The notes under the pieces are model-generated. The model worked only from the letters and a program-made list of their open reading frames with translations. It was not told the DNA's origin and made no database searches. A DNA stretch of 63,751 nucleotides, counting the filler, from Olpidium bornovanus S191 (lineage: Eukaryota > Fungi > Olpidiomycota), in the NCBI GenBank assembly GCA_017911155.1. It is 30 parts of 30 records of this genome, joined end to end, with 100 filler letters (N's around TTAATTAATTAA, not from the genome) between each part and the next. Parts side by side here need not be neighbours in the genome. Positions count along the whole stretch, not along the records: positions 28,629 to 31,305 come from JAEFCI010006302.1; 29 more parts are not named here. The stretch is one strand, 5' to 3'. Shown here in pieces: positions 1 through 63,751 of the stretch. The first letter of the stretch is position 1. Every line of letters starts with the position of its first letter. The position numbers and the translations under genes are program-made.

Positions 1-29
1 CATGGCACTTCTTTTTTTTTTTGGGCGAC

Positions 30-240
30 CGGCGCATCTTCTTTTAACAGGCGCATCTTCTTTTTTTTGCGACGTACGGATTTTTTTTTTTGGACGTGCG
101 AATCTTCTTTTCTTTATGACGTGCGAATCTTTTATTTTTCGGAGATGCGCATCTTCGTTTGAACTGCGCAACTTTTTTTAATGCATCTTCTCGCATCTTC
201 TTTTGACGGGCACATCTTCTTTCTTTTTTTTGCGGCAGGC
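30..240. repeat. Degenerate tandem repeat (GCGCATCTTC + T-run)
   Basis: GCGCATCTTC, GTGCGAATCTT and GCACATCTTC units recur between T tracts at the 3' side of gag. Confidence 0.7.
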
Positions 241-940
241 TCGAAGGGCGCTTCCCAACAAGGGGTTCCTCCGACATGCGCCTCCTCTGGTCCGCCTCTC
301 GCAGGACTGATATGGTTTCCCCCAGAGATGGCCGGTGCCATTTGCCGTCCCTTGAGTTTCTCCTTGTGCCGCTTTCGAGGGCGTCAATCGTGGTTCCGAG
401 GAAGGGGAGACACCCCATCAGAAGGACGTCCCTGGTCTCGCGTTCCCAGTCGTTCTTCTCTCCCAGGTCGACTAGTCTCTGCACTTGGTCCTTCACACGC
501 GTGACGTATTGGTCGAAGATCTTGTCGCTGCCCATCTCTGTGTTGTATAAAGTCTTTTTCAGCCTCAGTCTGGCGCTGGACCCCCCGCTTAAATATTGGA
601 TCATTATTAGGTATACAATTAATTATACAAGTAATGAAGACTCAGCGCGTCCCAAGCTTCCTTAGAGGTCTCTGTCCCCTTTAAGAGATGCTTATACAAG
701 CTTCCCACATGTAGGTACACTTCGCCATATGCTTCCCCATCTTGGCCTTCCCATGTGCGTGCCGCTGCCTCGTTGGCCCGTGTAGGTCGCGCCTCACGAC
801 CTGTGACGTATGCCCACAGGCCCTTCCTCAGAAGGACAGCCCCAATGTCCTCCTTCCATGAGACCCAGTTTGTCTCGTTGAGCTGGCTTATAATGAGACG
901 TCCACCCGAGCGCGGTTTTGCGTCAACTCGCTCGCCCCAT
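44..940 (-). pseudogene. Ty1/copia gag, frameshifted
   Basis: Minus-strand frames join into a copia gag: QLNETNWVSWKEDIGAVLLRKGLWAYVTG...WEGQDGEAYGEVYLHV, then TSKEAWDALSLHY, then LSGGSSARLRLKKTLYNTEMGSDKIFDQYVTRVKDQVQRLVDLG...VLLMGCLP (DUF4219/UBN2-type pattern). At least three frame lesions. Confidence 0.85.
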
Positions 941-984
941 GATGAGGTTGGGCTGTGCCCCCGCGTCCTCCTGAGTTACGCGTT

Positions 985-1120
985 TCGTTCCGCGGCGCTC
1001 CTCGCGCTTCCCGCGTTTCCCGCCGGGCTGCGCTTCTCGGGCTTCCCGCCGGACTGCGGTTTGCGCGCTTCCCGCCAAACTGCGCTTCCCGCGCTTCCCG
1101 CGCTTCGTGCGCGGCGCTTC
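985..1120. repeat. GC-rich tandem repeat in the copia leader
   Basis: Repeated GCGCTTCCCGC-like units between the primer site and the gag start. Confidence 0.7.
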
Positions 1121-1153
1121 TTCTTGTTCTCTTAGGGACAGGGCAGCCGCGTT

Positions 1154-1265
1154 GGGCTCATAACCTGTTTGTCTATTTTGTGTGTGTGCGAGGGCTGACG
1201 GTCGAAGAGCGGTACTGAAAACGGGTGGGAGCTATCTGCGCTGTTATAGGACATAACGGCCAACA
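1154..1265 (-). mobile_element. Copia primer-binding site (1154-1165) and candidate 100-bp 5' LTR (1166-1265)
   Basis: Element sense reads TGTTGG...CAAACA followed by GGTTATGAGCCC, which is complementary to the anticodon stem-loop of initiator tRNA-Met. TGTT/AACA termini; gag lies downstream on the same strand. The far LTR boundary is inferred from termini only. Confidence 0.75.
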
Positions 1266-1875
1266 GAAGCCTCCTCCGTTTGGCCCCGCGACGCGACCTC
1301 GCAATCTCGGCATCCTCCTCCCTCCGTCGCCTCTGCTCGCAATTCCGAATCCCGCGAATTTCAAGCCAAAGCCCGAAAAAGGGTGGGTGAGGACGGCCCT
1401 TCGGCGTGTGCTATGTCGTCGAGAACACCAAAAGCGAGAACACCAAAAACTTGCTTTTTCCTGATTCCCAAAAAAAAACTCGTCACGGCTGATTTCAAAA
1501 TCTCCTGGTTTGTCGCGGCGCTTGCCTACGCCCGTCAAACCCCTTTCCCCTGCCTCGCCTGAAGCTTTGCGTGCGCGAGCCCTCTTCGTCTCGCCGGATT
1601 CAACTCAAGGGGCGTGACCGAAAGGGAAGGGGGGGGGGGGAACGCCGCTGTGTGCTTCGCCCTGAAGGGCGCCGGAAAAGATCACGGCGAGGAGGGCAGT
1701 GCAGGACAACCGACCGTGCCAGATGTCGCACTGCGCGCCGGGCACCCCGATGGAGCATGTAAGTCGGACCCAACGTAAGCGGCCGCGAGCGCCTGCGAAA
1801 GCTGTTACTTTACGTTAAAAATGTACCTTTTCCGGGCCCGCTCGTACATCGGGGAAAAGCTAAAAGATGCAAACA

Positions 1876-1975
1876 NNNNNNNNNNNNNNNNNNNNNNNNN
1901 NNNNNNNNNNNNNNNNNNNTTAATTAATTAANNNNNNNNNNNNNNNNNNNNNNNNNNNNNNNNNNNNNNNNNNNN
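1876..1975. other. Artificial contig spacer (44 N + TTAATTAATTAA + 44 N); first of 29
   Basis: The same palindromic 12-mer with stops in all six frames recurs at about 1920, 3683, 5698, 7494, 8665, 10959, 14052, 15286, 17771, 20185, 22192, 24900, 26002, 28572, 31350, 33494, 34865, 36945, 40164, 41558, 43551, 44713, 46233, 51537, 53983, 56040, 57380, 59690 and 62647. Confidence 0.99.
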
Positions 1976-2839
1976 CATGAACTTGCCCAGGTGGTGCTCG
2001 GCCAGGCAACGCGGCAGAATACGGCAAATTGGTACCCCATCCTTGCGAGCAGCGGGAGCGCGGGGATGGGCAGGCTTCGCGCGCGCACACCAAGCGGCCG
2101 CTGTCTTCGGAAATCGTGCTTGGAGGCGACCGGCAGGATTACCACGGCATTCGACGCAGAGTTTTAAGGCATTGTTTGACCAAAGGACTCGCTGAAAAAC
2201 GTAAAGACAGGATTCGCTAAGGGATCCGCTGCAGAGTTCAAGGCCGGATCTACAACAGGTTTTGCTGCTGGGTTACTGGTTTTTGTCCCCGGATTTGCCG
2301 CAGAATTCCAGGGGCATCGCCGCAGGATATGCTGAAAAAATTGTGGGAGAATTTACCTAGAATTTACAGCAAAACTTATGCTCAGGAAGTGCGGCAGATT
2401 TGTGGTGGATTTTGTTTTTTTTTTAGTGATTTCAAGATTTGTGGCAGAATTTTTGCGGAGCAATTCGCGGCAAAATTTTGACACAAAATTCCGATGCAAT
2501 CTTTGCAGCAGTTTGTCGCAGAATTATTTGGGGTTCAACTCAATGTTCACGGTGAGGCTAGGGGTAACCCTGACATCACCTCTGAAAGAGCGGAGCTCAT
2601 CGAGATGTAATAAATTGTCGTTGTTGGTGTGTTGTGTTTTGAATTTTGCGCCCGTGGCTGTCACGAGGTGGGATACGTGTGGAAAAAGTAAAATGGCTGG
2701 TCACGTGTTCTCTCCGACTGTTTTCGCGTCGGCGCGCTGCCCTCTCAGCGTCCACGTCTTCAACCGAACGTGCCCCGCGACTTTTTGGAATCTTGCGAGG
2801 TGGGAACGGCAACAGCACCGCGAGCGCCGGGCCGCCGTC

Positions 2840-3577
2840 ATGGATGTCGACTACGTCGTCCGCACCCTGAGGCACAGCGCGTCAGGTGGGGCCCGCTGCC
2901 GACTTCTTGGATGCGGTCCAGTTCTTGGACGAGGAGCGCAACGCGCGGCGCGAGGATTATTGACCGCTCGGAGTTCCTTGCACCTGTAGGCCAAAAGCTG
3001 GAAGCGCTTTCTACGTTTCGAGAGGCGTTAGAGGCAGGGACTGTTCATTTCGAGGTGCTCTGCTTGATCTCAAAAGCCTCTGTTTCTCAGACGTCTTTTT
3101 GAGGGGGAAGGGGGGAGGGGGGGGGCGCGCATCCGGCGGGATGAAAAAAAATCAGGCGAGGCCTTCCTCACGCGTTGTCTTTCCAACTCTTCCACCACCT
3201 CGTCCTTCAACTACCAGGCCGACAGGCTCCATGAACTTATCGGCGCCGTGGCCCGGGCGGTCAAGGCGCCGAATCAGAACTTGTCAACGGAAGCGCTCTG
3301 CGTTCTAGGGCCGTTGGTGGCCGAAGTACTCCAGAGAGAGGCCGGCATGTTAAAGACCCACGTAATTCCGCAACTCCTCCAACCCCTTATCGACCGGTTG
3401 GCCGACACGCGCGACAGGACCCGCGAGCTGGCACGGAATGTCTTGGTGCAGTTCTGGTCGGCGGCTTGGTCTATAAGGGAGCACGACGCGACGACGTCAG
3501 CCGCGCTGCTCGCATCCCTAGAGGATGAATTTAAAAATGCGGTATTTGGTCACAAATCTTGGAAAGTCCGCGAGCAG
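2840..3577 (+). CDS. STU1: CLASP/Stu1 microtubule regulator, N-terminal TOG domain (partial)
   Basis: Exons 2840-2885, 2990-3054 and 3218-3577 with GT-AG introns splice in frame: MDVDYVVRTLRHSASGQKLEALSTF...PQLLQPLIDRLADTRDRTRELARNVL...FGHKSWKVREQ (CLASP TOG1 HEAT pattern). Confidence 0.75.
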
Positions 3578-3799
3578 GTGGGAACGATAACGGAAAGCCG
3601 GGGGATGGGTGGGCAGTTTGCAAGAGTTTTTACGCATGNNNNNNNNNNNNNNNNNNNNNNNNNNNNNNNNNNNNNNNNNNNNTTAATTAATTAANNNNNN
3701 NNNNNNNNNNNNNNNNNNNNNNNNNNNNNNNNNNNNNNATATCAGATTCTCAGGGGTTTTGTTGAATGTTATCACTTTAGTTTCAACTCGGTGCGCAAG

Positions 3800-5653
3800 C
3801 ACAGTATCTTACTTTTATGTTACTGGCTCTCACGGCGGGCGCCGAGATGGAACTCATGATGCAGGCTGGTTCTCATCTGCACAACCTTCGAGCAAACGGG
3901 TGTGGACCGCATTGAGGGCGAATGAACCAGTCCTAGCTGAGGGAACGGTTGAGATTGACACAGATGGTGGCAACCGTCTATCCTTAAAAGAAGCTCTGCA
4001 CACACCGTCTTTCTGGATGCCTTTGTTTTCTGTCCCGGCCGCTACTTACCACGATTTGGACATCCTGTTCAAGGCCAATGGACGCGCACTAATACTGCAA
4101 GCCGGGAAGGTCATTGCCACTGCCACAAGGGATGACAACGACAGGCTATTCTACTTGGATGGAACGGCAAACCTGGCAGACTCAGGTGGGGTTGCAGTCG
4201 ATGCCAACAACAACCTGACATTGGCATCAGTGGCGACAGCGCCCTCGCGGCAACCGTCAGGATCGACATCGACGTGTGGCATGCGCGGATGGGGCACCTC
4301 GGGCAAGCCAAACTCCGCCTCTTACAACGGCAAGCAGAGGGTGAAATAACAAAAGCTCGACTTTGGACGCCAAGTGCAGTGAGGTGCGAACCTTGCCAAC
4401 TGGGCAAGCAAACTCGCAAACCGCACCCACCAAGTGACAACGCATCCGGTAAAGCGGATGAAACTGTCCACGTAGACCTGACAGGTCCTTACCCGACTTC
4501 CAATTGAGAAGAAGAAGTCGCCGTTGCCTGCAGCCCAGCGCTGGCTGCGTTTTTCCGCCGGGCGGCGTTTTGCGCCGGGAAGAAAGAAAAAAAAAAAAAA
4601 AAAAAAAAAGGGGGACGACGCCACACAACGCTCCCCCAGAACCGTCCTTTTTTGCCGGGCCACGCGGGCAGAATCCCTTCCGAGACACCTCTGAGTCTCC
4701 CCCGAGACCTCTTGAGACCTCCGAGACCCCTTCCGAAGAAGGCGCCGCGTGACCATGGAGGCGGCCAAGGCGGCCGCGGCGGTGGCCGCGTGAACCGCGC
4801 CGGCGGCAAAGGTGTCTGCGGCGGCGGCCGTGTGAACCAGGGAGGCGGCCCAAGGCGGCCGCGTGAACCATGGAAGCGGCCAAGGCGGCCGCGGCAGCGG
4901 CAGCGTGTGCCATGGAGGCGGCCCAAGGAGGCCGCGGCGGCGGCCGCGTGATGGAGACGACGACCGCGTTAACCATGGTTGACGGTGACCTCGTGAACGC
5001 CACGCGTCAACCGTCAAACCGTCAACCATGGGCAAGCACCATGGGCAAACGTGACGCAAACGGCAGGCCGCGTGAACGCCACGCGGAACACCCTCACCGT
5101 TAACCATGGGCAAAGCACCATGGTCAACCATGGTGCAGCGGTTGGGGCAACAGGTCGTGTGCATAAATAGCAGGCCCCACTCGTTGAAAGGTTTTCTTCA
5201 CCCAACTTCCCAAAAGAAAACCCAACACAAAGAATAGCAAAGCGCCAAGTCGCGAATACTTTTTCCCTGTTCTTGTACTTTCCTACTAAAAGCGAAAAGA
5301 AAGACAAAGACTCCTAAAACCTGTCCACTTGCAATTCTTCCATTCATGGGAACAAGTACGCAATGATCTGCGTCGGGCCCAAAAGGCGGGCAAGGAGCTA
5401 CTTCATCCAGTCAAAAGACAGCGCACTGACGCAGGCTGCCATGGAGGATTATCTACCGCATGTGGAGAGGCAAGGCTTCATCATCCGCGCACACTGTTCC
5501 GACAGAGGGGGAGAGTTCATGAGCGACACGTACCAAACAATGCTGCGGACCAAAGGGATCCGCATTGAGACAACTGCGCAAGAAACCCCGCAGCAAAACG
5601 GAATCGTCGAACGCATTAATATGACTCTCGGAGAACGGACCAGGGCAACCATG
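3800..5653 (+). mobile_element. Ty1/copia pol (protease, GAG-pre-integrase, integrase core), degenerate and interrupted
   Basis: Protease-region pattern EGTVEI...LSLKEALHTPSFWMPLFSV...RLFYL; zinc finger WHARMGHLG...CEPCQLGKQTRKP...VHVDLTGP; core SDRGGEF...GIRIETTAQETPQQNGIVERINMTLGERTRATM. Frameshift near 4270 and an insertion at 4502-5336. Confidence 0.95.
4502..5336. mobile_element. 835-bp non-coding insertion with AATTG/CAATT termini and CTTCC target-site duplication
   Basis: CTTCC at 4497-4501 and 5337-5341. Removing the insert plus one copy restores the integrase frame (DLTGPYPTS-IHGNKYAMICV). Internal poly-A and GC-rich degenerate repeats. Confidence 0.85.
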
Positions 5654-5924
5654 NNNNNNNNNNNNNNNNNNNNNNNNNNNNNNNNNNNNNNNNNNNNTTA
5701 ATTAATTAANNNNNNNNNNNNNNNNNNNNNNNNNNNNNNNNNNNNNNNNNNNNGGGGTCCCCCCCCCCCGGGCCCCAAAACCCCCCCCCCCCCCCCACCC
5801 AAAAAGAACAAAAAATAAAAAAAAAAAAAAAAAAAAACCGCTTCTCCACCTCTCCACTCCACCTCCTCCGCCTGCTTTCGCTTCCCTTTCCAACGCCCCG
5901 ACCGACGGCCGTTCCCCACCAACC

Positions 5925-6344
5925 ATGCCGCGTCACATAGTCTACCGCGACATGACCCTCCGGGCGTGCGTCGCCGCCACGGAGGTGGCCAGGCGGGCCG
6001 TCAAGTTCGTGGCAAGGAACACGCTCTTGCCCGCACGCCTGCGCGTCAAGGCACAACTCGAGCTCAACTCGTTCCCGCGTTGGACCCGGCCTAGTGGCAT
6101 CAGAGACCGCTGCGTGCTCTCGGGCAGGGGTTCCCAGATCATCGGCGATTTCAAGCTCAACAAGAATATGTTCCGCGTCCTGGCAAAGAGGAAACAGCTC
6201 CCGGGAGTGCACGAATTCAGACCCAAACGTGATGACCTCCGCCAACTGGAAATTGTGCAAGAGTGGAAGACGCACCATAATAAAATGAAGGCGCTCGGGA
6301 AGGCGCCATCCGAAAGTGGCTTGAGGCTGAAAGGAAACCGATAA
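5925..6344 (+). CDS. MRP2: Mitochondrial ribosomal protein S14 (uS14m)
   Basis: RDMTLRACVAATEVARRAVKFVARNTLLP...AQLELNSFPRWTRPSGIRDRCVLSGRG...FRVLAKRKQLPGV; intronless, 139 aa. Confidence 0.9.
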   Translation: MPRHIVYRDMTLRACVAATEVARRAVKFVARNTLLPARLRVKAQLELNSFPRWTRPSGIRDRCVLSGRGSQIIGDFKLNKNMFRVLAKRKQLPGVHEFRPKRDDLRQLEIVQEWKTHHNKMKALGKAPSESGLRLKGNR

Positions 6345-7285
6345 GGTGGGGAGCATGGGTAAAGCCTGGCGGGATGCGTCTCCGGCATTCCGGAGGAGGA
6401 GTACGAGGCTGCCGTTCTCGATGTTCGCGCGACACTGTTTTTCTGACTGGCATGTCCTCCTCAGGTGTTTGTTTCCCTTGTTTCCTTACTTTGATAGTTT
6501 GTCGCGCTGGCTTAGTGATAGGAAATTTCCTCGTGGTCGACATGCAATGTGACGACCGTCATCTTCCTGTAACTCTGATTAAAACATTAATATGCGATGT
6601 CGTCGGTGTGAGGTATGACCTTCGCAAATAGTGCACCCTGTGGGTCGTCCCGTTTTGTCCGCGTCCTCGCAGTAGATTGCTGCAATAAACAAGTTTGTGT
6701 GCCTGGAAGTCCCAGGGATCACATTTGGTGTGATCCTCGTCATACATAGTGGTGTCGAGCTCGTTTGAGAAACCGCGGCAAACACAAATAGCGTTTATAG
6801 AAGCTGCGTTCCAGATGTTTATTGAGATGCTCATCTTTCTCGGTCTGCAGCCTTTTCGCGGAGAGGTGCGAAGTGGCAAACCCTCCATTCCAATTTCGGA
6901 TTAGCGTAACTTGCCGCGACATTTCCAATAAACGTGTCGTAAAATCCATGATGACTGGGGGTGCTGTCGGGCCTTTCCCATAAATACGCCGGATCATTCT
7001 TATAAACGTATATAAAGCGACATAATTATGTTATGTGCCCGGTAATCTCCGTAGGTGCAATGTAATCCACAGGTAGTGTAATGTCCCAAATCATTCCTAT
7101 TGTAACTGCTGTCGTACGCAAAGCATTCGACGGCCGGGGAATCGAAGTTTCCCCTGTCATTGGACGGCGCAACCTACGTAGCTCCGCCTCCAACGCAGGA
7201 GCAAACAACTAGAAAACGAAAGAAGAAGCGTCGACCGTTTCCGGTTGCCCTTGGCTTTCTGGCGAACACAGCTCGAAGCCTTGAT

Positions 7286-7317
7286 CAAATTCCAACTAGG
7301 CTACTAGTTGGAATTTG
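7286..7317. other. Perfect hairpin, 14-bp stem and 4-nt loop
   Basis: CAAATTCCAACTAG-GCTA-CTAGTTGGAATTTG read directly. Confidence 0.9.
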
Positions 7318-7549
7318 TACTAGTCATTGTCATGGAATAGTACTAGGCTCATTGTGGTGGCGGTGAGGTAAACAGGAACAGAGGTTAATACAAAACATCT
7401 GCCAAACCAAATAAAACCCATTCTCCATCCCGTAAAACTTACTGGAGCANNNNNNNNNNNNNNNNNNNNNNNNNNNNNNNNNNNNNNNNNNNNTTAATTA
7501 ATTAANNNNNNNNNNNNNNNNNNNNNNNNNNNNNNNNNNNNNNNNNNNN

Positions 7550-8135
7550 CCAGCCAGTCTTCCTGTAGAGAAGATCGCAGCACCGCTGGGCTTGCTTGCG
7601 CTGGGATGGGCAAGCTGATCCTGATCAAACGGCATTTCGTGAGCGGTATGTGGTCGGTGGCGGCGGCGGCCGGTGAGCTGCGGCCGCGGCGATGGCGATG
7701 TCGATGGTGGCGAGCGGCGGCGGCGGCGGCGGCGATGAGCGGCGGCAGGTGAGCTGCCGGGAGGGTGACAGAGGGAGCGCCGGTGAGCGGCGGCTGGCGA
7801 TGGCAGCCGGTGAGCGGCGGCGATGGCGGAGAGCGGCCGGTGAGCGGCGGCTGCGAGGCGCCGGCCGGTGAAAGCTGCGGTGATGAGCAGCCGGTGAACG
7901 GCAGCGGCGGCAGCTGGGAGGCGGCGGCCGTCAAAGGAGGAAGGCGGCGGCGGCGGCGGCGGCAGCGGCAGGCGAGCTTCCCCCGTCAGGTCCGGTTTGG
8001 GCTCATAACCTGTTCGTGTTTGAGGGTTTCCGCAGGAGTGCGGGACGCGTCGCCTAACTTCCATTGCTACGAGAAAACTACGTTACTGTACATTGAGGGG
8101 TTCCGACCGGACGCACAGGCACACTAATTCTAACA
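7550..8135 (-). mobile_element. Second copia 5' end: candidate 125-bp LTR (8011-8135), primer site (7999-8010), repeat-rich leader
   Basis: Element sense TGTTAGAAT...ACGAACA then GGTTATGAGCCC; the leader is made of GGTGAGCGGCGG-type tandem repeats up to the contig end. Confidence 0.7.
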
Positions 8136-8183
8136 GGAAGCCCGACGGCGTCTACCGCAACCTCCAGGCGGTCCAGAGCAGCT

Positions 8184-8552
8184 TTGGATAGCGTCAAGAT
8201 TCTCAGGGAGCGTCACCGGAAGGAGGAAGCAGAGCAGCGCCACAGGGAGAAGCTAGAACAACTGCGTCATGAGCTGGCACGCGAAAAAGCAAAAGCAGAA
8301 GTAGAGCAAGCCCGCAGGATACGTGCTGAAGTCCATGCGCGAGAAATGGAAGCTGCACTACAATGCCACGAAGCGAGCGAAGAAAAAACGGAGGCGCCAG
8401 ACCTCAAAGAACAGTACAACGCCCTGGAACGAGCGCGCTGTCGGCGTCCAAGTGGTCGCTCACGCGGGCGCGTCGACGTCAGCCGCAGGATGACGTCATC
8501 CTGTTGCGCTGCCCTTTGCTTCTCTCCCCGTCGGGATCGATATGCGCATTAA
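8184..8552 (+). CDS. Coiled-coil ORF fragment, unknown
   Basis: E/R/K/A-rich heptad-like sequence ILRERHRKEEAEQRHREKLEQLRHELAREKAKAE; no family recognised. Confidence 0.3.
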   Translation: MDSVKILRERHRKEEAEQRHREKLEQLRHELAREKAKAEVEQARRIRAEVHAREMEAALQCHEASEEKTEAPDLKEQYNALERARCRRPSGRSRGRVDVSRRMTSSCCAALCFSPRRDRYAH

Positions 8553-9245
8553 TTCCCCACCCGACTTGCGCATTTCTGCAGACTTCCCTTCGACCCCCCC
8601 CTTCTTTTTGTTTTAGTCCGNNNNNNNNNNNNNNNNNNNNNNNNNNNNNNNNNNNNNNNNNNNNTTAATTAATTAANNNNNNNNNNNNNNNNNNNNNNNN
8701 NNNNNNNNNNNNNNNNNNNNCATGCATTCCCCCTCTTCCTCCGCGGGGTCTGTATTTTAAAGGAATAACCCCTTTCTGACTTTAGCACCTGCCGGTCGCA
8801 GAGTTTTGGGGAGAGCAAGATGACCTGCATCGCTTAATTAACCTCGCCTTCCCGCTTTGCTGCCACCGGGCGGCCGCCGCCTTGGACGGGGAGGAGGCCA
8901 CGCTCCTCGCAACCCGTCGGCTTTTCGGATTGGTGCTTCCTGGAAAACCAAAAAAAAAAAGAAAAGAAAAATCCGCCACGCGGATCGGGGAAGCGGTATC
9001 TGCGAGGCGTTTCTTTCTATTTTTTGTTTTCTTTCTCGTTCGAGGGCACAAGGGGAATGACGGAAAACTGGGGATACCAAAAAAAAAAAAAAAAAAAAAG
9101 GAGCGCCGTTTCCTTCGGCAAAACGCGCGGAAGAACCGTAAACGTGAGAACGGAAAAAAAACAAGGACGAGGAAATCAGAGAAAGGGACGGGAGGAGCAA
9201 ACGGCGAACGGGGCGGCCGCGCCTTCACGCGAAGCGGCCGCGCCT

Positions 9246-10478
9246 TCACGCGAGGCGGCCGTAGCACGCGCTGTCCGCCCAGGAGGCGTTTGCCGGCTTG
9301 AAGGCGGTCCGCGTCAGGTTCGCCGTGAAGCACGCGCGGGCGAAGGCCGCGACCGCGGCGCCGAGGATGCGGTGGGCGCGGGCGGAGGGGTGGACGTCGT
9401 CGTAGAAGAAGTGGGAGTTTGGGTCGGCGCAGACGTTCGCGGCTTTTTCCGCCTCTCCGCCCGCTTCTCCGGTTTCCGGCGCAGGCGAGAACTTCACGCA
9501 CGCGTCGTCGAAGTTCTTGAAGCCGCCCCGCCTGTTGTCGATGGTGTCGGCGGTGACGCCGTGGACGTCGAACAGGGCGATCCGCAGAGGCCGCCGCGCG
9601 GCGGCGGCGACGCTCTCGAGGCCCGTCCGCAGGTCCCGGTTCAGCTGGCGGAGGACCCTGGGGAAGACGGCGCGCGCGAGCCACCGCGCCAGGGGCCCGG
9701 CCTCATTGGCGACCCGTCGGGCGGCGGGCGTCCGGTCAATCGGGGGGAGGTTCAGCACGAGCAGGTTGCGCGTCCGGCGGCGGGGGCGGCGGGCGCCGCC
9801 GACGGTGCCGTCGCCGTCGCCGCCGCCGCCTCCGTCCGACAGCAGCCGGATCCCCTCGACGATGGTGGTCGGGCCGCTCCGCACCGCGCTGATCGCTTTC
9901 CAAACGCTCTTGTCGACGAGCGGGCCGAGGAAGTTGTTGCTCCCCGTCCAGACCGACACCAGCGTCCCCTTCTCTTCCGCCTCCTCCTCCTCCTTCTCCT
10001 TTCGCGCGGCGCCGCCCTCGTCCTCGCGGAGGTACTGTTCAATCTGCTGCCGGGCGCCGGGGACGGGCAACCTGCGGCCCGGGCCGGCCTCGGCGTACCC
10101 CTGGATCAGCTGGGTGTCCGAGGACGACCCGATGAACGCGTAGTCGCGGATGCACGGCGCCCCTAACGCCTGCCGGAACCACTCCACCCACACCGGGCCG
10201 TTGCTCATCCTGCCGCGCCAGTACACGTCGGGCCGCGGCCGGCTGCCGTTGGTCAGGCGGAAGAGGTTGCCCATGTCGCTGAGGCTGTCGCCGAACGCCA
10301 CCACGCGGCCGAACAGGCCGCCGCCGCCGGCCGCGAAGCAGGTCCCGTTGGTCACGGACGTGACGTTGGGCGCGCCGGTCCCGCTGGCGGCGCGGCAGGG
10401 CAGCGCCGACCCGCTCGAGAGCCGCGGCACGGAGACCGCGAGCCACAGCACCGAGGGCGCCGCCGCGGCGCACCGCAT
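9246..10478 (-). CDS. Secreted GDSL/SGNH hydrolase (CE16 / thermolabile-haemolysin-like), 410 aa, intronless
   Basis: All blocks present: VVAFGDSLSDMGN, GRMSNGPVWVE, DYAFIGS, VWTGSNN, VLNLPP, FFYDDVHPSARAH. Hydrophobic N-terminus from the ATG at 10478. Confidence 0.92.
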   Translation of the reverse strand: MRCAAAAPSVLWLAVSVPRLSSGSALPCRAASGTGAPNVTSVTNGTCFAAGGGGLFGRVVAFGDSLSDMGNLFRLTNGSRPRPDVYWRGRMSNGPVWVEWFRQALGAPCIRDYAFIGSSSDTQLIQGYAEAGPGRRLPVPGARQQIEQYLREDEGGAARKEKEEEEAEEKGTLVSVWTGSNNFLGPLVDKSVWKAISAVRSGPTTIVEGIRLLSDGGGGGDGDGTVGGARRPRRRTRNLLVLNLPPIDRTPAARRVANEAGPLARWLARAVFPRVLRQLNRDLRTGLESVAAAARRPLRIALFDVHGVTADTIDNRRGGFKNFDDACVKFSPAPETGEAGGEAEKAANVCADPNSHFFYDDVHPSARAHRILGAAVAAFARACFTANLTRTAFKPANASWADSACYGRLA

Positions 10479-11661
10479 TCTTTGTGAGGTTTCCGGCGGT
10501 TCCGAGCCGGGGGGCGAATTTTTTTTTTTGCTTTTTTTTTTTTTGCGGCCCGCCGCCTCAGGAAAAGAGAGGGCGGGGCGGGGGGCGTTTTCTTTGAGTC
10601 CCGTCGTCGACCGACGGATTTCGCGCTGGAGGAGAGATCGAAGAGAGAGAAAGAGGGAGGGAGAAAGCAGAGAGCAGAGAGAACGGCGAGAGAGGAGAAA
10701 GGCGGGAGAGAAGCGAGGCCAAGAGCGCGGCATGTGAGGACGCGTCAAGTCGGCAGGATCCCTCCTCCCCCAATCGTTCACGCACCCCACTCCCCGCCCA
10801 CTCCCCTTATCCTTCCCCTTTCCCTTCCCCTCTCACCGCTTCCCCCTCACCCCCATGCCGAAAGATCCTACTCCTTCCCCCCCTCCCCCTTCTACCACGC
10901 TCTCCAAATTTTTCNNNNNNNNNNNNNNNNNNNNNNNNNNNNNNNNNNNNNNNNNNNNTTAATTAATTAANNNNNNNNNNNNNNNNNNNNNNNNNNNNNN
11001 NNNNNNNNNNNNNNCCATATTTCGCCTGCCCTCGGTCTTCTCCGTTGGGATTCAGATTCGCACTGGCGATCGCGCCATCATAAACCCGCTGGCAGACCAG
11101 ACGAGCCTTCACAGCTTTGACTACTTCTTTACATGACGCGTCCAAAATTCGCGCCGGAACCGCGCCGGACGCACGGCAGCGCTTCAAACTGCGTGTTCGG
11201 ATGCGGCGGTGGTTCGCGGCGTGGTGTCTGCTTTTGGCAACAGTTTCCACCTCAGTGCCTTTCTCTGTGCGGGCCCGCAGCGAAACAACGGGGGCGGGCG
11301 GAACGAGAGCGGGCGGCGGGACCACTGCGGTCGCGGCTTGCGACGACGGAATTTTTTTTTTTTTTTTTTTTTTCCCCCTCCCCCGGGGGGTGTTCTTGCG
11401 CTCGCCCCGCCTCCCCGTCGCCACGTGCCCCCGCAAACCGCCCGGCGCGGAAGGTTTCCCGACGGACCGCCCCGGCCGTCCCCCCACGCTCCCCGCGCCT
11501 CGCGCGCGTCCCAGGCGCAGCGGCAGCCTCGTGGAGCCTGTGCACGCCGCTCCCTCCGTCGTCCCGCGCTGCGGCCTCGCTTTCTCTCCTCGTGCCCTGC
11601 GTTTGCCCCAGACTTCTGCCTCTCTCGCCTCGTCCCTGGCCGGAAAGCGTGCCCCCCACGC

Positions 11662-13975
11662 ATGCTCCACGAGCTGCTGCTGGCGCTCTCCGGCCACCCC
11701 GGGGACGTGTTTGTGCCGTGCCGGCCGGCGGCAGACCGGCCGGGAGGGAGAAACTGCCCGGGGCCCGCGGGGACCTCCGCCGTCTACAGCGTCGGCGGCG
11801 CAAACCAGCAGGAGCAGCAGCAGCAGCACCAGCAGCAGCCCGGACCTACGACGTTCTGCGTCACTCCCGACTTTCCGTTCCTCCACCCGGCCGAGAGGGC
11901 CACTTTCGACAGACTCGCGCAGCTCGGGTTCTGGTACCGCGAGGTGGCACGGTTTGCGTCCGCAGTGCCACCTGTGGTTCGGGCGGCGGCACCTCGGCCG
12001 GCGACGCGTCCAGCAAGCCCTCCGGTCTCCGGCCCGGAACCGGACCTGCGGCCCTCGGGCCCGCCGCCCGGACACCCGGGAGGCGACGACGGCGGCCGCC
12101 GCGCACCGCACGGGGTCTACCTCCGCGCCCTGGCCGGCGCGCTCTCGGAAGCGCTCCTGCCGTACCAGCGTGCGCTGGTATCCCTGGAGCGGGACCTTCT
12201 GCTGGGCACGCTGGCAGGCTCCGCCGGAAGACCCGCCCTCGCGCATTTTCGCGCCGTCCTGAGCCCGCACGCGCACGTTCTCGCGTTCCTGTACTGCCTG
12301 GTCCGGGACGTCACCGCTGACCCGGGGCGCTGGCCCGGCTGCCGCGTCCTTGACCTCCTGCGCGATCGCGCACGCCGGTGCGGCGTTACGAGTTGCAGGG
12401 AGACTGCGGAGCTGCTGTTGTGGAGGTGCAGGCAGGTTTTCCTCCGGCAGTGCGCCGCGTGGGTCGTCCACGGTGATCTAAACGACCCGACTGGAGAGTT
12501 TTTTGTTTGCAGAGTCAGCGACGCAAGGCGAGCGGCCCAGGAGGCCGGGGAGCCGAAGCCGCACGCTGTTGACGCCGAGCGGGAGGAGGAGTGGCCCGCA
12601 GACGTCTCGTTATGGCACAATGTCTACTGCCTGGACGCGGCCGTCATTCCGAAGCTCATCGGTAGATCATTGGCGGAATCAGTTCTGTTCACTGGCAAAG
12701 CCGTCGCGACTCTACGAAATTTAAAAAGGGATGCGAGGTTTCTGTCGGTTGGCGCATCGGGAACCGCGGAGTCGCCCTCGTCGGAAGCACTATCACCGGA
12801 TTCGGGCGCCCGGCACGTTTCGGCTCTCGCCGAGCTCCTGGATTCGAAAGACGTATGCTCGACGCTGGACATCGAGCACGCCCTAGCGCCGATCCGTCAG
12901 GAAGCTGCGAGGGAGCTATGGGCCTCCGTAATTCGCGGACCGGATCCGACGAGGCACCGGCTGGCCGACGTGCTTCTCTCGCTGCGAAGGTACGCTCTGG
13001 CGGGCCGCGGCGACTGGGCGACCTCAGTCCTGGACCAGGTTTCCCGCCTGCGCGCCGCGCGGCTGCACCGCTCCGCCGGGTCCGCGGTGCGCGACGGCGA
13101 GCTGAACGCGGCGTTCGCGCGGGCGGCGTACGGCACCACGGCCGAGGGCGACCCCGCGCTGGCAGCGCACTTCCGGCTTTCGGCGGAACCATCGCCCCGC
13201 CGCGGCACCGACCTTCGCCTGCTGCCGGGAAATCCCGTCAGGCTCCGCTGCGAAGTGGCCCCGCCGGTGGACCTGGTGCTCTCCCCGCGCGACGCGGAGA
13301 GGTACGCGGTCCTCTTCGCGTTCCTGATCGGCCTCCGCGGCGTCCAGGTGTCCCTCCAGAGGCTCGCTGTCGGCGGCCGCGGGGCCAAAGGCGGGAACCG
13401 CAGGAAAATGCCGCCGAGGGAGTCGGCAGGGTGGCGCGGCAACGCCAAGACGAAACCCCACATCGGAGCAGCGTGGAGGTTGAAGCAGGCCATGTTGTTT
13501 CACGTGGACGAGCTGTGGAACCACATACAGGTCAGGAAATTCCCTCTCGCCTTACTGCCGGCGCGAGTTTTTGACCCGGTTCTTGCCGTGAGTCGCCTAA
13601 CGGACGTTCCGCCTTTTTTTTTTTTTTTTTTTTTTGCCAGAACAGATGGACGTCATCGACGCCGCATTCTACGACCTCCGCCGGCGGCTGATCACGGCCC
13701 CGGCAGGCCGGGGCGACGCGACCGCGCTTCCCGAGTGCTGGGACTTGCAGGACATTCAGCGCGCCCACGCGTCCTACCTCGCCGCCGTGGAGCACGGGTG
13801 TCTCCTCGGGACGCCGACCCTCGCCGAGGCGGTCGACGCGCTCGCGGACGTGTGCAGGAGGTTCTGCACGCGGATGGAGGCCAGCGGCATGTGCGATCGC
13901 GCCGCGGGCGACGCCGAGGAAGGGTACACGGAGAAGCGGGAGGCGACCGAGAGAGACGTGGCCGCGCTTGACGCC
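11662..13975 (+). CDS. TUBGCP4: Gamma-tubulin complex component 4 (Spc97/Spc98 family), 3' partial
   Basis: Starts MLHELLLALSGHPGDVF; FPFLHPAERATFDRLAQLG; HGVYLRALAGAL. Exon 11662-13530, intron 13531-13645, exon 13646-13975 (QMDVIDAAFYDL). Confidence 0.9.
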
Positions 13976-14300
13976 GTGAGTCCCGGATTTCCTCCCGGTG
14001 TTCTTCCNNNNNNNNNNNNNNNNNNNNNNNNNNNNNNNNNNNNNNNNNNNNTTAATTAATTAANNNNNNNNNNNNNNNNNNNNNNNNNNNNNNNNNNNNN
14101 NNNNNNNAATTTTCTTGATCTCCTTCTCCGTTACCAGTGGGGATTCGGAGCCGCATACAGCAGACTCACGTCTTCATATTTTCGAGCAATCGTGCCTCCG
14201 ACGCCTGGGCGCGCGTCGGCACAACTTGATGCGCTCACGTGTACAACGGGAAAGCGTCCAGATCCTTAATGTATTCGAATCAGAACGAACTGGATTAAAT

Positions 14301-15059
14301 CTACCGGAGAGTGGCATAACAAAGCCACCCCGGATGGAATATCTCAGCCCATACCTCAATCTCGGCTTTCACAAGATGGCGTCCCGGGATCATCACGGAG
14401 CCGGTCCTGCGGCGGCCGCCTGCACCGTGCGGGGGAGGGGGGGAGGGAAGGTGGGGGAGGGCGTTGAAGATTGCCCTCCCGCAGATTAAACAGGAAAACC
14501 TCCACTGTGCTACAGCCCAGAGGTTGGCGTCAAGTGCGATCAACAGCGGAACACGAACCAGCAGGGGTGAACTCCTCAGAGCTGAGCAGGATAATGTTCT
14601 TGAGCTTGTCGATGCACACGAAAGTGCCGACGAAGACGCGATTGTCCGACACGGTTACGCGAGCTTTGAGATTGAGATACGACCGGAGCTGTTGTCCGGT
14701 CCGGGTTGAGAAAGAAAGAGAGAGAGAGAAAAAAAAACGTCAGCAGGAGGATGATTCGCGCTCTTGGAGAAGTGGTTCGGCAACCGGGCCGCACCTCCCC
14801 GGGCTGGTCGGTTCCCGCGGGAGAGGAAGTGGGTGGAGGGGGGGGGGGTTGCTCGAGTGGAACGGGGCCGAACCTTGCGAATGTTGGCAGAGTCGCGGAT
14901 CTCCCGGTTCCCAGGGAGGATCGTCGGCTCGTCCGTGTCGGCGTCGGCTGTCCATGGGAGGTTCTCGGCCGCTTCTGGCGGCGGAAGCGCGCCTGCGCGG
15001 CAAGAGGCACGCGGCGCCTCTTCGCGGCGCGCCTCCGAGGCGGCGGCGGCGGGCTCCAT
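14301..15059 (-). CDS. NAA38: NatC auxiliary subunit, Sm-like (Mak31/Naa38/LSMD1)
   Basis: Exons 15059-14874 and 14688-14559 give IRK-LRSYLNLKARVTVSDNRVFVGTFVCIDKLKNIILLSSEEF (Sm1); the exon from 14406 gives GSVMIPGRHLVKAEIE (Sm2). Confidence 0.78.
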
Positions 15060-15869
15060 TTTCCGCCGGCCCTGGCCCCTGCAAGCGGGGACGCCGAGGG
15101 GTGCGCTCGTCGCCGCCCCCGGCGCCGAAAAGCCCTCCTCCTCCCGCACGCGCAGGGCGAAAGCGGTCGCGCGGGCGGGGGCTGGCGGCTGCGGCTGCGG
15201 CTGAGGGTGGTGTGCGCCACTCGGCCACTTTCCCGTTGTTGNNNNNNNNNNNNNNNNNNNNNNNNNNNNNNNNNNNNNNNNNNNNTTAATTAATTAANNN
15301 NNNNNNNNNNNNNNNNNNNNNNNNNNNNNNNNNNNNNNNNNCATGATGGTTCAGTTTGTGGAGAATTTTGTTGGGGTTGGTGTAGTCGACTTCTAGAGTG
15401 GACTTTTTCCATCCAGACACGTTCAATTCGATTGGAATTCAACGGACTGCCAGGGGTAATATGGGACAATCCTGCGATGTGCGTGCGCTAAGTGCCAGTT
15501 TTCCTGGGGACTATGGGAAAGTTCGAAACATCGTCCGCCAGGGGTAACATGGGAGAGTTCAAAACATCGTTGAACTTTGGCTACAGGGTGAAAAATGGTT
15601 TTCTGTTGCGACGGTCGCCGGGTACTGTGCTTTGATGGTGGTTAGGTCAGCAATGTTTTCAAGCCGGACATGGGAAACTAGAGTACCAAATTGTGTAAGC
15701 GACCTGAGCGCCGGAGGCCCTCAGGCTCTTGCGCCCCCTGGGGCTCCGCCGGCAATCCCCCCGCCGGGGTTCCCGGCCCGTTCACGCGATTCAAGAAGTT
15801 GTCGAGGCTCTGGCCTCCAGAAAGGCGATAGAAGATAGCTCGTGCCGCCTCTGTCGCTAAATGGTTTCG

Positions 15870-17474
15870 GGCGCTCTCGCGGAGCTAAGGAAAATCCCAG
15901 GAAAATCGTTAGTGTCCCAGGAAAACAAACACATTTCGCGCGCGCAGGAAAAGTCGTACGTAGGCATTCTCTTGCAAGCGCTGGAGGAGAGCGTCCCGGG
16001 CGTCACGCATCATCCGGGTCCAGTAACGGTAGGACCCCGCGTACCCCTTGCTAATCAAAAGGATACCCGGGCCGACGCAAGCGCAGAAGTTCGCGATGAA
16101 TGGTGCGTGCCCAATTCGCGCCGAAAGCCACTTGCTTTCGATTTTCCTGCATCATCAGATTTGGTTAGATGTACTGTCAAGATGTACTTTCGAGCATCGC
16201 GAAACGTACAGTCCCGCCTTCGCAAACGCCTCGTGAATCCGTTTGTTCACATTTTGCCGCCACTGGCGGCGCGTGAGCAAGTCTTGGTTGGGCAGATCTC
16301 TAACGGCGCGCAGGTTTTTCGGCCTTCGAGTCGTGTTAGTCAGAGGAGAGAACTTTTCGTGCGCGCCCGAAAAGTCTTCAGTAAGAGTCAGAGAAAGAGG
16401 ATCCATTTCGTTCCGTACGATTCGCGCAACTGCTCACCTGTGAATACGTGTTGTGAAACACGATGGCACAGCAGTTGGCGGGGACATCAACGGCACTTTG
16501 CACCTCCTCAATGTTCTTCATCATCGTTGAGGCGTAAGCCATCCCTCTGATGGCCTGACGCAAACCGTCCGTTTCCGCCACGATTATCGACAGTTCGTCT
16601 TTTGCTCCAGCTTTCTTGGACGGTCGGGCTAACGATGACATCGTGCGGATGTTCGGCAGGTGGAGCGCGCCCTTCCGCCGATCCGCAAGGATCAAGTTGG
16701 CGTGCTGCACGCATTCCTGGAATTCCTCTGCAGAAATCTCCACGATCTGATCAAATTCTTCGGCGGTGTTAATCTGACGAGCGGGAGGCGAGGCTCCTAC
16801 TGCTGTCACCTTTTTCTTTTCCGGCGTTCCAGGCGGAGGACACGCGGCGACCTTATTTCTCGTTGTTGTCAGCGTCTTCGGAACCAATTTTTCGTGCGCG
16901 CAAGAAAAATTACTAACCTCGTCTGGATCGGGCTCGACCTCGACCTCGACCTCGGGCTCGTTTTCGGGCTCGGGCTCGGGCGAGGGCGGCGCGCGCGAGG
17001 TCGGCTCGCGCTAGGGTGGCCCGGGCGAGGGCTCGACCTCCTCCGGCTCCGGTTTGGCTGTTCCAATTCCCTGCGCCCATGCGAGCAGGTCGTATGTCGG
17101 AGGTTCGGAGGGGGGAGCCAAGGAAATGTAGCGCGTACTAGAATCGCCCGCGTTCTATGAAAGCGGCAGAACCCTAACCCTAACCCTACCCCTAACCCTA
17201 AGCGCCAATTCCTGCGCACGTTCCGTTCAAGCGAAATTAAATTAACGTCTACCTGTGTTTGTTGGTTTGTCGACGCTTTGTTGGCGCCTTTGGTTCCGAG
17301 TCTGTGACTGTTGAACCAAGGGAAGCGGCCAACTCGCTTCCCGGGATACCAGGTTCCATGGGATAGCTGTCCGAAAGAGGCAGCAGGTAGACCGCGTCGT
17401 CCCTCGAGGGCGGCGCGCGCAGAAATCGAAATTCCACATTTCGCGTGTCCATTTCGACTCTTTCCAGCCTCCAA
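15870..17474 (-). pseudogene. Broken long ORF of unknown origin (possible retroelement ORF1 or viral relic)
   Basis: Overlapping or abutting minus-strand frames 16869-17474 (SR-rich), 16378-16887 and 16155-16406, with the last frame continuing past a double TGA (CRKIESKWLSARIGHAPF...). No clear introns; no family recognised. Confidence 0.35.
17170..17201 (+). repeat. Interstitial telomeric repeat (CCCTAA)n, about 5 units with one variant
   Basis: AACCCTAACCCTAACCCTACCCCTAACCCTAA. Confidence 0.85.
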
Positions 17475-17903
17475 CGCATGGCGACGGTGAGAACTTCGTG
17501 GAAAACGTGGGCGCGCGCAACGACACTACGCGCCCCTTCGAAAGCGGCTTGCGATGCGCGACCGATCGCACTGCAGATTTAAAGTGAAGAAAAGTCACCG
17601 AAGATCATGTTAGTGAGCCGGTTGTTTTCGCTATCGGCAACTAGTGTTTCTTACCTGTCCCAAGAGCAGCTTGATCGCGTGCGATTTCCCGGTTCCCTTT
17701 TCAGACTTCACACAAATTATAAAAGGNNNNNNNNNNNNNNNNNNNNNNNNNNNNNNNNNNNNNNNNNNNNTTAATTAATTAANNNNNNNNNNNNNNNNNN
17801 NNNNNNNNNNNNNNNNNNNNNNNNNNATCCCCCCCCCCCGCTCCTCCACTTTTCAGAACACGACGAAATCTCCGAAGCAATTTTTTTCGCCGCGTTTGCT
17901 AAG

Positions 17904-19350
17904 GGTCAGCGGTCGTGACATCCCCACAGCTTCTCGAGTGGAACATGTTCTCAGCAGCGCTTTCGGGCCGATCATGGACCTGGGCAGGTCCCCGTTTTTC
18001 CCGGAAATCGTCTTGAGCGTCGGAGGATGGGCTTTTCACGTTTGGAAAGAGAGGATGACGGTATTTTGGTTTTACTGTCCGCCGCGAAATCACGCCGATC
18101 TTATTTTTTTCCTTTCCCCCCTCGTTTTTCTTTATTTTGCTTTGATCGTCTCCCGGCGGTTTTTTTTTTGTTTTGTTTTTGCTGATCCTGCGTTCTATTC
18201 CCAGACGGGGCCGCTGCTGTCTAACGTCCATTCGTCCACGTACCTGACCGCCGGGTGCTGGAGTCCGACAAGGCCGGGAGTGCTGTATATTGCGCGAGCG
18301 GACGGCGCGGTGGAAGTGTGGGACATTTTGGACCGGTAATTTTTTTGGGGCGCTTTCCCGACGTGTTTCGTTGTGCCCGCCGGGCAAAGATCACAAAAGG
18401 GCGGTTGCTAAAGCGCGCCGCGCCTTCCCAAAGATCCCACGTCCCCTCGACGGTGCAGAACATCGCTTCGACGGGAATCTCGAGCTTGGCCATTCGTCAT
18501 TACCAAGGTAACTCCTTCCACTTCCCCCCTCCCCTTCCCCTCCCCACTTACCTCGCCATCTCGTCCTCCCCTACCCGCCGGCTTTCGTTTCCGACGGATG
18601 AAAGCCTAAACACCCGGTACTCGCCTTTTCCCGAAGCCAAGGGCCGAAAATACCAACAGTTTTTGGCCGCCGGCGACGACGAAGGTACACTGCACATTCT
18701 CGAGGTTCCCAGAAACCTTGCGAAGCCGGCCAAGAACGAGGTAGGTAAACCGGCCGCCGTTCACTGTGGCTTAGCCAACCAACCGAAAAAATCCTTAAAG
18801 CACTCGGGAACGTGCCCTATCCACCCTCTCCCCCCTCCCCCCTCACCCACTCACCCCGGCAACTCCTGCCAAAACTCTCTCGAGACCATATTCGTAAAAG
18901 CGTTTTTCGACCGCGAGGTTCGGCGCCTCGAGTACTCGCAGGAGCGCCGCGTCATCCGAGAGAAGACCAAACAAGCGGAATCGCCAGCGGCTGCCGGCGG
19001 AGAAGCAGTAGGTGTTTCTACCCGGATATACACATATCCAGATACATATAATATATATATATATATATATAGATATATTACATTTGCTTGCGAGGATGGA
19101 ATGTTTTGGTCGCAAATCTGGAACCCTCGTCCGCGTTTCTTTTTTTATTTTAACTTTTCTTTTCTTTTTCTTTCTGCAAAATCAGAAAAAAGAGGAGGCG
19201 GAGCCGCCGCTGCCGCCTCCGCCCGCCGCGCCGCCGTCGGGTGCCGCACCAGGGGAAGATATTCAGATGATCCTTGGGAGTCCAGAGGAGCAGGCCACAG
19301 AAAAAGAATTCCTGGCGCTGCAGAGCCGGCTCCTCGAGGCGTTTGCGTAG
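17904..19350 (+). CDS. DNAI3: Axonemal inner-arm dynein intermediate chain WDR63/IC140, C-terminal exons
   Basis: RSPFFPEIVLSVGGWAFHVWKE; GCWSPTRPGVLYIARADGAVEVWDILD; QQFLAAGDDEGTLHILEVPRNLAKPAKNE; AFFDREVRRLEYSQERRVIRE; stop at 19348-19350. Confidence 0.88.
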
Positions 19351-19940
19351 TTGTATGCGATCGGCCGGCGCCACTTCTTTCTTCGTTTCCGTTTTTTTTT
19401 TGTTTCTTTCGACGTGGAAAAAACGTGGCCAAAAAGGGGTTTGCTACCTCGCGTCCTCGCCGGTGCTGTAGTCTTGTCTTTACTTTTTTTATTTTTTTTT
19501 TTTTCATTCTTTCATTTTTGTATATTTTTATTTTTGTTTGTTTATGAAGTATATATTTTTTAATGCTCATTGATCTGTAGCAAACAACCAAAAAGCGACG
19601 GACCCGGCCGTCACTCGGCCTTCCTCCCGCTTGCCCGCTTCCCGCCCCAAATCGCCGTCCGCGTTGCTCCCATCCCGACGCTGCCACTTTGACGCTGGCC
19701 TGCACGTTGGCGAAGCGACGCCGAAAGAGTGGGAACGTCGATGTCTGTTCTCCGGCCCCACCCTTCCTCAACCAAACTAGGCTGTAATAACTAATTCCCC
19801 TTCCTCAGAAATTTGCGTTTTACAAGTTTGGTGACGTCCCGCTCCCTGCCTCCACCCCCCCTTCCACTTTCCTCCCGCATCGGTCAATGATTTTGTGCAC
19901 ATTATTTACGATGAACATCGGTGCCATCAAATTGCCTTTT

Positions 19941-19979
<39 letters not shown>

Positions 19980-19983
19980 AAGG

Positions 19984-20028
<45 letters not shown>

Positions 20029-20312
20029 AAAAACCGATCCACGCAGCCGAAAAAAAAAAAAAAAATCGATCGGCTAAAAAAAAAGATAAGCGGGCCAACA
20101 TTGAATTGTCGGCGGCAGGAAGGAAAGGGGGGAGGTTGAANNNNNNNNNNNNNNNNNNNNNNNNNNNNNNNNNNNNNNNNNNNNTTAATTAATTAANNNN
20201 NNNNNNNNNNNNNNNNNNNNNNNNNNNNNNNNNNNNNNNNCATGGAAACCCGCATACCACGGCTGCGTATGAAACGCGACGTAGCGCAAAAAGTTCCACC
20301 TGGAGCCGGGTT

Positions 20313-22147
20313 TCATATTCTTCGCGCACCCAGGGCGTTCCCGCGGCGGTCTTTCGCCTCTTTCATTCGCTGCGGAAATTAACGCCCCGGCGTCGGGGGA
20401 AGGGGAAGGGAAATCTTAGTAAAGCACGAACCGCGGAATAGATATAAAAAAACAGTAGTGGGCACGCCTCGCCGACTCACTTGCCGCCTCTCCTCCCGCT
20501 TGCGGTTCAGCTCCAACTGCCGCCCCTCTCGACTCGTCGCCGAACTGGACGGTCCCAGCGAACGGGATTCCATCGGCGACACGTCCTCTGGGCCCCACCC
20601 CACGTCCAGGTTCAGAGGAGTATCCAGGGTGACATCCATGCCGCTCGCGGAGCTCGCGCCTCCACCCGTTCCTCCCCAGGCGCCGTCGTCCCACAGCGAC
20701 GGCGGCGCCGCGGCAAAATCGGACGTGACGGGTGGACCCGACACGGCCGGCGGATGGCGGGAAGCGGGGTTCGCCCAGTCGTTCGCAAAGTCTGGAACGG
20801 AAAAAGAGGGCCAAAATTTTAGCTCTCCATCTCTCTTCCTCTCTGTTTCCATTCACCTGCCTAATCTAGCCGCGCGCTCCCCCGACGAGGGCGGAAAAAA
20901 CGGCACGCTCACCGGGCACGCCGCGCGCCGGATTTGACCCCAGCCGCATCGGCGCCGCACCGGCAATCGGCCTGGACTGTCCGGAAGACGCCGAGGCGGC
21001 CGGGCGCGCTTGCGGTGCCGGCTTAGGCTGCAGCGGTTCTGTGTTTTTGCGACGGGGGTATATGCCTCGCTGAGCAAAGTCGGAGGGAACAAAAAAAAAA
21101 AAAAAAAAAAAACTGCCCAAGATACTCTTTGGACACACCCCAGGAGCTCGCGTCCTCGTCCATCAAGTTGACTGCCTGCGGCTGTGCGGTTGGGAGAACC
21201 CGAGGGATTTTTGTGTCAGAACGGCAGCCGCGGGTGGAAAGCGTTGAAACCTTTCAAACCTGCGCAAGGTTTGCAACCTTGATGTCAAATCCGCCCCAGC
21301 CGTCCTCGGAGGCGGCAGGAGCGTGCGCATTTCCTGCCGCCGTTGTCACGGGCGGCTGCGGTACCGGCGCCGCCACCGGCGCCATCTCCCCGGAAACGTC
21401 CTCGAGTGCGACCTTGCTAAGTTTCGACGTCAACGAAGAGACCGCCCATCCGGCCCATCCCTCACCTGCCGCCGCCGCCGCCGCTACAGGGTTGCCGGCC
21501 GCTGTCACCGCGTTCCCAGGTTGGGCTTGCGTCGCCGGCTGCGCGGTGTCGGGCTGTCGGAGACCCGGAAAACAAACGCCTTTAGTCGCGGGCTTTTAGA
21601 AAAATGCGGGCGCGGGGGAAGGCGCCATAGACTGCCACCGTACCATACTGGCGGCGACTTTCCCCAACTGCTGGATGAAGACATTCAGTGTGCTGAATGC
21701 CTGGGTGCGCACGGGCCTGTTGCGCAGAAACAAAAACAACAACAAAAAAAAATACCACGTGTTCACGACAAGAAACGCGCCAGATGATCTCCTTATCTAC
21801 GAAGCTTCGCAGCATTTTCGACTGCTCATCGCGCTCTCACTTTTCTGGATCAAGCAGCACGCTGGCAACGGAAGGGATCACCTTTGATGCGATCTCCTCT
21901 GGAGAATACAAGTCGACCGTCGCTGTAATGCCACGTACAGTTCATATTAGGCCACGAATGCGAGTTTCCCACTTGGAAAGTTCACAGGAGCCTCACCATC
22001 AAGCGACATGAGACCCGCTTTACGCGCATGCACGAACGGGTCGCGAAGTGATCGCGAGAATGCGGATACCAACACCTTCCGTTGTGTCTTCCAATTTCGA
22101 GAAAGTATAGACTTTCCGTTACCAATCGGAAATTTACTATTCACTCC
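20313..22147 (-). CDS. SCYL1: SCY1-like pseudokinase / Cex1, C-terminal exons
   Basis: RKVLVSAFSRSLRDPFVHARKAGLM; EEIASKVIPSVASVLLDPEK; VRTQAFSTLNVFIQQL; GWAGWAVSSLTSKL; RKREERRQ-RMKEAKDRRGNALGARRI*. Confidence 0.87.
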
Positions 22148-22247
22148 NNNNNNNNNNNNNNNNNNNNNNNNNNNNNNNNNNNNNNNNNNNNTTAATTAAT
22201 TAANNNNNNNNNNNNNNNNNNNNNNNNNNNNNNNNNNNNNNNNNNNN

Positions 22248-23194
22248 TCATGGATGCGCTCGCCCGGGCCAACGGCCACGCAGCTGACGTTCAGCTTGTA
22301 GACGTTCTGCTCGGTTGCGCGGCGCGTCTGCTGCTGACCTGGCGGCTTCTCGGATTTCCGAGAATCCAGGGATGCGAAAACGTATTTTGCCAGCTCGGCG
22401 AGGATGCCTGCGCGAACCGTCCCATCATTTCGCGCCAAACTATTAACTAAGAGAAACGGGGATCCCGTTGTTCGGAACCGGCTGGCCGACCGCAGTCACT
22501 ATTTTCCCTCAAAAGCCCTCACCTTCAACGACGTTCGCTTTGGCGGATGCAGCAGAACCAAACGAGACGACGTTTGCATTGTATCCCTTCAGGAAGGACT
22601 CCACGAGCGGTTTCAGAGTCTCGTCAAAAACCTCCGTCAAGCGGGTGCCTTCCTCAAAAATCCGGTCGAAGCGAAAATCTTGTCTTGAACGATCAGAGGA
22701 CAAAAAAAAAAACACGATCAGTGTCAAATCGCGAAGGGTAAACGCGAACCGTCCATCGCTGCAGTCGACGACTACGGAACAGATTCTTTTATTTTGTTTA
22801 TCCCCTTACTTCGTGCCGGCGGTGTCGCCCCGGGGTGCCAACGAAAGCGCAGTGTAATTTCTGAATACCTGTAGAAACAACGCGTAGCGTCGTGGAAAGG
22901 GGGAGAGGGGGAGGGGAAGGGAAGTTAGCACGCGTGGGGAGGGAGTTCGCTGACGCCGGCGGGGCTCCCTGCGGTTCGAAGGAATCTGCGGATCGTTTCG
23001 ACCCGGCGGTGTACGGCATTTTCTGCCGTGCGGAAGGGGGGGGGGGGGAAGGGGGGGAGGGGGGGGGGGGGGGAGGGGGGTGGTCACAGCTGATCTTCTC
23101 TTTTGCTCTATCTCGCCTTGATCTCGGCACCCCGGTTCTCGGACCGCCCGAGTTTGTCCGCGACGCGGACGTAAACTTGCGTGTTGGCGACCAT
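22248..23194 (-). CDS. Kinesin-like protein, N-terminal motor-fold exons with degenerate P-loop (partial)
   Basis: MVANTQVYVRVA (beta1); FRFDRIFEEGTRLTEVFDETLKPLVESFLKGYNANVVSF-GSAASAKA; GILAELAKYVF; YKLNVS. Order and spacing match a kinesin motor. Confidence 0.8.
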
Positions 23195-23770
23195 CCTAGC
23201 GCCGCGACTTGTCACGCGAGGGGGGCCCGGGGTGGCGGTGGCGGGTCTTCGTGTCCGTGCTCGAAAAAAGACAGCGTCGCCCGCGCGCGCCCCGGCCAAC
23301 CTGACAACTTTCGGCGTTGTGCTGCGGAGTGGTGGTGGTGTGTGGAGGGGGGAGGGGGGAAAGGGTGAGGGGGTCACCGCGTTGCACCCTGAACACGCGT
23401 AGAATTATGTTTTTATATGTTTCTTTTTTTCTCTCTTCTTTCTTCGCAGGTATGACTGCAAAGCGAAGCAGCCGCCGAGCCGGTAAGCTAAATCCCATTG
23501 GTCGCACGTCAGTTTGCACTCTCCCCGCGCAGACGTCAATCTGACTCCGCCGATGCTGATCGTGGTGGTGGTGGTGAGGCCTCCACCGGCCGACGCAGCG
23601 AAGCGACGCATGTGCGGAGAGCAATGATGGCCCCTGACAACTTGGAACACTGGGGACGGGCCCAATGACGACCAAAAGACGAGTTTGGTGTTATAGAGTT
23701 GCAGGCACTTGACCGCAAAATTCTATTCCCCGCTCTCCAGATCGTGATGACATCTCCGCTCTTGCAGATT

Positions 23771-24500
23771 TCAGCTCCGAACCAAGTTCGATCTACTTTC
23801 CAAATTTGGAAAATCCTTCGCGGGGGCATCGGCATTTACTGGTCCCGGGGATTTTAGAGTGAGCTCTCTCTTTTGGCCACCATCGCTTTTGGCTGCCTCC
23901 GCTACAGCGTTGCGCTGCGCCCTTGAATCAGCATCTCCAGGATTCGCGGCCGTTTCAGCTGGATCGATGGGAGTGGCCGGTTCGGTTGGCTCCGTGATCG
24001 GGCGATCCGTCATCGGAACGCGACCGGCTTCGCGATCAAGTGATCCGCGACCGGCATTGCCATCGAGTGATCATCGCGATCGGCGTCGTGATTGACATTT
24101 CGATCGGGCAATCCGTCATAGGCATATCTGATCAGCATTCCAATATGTATTGCGATCAGCTTCACGATCGGCATTACCATCGGGCGATCCCGCAGATGGT
24201 ATCGACGTTTCGCCGCTCGGCTTCGCGATCATCACCAATTCGCTGTCTCAGCCGTTTCCGCCATCACAATCCTCGCTTCTGTCTGGTGAACTACTCCTGG
24301 GCACGTCTGCAGGTTCCGCGGCCGTCTCGGCCGGACCGTGCGCGTCCGCATGATCCGCGGCCATTTCCGGCCAAATGGGTAGCATGCATGCACCCCACCC
24401 ATCTTGGCCGTCTCAGCCGTCTTGGCTGTCCCTCGTGTGTTCACATGCTCCGCAGCCATCTTAGCCACGCGGCAAGCATGCTCCCCGGCCACCTCGGCCA
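23771..24500 (-). other. Frameshifted low-complexity repeat region (GATC/CGAT-dense, then GGCC-dense)
   Basis: Minus-strand fragments repeat PDGNADREADR / PDRNVNHDADR / DGNAGR and AETAK motifs across frame breaks. Confidence 0.35.
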
Positions 24501-24955
24501 CGCGGCGTAACCGAGCGCGCCCACCTGCTTCGCATCCATTTTGGTCGGGCTGTTACCGAGCTCCGCGGCCATCTCGACCAATCTATTCTGCTATGCAAAC
24601 GCTGCCACGATGCCGGCAAAAATGTCTTGAACAACCTCCTCGCGTCCAATCCCGACGTCACCTCCGTAACCTCTTATTTCTCGAAAACCTTAACGGAGAG
24701 TAGCGTCGTGAACAGTGCTGTCGGCCGACTTTTTCTGGGGTGCGCCGGGCGCGCATTATTCTCTCATTCCACTAGTTTGGCAGGCCCCGCACGGGACTTG
24801 CAAAGTGGCCGGGTCTGCAAATGAACGGTAGGCATAGTCGTTTGCCTGAACATGANNNNNNNNNNNNNNNNNNNNNNNNNNNNNNNNNNNNNNNNNNNNT
24901 TAATTAATTAANNNNNNNNNNNNNNNNNNNNNNNNNNNNNNNNNNNNNNNNNNNN

Positions 24956-25957
24956 CCCGCCTGCTCGCCCTGGCGGAAGCTGCAAAAACCGCGTCGGTGG
25001 AAGAGGCGACGAAAGGCCTACAGGTAAAAACCGCCGGAGGAAAGGCGGGAGAGGTCTAACGGCCGCTTCGCACATGGTGTACGAATTTTGGCTAAGATGC
25101 GTGACCGTTCGTCTTTCGAAACATCAGGAAAAGTTCTACGAACGCACCAGGGAGTGCGAGCTCTACGAGCGGACGAATCAAGAACTACGCGAACAAGTGT
25201 TCCGTTCTCAAGTGGAGGTTCATGGTTTGCGGGAAGAGCATACGGCTCTGAAACGGAAACTTGACGACGCCCTGGCGGAGACATCTAAACTTCAGGAAGG
25301 TGAATGCGCGAACGGAATTATGTGCCGGGAGGTGGCGGGGAGGAGAGGGAGCGGGAGGTCGGGGCAGGCCGGCAAGTGCCTAACGGCAGTCTCTCCGCGT
25401 TTCCAGCGAATGCCGAGGTGATCTCTGAGAAGGAGGAGACCGAGGGGGGATTGAAGCTGACACAAGAAACGTTGGAACGGGCGGAAAGCGCTTTGGAATC
25501 CCACGCGGTGTCCGCTGCAGAGGCGCAACGGCAGATCGAGGTCCTCATGGGCGACAACGCGGCGCTGCGGCAGGCGGAGGGCGAGCTGCGCGCGCGGGCG
25601 GCCCGATCGGAGGCCGAGGAGGAGCGGCTCAGCAAATCCCAGGCAGAGCTCCAGGCGCAGAACGCCCTGCTCGCTGAGAAGGCCGGCAACCTCCACCATG
25701 CTGTGGTCCTGCTGCACGAGGAGGAGGCGTCCCAGAAGCGGACGATCGAGCGAACCGCGGGGAAGTGCGCCGAACTCGAAGCCGCCGTCGCCGACGGCAA
25801 CACGCGGTACGCTGCCCTAGAAGCCCTGATGCGGAACATGATGAGTTACCCGGACGTAAGCCTGGGCGTGTCGTCGAAGGGAGACGAGACGGGCGGGTTG
25901 GGCGTTCCGAAGGAGCTCGAGGGAGGCGTCCCGGATCTGAGCCGAGCGGAAGGAGCG
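24956..25957 (+). CDS. Long coiled-coil protein, internal exons (weakly CCDC157-like)
   Basis: GT-AG bounded heptad-rich exons (EKFYERTRECELYERTNQELREQ...; LKLTQETLERAESAL...LMRNMMSYPDVS). The family guess rests only on the terminal YPD motif. Confidence 0.6.
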
Positions 25958-26465
25958 NNNNNNNNNNNNNNNNNNNNNNNNNNNNNNNNNNNNNNNNNNN
26001 NTTAATTAATTAANNNNNNNNNNNNNNNNNNNNNNNNNNNNNNNNNNNNNNNNNNNNACATGTTAATACAAATAATAGGCGAAAATATACTGTTCCTAGG
26101 AACAAAGGCATTATTTGAAGCCCCACGCAGATGTGAAGGTGAATTAGAAAAGGAGTATTGTTGCTGGTGTCGAGGCGATTGCGCTTTCGCGGGGGCAAGC
26201 CGAAAATAAGTGCCACTGTAAATATTTTCCAATTGCGCTCATCTCTGTATTTACTTTCCTCATCTGTTCCTTATGTATAAATTCTGCCACCAATAATGCC
26301 CCTCGCTGTAATTTTCCTCGTCTCGGCCCTTGTCTATAAATTCTTTGCCGAAAAGGCCTGCAGAGCGTTTCCTTCTTTCCTTTTTATTTGTGCAGGGGGA
26401 CCTCGCGAAAATTTTTATCGACAAAAAAAAGTACCACCCCTCCCCTCACTTTCCGGAATTCCTGT

Positions 26466-28480
26466 CTATTTTATCGGCGGGAACAGCACGGCGCCTCGGT
26501 CGCCCAGATCCCGCTCGCCGTCGTCGGCCAGGGAGTCCAGCGTCGCGTCCGCAGCGCCGCGTCGGTCGCGGGGAACACCGAGCCGGTCCAGCAGCGTTTC
26601 CGCTTTGCACGGGAGGACGGCCTGGAGGAAAGTTCCGGACACGCGGAGCACTTCCAGCGCGTGGTAAAGCACCTGCCGAAGCCGCAGACCTGTCGATGGG
26701 TCTTGGTCGCGCCGTTTGGCCAGGTCCCATGGGGCTGTCTGCTGGACGTACCGGTTCGTCTGCATATTAATGACCCCCCACCCCAACCCCCAGCCTCCGT
26801 GTCAGTAGCAATTAATCCGATCCGGGAAGCGGTTCTGAACAGCGCAAAAAGCAGGTCTTCCAGTTGGAAACAAAAAAGAACGGCAAAATATTAAGCGAAT
26901 CGCCAAGGAGCACCACGACCCTCTCCTTAAACCCCACCTCGGCGAGCGCGTCAAAGATGCATTCCAGAGCGCGGTCGACTCTGCATGCAGAAAAGTGGCC
27001 GTCAACGTGTCCTACAAATATTTGGAGTTTAGTGTGTGTGCCGGCGGCCGGGACAGCGCAGCAAAGGTTTTGCCGATGAATGTTGACCAGATTTACCAAG
27101 AAGACTTTCCACCTTTTCCCGGAAAAGGATGTCGTCCTCGTGGCAGATTTGCGAGGGTTTGGCCGGGTAGACCTGGTTGGGATTGACAGCGACCGAAGTT
27201 GTCCGTTGGAGAAGGTTACCCACCTGCGCCTGCAGGTCTTTCTTGTACCTGACCGCCAACTCGGCGCGGTCGTAGTCTAAAAACGGGAACAAATAAAAAA
27301 CAATCCTTGTCAGCCATCTCCTCCCAAAACGACTTACCGCATGAGCGCGCGCAAAAATCTCGCAAGGTACCACCTACTGCAATCGTTAGCCATCGGACCA
27401 AAGCGCATGAGGTACAGCCTGACCGTCTCGGCGCCGTACAACTCGAGCTCCGCAAACGGGTCAACAACGTTGCCCCGGGATTTGGACATCTTATGGTGGT
27501 CCATCATCCAATGAGCATGCGCCACGATCCGGCGCGGTAGAGGCAGGGCTGCGGCGAGCAAGAAGGCAGGCCAGTAGATGGCGTGGAACCTGCAAAACGC
27601 GGACAAAGCACGTTTCCGCGGCCTGGTTTAAGCGTGCATATTTTCCATACATACCCCTTCCCCAGGGGGCTTTGTTCGCCTCGGCAAGTCGAAAACCGGC
27701 GGAGCTCACCGCAGGATGTCCTTTCCCACAATGTGGACGTCCGCAGGCCAGGGAGACGTCGGAGATAGGCCGGCTTCCGACCCGAAGTCAGGATACCCGG
27801 AAACCGTCAGGTAACTTGCCAGTGCGTCTAGCCATACGTACACCACCTGGGAATCGTCGTTGGGCACAGGGATACCCCAGGACAGTCGACCCCGGGGGCG
27901 TGACACCGAAAGATCCTCAAGCGGCGTTTTGAGCAGGTTAAGTACGTCGTATTTCCGCTCCTTCGGGAGGATCACTTGTTTTTGAACGAGGATAATGAGG
28001 GAAGAAACCGGAGAAAAGTATCAAAAAAAATTCGGACTAAGTCCAGGGGGTTGCGAAAGCAAGACGCTATAGGCAGGCGAACTCTTTGGTCACGGGAAAA
28101 TAGAAATGCAAACGCAACGCAAAAGAATATCCAAGCACCTTCCGGGGTATCCGACAGCCAGCGGCGCAAGTCATCCGTGAATTTTGATAGGCGGAACTTG
28201 TACGTCACCTCAGAGGCCCATTCAACAAGATGGCCGGACCCGATCGCCATCTTGGTGCGCACAGCACGATAAGCCTTGAGACGCCGGGAAATGTCGCCGC
28301 AGCTACGGAACCGGAGAACGACGTGCCCGCGAGTCGACCGGTACGCACCGTACATTTTTTGCCGGTGCTGGGGTCGAGAACAGTTGTCACCTGGTTTGGC
28401 ATCAGAAACGACTCGTCCTGGACGGAGTACCAACCGTCATACTTGTCTTTGTAGAAGTATCCGTTGCGCTGAATCCGAGT
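26466..28480 (-). CDS. MSM1: Mitochondrial methionyl-tRNA synthetase (5' partial)
   Basis: GYFYKDKYDGWYSVQDESF; LSWGIPVPNDDSQVVYVWLDALASY; HIVGKDILR; FHAIYWPAFL; KMSKSRGNVVDP; ends VLFPPIK*. Confidence 0.95.
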
Positions 28481-28628
28481 CTAAAAAGTAAAAGCAAAAC
28501 AAGTCGGTTTCGAAATCCCTAATGCATGNNNNNNNNNNNNNNNNNNNNNNNNNNNNNNNNNNNNNNNNNNNNTTAATTAATTAANNNNNNNNNNNNNNNN
28601 NNNNNNNNNNNNNNNNNNNNNNNNNNNN

Positions 28629-29150
28629 CATGACACTGTTGTGCCAAGACATTGTGCTTTGTCTGTGCACGTGGCTTGTCGATGTCTCGATTCGACTCGC
28701 TGTTCGTTGACTAGCAGTGTAGTCCCAATTTATTGCTTTCTAGCGCTCTCGTTCAGGTGGAGTGGCGCAATTCATTGTCCACGTACCTTGCTCTGTTCTG
28801 CCCTGCTCTGGTTCACCGACGTGAGAGCTTGACTCTTGTCTGCTTCAATGTCAGCTCAGCGATGACGCCACTTGCCCTAGGTGCGGTCTCAGCTACAAGG
28901 GACGGTACGTGCACAGGAGACTTGGTGCAGATGAGCCTGCCAAGTTCCTCAAGTGCAGATGCTCCGAGCTGGATGACACGCATGACGTCGTTGTGGAGGC
29001 ATGCATTGCAGTTGGTTCCTCTCTGCTCAGTGTGCCACCGCTCTCTCGAGATCAGCGCTTCCTCTCGTCTAGTGCTCTGCTCTGTCGTGACAGGTGTTTC
29101 GTGGCTGACGGGTTTTCCATCTCTGTTGAATACGAGATTCGTCTGAACCC
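28629..29150 (-). pseudogene. Possible decayed LTR-retroelement gag
   Basis: A stop-riddled frame (ERWHTEQRGTNCNACLHNDVMRVIQLGASALEELGRL) loosely resembles copia gag; no primer site or LTR found. Confidence 0.25.
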
Positions 29151-29359
29151 GCACTTGTCACGCCTAGTTTACGAGTTGGTCGGCCCTGCTGGTCAGTGTC
29201 ACTGGACCGAGTCAGGCTTCCCGTGTTCGCTTGTCGTGTTTTCCTCAGGTCGGGAAGACTCAGATCCAGAGGAGCGTCGGATATGACTGTCAAAGTTAGT
29301 GACGTTGCTATTGATCCGGCCCCTGGCATGATCTATGCGACGTCACTCGAGGCAAGTGT

Positions 29360-31283
29360 TCAGTATGGCGAGAGCTCAGACCTGTCTCTTGCTTCCCCGG
29401 AGACATCGCCCCCGTGCCCGAGGAGGAGCGTACGCCGCCCGCCCACCGGCAACAGCTCTACGACGCGCGGAACGTCGCCCCCGCCCTCGGGCCGTTGCAG
29501 CTCGCGCCGCACTTCTGCCTTCGTCGCCCGCCGGCGCCCCAAGAGGAAACCGCGCCCCAAGAGGAAACCGCGGCGCGGCCTTCCAAACGGCGCAGTCGCA
29601 CGAGCACAGAACTCCTCCTGGCGGGAGCCGTCGGCCACGAGTCCGACGCGCCCAGGAGGCCCGCCCCGTCCGACAATAGATAGTAGCTCAAACAAAAGAA
29701 GAATAAGAAGACGTACTGCGCGCAGTACGTCTTCTGGCGTCATCAGGGGTCACGTGACACCCCCGTGCAGAACGTCTCGGGAGGAGAACCGGCTTTCGGC
29801 GGTGTACTGCCTTAACACCTCGTTTCTTCCCACTTGAGTTTTCTCGCGTCGAAATGGCCTTTCCGTTGAGAACAAAGGTGATATTCCGCTTGTTTTCGAC
29901 CTCACGCTGGCGACTAGCTGGACACTGGCGGGATCTCTGATTTTCTCCCAAACGAGATAATGACCAGTTTTGTACGTCTAAAGGTCTCGATCACGGCGGG
30001 CCCCCCCTAGCGACCTTGAACTGCTAGGTGGAGTTGGCGAGCTCGTGCTGCTAAAAGTCCGGAAGCAGCACCTCCCCCAGTGCTTCGGCCACAATTGCCG
30101 CTGCACCGGCAAACTGGTTCTCGTCGTCCGGTTCTACCTCGTTGTTGGGATCTTCTTCCGTTTGTGGCGGCACCCTGGCGTCAAGGCGGCCGATCCAAAT
30201 TAATCAACCTGAAGAAGCGGGGGCGGGAGACGTCCTGGCGAAATCAAAGAAAATCGAATTTTCCTTACCGCGTGATATATCTGTCTAGCGTGTTTTGGCC
30301 TTGGCGAAGACCGTTGATGTCCTGCCACGACGGCAGATACGGCCGGAGCCAGGGAAACCGGCAGACCTCGTCCACGAAAGCCTGGTGTGCTTGTGCGTTG
30401 GGGCACAACAGTGCCACCGCTAAAGCGATTTTACGGCAAACGCCAGGGACGGTCGCCGCAAAGACTTCGTCGGCGTCGACGGAGGGTTCGGTTGAAGCGG
30501 GGCGTTTCCATTTCTTTCCGGAGCGGATGGCTTCCGCAGACCCATGTACGCGCATGCCTGCTGGTGGGAAGTATCAACCTCGGGGGTCTGTGTTTCGGAT
30601 GACATGCGGGGAACACACTTTTGGATGAACCGCAAACGCGCGTCAACCGGTTGGACGTGTAAATGGCGAGGTCGATTTCGGTGTAGAAATGTGCACCGGC
30701 GCCGCTTTCCAATTCACGGGCCATGGCGTTCTGAAGGGCGACGAGCGGGTCCGGGTCTGCAGTCGCGACGTTGTCAACATTCCCAGAACAGACGGAACGG
30801 GAGGCGTACTGCGCGCAGTACGCCTCCCGTTGCACAGAAAACAACAAACCCTGCGGCTGCGCGTACCGTTATCGCCGACCACGCGCCTCAAGGACGAACG
30901 GTTAAAAAAAACTCGGCCGGAAGATGATATTTGTCGCGATGGGCAAGAAAGTAGCCGACGAAAACCAATGCGAATGAATAGTGGTGGAGACAGAGGGTGC
31001 GAAACGCTATATTGAACCCTACTGAACGGTGTCAGCCCCTAGCCACAGACGTACTGCGCGCAGTACAAGTCTTACACGTCTTACCTTTAAAGTAAACCGA
31101 CGCCTTTAGTCCATCACCCGGGAGGCTCTCCTCGACGCAAACGGCATCAGCTTCCAGGGGTCCTCCGGGGTACAATGCCCAATCCATGGTCGCGGCCGTA
31201 AAATCAACAAAGGCGCGCACGAGTTCTGCCGCGGCCCGCCGGGACCTCGCGTTGCGCTCCTCCCCTGTCGCCGGGGAACGCAC
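29360..31283 (-). CDS. Unidentified multi-exon gene hosting the palindromes
   Basis: The exon ending at 31085 (ELVRAFVDFTAATMDWALYPGG...SVYFK) splices in frame through a GTAAGA...CAG intron 31084-30757 to DPDPLVALQNAMARELESGAGAHFYTEIDLAIY. Further exons are uncertain. Confidence 0.45.
29706..29735. repeat. Perfect 30-bp palindrome, copy 1
   Basis: AGAAGACGTACTGCG|CGCAGTACGTCTTCT. Confidence 0.97.
30796..30831. repeat. Perfect 36-bp palindrome, copy 2
   Basis: AACGGGAGGCGTACTGCG|CGCAGTACGCCTCCCGTT. Confidence 0.97.
31047..31072. repeat. Palindrome copy 3 (16-bp perfect core, bulged extension)
   Basis: AGAC-GTACTGCGCGCAGTAC-AA-GTCT. Confidence 0.9.
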
Positions 31284-32993
31284 GTAATACCACTCGATAT
31301 CGAAANNNNNNNNNNNNNNNNNNNNNNNNNNNNNNNNNNNNNNNNNNNNTTAATTAATTAANNNNNNNNNNNNNNNNNNNNNNNNNNNNNNNNNNNNNNN
31401 NNNNNCATGCGGGTACTGATTGCCAAGAGGTCTGATAAAGAGTCAGAGTAGTTGGTCAACTTCACAAAAGGATGAAAGAAATAGGGTAAAAGGGAAGAAG
31501 GAAGAATAGAGAAATCTCGTTGGTCCTGTTTGCTCAAGCTCCTTGACCGTTGACCGGGCATCTTGATGAATTCTGTATTGACAAAAGGGAAAACGTGTAT
31601 GAACCAGGACAAAGGCACACACGCCAAGCAAATCACGAAATTTGACAAAGTCGGGACCACGGAGACCTTTGTGAGGCCGTCTGCAAAGTTGCGAGGACGG
31701 CGCAACTTTGCCGCCTGAAGTGCAACCGCGATTTTCTTCTCCTGCGGTGGATTCCAGGCCTCTTGCACAACATCGAGGTATGCGGGGCGCGTTGCCGAAC
31801 CTATCGCCTTCCTGACACTTCTGTGTTCCGCTCGGGTTGGCTGTGAGCGCTGGCTTTGGCATTGTACAGCATTGTAAAAATCTTCCATTCGTCAGGCCCG
31901 ATTAGCGCAACTTTGCAACCAAGCTTACCCAGCCACAATCACTCGTCAGATGTACAGGTTTAAGTCCTTGGTGCGACCAGGCCGGTTGACGCACGGTCTC
32001 TGCGGCACAGGTGCCTGCAACCAGGTGGCAGTGCCTGTCGACTTTTGGGCGTTTGAGTGGCCAGCATTGCCAACAGCGCTGTGCTGCCGCTCGCGCTGTT
32101 GGCGGTGCTGCTGCTGCTGCTGCTGGGACCGCCGCCTGCACTAAGCCCGCTGCGCAACGCGGCGTCAAAGCAAGCGCCTGCGGCTGGGCAGCCACGGCGA
32201 CGGACCTGGGCACGGACTCGTTTCAAACTGCTCGTGGAATGTTCAGACCTTGGACACGTTGCTGGCGCTGCGTGAGCCCCGGATCAACCAGGATCGGTCC
32301 ATGCGCGCGCGGGTGCAGGCGCGACCGGCACAGGCGTAATCGGCACAGGGCCAGGGGGTTTTCCCAAGGCGCAGCCAATGGCATAGGCAGGTTGGCCCTT
32401 GGTTCCAGGGGGACCGTGTCGCGTGCGCGCGCTTGGCGCGGGGCGGGGCGGGGAGGGGGGGTGTGGGGCGGGGAGGGGGGGCGGGGGGGGGGGGGGGGGG
32501 GGGTGGGGGGAGGGGGCCAAAGGGAAGGAGGGGGGGGGGAACCCGTATTGAATAGGACCGAAAGAGAATCCGAGAGCCGACTTGGGGCGGAGACGCGGTG
32601 AGCTTGAGAGAAGGGAGGGGAGGAGAGAAACTGCATTCGCGGCGTTGCTTCTCCAACGCCGGAGGCGCCTATTTTTTTTTTTTTGGCGGGGATCTAAGAA
32701 TTCTCTTCAAAGAGAGGTGGCACCAGAAGTGCGTCCTCCGCTCAGCCTCCCTCTTTGTTCTTGCCCCGTTATTCGTTATTCGACCCCTTTAACAGTCCAG
32801 GGGGGGGTGGGGGGAAGGGGGTGCCGGGTAAAGGGGGTTGGGGGGAAGGGGGTGCCGTGTAAAGGGGGGTGGGGGGAAGGGGGTGCCGCGTAAGGGGGGG
32901 GGGGATAACGCGGTCCCGCATGTGGCGCGCACGTTTGCGGCACCGCCCCTAATCCCCCCCGCCATCAACGCCCCTTTCCGAACGCCGTATGCA

Positions 32994-33000
32994 TATAAAA
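32994..33000 (+). promoter_or_regulatory. Candidate TATA box
   Basis: TATAAAA in GC-rich context about 150 bp upstream of the ATG at 33150. Confidence 0.5.
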
Positions 33001-33149
33001 AGGCGGAGGGTCTTCATCCTTTTCACGCCCGCCGGCCGTTCCTCGCTTTCTCGCGCTCTTCGGACGGACCCGGTCGATCCTCTGTGTCGTCTCCTGTCCG
33101 CCGGACGCCACCGCCCGCCACCGCTCACGCACGCCGCGCCACGCCTCCA

Positions 33150-33449
33150 ATGACGTCCCCCCGCGCCGCCCGCCTCGCCGGCGCGCTCGCCGCCGCTTGC
33201 GCTGCCGTCGTCGTCGTCCTCCCCGGCTGCCGCACCGCCCTTGCCGCGCCGAACGGCGAGGGCCACTACGGTTCTTCTTCCTACGACTACGACTACGATC
33301 ACAGTATCTGGGGCCCCGAAGGCGACCACATGAACTCGCTGGTCTTCAACCACGAGAGCAAGTCCGACCCCGTTTACTTCTGGGACCGCCCCGCCGCCAT
33401 TGCCGCGCCGAGAGGCAACGTACCCTCTGACAACGTCGATCACAATCAA
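33150..33449 (+). CDS. Secreted protein of unknown function, N-terminus (partial)
   Basis: MTSPRAARLAGALAAACAAVVVVLPGCRTALA-APNG signal-peptide pattern, then a Y/D-rich segment; runs into the gap. Confidence 0.65.
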
Positions 33450-33549
33450 NNNNNNNNNNNNNNNNNNNNNNNNNNNNNNNNNNNNNNNNNNNNTTAATTA
33501 ATTAANNNNNNNNNNNNNNNNNNNNNNNNNNNNNNNNNNNNNNNNNNNN

Positions 33550-33593
<44 letters not shown>

Positions 33594-33699
33594 AAAGAGA
33601 GAAAAAACCGGGGGCGCCGGGGAAAAAAAAGGAAAAGTCAAAAAAAAACCGGGTTTCGAAAACGGGCGCTCTCAGATACGGCAAAGAGCAGCCGGCACC

Positions 33700-34480
33700 T
33701 CACCGTCGGTGTAGTCGTCGTCCACCACCTCGAGGTTGATGGCCAACCACGCGCGGCCGTGCCGAGGCTGGACGTACACGTTCACCATCGTCCCCACCGC
33801 CAACGGGGAAGAGCTTTTAAAAAAAAAGACGTCGGGGAGGGGGCGGGGGAGAATTGGGGGTTTGCGCGCTGGGTGTCATCAATTGGTTTTTTTTTTCGCC
33901 GTGGGACCGCCGCAAAACGCCGCCGCTTTGAAACAAACCCGCATCCTCCTCATCTTCATCCAAGACTCCCGTCGACAGAGGGAAGACAAAAAAAAGAAAG
34001 GGAAAAAAAACGCGCAGATTTACCTTTCTGGATCTCCTTGGACGGTGTCGTTCTGCACGGAGACAGCCGTCAGTGTCTTGTTTATGCTCGCGACCTTGCA
34101 AAGGGTGCGCTGCAGCTCCTGAGAATTCGGCTGAATGATGTCGAGCAGCACGGGAGCGTGCAGCGGGAAATCTGTAGTGTCGTGGGCGGTCTTGAGGTTT
34201 CTTCCGCGGCGTTAGGCGGCGCGGGCGCGGTGAATTTTTCTCCGAGGGACGGCAAGTGACGCGCGCGGTCCTGGGGGGACGCCCCCCCCGACTACCGGAC
34301 CAACCCGCGCCACGGACTCAACTGGTTGCGGCTCGGCCAGAGGACCGGGTGACGATCGAAGGTGAACCCGTCGGGGCACTCCGCGGCCCCGGGACCGCCC
34401 GACGCCGCGCTGCCGTGCGCCCCCGCGGAGTAGATGGCCGTCGAGTGCTGCTTGTGATGGTCGATCTTCTCGATGTCCAC
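33700..34480 (-). CDS. Unidentified spliced gene, internal exons
   Basis: Coding-like GT-AG bounded frames: TTDFPLHAPVLLDIIQPNSQELQRTLCKVASINKTL...; PLAVGTMVNVYVQPRHGRAWLAINLEVVDDDYTD. Confidence 0.5.
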
Positions 34481-34696
34481 GCCGGGAAAAGGGCAAGTGG
34501 TGGAAAAACCTGGGGGGAGAAAGTCGGGCGAGGGCGCGGGCAGTTTTTTTGTTTTTTTTTTCGCGAATTGCGCGATCTCAATTTTCGGCGACCGGCTTTA
34601 TCGGGCGCGTTTTCGCTTCCCGCGGCCTCCGCCCCCTTTTCTCCCGTGCACCGGATGGAGGGGGGGAGGGAGGGGTAGGGAAGCCTCTCCGGTGCC

Positions 34697-34731
<35 letters not shown>

Positions 34732-35196
34732 CCACTTCTTTTTTAAAACACAAAAAAACAGGCACAAAAATTTTCTCTACCCCACCGCGAAAAACCGCTC
34801 GTTTCTTTCATCCTTGTCCANNNNNNNNNNNNNNNNNNNNNNNNNNNNNNNNNNNNNNNNNNNNTTAATTAATTAANNNNNNNNNNNNNNNNNNNNNNNN
34901 NNNNNNNNNNNNNNNNNNNNCTGGCTTTCAACGATGCGCCCGCGACGCCGCAGTCGTGTCCTTTATCGCACCCGTCCAGGAACATCTGCCGTCGCGCGTG
35001 TCCTGTTTTACCGTTGCCTTCGTTGATCGCTGCCTCCATGGTCGTTGGCGGGGGAGCGGTGCGTGTCGCCGTGACGTGGGGCGGCAGCGGCAGCGGCGTC
35101 TCCCCTTTACGGCGTCGACGACGCGGCGAGGGCATCATCAGCGGCTGTTCACGTCGACGGCAAAAGCAATAGAGTGAACAAAGACAAAAGCGTGGT

Positions 35197-35480
35197 GAGC
35201 AAAAATAAGCTCAGTGAGCAAAAATAAGCTCAAAAACAAACGCGGCGGGCGGCCGAGCGCAGGCGTGGCGGCGGCGGAGCGCGGGCGCAGCGGGGACGGA
35301 GCGCGGGCGCGGCGGGGAGCAAAGCGCGGGCGCGGCGAAGGGCCGAGCAGGCGAAAGCGACGGGAAAGCGGTGTCTCGAAGACGACGCAAAACGGTCGTC
35401 GTTTTGGCGACGAAAACAAAAACAAACGAACGCAAGCGCGAAAACGAACGCAAGCGCGAAAACGAACGCAAGCGCAAAAA
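35197..35480 (+). repeat. Short tandem repeats upstream of the gypsy coding region
   Basis: GTGAGCAAAAATAAGCTCA x2; AAACGAACGCAAGCGC(G/A)A x3; GGAGCGCGGGCGC units. Confidence 0.75.
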
Positions 35481-35919
35481 CAAGCAGAAAAACAAGCGCG
35501 AAAACGGGTGCTGCGGCGGTACGATGGCAGAACGACGCAGAAAAAGTGCTGCGAAAACAGCCAAACGCAGCGGCGCAGGAAGCAAAGCGCGCGGCGTCGA
35601 ACGCGAGGAATGACGACGGGGGTTTCGTTGGTCGAAAGGACCTCGGATGGCGCGGCAGAAGGCGGCGCGGCAGGAGCCGAACGCGGGCGCCGCGAAGGCG
35701 GAGCGCGGGCGCAGCGGAGGGCGAAGCGCGAGCGGCGGGGGCGGAGAGCGAAGGGGCTGGTCGAAAGGGATGGTTCTTCCTCGGATTCCCCACTTTGTAG
35801 TGGGACGTCGAAAGGAGGGAGGACTTCGGAGTCTATTCAGGTGTGCCCGGGGGGGCCGACTGGCTATATGGGTACAGGTCACGTGCCAGTCGACGTCGAG
35901 GGGCACACTACACATTCAG

Positions 35920-36900
35920 TGTAGACTTGTTCGTGGAGAATCGGTTCCTCAAGCAGGAAGTGACGATGTCGTGGGCCGAATTCTTGGCTGCTTGTGCGGA
36001 AGGGCCCGGAGGTGTTCCGAGTCGCATGATGGGAGCCGTAAGGCGGAAGCGCGTGGTCCTGACGGAAGAAGGACATCCGGCAAGTAGGCCGGTGGGCGCG
36101 ACGGTCCGGGAGATTAGGGGAAATGAACCCTTCGTCGAAGACGCCTCTGACGGGGAAGGTGAGTGCGATGCGCGTGTGTACCGGGCGAGAGCAGGATCAC
36201 CAGTGGGAGTGGTTGATCTACACAGGGCCAGCAAGTCGATCTGGGCTCGCCCTGTCTTGGAAACGCGAGTGTACGTGCCTGCACTGGGACGGAGAGTGGC
36301 AGCACTAGTCGATTCCGGCTCCGAGATCAACCTCGTGGAGCGGTGGGTGGCCGAGGAAGCTGGATGGCACATGATCATGTCGCCTGGGTGGACACTGCAT
36401 ACGGCGCTCTCCAATAAAAACCATTTATGAGCGTGTTTGAACGTCGCGCTGGCTGTCGCAGATTTCCAAAAGAGGCATCCCCTCTTCATCCAGCAGACGT
36501 AAGGATACAATATTATTTTGGGGCAGCCATGGCGAGCCCGGTTGTGCTATACGAGCCAGTTGGGGGATGACGGGACGGAGACTGGACAAGTAACTTCTCT
36601 GGACGGAGTGAAAAAAGTGCGCTTCTGTGTGGTTAATCCCGCGGATCCCAAGCACAGGGTTTACCTTCAGCATCGTCCGACGAGAGTGCCAGACGTGTTG
36701 AAGGAGGAAATCAGCCAGGATGTCGAGCAGGATTTTCGGCAGGCCACCCTCTGAGTCCCGGTTGGGGGCGGCTGCATGGTGATACCGGGGGTACGGAGCG
36801 GGAACACGGGGTTGCGGTTGCCGTCGAAGGCACCTACGAAGAAGAAGAGCAAGACGCAAGGGTTAATACTCTATACAAGCCGGTGGGAAGGAAGGTGCAC
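35920..36900 (+). mobile_element. Ty3/gypsy-type gag-protease and start of pol, with premature stops
   Basis: Retropepsin ALVDSGSEINLV; the same frame continues through TGA 36428 and TAA 36500 to YNIILGQPW...DGTETGQVTSLDGVKKVRF; the -1 frame then gives RVNTLYKPVGRKVH, a pol-start motif of fungal gypsy elements. Confidence 0.88.
36730..36789 (+). promoter_or_regulatory. Predicted -1 ribosomal frameshift signal (slippery heptamer + pseudoknot)
   Basis: G_GAT_TTT in the protease frame, 6-nt spacer, stem 1 36743-36751/36764-36772 (one mismatch, one G-U), stem 2 CCCGGT 36757-36762 / ACCGGG 36784-36789; the -1 frame is open to the contig end. Confidence 0.7.
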
Positions 36901-37169
36901 NNNNNNNNNNNNNNNNNNNNNNNNNNNNNNNNNNNNNNNNNNNNTTAATTAATTAANNNNNNNNNNNNNNNNNNNNNNNNNNNNNNNNNNNNNNNNNNNN
37001 CATGGTCGAAGGGCACAATCGACTAGGCGTGCTTGGGCGAGACTGTGTGTACAGGGGGGAACTGTGGAGCGCGGGTGGTCCGAAGTGGCGCGTTCGGTTT
37101 CGCTGTCGATCGGCTCTCGGCTTTCCCTCAACCCGCCCCCGCCGCCGGGCAAATTGGCCGCACTTTCCG

Positions 37170-40000
37170 CACGCGCGAACGTTTCTTGGTACTGCAAGTG
37201 AACTTGCATTACATCTGCAGGCGGCGGGGCTGCAGCGGACAGTTTTATTCTCACAAGGGCCCCGACGGTGCTGCCACAAACGAAAAGACGGCGCTGGCCT
37301 CTCAAGCCTACTCCCCTCCCCTTCCCGCTCCCACTGCACCGCGCCCGGCCGTGGAGATTCTTAATCTTTCTCTGTTCCGCGGAGATCACTTTCCGGCAAA
37401 TACGGCCGTTTCCGAGTAATCGAACGGGGGGGAGCTAGCGCGGTCGTCGGCGCCGTCGTCCTCGTCGAGCCCCTCCCGGCCCGTCGCCGCGGACGAGGTC
37501 GCCGTGCGCCTCCAGTTCTGGTCGTCGTTGTCGTCGTCGTCGTCCCCGCCCGAGGCGGAGCCGGCGGCGGCGGCGCTCCGGCAGACGGAAGAAGTAGACA
37601 GGCTCTGGTCGCTGGTGAGCATCTCGAAATCGGCCCAAGTGGCTTTCCCGAAACCCACGGCCGCCTTGAAACTCTCGACGTAGGAGAATTCCCCGGAGGC
37701 GAGAGGCGACGACGCGCTTCTGTCGCTGGTGAAGTGGTCGCGGTTATCCTCCGCCCCGCTCCGGCGGAAAGACGCCGGCGGCCTCGGTACCCAAGAATAG
37801 GCGGAAGAGGACGAAGAGGACGGCCCCGCGGCGGGGGCGGCCGGCCGCGGCCGGACGACTTCGGTGTGGTCGAAGCTGAGGGACGCGAGGGAAGAAGAGC
37901 AGCTGAGGTCGCTGGTGACGAGCGCGGTGCCGTCGGTTTCCGCGTCCGCCTGCGCCTGGCGCGGCGGCGCGGTCCCGGCCGGCCGCCTGCGGGACGTCTT
38001 CTCCGCTCCCCTTTCCCCTCGCCCCCCGGCCGTGTCCGCCTGCTCGACGTGGTCGAATTCGGCCGCGGAGACCGGCGACGCGGTGCGGTCGGTCGTTTCT
38101 GGCTCGAGTTCCGCGGCGGCGGCGGCGGCGGCGTCGGCGGCCGCCTTGAGCCGCACGCTCTGGGCGACGTCGTACCGGGACGAGCCCCCGGACGAAACGC
38201 TGCGGTCGCTGGTCGCGGCTTCCGCCTCCGGCGGGACTTGCGCCGGTTCCGTACACCCGCGGACGTCGGCTTCTGGTCGCGGGCCGGCGCCAGCTTCCAG
38301 CGGCGCGCGGACGTTTCCGCCGCGGAAAGCCGCGAGATCCGCGCCGCCGCCCGCCGCCGCCTCTCCGACGGCCGCCGGACTCGACGGCCGTTGTTCCGCG
38401 CCGCCGCCGCGACGGAGCTGGCCGGCGGCAGGGGGAGACCGCGGCAAAAGCTCAGGCGGCCGCCGTTCCGGGCCGGCTCGCCCCTCCCAGTCCGGAGGGC
38501 GAAAACGGTTCGGCGTCTCCCGCACATCCTCTGCCGGGCCGCTCCCGCTGGCCCGCGGCGCCGCCGAGAATTCTTTCCCGGAACCCTCTTCTTCTTCGGA
38601 CGCTTCGCTGCTCTCCCCGGACCGCGTTTGCAGGCTGTCTTGTTCGGCGAGCGCCTTGTTTCTGTTGGAATCTATGGAGTCCGTTGACGTCAGCGGCGAC
38701 ACGAGCGACGCCCGGATCCGCGCTCCCTGTGGAGGGAGGTTTCCCGGCGGCAAAGCACAAAAAAAAAAGAGAATTAGCATTCGAAATATTTTCTAAAAGA
38801 AAAAAACGCCGTGGAACGGCTGGTTACCGTTTCTGTGGATCCGTCAGTTGGCACGTATCTTGTGGAAAATAGTAAAAAAAAAGAAAGAAAAAAAAAAGGA
38901 AACGAGCGGCCGTAAGAAGTCAGGAAGCTTGCGACTGCGCCGCCTGGGAAAACACGCCCGAGACTAGAGATTCCTTTGGGACGACATACCGGCCTTCGTT
39001 GACGACGTCCGCGATCTTTTGGCGGTTTTCTCCCCCAACGTAACCTTCTTCCCGGTCGCTGTCCTCTTCGTCCGTTCCGGTAAAGCTGTCCCTTGAACCA
39101 AGAAACGCGGTGCCCTGTCGGCTCTCAGCTATCGGGCCGCCTGAGAACAGTGGCGGTGCAGTGGTTTGATCGGAGTGAGTTTCGCACCGGAGTGAGTTTC
39201 GCTGGGAAAGTTTTTTTGTGTTTTACCGGCAGCGAATCCGTGGAAACGAGAGAAATATGTCTACAGTGCGGTAAACTTTTTTTTCCGCATTATAAACGAA
39301 CTTTCCCCCCCCGCCCTCCTTACCGGCGAGACCGGAATCTTCGGTGCGAGGGGGTCCAGCGGCGGGGAGGGCAGCGCCGGCCTTCGCGCGCCGAATTTCT
39401 GCCGCCTGTTTCTCCAGGTGCGGGGGATGAGGTTTCTCGGTCGCTCCTCCTGCTCCTCCTCCTCTTCCTCCGCGCGCGTCTGCCGTCTCTTCGACCGCGC
39501 CGAAATCCACGGTTTCCTCTCGTTCGAATCGCGGCCGATCCGCCGTCGACGCGTCGCCCGCGGCGGGTTGTCGCGCGGCCGCGGCCCGCCCCTCCTCCGC
39601 CGCCGCCCATTCCGTCTGCGTGCCGGCGTGAACTCCCTCGTGGCAGGCGGCATCGTGCTGATGTCCCCGGGGTGACCGGTAAGCCGGAGTGACGACCCCT
39701 CTCCAATGCTCCTCTAGGTAAAACGTCAGGAGAAAAGAGAGAAAGAGAAAGATGAGAAGAGAAGGCGTCGGGCGCGCACTGGTGCCCCGTCAAACTTTTT
39801 TTTTTCCAAGTGCGACGGGGTCTGGAATCTCGCAACGGCGTTTCAGAACTCTCGGTTTAGAAAAAGAAAAATGGAAAACAAAAAAAAACCGCACCGGCGT
39901 CCCGGACCACGGCGCACAGCACGGGAAGACGGCCGTTCTCGGTCACGTGCAGATCGTCGCCCACTCGCCGGTGTCCGCAGTATTCCGTGGGCTTGGTATG
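37170..40000 (-). CDS. Large low-complexity (S/A/E/G-rich) multi-exon protein, unknown
   Basis: 464-codon open frame 37386-38780 flanked by splice signals plus further coding-like exons; no domain recognised. Confidence 0.55.
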
Positions 40001-40252
40001 TGTGCGTGGTGCGGTGCGACGCCGGGGACGGACAAAAACGCGGAGGAAAGAACCGCGGCGCGAGATGGGGGAAGATTTAGGGGGGTTAAAGGCGAAGGGG
40101 GGGGGGGGGGGGGGGGGGGNNNNNNNNNNNNNNNNNNNNNNNNNNNNNNNNNNNNNNNNNNNNTTAATTAATTAANNNNNNNNNNNNNNNNNNNNNNNNN
40201 NNNNNNNNNNNNNNNNNNNGGGGAAGGAGAATCCCCCCCTTCACCCCCCGCG

Positions 40253-40286
<34 letters not shown>

Positions 40287-41480
40287 GGCCTTTTCGTCCC
40301 CGCCCCCGGCCCCTTTCGCTCTCGGGGCGAACGAACGATCCCCGGAGCCCGCGAAGTCCCTTGCATGCCGGCCGCTTCGCCGCCCGCGCCCACAGCCACG
40401 GCGCTCGACCGCGAAGGACACCGCTGCTGCCGCCTGCCTGCTTTCCGCCCGCGACCGCGACAGCTCGGGGCGGGGCGCAAGGAACGGGAGTGAACGTGCC
40501 GCGGGGAAAAAGCTTGTATAAACTGAAAAACCCGGGGGCAGACCCCTCCCCGCCGTCCCCCCTCCCCCCCCCTTCCGGCGTCGAAGCTCACACAGCACGC
40601 AATTTGCCAGCCGGGCTCCTTTGTGGTCTTGGGGCCCGGATACCGCCCGCACGGCGTCCACCGAACCTAGGAACAGCGGGGGGCGGGGGGGGGGGGGGGG
40701 GGCGGGGGGGGGGGGGGGGGGGCGGAAAAAAAAAAACAAAAACGGGGAGCCGAGCGGGGGCGCCTTCTCCCCCCTCCCCCTTTCATTCCCCCTCCCCCTT
40801 TTTCTTCTTTCTCTCTCCCCCCCCGCCTCCTCTCTCACCCTTTCGCCCGCCGCACCGCGCTACATACCCACCTCCCCGTGCCATGTAAAGGGAGAGAGAA
40901 TGGGGGGGGGGCTTGGCGAGCAGGAGAAAAAGGAGTGAAAGGGGGGGGGGGGGGCGCGTCGTTTTTGCGCTTCACGAGCGGGGGCCAGGGGCCGAAGCGA
41001 TGCCGCACACGCCCCGCTCGCGCGCGGCGTGAAATCCCGCAGTGCGGGGGGCGCGTCGCGGTTCGGCTGGGGGGACTCGCCGCGTGGGGGAAAAAGGACG
41101 CAGGAAAGGGGTGAGGGCCGGCACCAGCCCCCCCCCCCTTTTTTCCTGTTAGAAGGTAAAGGAAAGGGCCGGGGGGCTGGGCGGGGGTGGGGGGGGGGCG
41201 GGCTGAGCCGCGGACGCACTTTGACCGCATCAGCCTCCCGTTACCCCTGTGTAGAGAGAGTCTCCGCCATGTAAAATCAAGTCCAGGAGAAGATTGTAAA
41301 CACACGCCCCGAAACACAGTTCTCTTTCCTTCCTTTTTTTACGAGCGCGCGGGCTTCTTCGTCTTCCTGGGCTCGGGCGAGAGTTCTAACATTTTTCCCC
41401 CTCCATCCCTTCTCTCTTTCCCGTTTCCTGCTTCCATCCTGATTTCCCGTTTCCTGCTTGGGGTGGTTGGGGGACAAAAC

Positions 41481-41513
<33 letters not shown>

Positions 41514-41613
41514 NNNNNNNNNNNNNNNNNNNNNNNNNNNNNNNNNNNNNNNNNNNNTTAATTAATTAANNNNNNNNNNNNNNNNNNNNNNNNNNNNNNN
41601 NNNNNNNNNNNNN

Positions 41614-43493
41614 CATGCGGGGGTCGGGGAAGCCCTCTCCGGCTCGCAAACACCCGCCGGCGGGGCGGCCGTCGTTTGGGTAGGGGTCGTTGGAGATCTG
41701 CCGATCGATGCAGGTCGGTCGTCCGTCGGAGGAGCCGGGTCGCGCTTTGCCGCAGACGCTGACTCGTCCGCAGCAGTTCCACCCGTGTCCTCTGCGGCAC
41801 CGGCATTTGAGGCTTCCTCCGATCTGTGCCGGTGCTCGCCTTGCGGCGGTGCGTTGGCGAAAGAGACCCGCACGGCGACCTCCCACCCTGACGCCGTGTT
41901 TCCAAAGGCCACTTGGCGCGGAGGAGTGACGGAGGTGGATCCCGTGACCGCGGGTGCGCCTTCCAGCAGCGCGAATTGTAAATCGAGTCGCACCCTCTCA
42001 ACTTTCCGGATTCGCGCCACGCTCTCGAGCTTCAGCCTCCGGTACTGCGGCGTCTGGGCGGCCGCGAGTTCCGCCCGACTCGACCCGAAATTGCTCCACC
42101 TTCTTTGTGACTTGGGAGAGGAGGTCGTCGGGTCCACAGCAATCGTCGGGGACGAACTTGCGGTGAGCCCGGCGTTGGCGGCGGCAGCAGGAGTGACCGC
42201 CGCGGCGATTCTCTGGTCTGCCGGTAGCGAGGAAAACGACGAGCAGGCGGGCAGCCGCCCGTGGACGGAGAAGTGTAACCGGCAACGGGCGGCTTCTACC
42301 ACGTTATAGACAGTCGATATATCCTCCACCGGCGGCGGCCAAACGTCGTGCCGTTCCGCCACGAGGTACACGTACGTGGGCGTGCCGACGATGGTCGCGC
42401 CAAGGAGCCTTGGCTGGGGCAGTTCGCGGTCCGGCTCTCGCGGCCCACGTGTAGCAGCAGACAGCGAGCTCGACGGTGACCACGCATCGGGCGAATGACC
42501 GTCGGCTGGAGATATGGAGGGGTTCCCGTTCGCTCCGGCGGTCACTGTACCGTCGACATCAAGGTACCCAACGGCATAGTACATCTTGATGAAGTCGAAG
42601 CTGACCTTGTCAATAACGACATCGTCCCCGCTGGCGGGATCGACGTCAATGCCGTTTTCTTCCGCCTCAGTCGGCCCGACGAACGCCTGATCGCGCAGGT
42701 TGCGGACCGCCCACTCGACGTCGTGGCTGACCAGCTTGACCTTTTTGCCGGAGAGGTGGACTCCGCCTTCGTAGCACAAGACCAGCAGAAAATTGAGGAA
42801 GTCAGAGCATAAGAGGCGGTCGCGGACTAGGAAGGTGCAGCTATGCAACGGCGGACCGTGGCGGCCAGCGGGGACCACCACAGACCCTATGGGCATCGAC
42901 GCGGCCGTGGAGGAAGATTCCGAAAGGCCCGGCAAGTCCGGCATCACGGACGGATGGACGCAGGTCGGACCGGGTCGCCCTTTTTCGTCCACCGGCGTCA
43001 AGGCAAAGTGGAACGTCATCGCCTGCCTGTTGGGGCCGCAGTCGACCCTGGCAATAGAAGACACGGGGATGGTGTGCGCCAGATGGAGGTACTGGTCGGG
43101 TTCTTTCTCCGCCCCGGCGACCTCTGGGGGGCTGAACACCAGCGGAATCTGTCCATTAACCGACCTGCCGCACCTTTCTGGAGAGTAAGGGAATTTTTGT
43201 TCGAAAATGTAGACTGCCTTGCTGCTGAGTGCGATATAAACAGGTGTTTCCGCTGGACAATGCGCGGGAACTGCCGGACTCTGCGCGCCAAGGATCGACC
43301 ACTTGGGGGTACTGGGGCTGAACGCCGCCGGCCCATGGAAAATGCGAGACGTCGGGATCCAGGCCATGAGACTTTCCGAATCTGACATGAACACGTTGAG
43401 TTTGAGAAACAGTCTCAGGGCATTCCCTGCGTTTCGAAATTGCGGAAGACCTTCGCAGACAAGGCGCGGTGATTGCTTTTTCCAACGTCGCAA
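41614..43493 (-). CDS. Large internal exon, possibly nischarin/STK11IP-like C-terminal PH-like region
   Basis: About 625 open codons with globular segments ETPVYIALSSKAVYIF, IPVSSIARVDCGPNRQ, CTFLVRDRLLCSDFL, VSHDVEWAVRNLRDQAF. The family assignment is tentative. Confidence 0.6.
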
Positions 43494-43645
43494 AAGCTGA
43501 TCCCGANNNNNNNNNNNNNNNNNNNNNNNNNNNNNNNNNNNNNNNNNNNNTTAATTAATTAANNNNNNNNNNNNNNNNNNNNNNNNNNNNNNNNNNNNNN
43601 NNNNNNGGGGGGGGGGTGGGCGGGGGGGGGGGGGGGGTGGTGGTG

Positions 43646-43662
43646 GGGGGGGGGGGGTGGGG

Positions 43663-43710
<48 letters not shown>
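43646..43710 (+). repeat. (GA)n microsatellite
   Basis: Near-pure GA run; similar (CT)n tracts at about 60530-60573 and 61068-61117 and a (TA)n tract at about 19050-19072. Confidence 0.95.
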
Positions 43711-43712
<2 letters not shown>

Positions 43713-43957
43713 GAGACAGACGAGAGAGAGACGCGGGCACTCATCACACCGCGCCACGCCGCGCGCCTACGAGCTCTCTCCCTCTCTTTCTCTCTCTCTC
43801 CCGTCTTGTCTCGCTCTCGCTCGAAGAAGAGAAATTGCGCGCACCACCAATGTGCTACTCCCTACTCTCTCTGCACGCACGCAAGCGTGCACGCGCGGCG
43901 GGAATCACAAAACGAACAGAACAGCAGGTTCGGGCTGTATAAAACGTCACGGAAAAA

Positions 43958-44668
43958 CTACTCCGGTGCTACGCTATATTCGGGGGATACAGATGTGCCT
44001 AGCAGTGAATCCCCTGATACCCTGGTTGGTCCCTTGATGGCATTGCAGTGTGATTTGTACTCTGTGTATCTGACGGACTCGGACTGCTTCTGCTCCGTCG
44101 ACTTTTCGTTCGCCTGGAGCAGCTCCACAAAGTCGTCCGCCATACCTTTGATCTCAGAAACCAGGACCTCCAGTTCGGTAAGAATTATGACACTTGCGCG
44201 CCAAGCCCGCGGTATTCTATCAGGATCCTCGCGCCAAAGCCGCCGTATTTTATCAGGATCCTCAATCCATTTCCAGTCGTTTTTCCAATTCCCAATGGGG
44301 CCGCTAAAGATCTCAGCTTTTCTCTCACTGCAACGGTTGCGCGCAAAGCTCACAATCCACTTGGCGACCGTCCGCCTTTCGAAATTTCCGGGGAGGTGCC
44401 CATCTTGCGCCCTTTCATCCTCGTCGTCACGGCCAAAATACGGCAGTCGGTTATATTTCGATTGAATCCAATAATGTAGGTCCGAGTCTTTGGTATCCGA
44501 TCGAAACTCATAATGTAGGTCCGACTCTTTGGCAATTTTTAAGAGCTTTGATAGCCTGGGTTTGAAGAACGACCCGTACGTGATCTTGAAGAACCTCCCG
44601 GACATTCCTGAATCCGGTTTGTCACCGGCAATCGATTGCGCCGCTTCTATCATTGCCATTTCTGCCAA
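43958..44668 (-). CDS. Orphan intronless ORF, lower GC, internal duplications (5' partial)
   Basis: 236 open codons; SDLHY x2 and EDPD x2 with matching DNA duplications (AATGTAGGTCCGA x2, ATCAGGATCCTC x2). Confidence 0.55.
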   Translation of the reverse strand: MAEMAMIEAAQSIAGDKPDSGMSGRFFKITYGSFFKPRLSKLLKIAKESDLHYEFRSDTKDSDLHYWIQSKYNRLPYFGRDDEDERAQDGHLPGNFERRTVAKWIVSFARNRCSERKAEIFSGPIGNWKNDWKWIEDPDKIRRLWREDPDRIPRAWRASVIILTELEVLVSEIKGMADDFVELLQANEKSTEQKQSESVRYTEYKSHCNAIKGPTRVSGDSLLGTSVSPEYSVAPE

Positions 44669-44825
44669 NNNNNNNNNNNNNNNNNNNNNNNNNNNNNNNN
44701 NNNNNNNNNNNNTTAATTAATTAANNNNNNNNNNNNNNNNNNNNNNNNNNNNNNNNNNNNNNNNNNNNCATGAGAATCATTGTAATCTATTGAACCCCGT
44801 CTCCGTTACAAATCGCAATATATAC

Positions 44826-45919
44826 TTCTCTAACTCGGCTTTTTTCGTCAAATCCTCCTTCACTCTCAACAACAACTCCCGTTGACGCAACGCCCTTTGT
44901 CGGTAATGAAATACAAGCCTCGCCTGATTCCCAAGTTGAAACTGCGGATATCAGTTGCGGGAACGGGATTTGTTTTTACGGTTTGGTGCGGAAGGGAAAG
45001 CTGTAAGTGGGCCAGAGTTTTATCACCGGAAACCGAAGACAAGGATCAGCAAATACGACGGTACCTTCGAGACTTCAAACAACTGCTCAACAATCGTCTG
45101 CAGCGGCCGGAAGTACGGCTCGACGTCGGGTGGAGCTGTGTCTCCGACGCTCAAAACGGCTACTGGCGAATTACACAGCGGGCAAGTCGCGGTCTCTACG
45201 ACTGCCGCGCGGCGGCGAAACGGAAAAACGGACGGTGCGGGCGGGGTGTCGCCTTTGCAAGTAAGAAATATATGCCTTTCAACGAACGCAAAGAATTTGC
45301 AACCGGCGTTCTTGGAGGGGCAAAGCGTATGCGCATAAACGGCTTTCCGCGCCAGGCCCCTTAGCTGTTTTTTTATCGACGTCGGTCAGGTTCCGTTTTC
45401 GGGCCCGAAAACGAGGTCTCCTGCGCGCACGCGCGCGCGCCGATCGCGGCTGCGCCAAAAAAAAAAAAAAAACTGCGTCGTACTTCCAAAACGTCGCAAC
45501 TCCTAAAAAGGCGGCGGTTTGGAAGGCAAGCAGGGGTGGCTAGGTTCCGTTTTTCGGCCTCCCAAACGAGGTTGCCTGCGCGCGATCGCGACTTCGCCAA
45601 AAAAAAAAAAAAAAATAAAAAACGTCTCGCGCTCCCGAAACCTCGCAATTCCTTGACGGGCGGCGGGTTGGAAGGCGAGCGGGGGTGGCGGCGGTAGAGC
45701 GAACGACCAAAAAAAAACCAAACAAAGTGACCCTCGAGGCTTACACGGGTCGCAGCACTTTCTGCAAAACACGTGGCCGCACTCTGTTATGGCGAAAGGC
45801 TGCCTGGGCGGTTCTCCTCTCAGCCGCGGGGGCGGCTGCAGCTGGCGGTAGCAGGCGTTACAGTGAAGCCAGAAGGACTCGTCGTCGTCGCCCGTCGGCC
45901 GCTGGTGGTTTTCAGTCAT
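44826..45919 (-). CDS. RNF212: Meiotic RING E3 ligase, Zip3/RNF212 family (partial)
   Basis: FWLHCNACYRQ...FAITECGHVFCRKC; TCPLCNSPVAVLSV...VEPYFRPLQTIVEQLFEVSK-FQLGNQARL then coiled coil. Confidence 0.78.
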
Positions 45920-46123
45920 TCGCGTGGCCTGTTTTCCTTTTTTTTTTCTGGGCCGCAGGATAGGGGAGAGTGGGGGGTCGCCGTCCACGCAGGCGACGAT
46001 CGCAAAAGCGGCCGGGGCCGAGGTGCTGGTGCGCGGAGAGCTGCGCGGCGGCCTCCGAGCAGTCGGCGGAGCGCGGCGGGGTGAACGGGGCCTGGCCCGG
46101 AACGGAAGGCCCGCGCGCGCGTG

Positions 46124-46176
<53 letters not shown>

Positions 46177-46289
46177 GGGGAGGGGGGGNNNNNNNNNNNN
46201 NNNNNNNNNNNNNNNNNNNNNNNNNNNNNNNNTTAATTAATTAANNNNNNNNNNNNNNNNNNNNNNNNNNNNNNNNNNNNNNNNNNNNG

Positions 46290-46747
46290 ACCCCGTCAAC
46301 CGGACCATGCGCAAGGGCAGGTACATCTGGCGGAAGCAGTACTTCATGCAGTTCAAGTACCGGAAGCGGAGCGCCTGGCTGGAGGGCTGCGCGCAGAAGA
46401 AGGCCGTGGTCGTGAAGCTCGTCACGCAGGCGCCCAAAAAACCGAACTCCGCCACCCGCAAGGTCGCCGTAGTCCGCCTCACCACCGGGAAGGAGATCCG
46501 GGCGTACATCCCGGGCATCGGCCACAGCCTCCAGGAGCACAACGTCGTCATGGTCCGCGGCGGCGGGCCGCAGGACCTCGTCGCCGTGCGGTACTCCCTT
46601 TGCCGCGGCGCTTTGGACTTCGCGGGCGTGGTGGGCGCCAGGACCAGCAGGTCCAAGTGGGGCACCAAGAAACCCGACGACCTGAAGCGGGAGGCCAAGC
46701 CGCGACGGAAACCGAGATGGATGTGGGGGTCATCGACTACCGATTGA
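46290..46747 (+). CDS. MRPS12: Mitochondrial ribosomal protein S12 (uS12m), 5' partial
   Basis: [44 protein letters not shown]...RGALDFAGV...RSKWGTKKP. Confidence 0.96.
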
Positions 46748-48591
46748 GGGAAGGACATGGAAACGTGAGGCCCCAAGAAAACAAAAAAAGACCGTAGGAA
46801 GACGCGTTTCGCGTACGTGGTATCGTCTGCGGAAAATACGGCGCGTTACGGCCAAAGCAGGACGGGGACTTGGGGATGGGAAAGAGGCTAAATGGGGCCG
46901 TGGTTCAGCACCCTTGTTTTGATGCCGATTTTGGTTCCGCAACGCCAGAATCGGTTCGTTCCTTTTCTTTTTTTGACTTTTGGGATTTTCCCTGTGTAGG
47001 CAACGAATTAGCCCGGCGCCACTGGTTTTAGCAAGTCGCGCATCAACGGGTTAGAGTCAGCGCGTTTGCTGTGCGAGAAAGAACCAAAGTACAAGGGCGG
47101 TTTGGTGGTCCGCTGCGACGAGACTTCGCCCCCCAGGCATTGCGGAGAGAAAGTCAACGAAGGCAGGAAAAGCCTCCTCGTGGCAAGATGGAAACCAGGG
47201 GCAGCGGGAGCTTGCAGGGAAGTACTGCGTACTGCCCAGTAGCCTGCCAAAACGAGTTCATTTACGCAGGACCACAAGGGGTGTGCCGCGGGGTGCGCGC
47301 TCGCGCCCTGTCCACATACAATGTTTGACTTTCCTTCAGAATTCGTCCTCTTGTTATGCCACTCCACTGGTCTATGGCGATCGATGGCAAGGTCGGGGCA
47401 GCAAGAGCGTGGCGCGCGGTTTGTGGCGAATGTGGTTGTCGGGAAGAAAAAAACGGCGGAAAAAGGGGGAAGTGGGTTGGGGATAAACGTCGGGTAGGGG
47501 AAGGGGTTTTATCAAGTAATTTCTGTGCGCAGCGCGATCTGGAAATTTGTTTTTTCGAGTCTGGCTCTGGATCTGATTTTAGAAAAATCTAGAGAAATTT
47601 TATGGGGTTGTGGCGTGTAGACGTGCTTTATATAGGCCAGGTGCGGCTTGCGGCCGGTGCCTTTGTGCACACGCGCGCGGTGTGGATCTAGACAATGCTT
47701 CTATACTGGCCGCGTACCGCAAGCGCAATACCCAGCATTGCGGTAACAGTACCGGCGGCTGGTTCGCAAATATTCCGAGAAGCGCGGTGCTGGGAGATTT
47801 GCCGATAATATGGCTCCGGCACCGCCGCGCTGGTGCGCACTGTAACACCGTCTTGGCCTTGGTCTTGGTCTGGGCCTAGGTCACGTGTCTACGCTGCTGG
47901 ACACCCTGCGGGACGGCTTGCTGACGTCGCGTGACTCGCGCAGCGGGCGCACTTCGTGCGGCCGCTTGTTTGGGCGCAATCATGACGTCCCGTGGCCATC
48001 GCGGCGTCCACAGCTTGGCAGCGAAAAGAAGGCAGGAGAAAGGGTTTGACGGCCCAGCCGTGGCAGAGGTGTGCTCTTAAGCCCGTGCAAATGCCTCCAG
48101 AGACGCTCGCAAAGTCACGGGTGTCCTAAGCGACATACGGGTGTCCGTAATGGGCAGTGCAGGATGTCCGCAACCCGCCGGTAAATTCCGTTTAGAACCA
48201 GCGGTTTGGCATGTGCTACTGAATCCCGAACTCAATTGGGTTTTTTTATGTGCCTTGCAGAAATAATCTGCCGGACGCCGGCCGAGAGAACCTGAGACAC
48301 CAAAAATTACTCCTATACAAAAAGGTGTGATAATCCCCTGAATCCCCATCATCGACGGAAAACGTAACGCTCGTTCTCTCTCCCGGCCTCCCTGCCGCCA
48401 CACAAACACCGCGTCGCCCTCCTCCACCCCCACCCCCCCTTTTCCCCCCGACCCCCGACGCGGCGAGCCAAGCACAAAAATTCGCGAATAATTTACCTAA
48501 CACCTTTGGGACGAGTAGGATGTCTCTGGGGAACGGCGGAGCTGTTGTGCAGTAAATCCAGCGGGAGTCACAGAGCTCCCGGCACCCGAAT

Positions 48592-50329
48592 CTAGACACC
48601 AACAGTTCCGCGGCGAGCGCCGAGGAATTCGGAGCTCTGCGCTCTCTTGTCCCCCTCGATAATTTTGGCGTACTGCCTCGTCCTCGACTTAACGTCATCG
48701 ATGTGCTCGAGGGCTTCGACGACGTTGGCGGGCGGGGCGTGTTTATTGAGGGCGGCAACCTTCTCCTCGGCTGACAGCGGGAGTCCATCCAGGGTGCTGA
48801 GGTGCGGAATCCGAAACGTTATGGCCACGCGGTAGCCCGCACCGCCCCGGGCGGCGGGGTTTCCGTCCAGCCGAAGGTGCCGCAACGCCGGCAGTGCGGC
48901 CAAGTAGTCCACCTGTTCGGCCGACGACGAGATGGCGTTCGACGACAGGTCCAGCTGCGCCAGCTGTGAGTGCCGCTCCGGGTCCAGCGCCTCCAAACCC
49001 GAAATGGCGTTGTGGCCCAGACGGAGTTCCTCGAGCTCTTGCAGCGTGCCGATATTGGAAAGCCGGCGGATGCGGTTATGGCTCTGGGTGGCGGAGGATT
49101 CGAACGCGGTCACCAGCCGAAACAGCCTGCGGTGCGGGCCGAAACTTTCGGGACCGAAATCCTCACCAAATCGAGAAAGCACAGCGGCAATTTCTCTAAC
49201 CCCGAGATGCTCAAAATCTCGTTGTGCGCCATGCTGAGGTGGGTGAGGCTGCGGCATTCTTGCAGGCCGTTGATCTCGACGATGCGGTTGTCTGCGCACC
49301 GCCGCGAAGGGTGTGCGTGTGCGTGTGCGCGTGTTAAATCGCTGCGGCGCTTTCCACCGTCTCGGCGGACACGGTACGCCGAGACTCACGGTCCAAGCAC
49401 AGCCGCCGCAGGAACCTGTGGCCGCTGAGGTCCCTGATGCGCCTGACGTCGTTGCGGCTTGCGTCCACCTCCTGCAGGTTAAACGGCGGAGGGTCAAAGT
49501 CCAGCAGCTCGGTCAGGCGGTTTGCGCTGATGTCCAGCCGGCAGAGGTAGCGGAGTTTGCCCAGCACTTGGACGTCTGTGCTGCGAGATTCCAGCGAGGG
49601 GGTGATCAGCCTTCGTCGGGAAACTCCCGGAAGGGCCCCAGATCGGGGGAGATGGAACGGAACCGGCCAAGAAACCAACCGGTTATGGCGTTGCCCGCGA
49701 GCTCGAGGGTTTGCAGGAAAGGGTATCGGCCGAGGAAGCCGATGTCGGCGATGCCCTTGTTCTTGCCGGCCCAAAAGGGTTTGAGAATTCGGGTGGAGAG
49801 GGGTCACGGGGTACCGCGGCGCTTTCACTGAAGAGGGAGGGGGGAGGGGAAGACCGAGGCGCGCAGCGGACGGGGGCCGGAGAAAAAAGCTCACCGGGAG
49901 GGAAATAAGCAGGAACACGTCCTGGAGGTCCGCGGCAGCGCAGCCGTGCTCGCGCAGGGCGTGCCGGAGGACCTCGAAGGGCAGGTCGAGTCTCGCTTTG
50001 CGCTCGGTCACCTCCCGGATGCACCTGTCGAGTTCCGACTCCTTCGGTTCGGCCACGTTCAGCTGACTCCTCCCGAAGTCGACGACCGCTTGCGGCGACG
50101 CTTCCTCCTCCTGCCGCTCGTCGGGGGCCGGACCGCCGGCCGGCGGCGGCGGCTGTTCCGCTTGCTGCTGCCGCGACGGGGCCGCCGCCTCGTCGCCTGG
50201 TGCTACTGCCGGCGAGGCTGCCGCAGCCGCCGCCGCCGCAGCGGCGGCAGCGGCAGCGGCAGCAGCGGCGGCAGCATCGGCCGGTTCCCGCACGGGCGCC
50301 GGCAGCGGAGCAGCGATCGGCGGGGCCAT
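48592..50329 (-). CDS. LRGUK: Ciliary leucine-rich-repeat protein, LRGUK-like N-terminal half
   Basis: Poly-Ala N-terminus; LRR exons LCRLDISANRLTELLDFDPPPFNLQEVDASRNDVRRIRDLSGHRFLRRLCLD; NRIVEINGLQECRSLTHLSMAHNEI; LRHLRLDGNP...LSTLDGLPLSAEEKVAALNKHAPPANVV. Confidence 0.7.
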
Positions 50330-50416
50330 GGAGGGCCGACAGACGCAGGGCGGAAACCGCCGCCGGCGGGGAAAACGAAGAGGAAAAGGAGAAAGGGAAT
50401 AGAAGAGGTCGCGTCT

Positions 50417-50431
50417 GTCACGTGACGTCAC
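50417..50431. promoter_or_regulatory. Overlapping E-box/CRE palindromes in a divergent promoter
   Basis: GTCACGTGACGTCAC within the 274-bp gap between the head-to-head ATGs at 50329 (-) and 50604 (+). Confidence 0.45.
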
Positions 50432-50482
50432 TCTCCCGACGCCGCCCGCCACCGCCAAACCGCACGGGAAGAAGGCCGCGGG

Positions 50483-50522
<40 letters not shown>

Positions 50523-50558
50523 CCCCCCCCCCCCCCGCGGGGGCCCCCCCCGGGACCC

Positions 50559-50592
<34 letters not shown>

Positions 50593-50603
50593 AAGGCGCC
50601 ACG

Positions 50604-51492
50604 ATGCTGTGGGAGATGTTCTGCGTCGCAAAGGCCCTTGACAAGGTACCGGGAAGGAACAAGCCGGCGCCGGGTTGCCGCCCCACCCCCCCTCGCTCTT
50701 TAACGCCGGGGCGCGTTTGCCGCCGCGGAATGCGCTTTTTCTTCGCGCGTCTGCAATGCCCGCCTTGCTGGCCCCAGGCCTGGGGAAAATGCGGAGGAAG
50801 TCGGGGCGGGAAGGGAGGGAAGAGCGTCAGACGCCCGGCGCCTTTGGGAACTTTGGAGCGGCGCCCCCGAATTCCCCGTTCGTGAAGAATTCCTCGCGGA
50901 AACAAAAGGCGGGAAAAAGGGACGGGACCGTCTTTGCCTCCTGGAGCGTCGTCTGCATAAGCCGCCTGCCTCGTGTTTTGGGACAGGGGGAGGAGAGGCA
51001 CGTTACTGATTGCGAACCTATCTTTTTTCTCGGACTTCTCTCAGCCGCAATTCACTCCGGTCCTCAAGAGGCTGGTGACGTTTATCTTGGAAAGCGGCGG
51101 TGTCGTCCGCAGCATGCACAACTTGGGGATGGGGCAGGAGCTCGCGGTGAGGATGTACTCCGCCAACGAGCGCCACTACACCGGCAAGTGAGTGTTGTCT
51201 TTGCAAATAGCGAGTGTGGAAAGCCCGTTCCCCGTTTGTCATTTTTGGTCGTCTCGTGTGTCTGCCCAAAAAAAAATTCCTCGGTGCGCTGCTTCCGAGT
51301 TCGCAGGATCGAGTGCCCTGAGAACTGTTTTTTTTACCTATATATGTTTCGTGTCGTGCCCTCCGTCTTCCGCCCTCCGGACACCGGCCGTTTCCAGCGT
51401 TTTCACGATCAACTTTGACGGCAGTCAACGAATGAAGCAGGACCTCTGGCGAATCATCCGGGCAGAACCCAACCTGGTTCGCGTGTCCATGA
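50604..51492 (+). CDS. MRP17: Mitochondrial ribosomal protein S6 (bS6m), 3' partial
   Basis: Exons 50604-50645, 51045-51187 and 51398-: MLWEMFCVAKALDK-PQFTPVLKRLVTFILESGGVVRSMHNLG...-VFTINFDGSQRMKQDLWRIIRAEPNLVRVSM. Confidence 0.87.
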
Positions 51493-51592
51493 NNNNNNNN
51501 NNNNNNNNNNNNNNNNNNNNNNNNNNNNNNNNNNNNTTAATTAATTAANNNNNNNNNNNNNNNNNNNNNNNNNNNNNNNNNNNNNNNNNNNN

Positions 51593-52244
51593 CATGGTTC
51601 CGCCACATCAACGAAGACATCCTCGGCAATCTCTGCCCCGTTCCACTATACATTGACAACCACGGTGTGATTGACATCGCAAAAGACACGCGCAGAATCA
51701 ATAAACGCTCAAAGCATATTGATGCCAGGCATCTTTACGTCGGCGAAGCCGCCTCAGATGGCAAAATTCTTCCAATCACCGTCGCATCAAAAAACAACGT
51801 TACTGATTTGTTCACTAGAGGTCTTCCGCGCCTCGACTTTGAACGCCATCGACTCGCCATCAAGGTCGCCTCCGCACTGTTCAACGAGACCACGTGAGGC
51901 TCCGCCGTTGACAAGGAGCCGTCGTGCGAGACACGAGCCGGACGTACTGCCAAACCTTTCCCGTTCTTTTTGTTTCTTTCGTCTACGCCAAATCATTTTT
52001 CTTTTCGTTCTGTTCGATCCTCCGCACCGTTCATCCCCGTTACCATTCTATCGGGCATCATTCTTCCGTCCGTCCCGGATCGTTTTCGCCCGTCCAATGT
52101 TTTCTTTTTTTTCAAGGATTCGGACTTGAGGGGGGGTGTTGGAGCCCAAAGCCCGCATCCCCGTACACAGCTGTCCCCGTACGTAGAACGCAACGCAACG
52201 CAACGCAACGCAAAATAAATGAAAAAATACGATTAGCACGCACA
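51593..52244 (+). mobile_element. Ty1/copia 3' end: RNase H (to 51897), polypurine tract (52126-52136), 3' LTR from 52137
   Basis: PLYIDNHGVIDIAKD...KRSKHIDARHLYVGE...VASKNNVTDLFTRGLPRLDFERHR; TTGAGGGGGGG immediately followed by TGTTGG; AATAAA at 52214. The LTR right end is uncertain. Confidence 0.9.
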
Positions 52245-52299
52245 CGTTCTGCCGGCGGCACTTGCAAAAGAATTTGTCTGGCTGGTGTCGCTGCTGTAG

Positions 52300-53168
52300 T
52301 GTGCGCGCTGCCGCAATGTGGCCTGTTAATGACTCTAAACCCATTAGAGGAGGCACCGCCGGTGCAATCCTTACTGTACCGTACGGTACCCTGCAGGCCC
52401 GGGGAGTTCTCGACCAACCCACTTGTTAGATTGCCAAAGTCTACCGTCCCTTCTTATTTGTCCCTTCTTCCTCGTTTACGTTACGGCGGTTGGTTGGGAT
52501 CCCATAATGTTATTCTTCTCCTCCCTTATAACGCGTAAATCCTGTTGCAATTCGCTCTGCTCATCTTCCCGTCTTCCTTCTTCACTCCTTTGTATCCCCA
52601 AGTACGTCGGAATGGCTGCCAGTAATGCTTGCACTAGTTGGCCGTTTCCTTTCTTGTGGTCACCGTCTCCATGGGGGCTTCCCCGCTCGGGGTGCCTATC
52701 TTCTGGTTCTTGCGCGACGAGTTCTTCAATGGTCTGTTGGTAGTCTTGAGCTTGTTTCGTCAAATCTGCTACTAGCTATCGGAGTGTTTGTTCTCAGCGT
52801 TAGTGTCCGCGAGCATGTTCTTGATGCTCTGGAGCTCCGTGCGGAGATGGAGTCTCTGGACTCGCAGCGGGTGCCTGCCGTTGTGGCGTCCTGCATCAGG
52901 GTCCGTCCGCTCTCGGCCGTGGCATAGAAGGCATATGACCCGTTTTCCTCTCCCGTCCCGGACGTTTGGAGAGCCCCGGGCATGCCGTAGGCCTGCAGCA
53001 GTTGTCCTCCGTTGAGCATTGTGCTCGCGCTGAGCTGTGGGTCCCTTTTCCATGGTTGATTCTCTTTCTTCCGCGGTTCTGCTGCGGACGGGGAGGAGGC
53101 GGCTGTTCGTCCCTTCGGGGGTTTCTTCTTGTTCTTCTTTGACAAGAAGGTTAGGGCTCATAACCTTG
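52300..53168 (-). mobile_element. Third copia 5' end: LTR 3' terminus, primer site 53154-53165 and degenerate gag
   Basis: ...CAACTACA-A-GGTTATGAGCCCT; gag-like fragments VQRLHLRTELQSIKNM, KQAQDYQQTIEELVAQ and QLVQALLAAIPTYLGI in broken frames. Confidence 0.72.
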
Positions 53169-53818
53169 TAGTTGAAACCCGAGAAGTAGAGCGCCACCGG
53201 GCGTCGTCACGGAGGCGTGGAGCGGCGGTATAAAGAACTTTTGCCTGTCTGTATTCGAGGCATGGACTCATTATATGGCTGGCCCAGATAGGGATTCTAC
53301 GGCAAAGGGAAAGGGGATCGGTGCGTTTGTCGTTTCGCCAGGGACCCCCTATATTTCTCTACATTGGGGGTTCCCGCGGCAGAGCAGGGCTTGGAGGAAG
53401 CAGCGACGGCCGCGGTCGGGGGCACGAGCCGCCGTCGGGGCAACCGGGGGCCCCCGGCGGGCGGCGGTCTCCGCGCGCGCCCGGCGGTTGCCACAGCAAC
53501 GGGCCACACCGCGTTCCGAGAGCACCCGTCGTGCGCGCATCCTTTCTCCACCAATTGCGGTCGCGCCAAACAATAAACTTTTCCCCCCTCACAACCCCTC
53601 GCGTCGCCTGCGGGCAAACGAAAAAAAAAAAAACGGGCGTTAAAAAACAAACGTGTGGCGCCCGTTTTTTTTTTTTTTTTTTTTTTGCCCATTCTGGCCC
53701 CGGCCACGCGCGACCGCCAAGGCAAAATTCGGATGAGCCGAAGGGCCGTTTCCCTTTCTCCCCCAAGAGGAACGGACCTGAAGACGGCCAAGGGAAGGGA
53801 GCCCGTTCAGAGGCTGCC

Positions 53819-53938
53819 ATGGCGACTTCGCTTTGGTCGCCGATCCAGGCGTACGGCGTGGTGATCTACCCGTTTGCGCCGGCCGGCGGACACAGCGAAG
53901 AACAGGGCCAGCCGCGGCCCGGGGCAGGAGGGGGAGGA
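53819..53938 (+). CDS. Probable DOCK-family GEF, N-terminal SH3 start (partial)
   Basis: MATSLWSPIQAYGVVIYPF resembles the first SH3 strand of fungal DOCK proteins; only 40 codons before the gap. Confidence 0.5.
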
Positions 53939-54039
53939 NNNNNNNNNNNNNNNNNNNNNNNNNNNNNNNNNNNNNNNNNNNNTTAATTAATTAANNNNNN
54001 NNNNNNNNNNNNNNNNNNNNNNNNNNNNNNNNNNNNNNC

Positions 54040-55658
54040 ATGAGAACTCTCATTACCTTGTAGGCGCGAACTTGGACACCCTTCGTTCGATTCAGCGGGG
54101 ATCCTGACTCGAGTTTGAAAACGGTTGATCACAGGTCAGTACCAGCTGGGACCGCCGCATTTGCATATGGGACCTAAAGCAGGGAAAGCTACAGGACGTC
54201 TTCCGGAACCCGTACCTACCGCCGTCTAAAGAGGAAATCGCCGCCGACGGCATTATACTTGACTTGGACGTATGCCACGAGAGAAACGAGTTTGCTTACG
54301 CGTCGGCGGACAAGTGTGCCTACGTACGGAAGCTGTCTGCGAAGGGGGACGAGATGAAACTCGTCGCCGTTCTTCAGGACCACGACGCCGAGGTCACACA
54401 GGTCAAGTGGAACAGGGTCCACAAGCAGTGGGTCACGGGATCCGAGGACCGCACAGTGCGGATTTGGGTAATGATGCGGGAGCACCGGCGCTTCTTGTAG
54501 CCGGCGGCCAGACCCCGCTGACAGTTGTCACCTTGTTCAACACACACAGCCTGCCGACAGCCACAAGGCCATCAAGGTGATCAACAACGAGGCCCCCGTA
54601 ACGGCCCTCTGCATCGACACGGCAAACGGTTGTGTAGTGACGGGGTCGTCCGATCGGGTGATTCGCGTTTTCGACGGAGACGTTCTGGTCAAAACCAACC
54701 TCGGCCATACAGACGAGATCAGGTCGCTCATCCACATGCCGAGCCGGAATCAGGTGACCGCTCGAACGCCCGCGATCGATCACGGCCAATTTTCAAAGTC
54801 TGACTCGGTATTTTCGTTGTGGCTTTTCTGCGACATAGTACGTCTCAGCGTCGTGGGACTCAACAATACGCGTGTGGAACGCGCACCTCAAGAGAGGTAC
54901 GGAGACACACGGGGAAACATTTTAGTTGTCAAGGATTCTGAGAAAAGTGTGGTGTAATTACCGTCAGCGCCGTTCGAACTCGATAGGACAAAAGAAAACC
55001 AATCTCAAGGCGGCCGACAACAAAGGACAAGATGCTGCCGGAAATTTCGAAGTCGAGGAAGAGGTGAGCGCGTCAGTTTCGAGGGCAGACGTTTTTTTTT
55101 CCCTCGTTTGTTTTTGTGCGGCTTCTCCGGATGGCGCTCTGCGTGCAGGATGATTGTTGCGGATTGCACGACGATTGAGATACCCTCGCACCCCACAGCA
55201 ACAGCCCTCGTTTTCAGACTTGAACCCGTTAGTGATGCCCAAGATCCTTACGAAGCCGACCTTCACGCGCGAGCTCAGCGTGGGCAAACCCGCCGCGACG
55301 GAAGACTTGAACGAAATGGTCGAGCAGTCTAGGCTACAAGACGAGTTGAGGATGACGCTCAATGAGCTGGAATCCGCGCTGAGTGCTGCCGACGTGAGTT
55401 TGGGCCACCGCGGCCGGACCGTGATCATCTGCGGCCGAATTTGCGGGGAAAAAAAAACAAAAAAAAAATGACGACGCCACCCTGAGCGACCGCTCCGTTC
55501 GCCGGCAAAAGCAGAAGACTTTCCACGGCAAGAAAACGGCAAAGTCCAACCAGCGGCCCGGGTTGTTCGCCACGCCGGCGCGAAATCGGTAGAGAGGAGC
55601 AAATCGGGAGCGCCGCCTTTCCCAGAAAAATGGCTTCCGCCGGCCAGATCGAATCTGA
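54040..55658 (+). CDS. WD40-repeat protein, C-terminal exons
   Basis: VSTSWDRRICIWD; LQDHDAEVTQVKWNRVHKQWVTGSEDRTVRIW; VTGSSDRVIRVFD; GHTDEIRSLIHM; YVSASWDSTIRVWN. Confidence 0.88.
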
Positions 55659-56125
55659 ACAAGCGGTCCGCCCACGGCATCTGCCAAATTCGTCGGGATC
55701 CTGGTGTATCGCGGGCGCAAAAAGGTTTTTTTTCTTTTTCCGAGGGGCCGGAAGAAACGCATTATCACAAAAAGCCGACAACCGGCTGTGCGTCAACCGA
55801 AACAGAATAATTTCTCCTCGAAGACGCGTGGCGCGGGCCGGCCGCGACCGGGGGTTGTCAGCGGAGTTCGGCTGGACGGCTGGCGGGGCTTGATCTGTCC
55901 AAGCGTCCCACGATCCCATCTCAAAATTTTTGTTTGCTATTCAATAATTTTCGCTTTGCGAATTTTTTCTTTCGGATTTTTTGTTTATTACCATGNNNNN
56001 NNNNNNNNNNNNNNNNNNNNNNNNNNNNNNNNNNNNNNNTTAATTAATTAANNNNNNNNNNNNNNNNNNNNNNNNNNNNNNNNNNNNNNNNNNNNCATGG
56101 TCGCGTTCGTGCTTGCCGGACACAG

Positions 56126-57335
56126 GTTTTCACCGAATACTTCAAGGAGCTCGAGGAAGAGTCCATCCGCGACAACTTTGTCATTATCTACGAGCTGCTG
56201 GATGAGATGATGGATTACGGACACCCGCAGACGACGGAAACCAAGATCCTTCAAGAGTACATCACCCAGGAGTCCCACAAGCTCGAACTGCAGGTACGGC
56301 CGCCGATGGCCGTGACAAATGCGGTCTCGTGGCGTTCAGAGGGCATCAAGTACCGCAAGAACGAGGTCTTCCTAGATGTCATCGAGTCTGTCAACCTTTT
56401 GGTAACGTCTGGCACGCCATCCAATTGCTCGTTTGCCTTGCGTAACTCCACGAGATACCTGTGTGATGTAAAAAAAAAAAAAAAACAGCGGAATGGTTTA
56501 TTTCTCCGTTGCACACCCAAATTCCCCAGGTCAGCTCAACCGGAAATGTTCTCCGCAGCGAGATCCTCGGGTGCATCAAAATGCGCGTGTTTCTCTCCGG
56601 AATGCCGGAATTGCGGCTGGGTCTCAACGACAAGGTGATGTTTGAGAACACCGGCCGCTGTACGTAGGACGTCCCCCCTCCAGCCGTGGGGTTGGTTCTG
56701 CATATACGCGAGGACGCGGCCGGAGCCCGGAGACACGAAAAAAAAATATCGATTTCATGCAAGAAAAAATCGAACGTTTTCACCTATGTCGCAACCCGAC
56801 CTCGCCCGTGAAAAATTAAGCCGCCGCGAAGGGCAAAGCGGTCGAGATGGAGGACGTCAAGTTCCACCAGTGCGTCCGACTGTCCCGGTTTGAGAGCGAC
56901 CGCACCATCTCGTTCATCCCGCCCGACGGCGAGTTCGAGCTCATGAGCTACCGGCTGAACGCCCAGGTGCGCCCGCTCGTGTGGTGCGAGTGCGTCGTGG
57001 AAAGCCACTCGGGAAGCCGGATCGAATACGCCATCAAGGCGAGTCCGCGGGCGTTTTCGTTGTGGGGCCGCGCTTAACTTTTTTTGTAGATCGCCGTATC
57101 TCTCGTTCGTCCGCGGCGGGTTGTTGACAAACGAGGGCTCCATTACCCACAGGCCAAAGCCCAATTCAAACGGCGCTCCACGGCGAACAACGTGGAGATC
57201 GCCGTCCCTGTTCCCGATGACGCCGACACTCCCAAGTTCAAGGCCACGATCGGGTCCGTCTCCTACGCTCCGGAGCGCTCCGCGCTCATCTGGAAGATCA
57301 AGCAGTTCCAGGGCGGAAAGGAATTTGTCATGCGG
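56126..57335 (+). CDS. APM1: AP-1 adaptor complex mu-1 subunit (internal)
   Basis: [31 protein letters not shown]; [25 protein letters not shown]; [36 protein letters not shown]; [16 protein letters not shown]. Confidence 0.98.
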
Positions 57336-58466
57336 NNNNNNNNNNNNNNNNNNNNNNNNNNNNNNNNNNNNNNNNNNNNTTAATTAATTAANNNNNNNNN
57401 NNNNNNNNNNNNNNNNNNNNNNNNNNNNNNNNNNNAACGAAATGGAGAAAACCCATCAAGAGGCATCGCGCTCGTCACGTACAGCGCAGTTTAGCGCTGT
57501 CCAGCTGGCGAACCCAACCAACAGGGCTCTTGTGATTATATCAGGCATCTCACATGGTGAGGCCCCCAAAAGCGTTGGTAGGCCGAGGAACACGGTCCTG
57601 CATCGTATAAAATTCTTTAGGTCGTTGACTTAAACCTGAAAGCTGCGATTTATTTTCACCGCTCATCTCAGAAGCACCTCCTGATGTTCGAGATATCCAT
57701 AGCGGCGAAAAAGATTCATTTCAAGCGCGGCTCGAGTTTACTTGGAACCGTGAGTTCCCCGTTGCAACTGATGAAGCGAGGGGAGCATAACAACAACGGG
57801 CACAGGCACAGCCTGGAAAGACACCAGTCCAGGTGCATTGCATCACGAGCTTTCCGGAGGACGGCTCGGATGCAATTCCAACGCCCGGATGAGAACGTTT
57901 TCATCAGAAGGGGCTTATAATGTCCTCCGAACGTCCCACGCCTTCGCTCGGCATCACGGCTTTCATTTGGCTCTTGGCCAGGAAGCCTCTTGTGATGCGC
58001 ATTGCAAGCTCGTGTTCGCCGGGCTTGATGAAGGCGCGTCTTGCCCGCGACCAAGAGGCCACCCCGCGGCCGGGAACGAGGCCACTCACGTGAATTTGTT
58101 TGCGACTGCGTGGCTCGAAAAGTGTTCGGGGTCGGCGCCGCGCCTCGTACGCAGCGCACGTGCGACGCGGGATGGGGGGATGGGCCTTGCGTCCCGCAAA
58201 ACGAGAAGACACTTGTGCTTTCCAAAAAGCTCGTTTCCGCCGCCCGTTTCGCCGAATTCATCGTTCGTCTCCTGCGAGAAAATTCCCCGTCCCCTTTTTC
58301 CCGCTTCGCTCCGGCCGCCCACGTGGTCGTGTGTTCCCTCCCCCTTAACCCCCTTCTAATCCACGTCAGGCCAACCAAATCCCCCCTCCCTGCGCCCGGA
58401 CCTGGGAAGGTACCGCAGGCTCTGGCCCCCTTCTCCCCTTCCGCCCCGCCCTGTTTGAGCAGAGGA

Positions 58467-58705
58467 ATGAGTGCCGGAAACTACGCAAAGCCCCGAGGGG
58501 CCGCCGGTAGGTTGGCGCTGTGGGGCGCTTGCGTCGACCGTCCCCCCGCGCTGGTCCTGGTGGCAGCGCCCGAAGCCTCCATCCACCGCTTCCCGCGCCT
58601 CTCTTCTCGCTGCTTCGGCCGTTGCCTGCTTCCCCCCCCCCCCCCCCCCCCCCCCCGGGCCCCCCCCCCCCCCCCCCGCCCCCCCCCCCCCCCCCCCCCG
58701 CGCCC

Positions 58706-58736
<31 letters not shown>

Positions 58737-59645
58737 ATTCTCGCTGGAGCCGCCGCCGCCCGTCTCCGTCGCGTCTCCCAGTTGTCGCGTCCGCGCCTTC
58801 CCTTCGTTTTGCCCCCTACCATTCCCCGGCTCCGGTAAACGCAGCAGCCCACCAGCGCGTGGGTGCGGAGGCCCAACCAGGCAGGCGTCTAGGACCTCTC
58901 CGGGGCGCTGCTCCGCCACGCAGTTCAACGAGCGCAGAAGGTCGGACGAGACAAAAAAAAAAGTTGCTGACAACTCAATTCGGACTTTCCGGCCCCCCCC
59001 CCCTTTTTTTCTGTTTTATCCGCGGCAGCTGGTGCAAACGCAGGCCACAATGCCGCCAACCGGGGAGCGCCGCATTCCAGAAACAAGTTCCACTGCTTCG
59101 GCTGCAAGAGAGACCTCACCGTCAACGACTTTTCACAGTCGCAACTTCGCAAGTGGGTACCGTCTAGGGGGAAATAAATGGCTCTTCCCTGTTTTGCGTT
59201 TTTGCCAAAGGCGCCTCTTGCTGCGGAGCAGAGTGTTTTTTTCCGAAGTCAATAACCGTCCCAAGGAAACAGGCGCTCTGAGTTCAACCCTTACGTGAAA
59301 GGCTCTGGCCGACAGAAAGAGCATCACCTCGTCTGCAAGAAGTGCACCCCGCGCCAGCAGACCCATCTCACGTGCATGCTGTGCAACCAGACTATGGTTC
59401 TTGACAAGTTCGCGAAGGTGGGATTTCCTGTCATCGCGCTCAAGAGTGCCCTCTGCCATGAGGGCATAACCCTTTCCAAGGAGTTGACTCTCGGAACTTC
59501 TTATGATATTGACCGTCGTGTCCACTTGGTTTCTTTGACCTTTGTCAACAATCAACTTTTTCTGGCTCGTTTTGATTGTTTCCTCTTCCTGATGGTGTAG
59601 GCCCAACGCCGCGAGGCCGAAAGGGCTCGGTGCCTTAAGTGCATG
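58467..59645 (+). CDS. Stc1-domain zinc-finger protein (3' partial)
   Basis: Exons 58467-58506, 59029-59152, 59273-59417 and 59601- splice in frame: FHCFGCKRDLTVNDFSQSQLRK...VCKKCTPRQQTHLTCMLCNQTMVLDKFAKAQRREAERARCLKCM. Confidence 0.8.
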
Positions 59646-59745
59646 NNNNNNNNNNNNNNNNNNNNNNNNNNNNNNNNNNNNNNNNNNNNTTAATTAATTA
59701 ANNNNNNNNNNNNNNNNNNNNNNNNNNNNNNNNNNNNNNNNNNNN

Positions 59746-60532
59746 CATGTCATCACGATGGACCTGCACGCGAGCCAGATTCAGGGCTTTTTCAATGTTC
59801 CTGTCGACAACCTCTACGCCGAGCCGTGCGTGTTGAAGTACATCCGCGACGAGATTCCGAACTACAGAAACGCCGTCATTGTGTCACCTGACGCCGGCGG
59901 AGCCAAGCGGTCAGCCGGGAAAGCGGGGGAGAAAGCGGTGTGGGGCGGAAGAAGGAGGGAGCGGGGTGCGATTTTTTGCGGTTTTATTTTTTTTGCAGGG
60001 CCGTCGCGTTTTTGTTTTCTATCTGGCCAAACAAAAGCCGGCGGGGCGCCATCGCGGAAGGGCAAGACGGGCTGACGCGTTTCTCCCGGGGATTCATGCA
60101 ACGTCGTCTTTTTTTAGCGCGACGTCCATCGCCGACCGGCTGGACCTGGAATTTGCCCTTATCCATAAAGAGCGGAAGAAGGCGAACGAGGTCTCGCGGA
60201 TGGTGCTGGTCGGCGACGTGAAGGGAAAATCGGCCATCCTCGTTGACGACATGGCGGACACGTGCGGGACGCTCGGCCTGGCGGCAAAAACGCTGCGGGA
60301 CAACGGCGCGGAGTCCGTTTACGCCATAGTCACGCAGTACGTTTCCATTAAGAAAAAAAAAGGAAAAGAATGGAGGGTTTCCTTTTTTTCGTTCTTGATG
60401 ATGAGTCGCGTCCCGCCCGCGCGCTTACACGCCCAGGCGCACACGGGCACTCGGCGTTTCGGGCGCTCACACGACGCTGCTTTCTCTCACTCACTTTCTC
60501 ATTCGCGCTCTCTCGTTTTCCCTCTCTCCCTA

Positions 60533-60572
<40 letters not shown>

Positions 60573-60807
60573 ATTTTTGTTTCCTTAAAAATTTCTCAGC
60601 GGCATCCTGTCCGGAAACGCCTTGGACGTCATCAACAAGTCGGTGCTCGACCGGGTGGTGGTAACGAACACCGTCCCGCACAGCAACAAGAAGGCGCTCT
60701 GCCCAAAGTTACACACCATCGACATCTCCAGCACGCTCGCCGAGGCCATTAGAAGAACGCACAACGGCGAGAGCGTCAGCTACCTGTTCGAGTGGCACGA
60801 GGAATGA
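59746..60807 (+). CDS. PRS: Ribose-phosphate pyrophosphokinase (5' partial)
   Basis: [25 protein letters not shown]; [10 protein letters not shown]; [12 protein letters not shown]; THGILSG; [18 protein letters not shown]. Confidence 0.98.
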
Positions 60808-61066
60808 AGCTCGGTTGCTTCCGGGTGGTCGTTCTTCGTTCTGTCCCTTTCTTTCAGATATGCTTCTTTTTTCCTTTCTCCTCCCCGTTTGGGTTTATTT
60901 AGCAGCCACCTCACTGCCCGCTCCACAACCACCAAACCCACCCGAGGTTTCTCCGGTGTTTTTTTCTTTTTCTGCAGGGTAGGGGGTGGGGGGAATTTGT
61001 ATTCCGGGAGCCATCACTCCCTTTCACCCAAGGTCAAAAGCGCTTCGACCATAGAGTTTTTTTTTA

Positions 61067-61118
<52 letters not shown>

Positions 61119-61830
61119 CCCTCTTGCCCGTGCCACTGCAGTGCATGTCCCATTTACCGCCCCTCTCCACACAGACACACGCACTCCCTTCCCCTCCCCT
61201 TCCATTCGAAAAGCTAATTTTTTTTTTCTTTTCTTTTGTTTTTTCTTTTTCTTTTTCTTTTCCTTTTTCGCCGTGGCCACTATAGTCGCAAATACATATT
61301 GGCGGGGTCCCCTGAACCGCTGGGTTCCAACTCCAACATCTGCAGCGCACAAGCGCCGGACGTTTGTACCGTCGTGCCCCGGGGCGCCCGTGGATTTTTT
61401 TTTTTGGTCTTTTTGGGGACAGCGGGTTGCGGCGGCGGCGGCGGCGGGCGTTGTGTGTGCGGCGCGTGTGCGGTGCGCGTAGACGAATGCGGGGGGGACG
61501 GGCGGCGGACCGGCGGACAGTCCCTTCTCGGGGCGTCAAAAGGGGGAGAGGGAAGGGAAAAGGTCCCCTGCGCCCAATCTCGCGCTCCGCCCTTATTTTT
61601 TTTTTTTTTTTTTGTTGTTGTTGTTGTTGTTGTTTACCCGCCTTTCTCTCACATGACCTCACCGCCACCCTCTTTCGCTCTCTCTTTCTCCTCCTCTGCC
61701 TTTTTAGGATCTCGTGTTAAACATCAACCGGATTCACCTTCCCACACTAACCCTCCCCCCCCTGGACAAAGTCGCCCGTTAGCCGCCGCCGTCGGACGCC
61801 GGCCGCAAGCAGGAGCCCCGTGATCAAAGA

Positions 61831-61932
61831 TCACTGGCCGCGGAGCGCTGGCCGCTGAGCGTCTATCTCACGCCCCGCCGTCAAGAAGTAAGATATCGGG
61901 AGGGCTTTCGTGTGGTGGGCGTAAAAATTTAT

Positions 61933-61970
<38 letters not shown>

Positions 61971-62520
61971 GCCCGTTCAGGTTTATTTTTTCAGGGAATG
62001 CGAGTTCTCCAAAAATTCCCGTTTCCCGATCTCGTTTAAACGGCATGAGGAATGCGGCCGGGTGGGGGCCGTTGAGGTATTCTTTCAATTCCCCTTCTCT
62101 CCTATCTTCGCACCGACACAAAAAACAAAGTAATAAAGGACGAAAAGCGATTATTCTGTCCTTCAAAGGGGGGAGGGGGATAATTGCGAATGCTTCGGTT
62201 GCTAACCCCACACCCCCACCAATACCACCAACCACCCGAACTTCCGGAACCGCTCCCCGCCCGAGGCTGCTGACGCACGCGGACTTCTCCCGTTTTCAAG
62301 CTTACTTTTTTTTTTTGTTTTTTTTGTTCTCTGGACGAAAACGAATGACGGAACGTGGTGGAACGTTTATCCCTTCTATTTCTGCCCTCGTCCGCGTCCG
62401 GGGACACTTCTCCCCCCGCCGCAATATAATATTTATCCAGACGCCACAAATTGCGGAGGATTGCACTCGCTGCGCGCAAGTGGGAGAATTGATACGATTC
62501 TTTATGTGTACGCATGTATC
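61831..62520 (-). CDS. Unidentified spliced gene, 3' exons
   Basis: Coding-like segments YQFSHLRAASAILRNLWRLDKYYIAAG, REGELKEYLNGPHPAAFLMPFKRDRETGIFGELAFPE and FDINFYAHHTKALPISYFL separated by homopolymer-rich introns. Confidence 0.45.
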
Positions 62521-62726
62521 AACAGAGCGCCCCAAGAGAGAAAGACCCCGTCCAAAAAAAAAAAAGGAAAATGAAAAACATTTTCCAGGGAAACAGGGAA
62601 GGNNNNNNNNNNNNNNNNNNNNNNNNNNNNNNNNNNNNNNNNNNNNTTAATTAATTAANNNNNNNNNNNNNNNNNNNNNNNNNNNNNNNNNNNNNNNNNN
62701 NNCTAGTGGTCTCGGCGATTTCTAGA

Positions 62727-63297
62727 TCACGTGACCGTTGCCCGGCGGGCGCTCCTATGAGGGGCTTGACGCGGCCTGAGGGGTTTGACGCCACCGTAGC
62801 GGGCGCGCCGTGACACACAGTATTGCGTGTCTGACGGCAGGAACAGAAGCTCCAGGTCGCGGGGATCCGCGGGCAGCCAAAAGGTGGCTGGCCAATTCAT
62901 GACCTGAAGGAACGCCTTGATCATGGAATGGCGAAGTCTGCAAAGAATTGAACGCGAGGTAATTTGCCAAAGTAGGGAGAGTAGGGTTGCATTACAAAGG
63001 AAAGATAGGGACTAACTGGAAAAGAGCAACGCATGCTTCAGTGCTTCCGTCCTCGTGGACGGCGCGAAACTTCCACGCGTAATGGATAAAGCGAATCATG
63101 CGTCCGCGTAAAGTGCATTGACGTTCCAATGTTGGGCGATCGGCGACGCACGCAGCCGCGGCAGCAAGCAAGCCGCGGGAATCGCGCAACCTGTGCGCCC
63201 AGAAGGCCGTGTAGATCCGACGGGTGTTGGCGTCGAGACGTCCCCCGGCGAACGGGACCGGGGTGGGCGCAGGAGCAGCGGACGCAGAGGACGACAT
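62727..63297 (-). CDS. Unidentified gene, 5' exons
   Basis: MSSSASAAPAP...RIYTAFWAHRLRD and QVMNWPATFWLPADPRDLELLFLP frames with fungal-like codon bias. Confidence 0.4.
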
Positions 63298-63751
63298 CGT
63301 GGCTAGGTGAACGGGTGGACACGCGGGAAACTGAAGCGGTGTGGTAACGGCGTGGGGCGAGTGGCGTTGGTGGAGCCAAATCCGACTCGTTAAAAACCAA
63401 AAGAGCTGTCGGCCACGTGATACACCGTGACTGCCGAAACAAGCTCGTCAGTCCCGGGGGGGCGGCTGTTGTGAAGCGAGAAGCTCAAGGCGACTACCGA
63501 TAAAAGATTGTGCTGAACGTGAGGCTGCGGAAGAAGAAGGATTACGCGTTGTGACTCGAAACGCGTATAGTTTCCCCAGAAGAATTTTTTTTCTCCCGCC
63601 CCGCCCTCCAAAAATTTTGGGAACGACCCCCCCCCCCCGAACGCCCACGCGCGGCGAAAACTCTCGCAGAATAGAACGAACGCGTCCTCGAGTAACGTTA
63701 GAGTCGTAGAGCAAACGAACCCCAGAGCGAGTAGGAGAGGGAAAGAGAAAG

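Follow-up and report, generated by a model that had tools for sequence, protein, structure and literature searches.

Among the closest described counterparts of the locus studied here are the bacterial REP/BIME elements (mobilised by RAYT, an HUH-type Y1 transposase), which are 20-40-bp palindromes located outside genes, with a sequence conserved across the family. The locus shares these properties with them, and also the occurrence in local clusters, the pairs bracketing DNA, the lack of a target-site duplication, and the possible RNA stem-loops. However, REP palindromes are imperfect, carry a conserved GTAG head recognised by RAYT, and are found in hundreds of copies in prokaryotic genomes, whereas the palindromes here are perfect, contain GTAC, lie in a context that looks eukaryotic or virus-like, and have no known transposase.

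Another group of comparable systems is formed by organellar repeats, i.e., those of the Volvox mitochondrial and plastid genomes, LIMP/HyLIMP of Lobosphaera, the GC clusters of yeast mitochondria, the PstI repeats of Neurospora, and the double-hairpin elements of Allomyces, in all of which a conserved centre is combined with variable stems. Further points of likeness are the complementary mutations that restore pairing in HyLIMP (PMC4524435), and the confinement of organellar palindromic repeats to intergenic and intronic DNA, with a presumed selfish spread (PMC2670323). These repeats belong to organelle genomes, are mostly A+T-rich, and have loops of 3-7 nt, whereas the piece of DNA studied here has 58% G+C and no organelle gene, and its palindromes have no spacer. 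The nuclear copies in Volvox are degenerate organelle transfers (PMC2670323), unlike the perfect copies here. The conserved centre, the variable stems and the compensatory changes of organellar repeats were all found at this locus, but not the organelle location.

Sister stwintrons and cropped introns of Hypoxylon, which are introner-like, have two short palindromes per intervening sequence, placed within terminal inverted repeats, and they resemble the present case also in the single-palindrome derivatives that remain after deletion and in the lack of target-site duplication (PMC8469720). They differ in that a 10-nt palindrome (WTTCTAGAAA) is embedded in imperfect terminal inverted repeats of 45-55 nt reaching the splice sites, and in that there are dozens of near-identical introns; here, the symmetry stops at palindromes of 24-36 bp, there is no known sister intron, and the intron is a candidate only. 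Terminators of the cytoplasmic virus-like elements pGKL1/2 are similar in being stem-loops some 20-26 nt past the stop codon (median of 26 nt in yeast virus-like elements), followed by a U-rich tract (PMC6211774), and the gene fragment beside our palindromes comes from elements whose set of genes is similar. Those terminators have little stability (median -7.5 kcal/mol) and no sequence relationship to one another, and they often fall inside neighbouring ORFs, whereas the hairpins here are strong, have a common core, and are missing from related contigs. Finally, two of the palindromes delimit a 277-nt block which, like a MITE, has terminal inverted repeats (20-24 bp), no coding capacity, and a size typical of MITEs; unlike a MITE, this block has no flanking target-site duplication, and both of its ends are perfect palindromes in their own right. 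At 30 bp, the solo unit that is also present would be smaller than any MITE known to us.

Results

Number and symmetry of the palindromes

The window, i.e., the whole stretch of DNA that was analysed, comprises 63,751 nucleotides of the fungus Olpidium bornovanus S191, and all palindromes discussed here are in one 2.7-kb piece of it (positions 28,629 to 31,305, JAEFCI010006302.1). The 16-mer GTACTGCGCGCAGTAC is present in this piece in three exact copies (29713-29728, 30806-30821 and 31051-31066), while no copy is expected by chance; a search with up to two mismatches revealed no further copies, and there were none in dinucleotide shuffles. These searches confirm the sequence-only reading, in which the 16-mer occurred three times in 1.37 kb, and the palindromes were recovered in the same sizes as reported there (30 bp, 36 bp, and 16 bp plus a bulged 4 bp; Table 1). 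The extension of the third copy is AGAC-core-AA-GTCT, with a 2-nt bulge that breaks the pairing of the 4-bp arm.

Table 1. Coordinates of the palindromes and of adjoining features, counted along the window (slashes in the candidate intron mark the splice sites).
Feature	Position	Strand	Description
Copy 1 (c1)	29706-29735	.	30-bp perfect palindrome AGAAGAC-GTACTGCGCGCAGTAC-GTCTTCT
Copy 2 (c2)	30796-30831	.	36-bp perfect palindrome AACGGGAGGC-GTACTGCGCGCAGTAC-GCCTCCCGTT
Copy 3 (c3)	31047-31072	.	Perfect 16-bp core (31051-31066) plus 4-bp arm extension
277-nt block bounded by c3 and c2	30796-31072	-	Palindromes form 20-24-bp terminal repeats, direct and inverted
Candidate GT..AG intron	30757-31084	-	328 nt; AAAG/GTAAGA ... 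TTGAC ... CTGCAG/
9-nt tandem duplication	31064-31084	-	GTAAGACGT / GTAAGACTT; abuts c3; period 9, 2.3 copies
U-rich tail	29696-29705	-	TATTCTTCTT; directly 3' of c1; from terminator-like scan

As a control, we used 500 dinucleotide shuffles of the piece, in which the longest perfect palindrome had a mean length of 11.4 bp and a maximum of 22 bp; three palindromes of at least 14 bp were observed versus a mean of 0.18 in the shuffles. The comparison of palindrome length with shuffled controls, which had been proposed as a check, thus places the observed self-complementarity far above the chance level, and the three palindromes are real, not a product of chance. The core contains GTAC, and the palindromes have no spacer and are two-fold symmetric, with sharp outer ends.

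The unit common to the copies is 24 bp long, not 16 bp, and can be represented as AGRC-GTACTGCGCGCAGTAC-GYCT (AGAC/AGGC ... GTCT/GCCT). Pairing that is specific for a copy extends beyond these 24 bp by 3 bp per arm in c1 and by 6 bp per arm in c2. Comparing c1 to c2 at the seven paired arm positions beside the core, we found four identical positions, three transitions and no transversions, with all three transitions mirrored (compensated) on the opposite arm; by our estimate, the chance of such a pattern in unrelated sequences is approximately 0.01. From this pattern, the c1 and c2 arms look like homologous arms evolving in concert. Pairing of the arms ends abruptly, after 15 positions in c1 and 18 positions in c2, which fits a templated process better than the slow decay of an old palindrome. 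The arms had been described as copy-specific; their self-complementarity is indeed far beyond chance, but most of the arm sequence is common to the copies. Likewise, most arm bases can be accounted for without the proposed conversion of flanks to inverted repeats, given the 24 bp in common and the mirrored c1/c2 transitions at three of seven positions. The 5' arms are purine-rich, and the c1 arm continues a purine-rich (AAG-rich) flank.

No similarity was found between the flanks of the copies in any orientation (Smith-Waterman comparison to shuffles, 12 flank pairs, all p > 0.2), self-BLAST of the piece showed no similarity beyond the palindromes, and half-site searches revealed no degenerate extra copies above chance. 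Since the flanks are unrelated, the palindromes are not the result of segmental or tandem duplication, in agreement with the earlier view that simple duplication is not involved; the local tandem duplication that had been named as evidence against that view does not account for the copies. A longer asymmetric unit, suggested by eye by the right flanks (GTCT..GG..TGACA..CAG), was ruled out by the same flank and self-BLAST comparisons.

Search for copies elsewhere

Matches to the 16-mer were found at 10 viral loci, at least 120 metagenome loci and at least 120 prokaryote loci, and every listed locus is single-copy; therefore, the many copies per prokaryotic genome that characterise REPs were not observed. 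The prokaryote matches listed are from unrelated taxa and occur at about chance frequency, and no relative of the piece was found among the 250 listed 16-mer loci (viral, metagenome and prokaryote). In these 250 loci, the arm extension beside the 16-mer is 0, 1, 2, 4, 9 and 11 bp in 193, 46, 7, 2, 1 and 1 cases, respectively. In the two long-armed matches, L147 (Nocardia, 34 bp) and L211 (38 bp), the arms are unrelated, and these palindromes are probably terminator-like. No sequence similar to the c3-c2 block was detected among the 261 loci compared, and the piece has no phage similarity; the contig is an orphan without a close relative in any collection searched.

Genomic context

The sole recognisable gene of the piece is a plus-strand capping-enzyme-like fragment, which has no start codon and is frameshifted (near 28863 and 29230) and truncated. 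Full-length relatives of this gene belong to linear virus-like elements, whose other genes include a B-family DNA polymerase (PolB) and an Rpb2-like RNA polymerase. The nuclear context assumed in the sequence-only reading is thus not secured, as the one gene that can be identified is a decayed remnant from such elements. No conserved terminal sequence was found upstream of the capping-like gene; the piece contains no tRNA, rRNA, organelle RNA families or intronic snoRNA beyond a chance-level 19-nt match, and no transposase-like ORF or candidate DNA-binding protein was detected in it.

The related elements L251, L252 and L254 have no inverted repeat with arms of at least 8 bp and a loop of up to 6 nt, and L258 has no stem of at least 8 bp (loop of up to 4 nt). 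L257, which is an integrated copy, has one unrelated 16-bp AT-rich palindrome only, and the GTACTGCGCGCAGTAC core is missing from both L257 and L258. Because the relatives of the gene on intact elements have no such palindromes, those studied here appear to be additions specific to this genome, and the surrounding DNA, which is decaying, would be a permissive site for insertions.

Reading frames and candidate introns

The interior of the c3-c2 block (215 nt) has no codon periodicity (30849-31028). The terminal inverted repeats of the block (30806-30825 and 31047-31066) measure 20 nt each, with 95% complementarity, and no target-site duplication was seen by eye around the single copies or the 277-nt block, with either the 24-bp or the full-palindrome boundaries. 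Deletion of the block (31072-30796) joins minus frame 1 to frame 2 via an open 17-codon bridge. Removal of the candidate intron (31084-30757) joins ...SVYFK to DPDPLVAL..., restoring the minus frame as well. The intron is therefore one of two equally good frame restorations, the deletion of the block being the other, and it is not secure, because the block deletion restores the frame too and because the same criteria gave three false introns on the plus strand. There, an exon-intron model with three pyrimidine-rich GT..AG introns was refuted, the protein homologues being collinear through all of them. Accordingly, the claim that c2 and c3 lie in one GT-AG intron holds insofar as removal of 31084-30757 joins two frames, but loses force with the equally good deletion and the false plus-strand introns. 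The case is a caution for intron calls made from sequence only, which are demonstrably wrong here on one strand.

In length, the candidate intron exceeds all other candidate introns of the piece by a factor of 3-6. The 9-nt tandem duplication doubles its candidate 5' splice site and sits on one side of the block only. Minus-strand ORFs have no Pfam match and no homologue, and do not match the profiles of four neighbour genes of the capping-like gene in related elements. As for c1, it had been placed just before the pyrimidine tract of a second intron; instead, it starts 20 nt past the double stop TAG TAG (29681-29686) of plus frame 2, whose GC pattern by codon position is better than that of any other frame; past c1, the coding periodicity is gone.

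RNA folding

As RNA, c1 forms a 13-bp stem with a 4-nt loop (-20.5 kcal/mol, z -4.6) and c2 a hairpin of -31.4 kcal/mol (z -5.7), while the local hairpin of c3 is weak (-11.8 kcal/mol, z 0). In the 328-nt RNA of the candidate intron, c3 pairs with c2 in approximately 87% of the ensemble, and forcing both local hairpins costs only about 1 kcal/mol over the minimum free energy; the whole candidate intron folds no better than shuffles (z -0.93). Together with its U-rich tail, c1 scores as terminator-like on the minus strand, where the tail is 316 nt from the nearest minus-strand stop; overall, two terminator-like sites were found, versus 3.3 expected in shuffles. Neither c2 nor c3 is placed after a stop: c3 is upstream of the nearest minus-strand stop and c2 is 200 nt from that stop.

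Discussion

The three copies probably represent a tiny hairpin-forming repeat family. The explanation that we favour, tentatively and at somewhat less than an even chance, is a lineage-specific family of hairpin micro-repeats (24-36 bp), which would be kept symmetric by hairpin-templated repair, with c2 and c3 bracketing an insertion. This micro-repeat reading is preferred because there are three cores versus none expected, 24 bp in common, mirrored transitions, and unrelated flanks. A unit would reach new sites as a copy, either inserted in the manner of a transposon or captured while a break is repaired, and each copy would extrude as a hairpin during replication or repair, when intrastrand template switching may allow one arm to be resynthesised or corrected from the other. 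Any substitution would thereby be carried over to the opposite arm, so that the palindrome stays perfect or gains a few flank bases. In this scheme, c3 and c2 would stand at the two ends of a 277-nt insertion breaking up a reading frame of the minus strand, as suggested by the opening of the frame upon its removal and by the interior without coding periodicity, and c1 would be a solo unit, as expected after recombination between two bracketing copies. Transcribed copies would form hairpins of 13-16 bp, or a c3:c2 duplex of approximately 22 bp looping out the insert; such RNA structures are regarded as a consequence of the element, not its purpose.

Parts of this scheme have published precedents: HyLIMP is a family of palindromes with a core, variable stems and compensatory changes (PMC4524435), the Volvox repeats likewise have a core-plus-variable-stem organisation (PMC2670323), and, in Hypoxylon, deletion between two intronic palindrome copies leaves one (PMC8469720). 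The palindromes sit in non-coding or decaying DNA and, by analogy, appear to resemble functionally the bacterial REPs and the palindromic mini-repeats of organelles. Against the micro-repeat reading, the copies number just three and a single 2.7-kb contig carries them all, no target-site duplication was seen, and none of the 250 listed 16-mer loci is related. Such crowding of copies into 1.4 kb might be due to some local process and not to a family spread over the genome, and, judging from the purine-rich arms that continue the c1 flank, the arms could instead have been copied from the flank.

The palindromes might instead be selected cis-acting RNA structures, either stem-loop terminators or 3'-end signals for the RNA polymerase of a virus-like element, or a zipper in which c3 and c2 pair within the candidate intron; we consider this unlikely. 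The location of c1 20 nt past the TAG TAG stops, the U-rich tail on the minus strand, and the origin of the sole identifiable gene from related virus-like elements are all consistent with such a role, but, apart from the unrelated AT-rich palindrome of L257, five related element contigs of 12-15 kb each have no stem of at least 8 bp, c3 precedes the nearest minus-strand stop and c2 is 200 nt away. In the zipper version, the predominant c3:c2 stem would bring the 5' splice site near the branch point, leaving approximately 18 + 39 nt outside the stem, which is near the 54-94 nt of the other candidate introns; yet the energy of the duplex is almost the same as that of the local hairpins, the intron as a whole folds no better than shuffles, and the intron itself is a candidate only. 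Moreover, neither terminators nor zippers require an identical 24-bp core or perfect symmetry without a spacer. Classical excision footprints of the hAT/P/Tc1 type were rejected, as the geometry is reversed: such footprints have a variable junction in the middle, constant remnants of transposon ends around it and a duplicated target as flank, whereas here the centre is invariant, the outside is variable, and there are no flanking direct repeats. A mobile core of 16-24 bp that converts its flanks to inverted repeats, by hairpin-intermediate transposition or by snap-back synthesis at a break, so that the arms are local flank, would explain why pairing runs 3 bp (c1) and 6 bp (c2) past the 24-bp unit and ends abruptly, and why the left arm of c1 continues its AAG-rich flank; it also agrees with the mostly 0-2-bp extensions of the listed prokaryote and metagenome matches, compared to which the extensions here are unusual. 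We nevertheless regard it as rather improbable, as most of the arm sequence (4 bp per side) is common to all copies, the differences between c1 and c2 are mirrored transitions only, which points to homology, and no more than 3 bp (c1) and 6 bp (c2) of each arm would come from the flank. We know of no transposase that makes inverted target duplications.

Two-fold symmetry with no spacer and an invariant centre of 16-18 bp are typical of binding sites of dimeric proteins and would fit an operator with two half-sites CGTACTGCG, bound, e.g., by a repressor, an origin- or terminus-binding factor, or a recombinase. The clustering of the sites within 1.4 kb is in line with this interpretation, which is nonetheless highly improbable in our view: it leaves unexplained the perfect complementarity of the variable outer arms up to 15-18 bp, the piece encodes no candidate protein, and the sites are outside recognisable promoter positions. 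We see still less probability in a sequencing or assembly artefact, i.e., adapter or linker remnants or fold-back chimeras, although nothing closely related to this orphan contig was found in the collections searched and the frameshifts in its recognisable gene could mean indel-prone reads. Long arms without a constant core are what fold-back chimeras produce, whereas here arms of 4-10 bp surround an identical core in three different flanks; reading frames run on past both sides of the c3-c2 block; and the 16-mer, unlike a common adapter, is not enriched in any other listed contig of the three collections. The palindrome sequence is not known to be identical to any sequencing adapter.

Should the micro-repeat family turn out to exist nowhere but here, the palindromes are no more than a curiosity of one decaying piece of a virus-like element. 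If it is dispersed in the genome, then hairpin mini-repeats of the REP and organelle type would also propagate outside bacteria and organelles, templated repair would be able to keep perfect symmetry at the scale of 15-18 bp, and such units would be able to enclose other DNA and perhaps carry it into genes or introns. A bolder version, to which we assign little probability, is a counterpart of REPs that is eukaryotic or borne by virus-like elements: a unit of approximately 30 bp moving as a DNA hairpin without target-site duplication, with pairs of units mobilising the enclosed DNA, as in the 277-nt c3-c2 block. Given that GTACG(T/C) and GCAG are present on both strands of each unit, new spliceosomal introns might arise from it, or existing ones grow, whichever way it is oriented. 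If true, this REP counterpart would be the smallest eukaryotic mobile element known and would provide a new route to intron gain.

Results

The 16-bp core GTACTGCGCGCAGTAC occurs exactly three times (starts 29713, 30806 and 31051) in the piece of the window that we analyzed, an orphan contig of 2677 bases (28629-31305; 58% G+C). Allowing up to two mismatches added no match in the piece, and dinucleotide-preserving shuffles gave none. Each core is the center of a palindrome, denoted here as c1, c2 and c3 (see table), whereas the longest perfect palindrome in 500 shuffles had a mean length of 11.4 bp and a maximum of 22 bp. The sequence-only reading thus described a recurrent core with self-complementary arms accurately, and the feature is real and non-random.

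Palindromes and other features of the analyzed piece (positions along the window)
Feature	Position	Strand	Description
c1, maximal perfect palindrome	29706-29735		30 bp
c2, maximal perfect palindrome	30796-30831		36 bp
c3, maximal perfect palindrome	31051-31066		16 bp; extension to 31047-31072 as AGAC-core-AA-GTCT
Capping-enzyme-like fragment	28855-29384	+	truncated, start-less, frameshifted; profile homology
Coding-like segment	31304-31085	-	frame 1; codon-position G+C
Coding-like segment	30756-30640	-	frame 2; codon-position G+C
Coding-like segment	30560-30269	-	frame 0; codon-position G+C
Coding-like segment	30174-30051	-	frame 1; codon-position G+C
G+C-rich stretch	~29330-29730		65-73% G+C
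Tandem repeat	29534-29572	+	perfect, 18-bp unit, 2.2 copies
Short palindrome	29749-29758		10 bp, perfect
Tandem duplication	31064-31084	-	9-nt unit
Eight-A run	30902-30909	+	T8 on the minus strand

The unit common to the copies exceeds the 16-mer: AGRC precedes the core in all three, and GYCT follows it in c1 and c2. An A-to-G change in the c2 arm is matched by T-to-C on its opposite arm and, over seven core-adjacent paired positions, c1 and c2 have four identities, three transitions (each compensated) and no transversions. Because such agreement is expected in about 1 in 100 cases for unrelated sequences, by our own estimate, the c1 and c2 arms appear to be homologous and to evolve in concert. 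Arm pairing stops abruptly, after 15 positions in c1 and 18 in c2. Outside the palindromes, no flank similarity was detected in any orientation (all p > 0.2), and a likeness among flanks noticed by eye was rejected accordingly; the piece contains no degenerate half-copies beyond chance, and no target-site duplication is present at the palindromes. A shorter palindrome, GTCACGTGAC, with a CACGTG core, lies 14 nt downstream of c1, nested in the longer quasi-palindrome GGGGTCACGTGACACCCC. The CpG observed/expected ratio over the piece is 1.15; therefore, there is no CpG depletion.

Six-frame ORFs of the piece had no Pfam match and no homologue in an indexed search, and no Rfam families or tRNAs were found. 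With the plus-strand ORF 28825-29283 as query, an exhaustive HMMER search returned ten relatives (E 3e-9 to 8e-4), seven of them homologous across most of the ORF and 30-38% identical; six of those seven align through their own N-termini, of which one is 154 aa long and comes from a 1.1-kb contig and five are 562-756 aa long or cut by a contig end. KxDG and GxGxG motifs were recognized by eye in some full-length relatives, and a weak mRNA_cap_C match was obtained for one full-length relative. Homology in the piece covers profile positions 3-122 in frame 1 (~28867-29238) and 125-169 in frame 0 (29247-29381), i.e., approximately the first 170 of ~730 positions, and the gene is no longer recognizable past ~29384. 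The switch of frame implies that a frameshift lies close to 29230. Upstream of 28909, frame 1 lacks a start codon, and an ATG present at 28863 is out of frame by one base. The short homology, the frameshift and the missing start codon therefore identify the plus-strand "gene" as a truncated, decayed fragment. The G+C-rich stretch follows directly where gene homology ends, has no homologue, and is open in every plus frame throughout and in every minus frame along most of the stretch. Its tandem repeat, GCGCCCCAAGAGGAAACC, is in-frame, and frame 2 reads APQEET twice.

The capping-like genes of relatives lie on 14-24-kb contigs (L251-L254, L258-L261) from soil metagenomes and Logan public-run assemblies, starting 200-400 nt from one end of the ~14-18-kb ones. 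These contigs also encode a DNA_pol_B and an RNA_pol_Rpb2_6 protein, a gene set resembling that of cytoplasmic linear virus-like elements (PMC6211774, PMC13348850), together with several ORFs without a Pfam match. They look like linear virus-like elements, with a G+C content of 44-57% that is far removed from that of the A+T-rich yeast ones. Annotated related proteins occur in Albugo laibachii (CCA27725.1) and Gautieria morchelliformis (KAF8516072.1, in a 269-kb contig). Two 1.1-kb metagenome contigs (L255, L256) encode a stand-alone, 154-162-aa version of the N-terminal domain, with a retroelement RNase H-like motif, IPGHKGIPGNKEADKLA, just downstream in another frame (by eye); these suggest that capping-like gene fragments are scattered in eukaryotic genomes.

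Scans of viral, metagenome and prokaryotic genome collections matched the 16-mer in 10 IMG/VR contigs and in at least 120 contigs each from metagenomes and from prokaryotic genomes. Among the matches listed, it was always single-copy and in unrelated taxa, with no multi-copy family and no locus resembling the piece, and arm extension was 0-2 bp in 246 of 250. It should be noted that the palindromic 16-mer by itself occasionally centers a longer hairpin: perfect palindromes of 34 bp in a Nocardia sp. contig (L147, 2433-2466) and 38 bp in a prokaryotic locus (L211, 129-166) have unrelated arms and are probably terminator-like hairpins.

Discussion

Excision of the GT..AG stretch 31084-30757 (328 nt, minus strand) joins ...SVYFK to DPDPLVAL... 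in frame, and the sequence-only reading took this stretch as an intron containing c2 and c3; however, excision of only the c3-to-c2 block (31072-30796, 277 nt) likewise leaves an uninterrupted frame, ...VYFKGKTCTVCSGNVDNVATADPDPL..., and the same criteria yielded three plus-strand GT..AG, pyrimidine-rich "introns" that are refuted by homologues aligning straight through. In the piece, introns called from sequence alone are therefore not reliable, and frame changes may be equally explicable by decay, as in the plus-strand fragment. At c1, for which a second intron had been proposed, no intron is supported; c1 begins 20 nt past TAG TAG (29681-29686) in plus frame 2, which before c1 has the canonical G+C order (codon position 3 > 1 > 2). 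All three copies lie outside segments with coding periodicity. An "intronic, nuclear" setting, as described in the sequence-only reading, is not proven and is contradicted in part. The tandem duplication (GTAAGACGT GTAAGACTT on the minus strand) abuts c3 and provides two candidate 5' splice sites that are in frame and separated by 9 nt; the eight-A run, midway along the c3-c2 block, has A-box-like and B-box-like motifs nearby (by eye).

It is unlikely that the palindromes are RNA structures under selection, whether as terminators or as an intron zipper. Predicted RNA hairpins are strong for c1 (-20.5 kcal/mol, z -4.6) and c2 (-31.4 kcal/mol, z -5.7), and c3 has no strong local one (z 0). In the minimum-energy fold of the 328-nt stretch, c3 and c2 form a stem of ~22 bp that loops out ~220 nt, and this pairing is present in 87% of the ensemble; enforcing both local hairpins costs only ~1 kcal/mol, and the fold of the full stretch is no more stable than those of shuffled sequences (z -0.93). 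Yeast virus-like elements terminate transcription at stem-loops near stop codons (PMC6211774), and c1, followed on the minus strand by TATTCTTCTT, was picked up by a terminator-like scan, in which such sites were not enriched overall in the piece. The yeast precedent lends a terminator role some plausibility; however, c2 and c3 are not positioned after stops, and the related contigs contain neither the core nor a comparable palindrome. An insertion converting its flanks into inverted repeats, as proposed in the sequence-only reading, is improbable, truly copy-specific pairing being only 3 bp per arm in c1 and 6 bp per arm in c2. Still less probable is a putative operator of a dimeric protein, and an artefact is the least credible explanation.

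We tentatively favor a lineage-specific, hairpin-forming micro-repeat family inserted into permissive, decaying DNA, for which we infer mobility, copying mechanism and host compartment; the whole case is built on three copies in a single orphan contig. Among known systems, the palindromes come closest to REP elements and organellar palindromic mini-repeats, from which they are separated by compartment, palindrome imperfection and copy number. In organelles, palindromes with a core and variable stems are known to carry compensatory changes (PMC4524435, PMC2670323). In such a micro-repeat family, intrastrand (hairpin-templated) repair or template switching would produce the perfect symmetry, the mirrored substitutions and the sharp ends. 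Deletion between two palindrome copies leaves one in Hypoxylon introns (PMC8469720); in Olpidium bornovanus, c3 and c2 would bracket a 277-nt non-coding insertion within a reading frame, and c1 would represent a solo unit.
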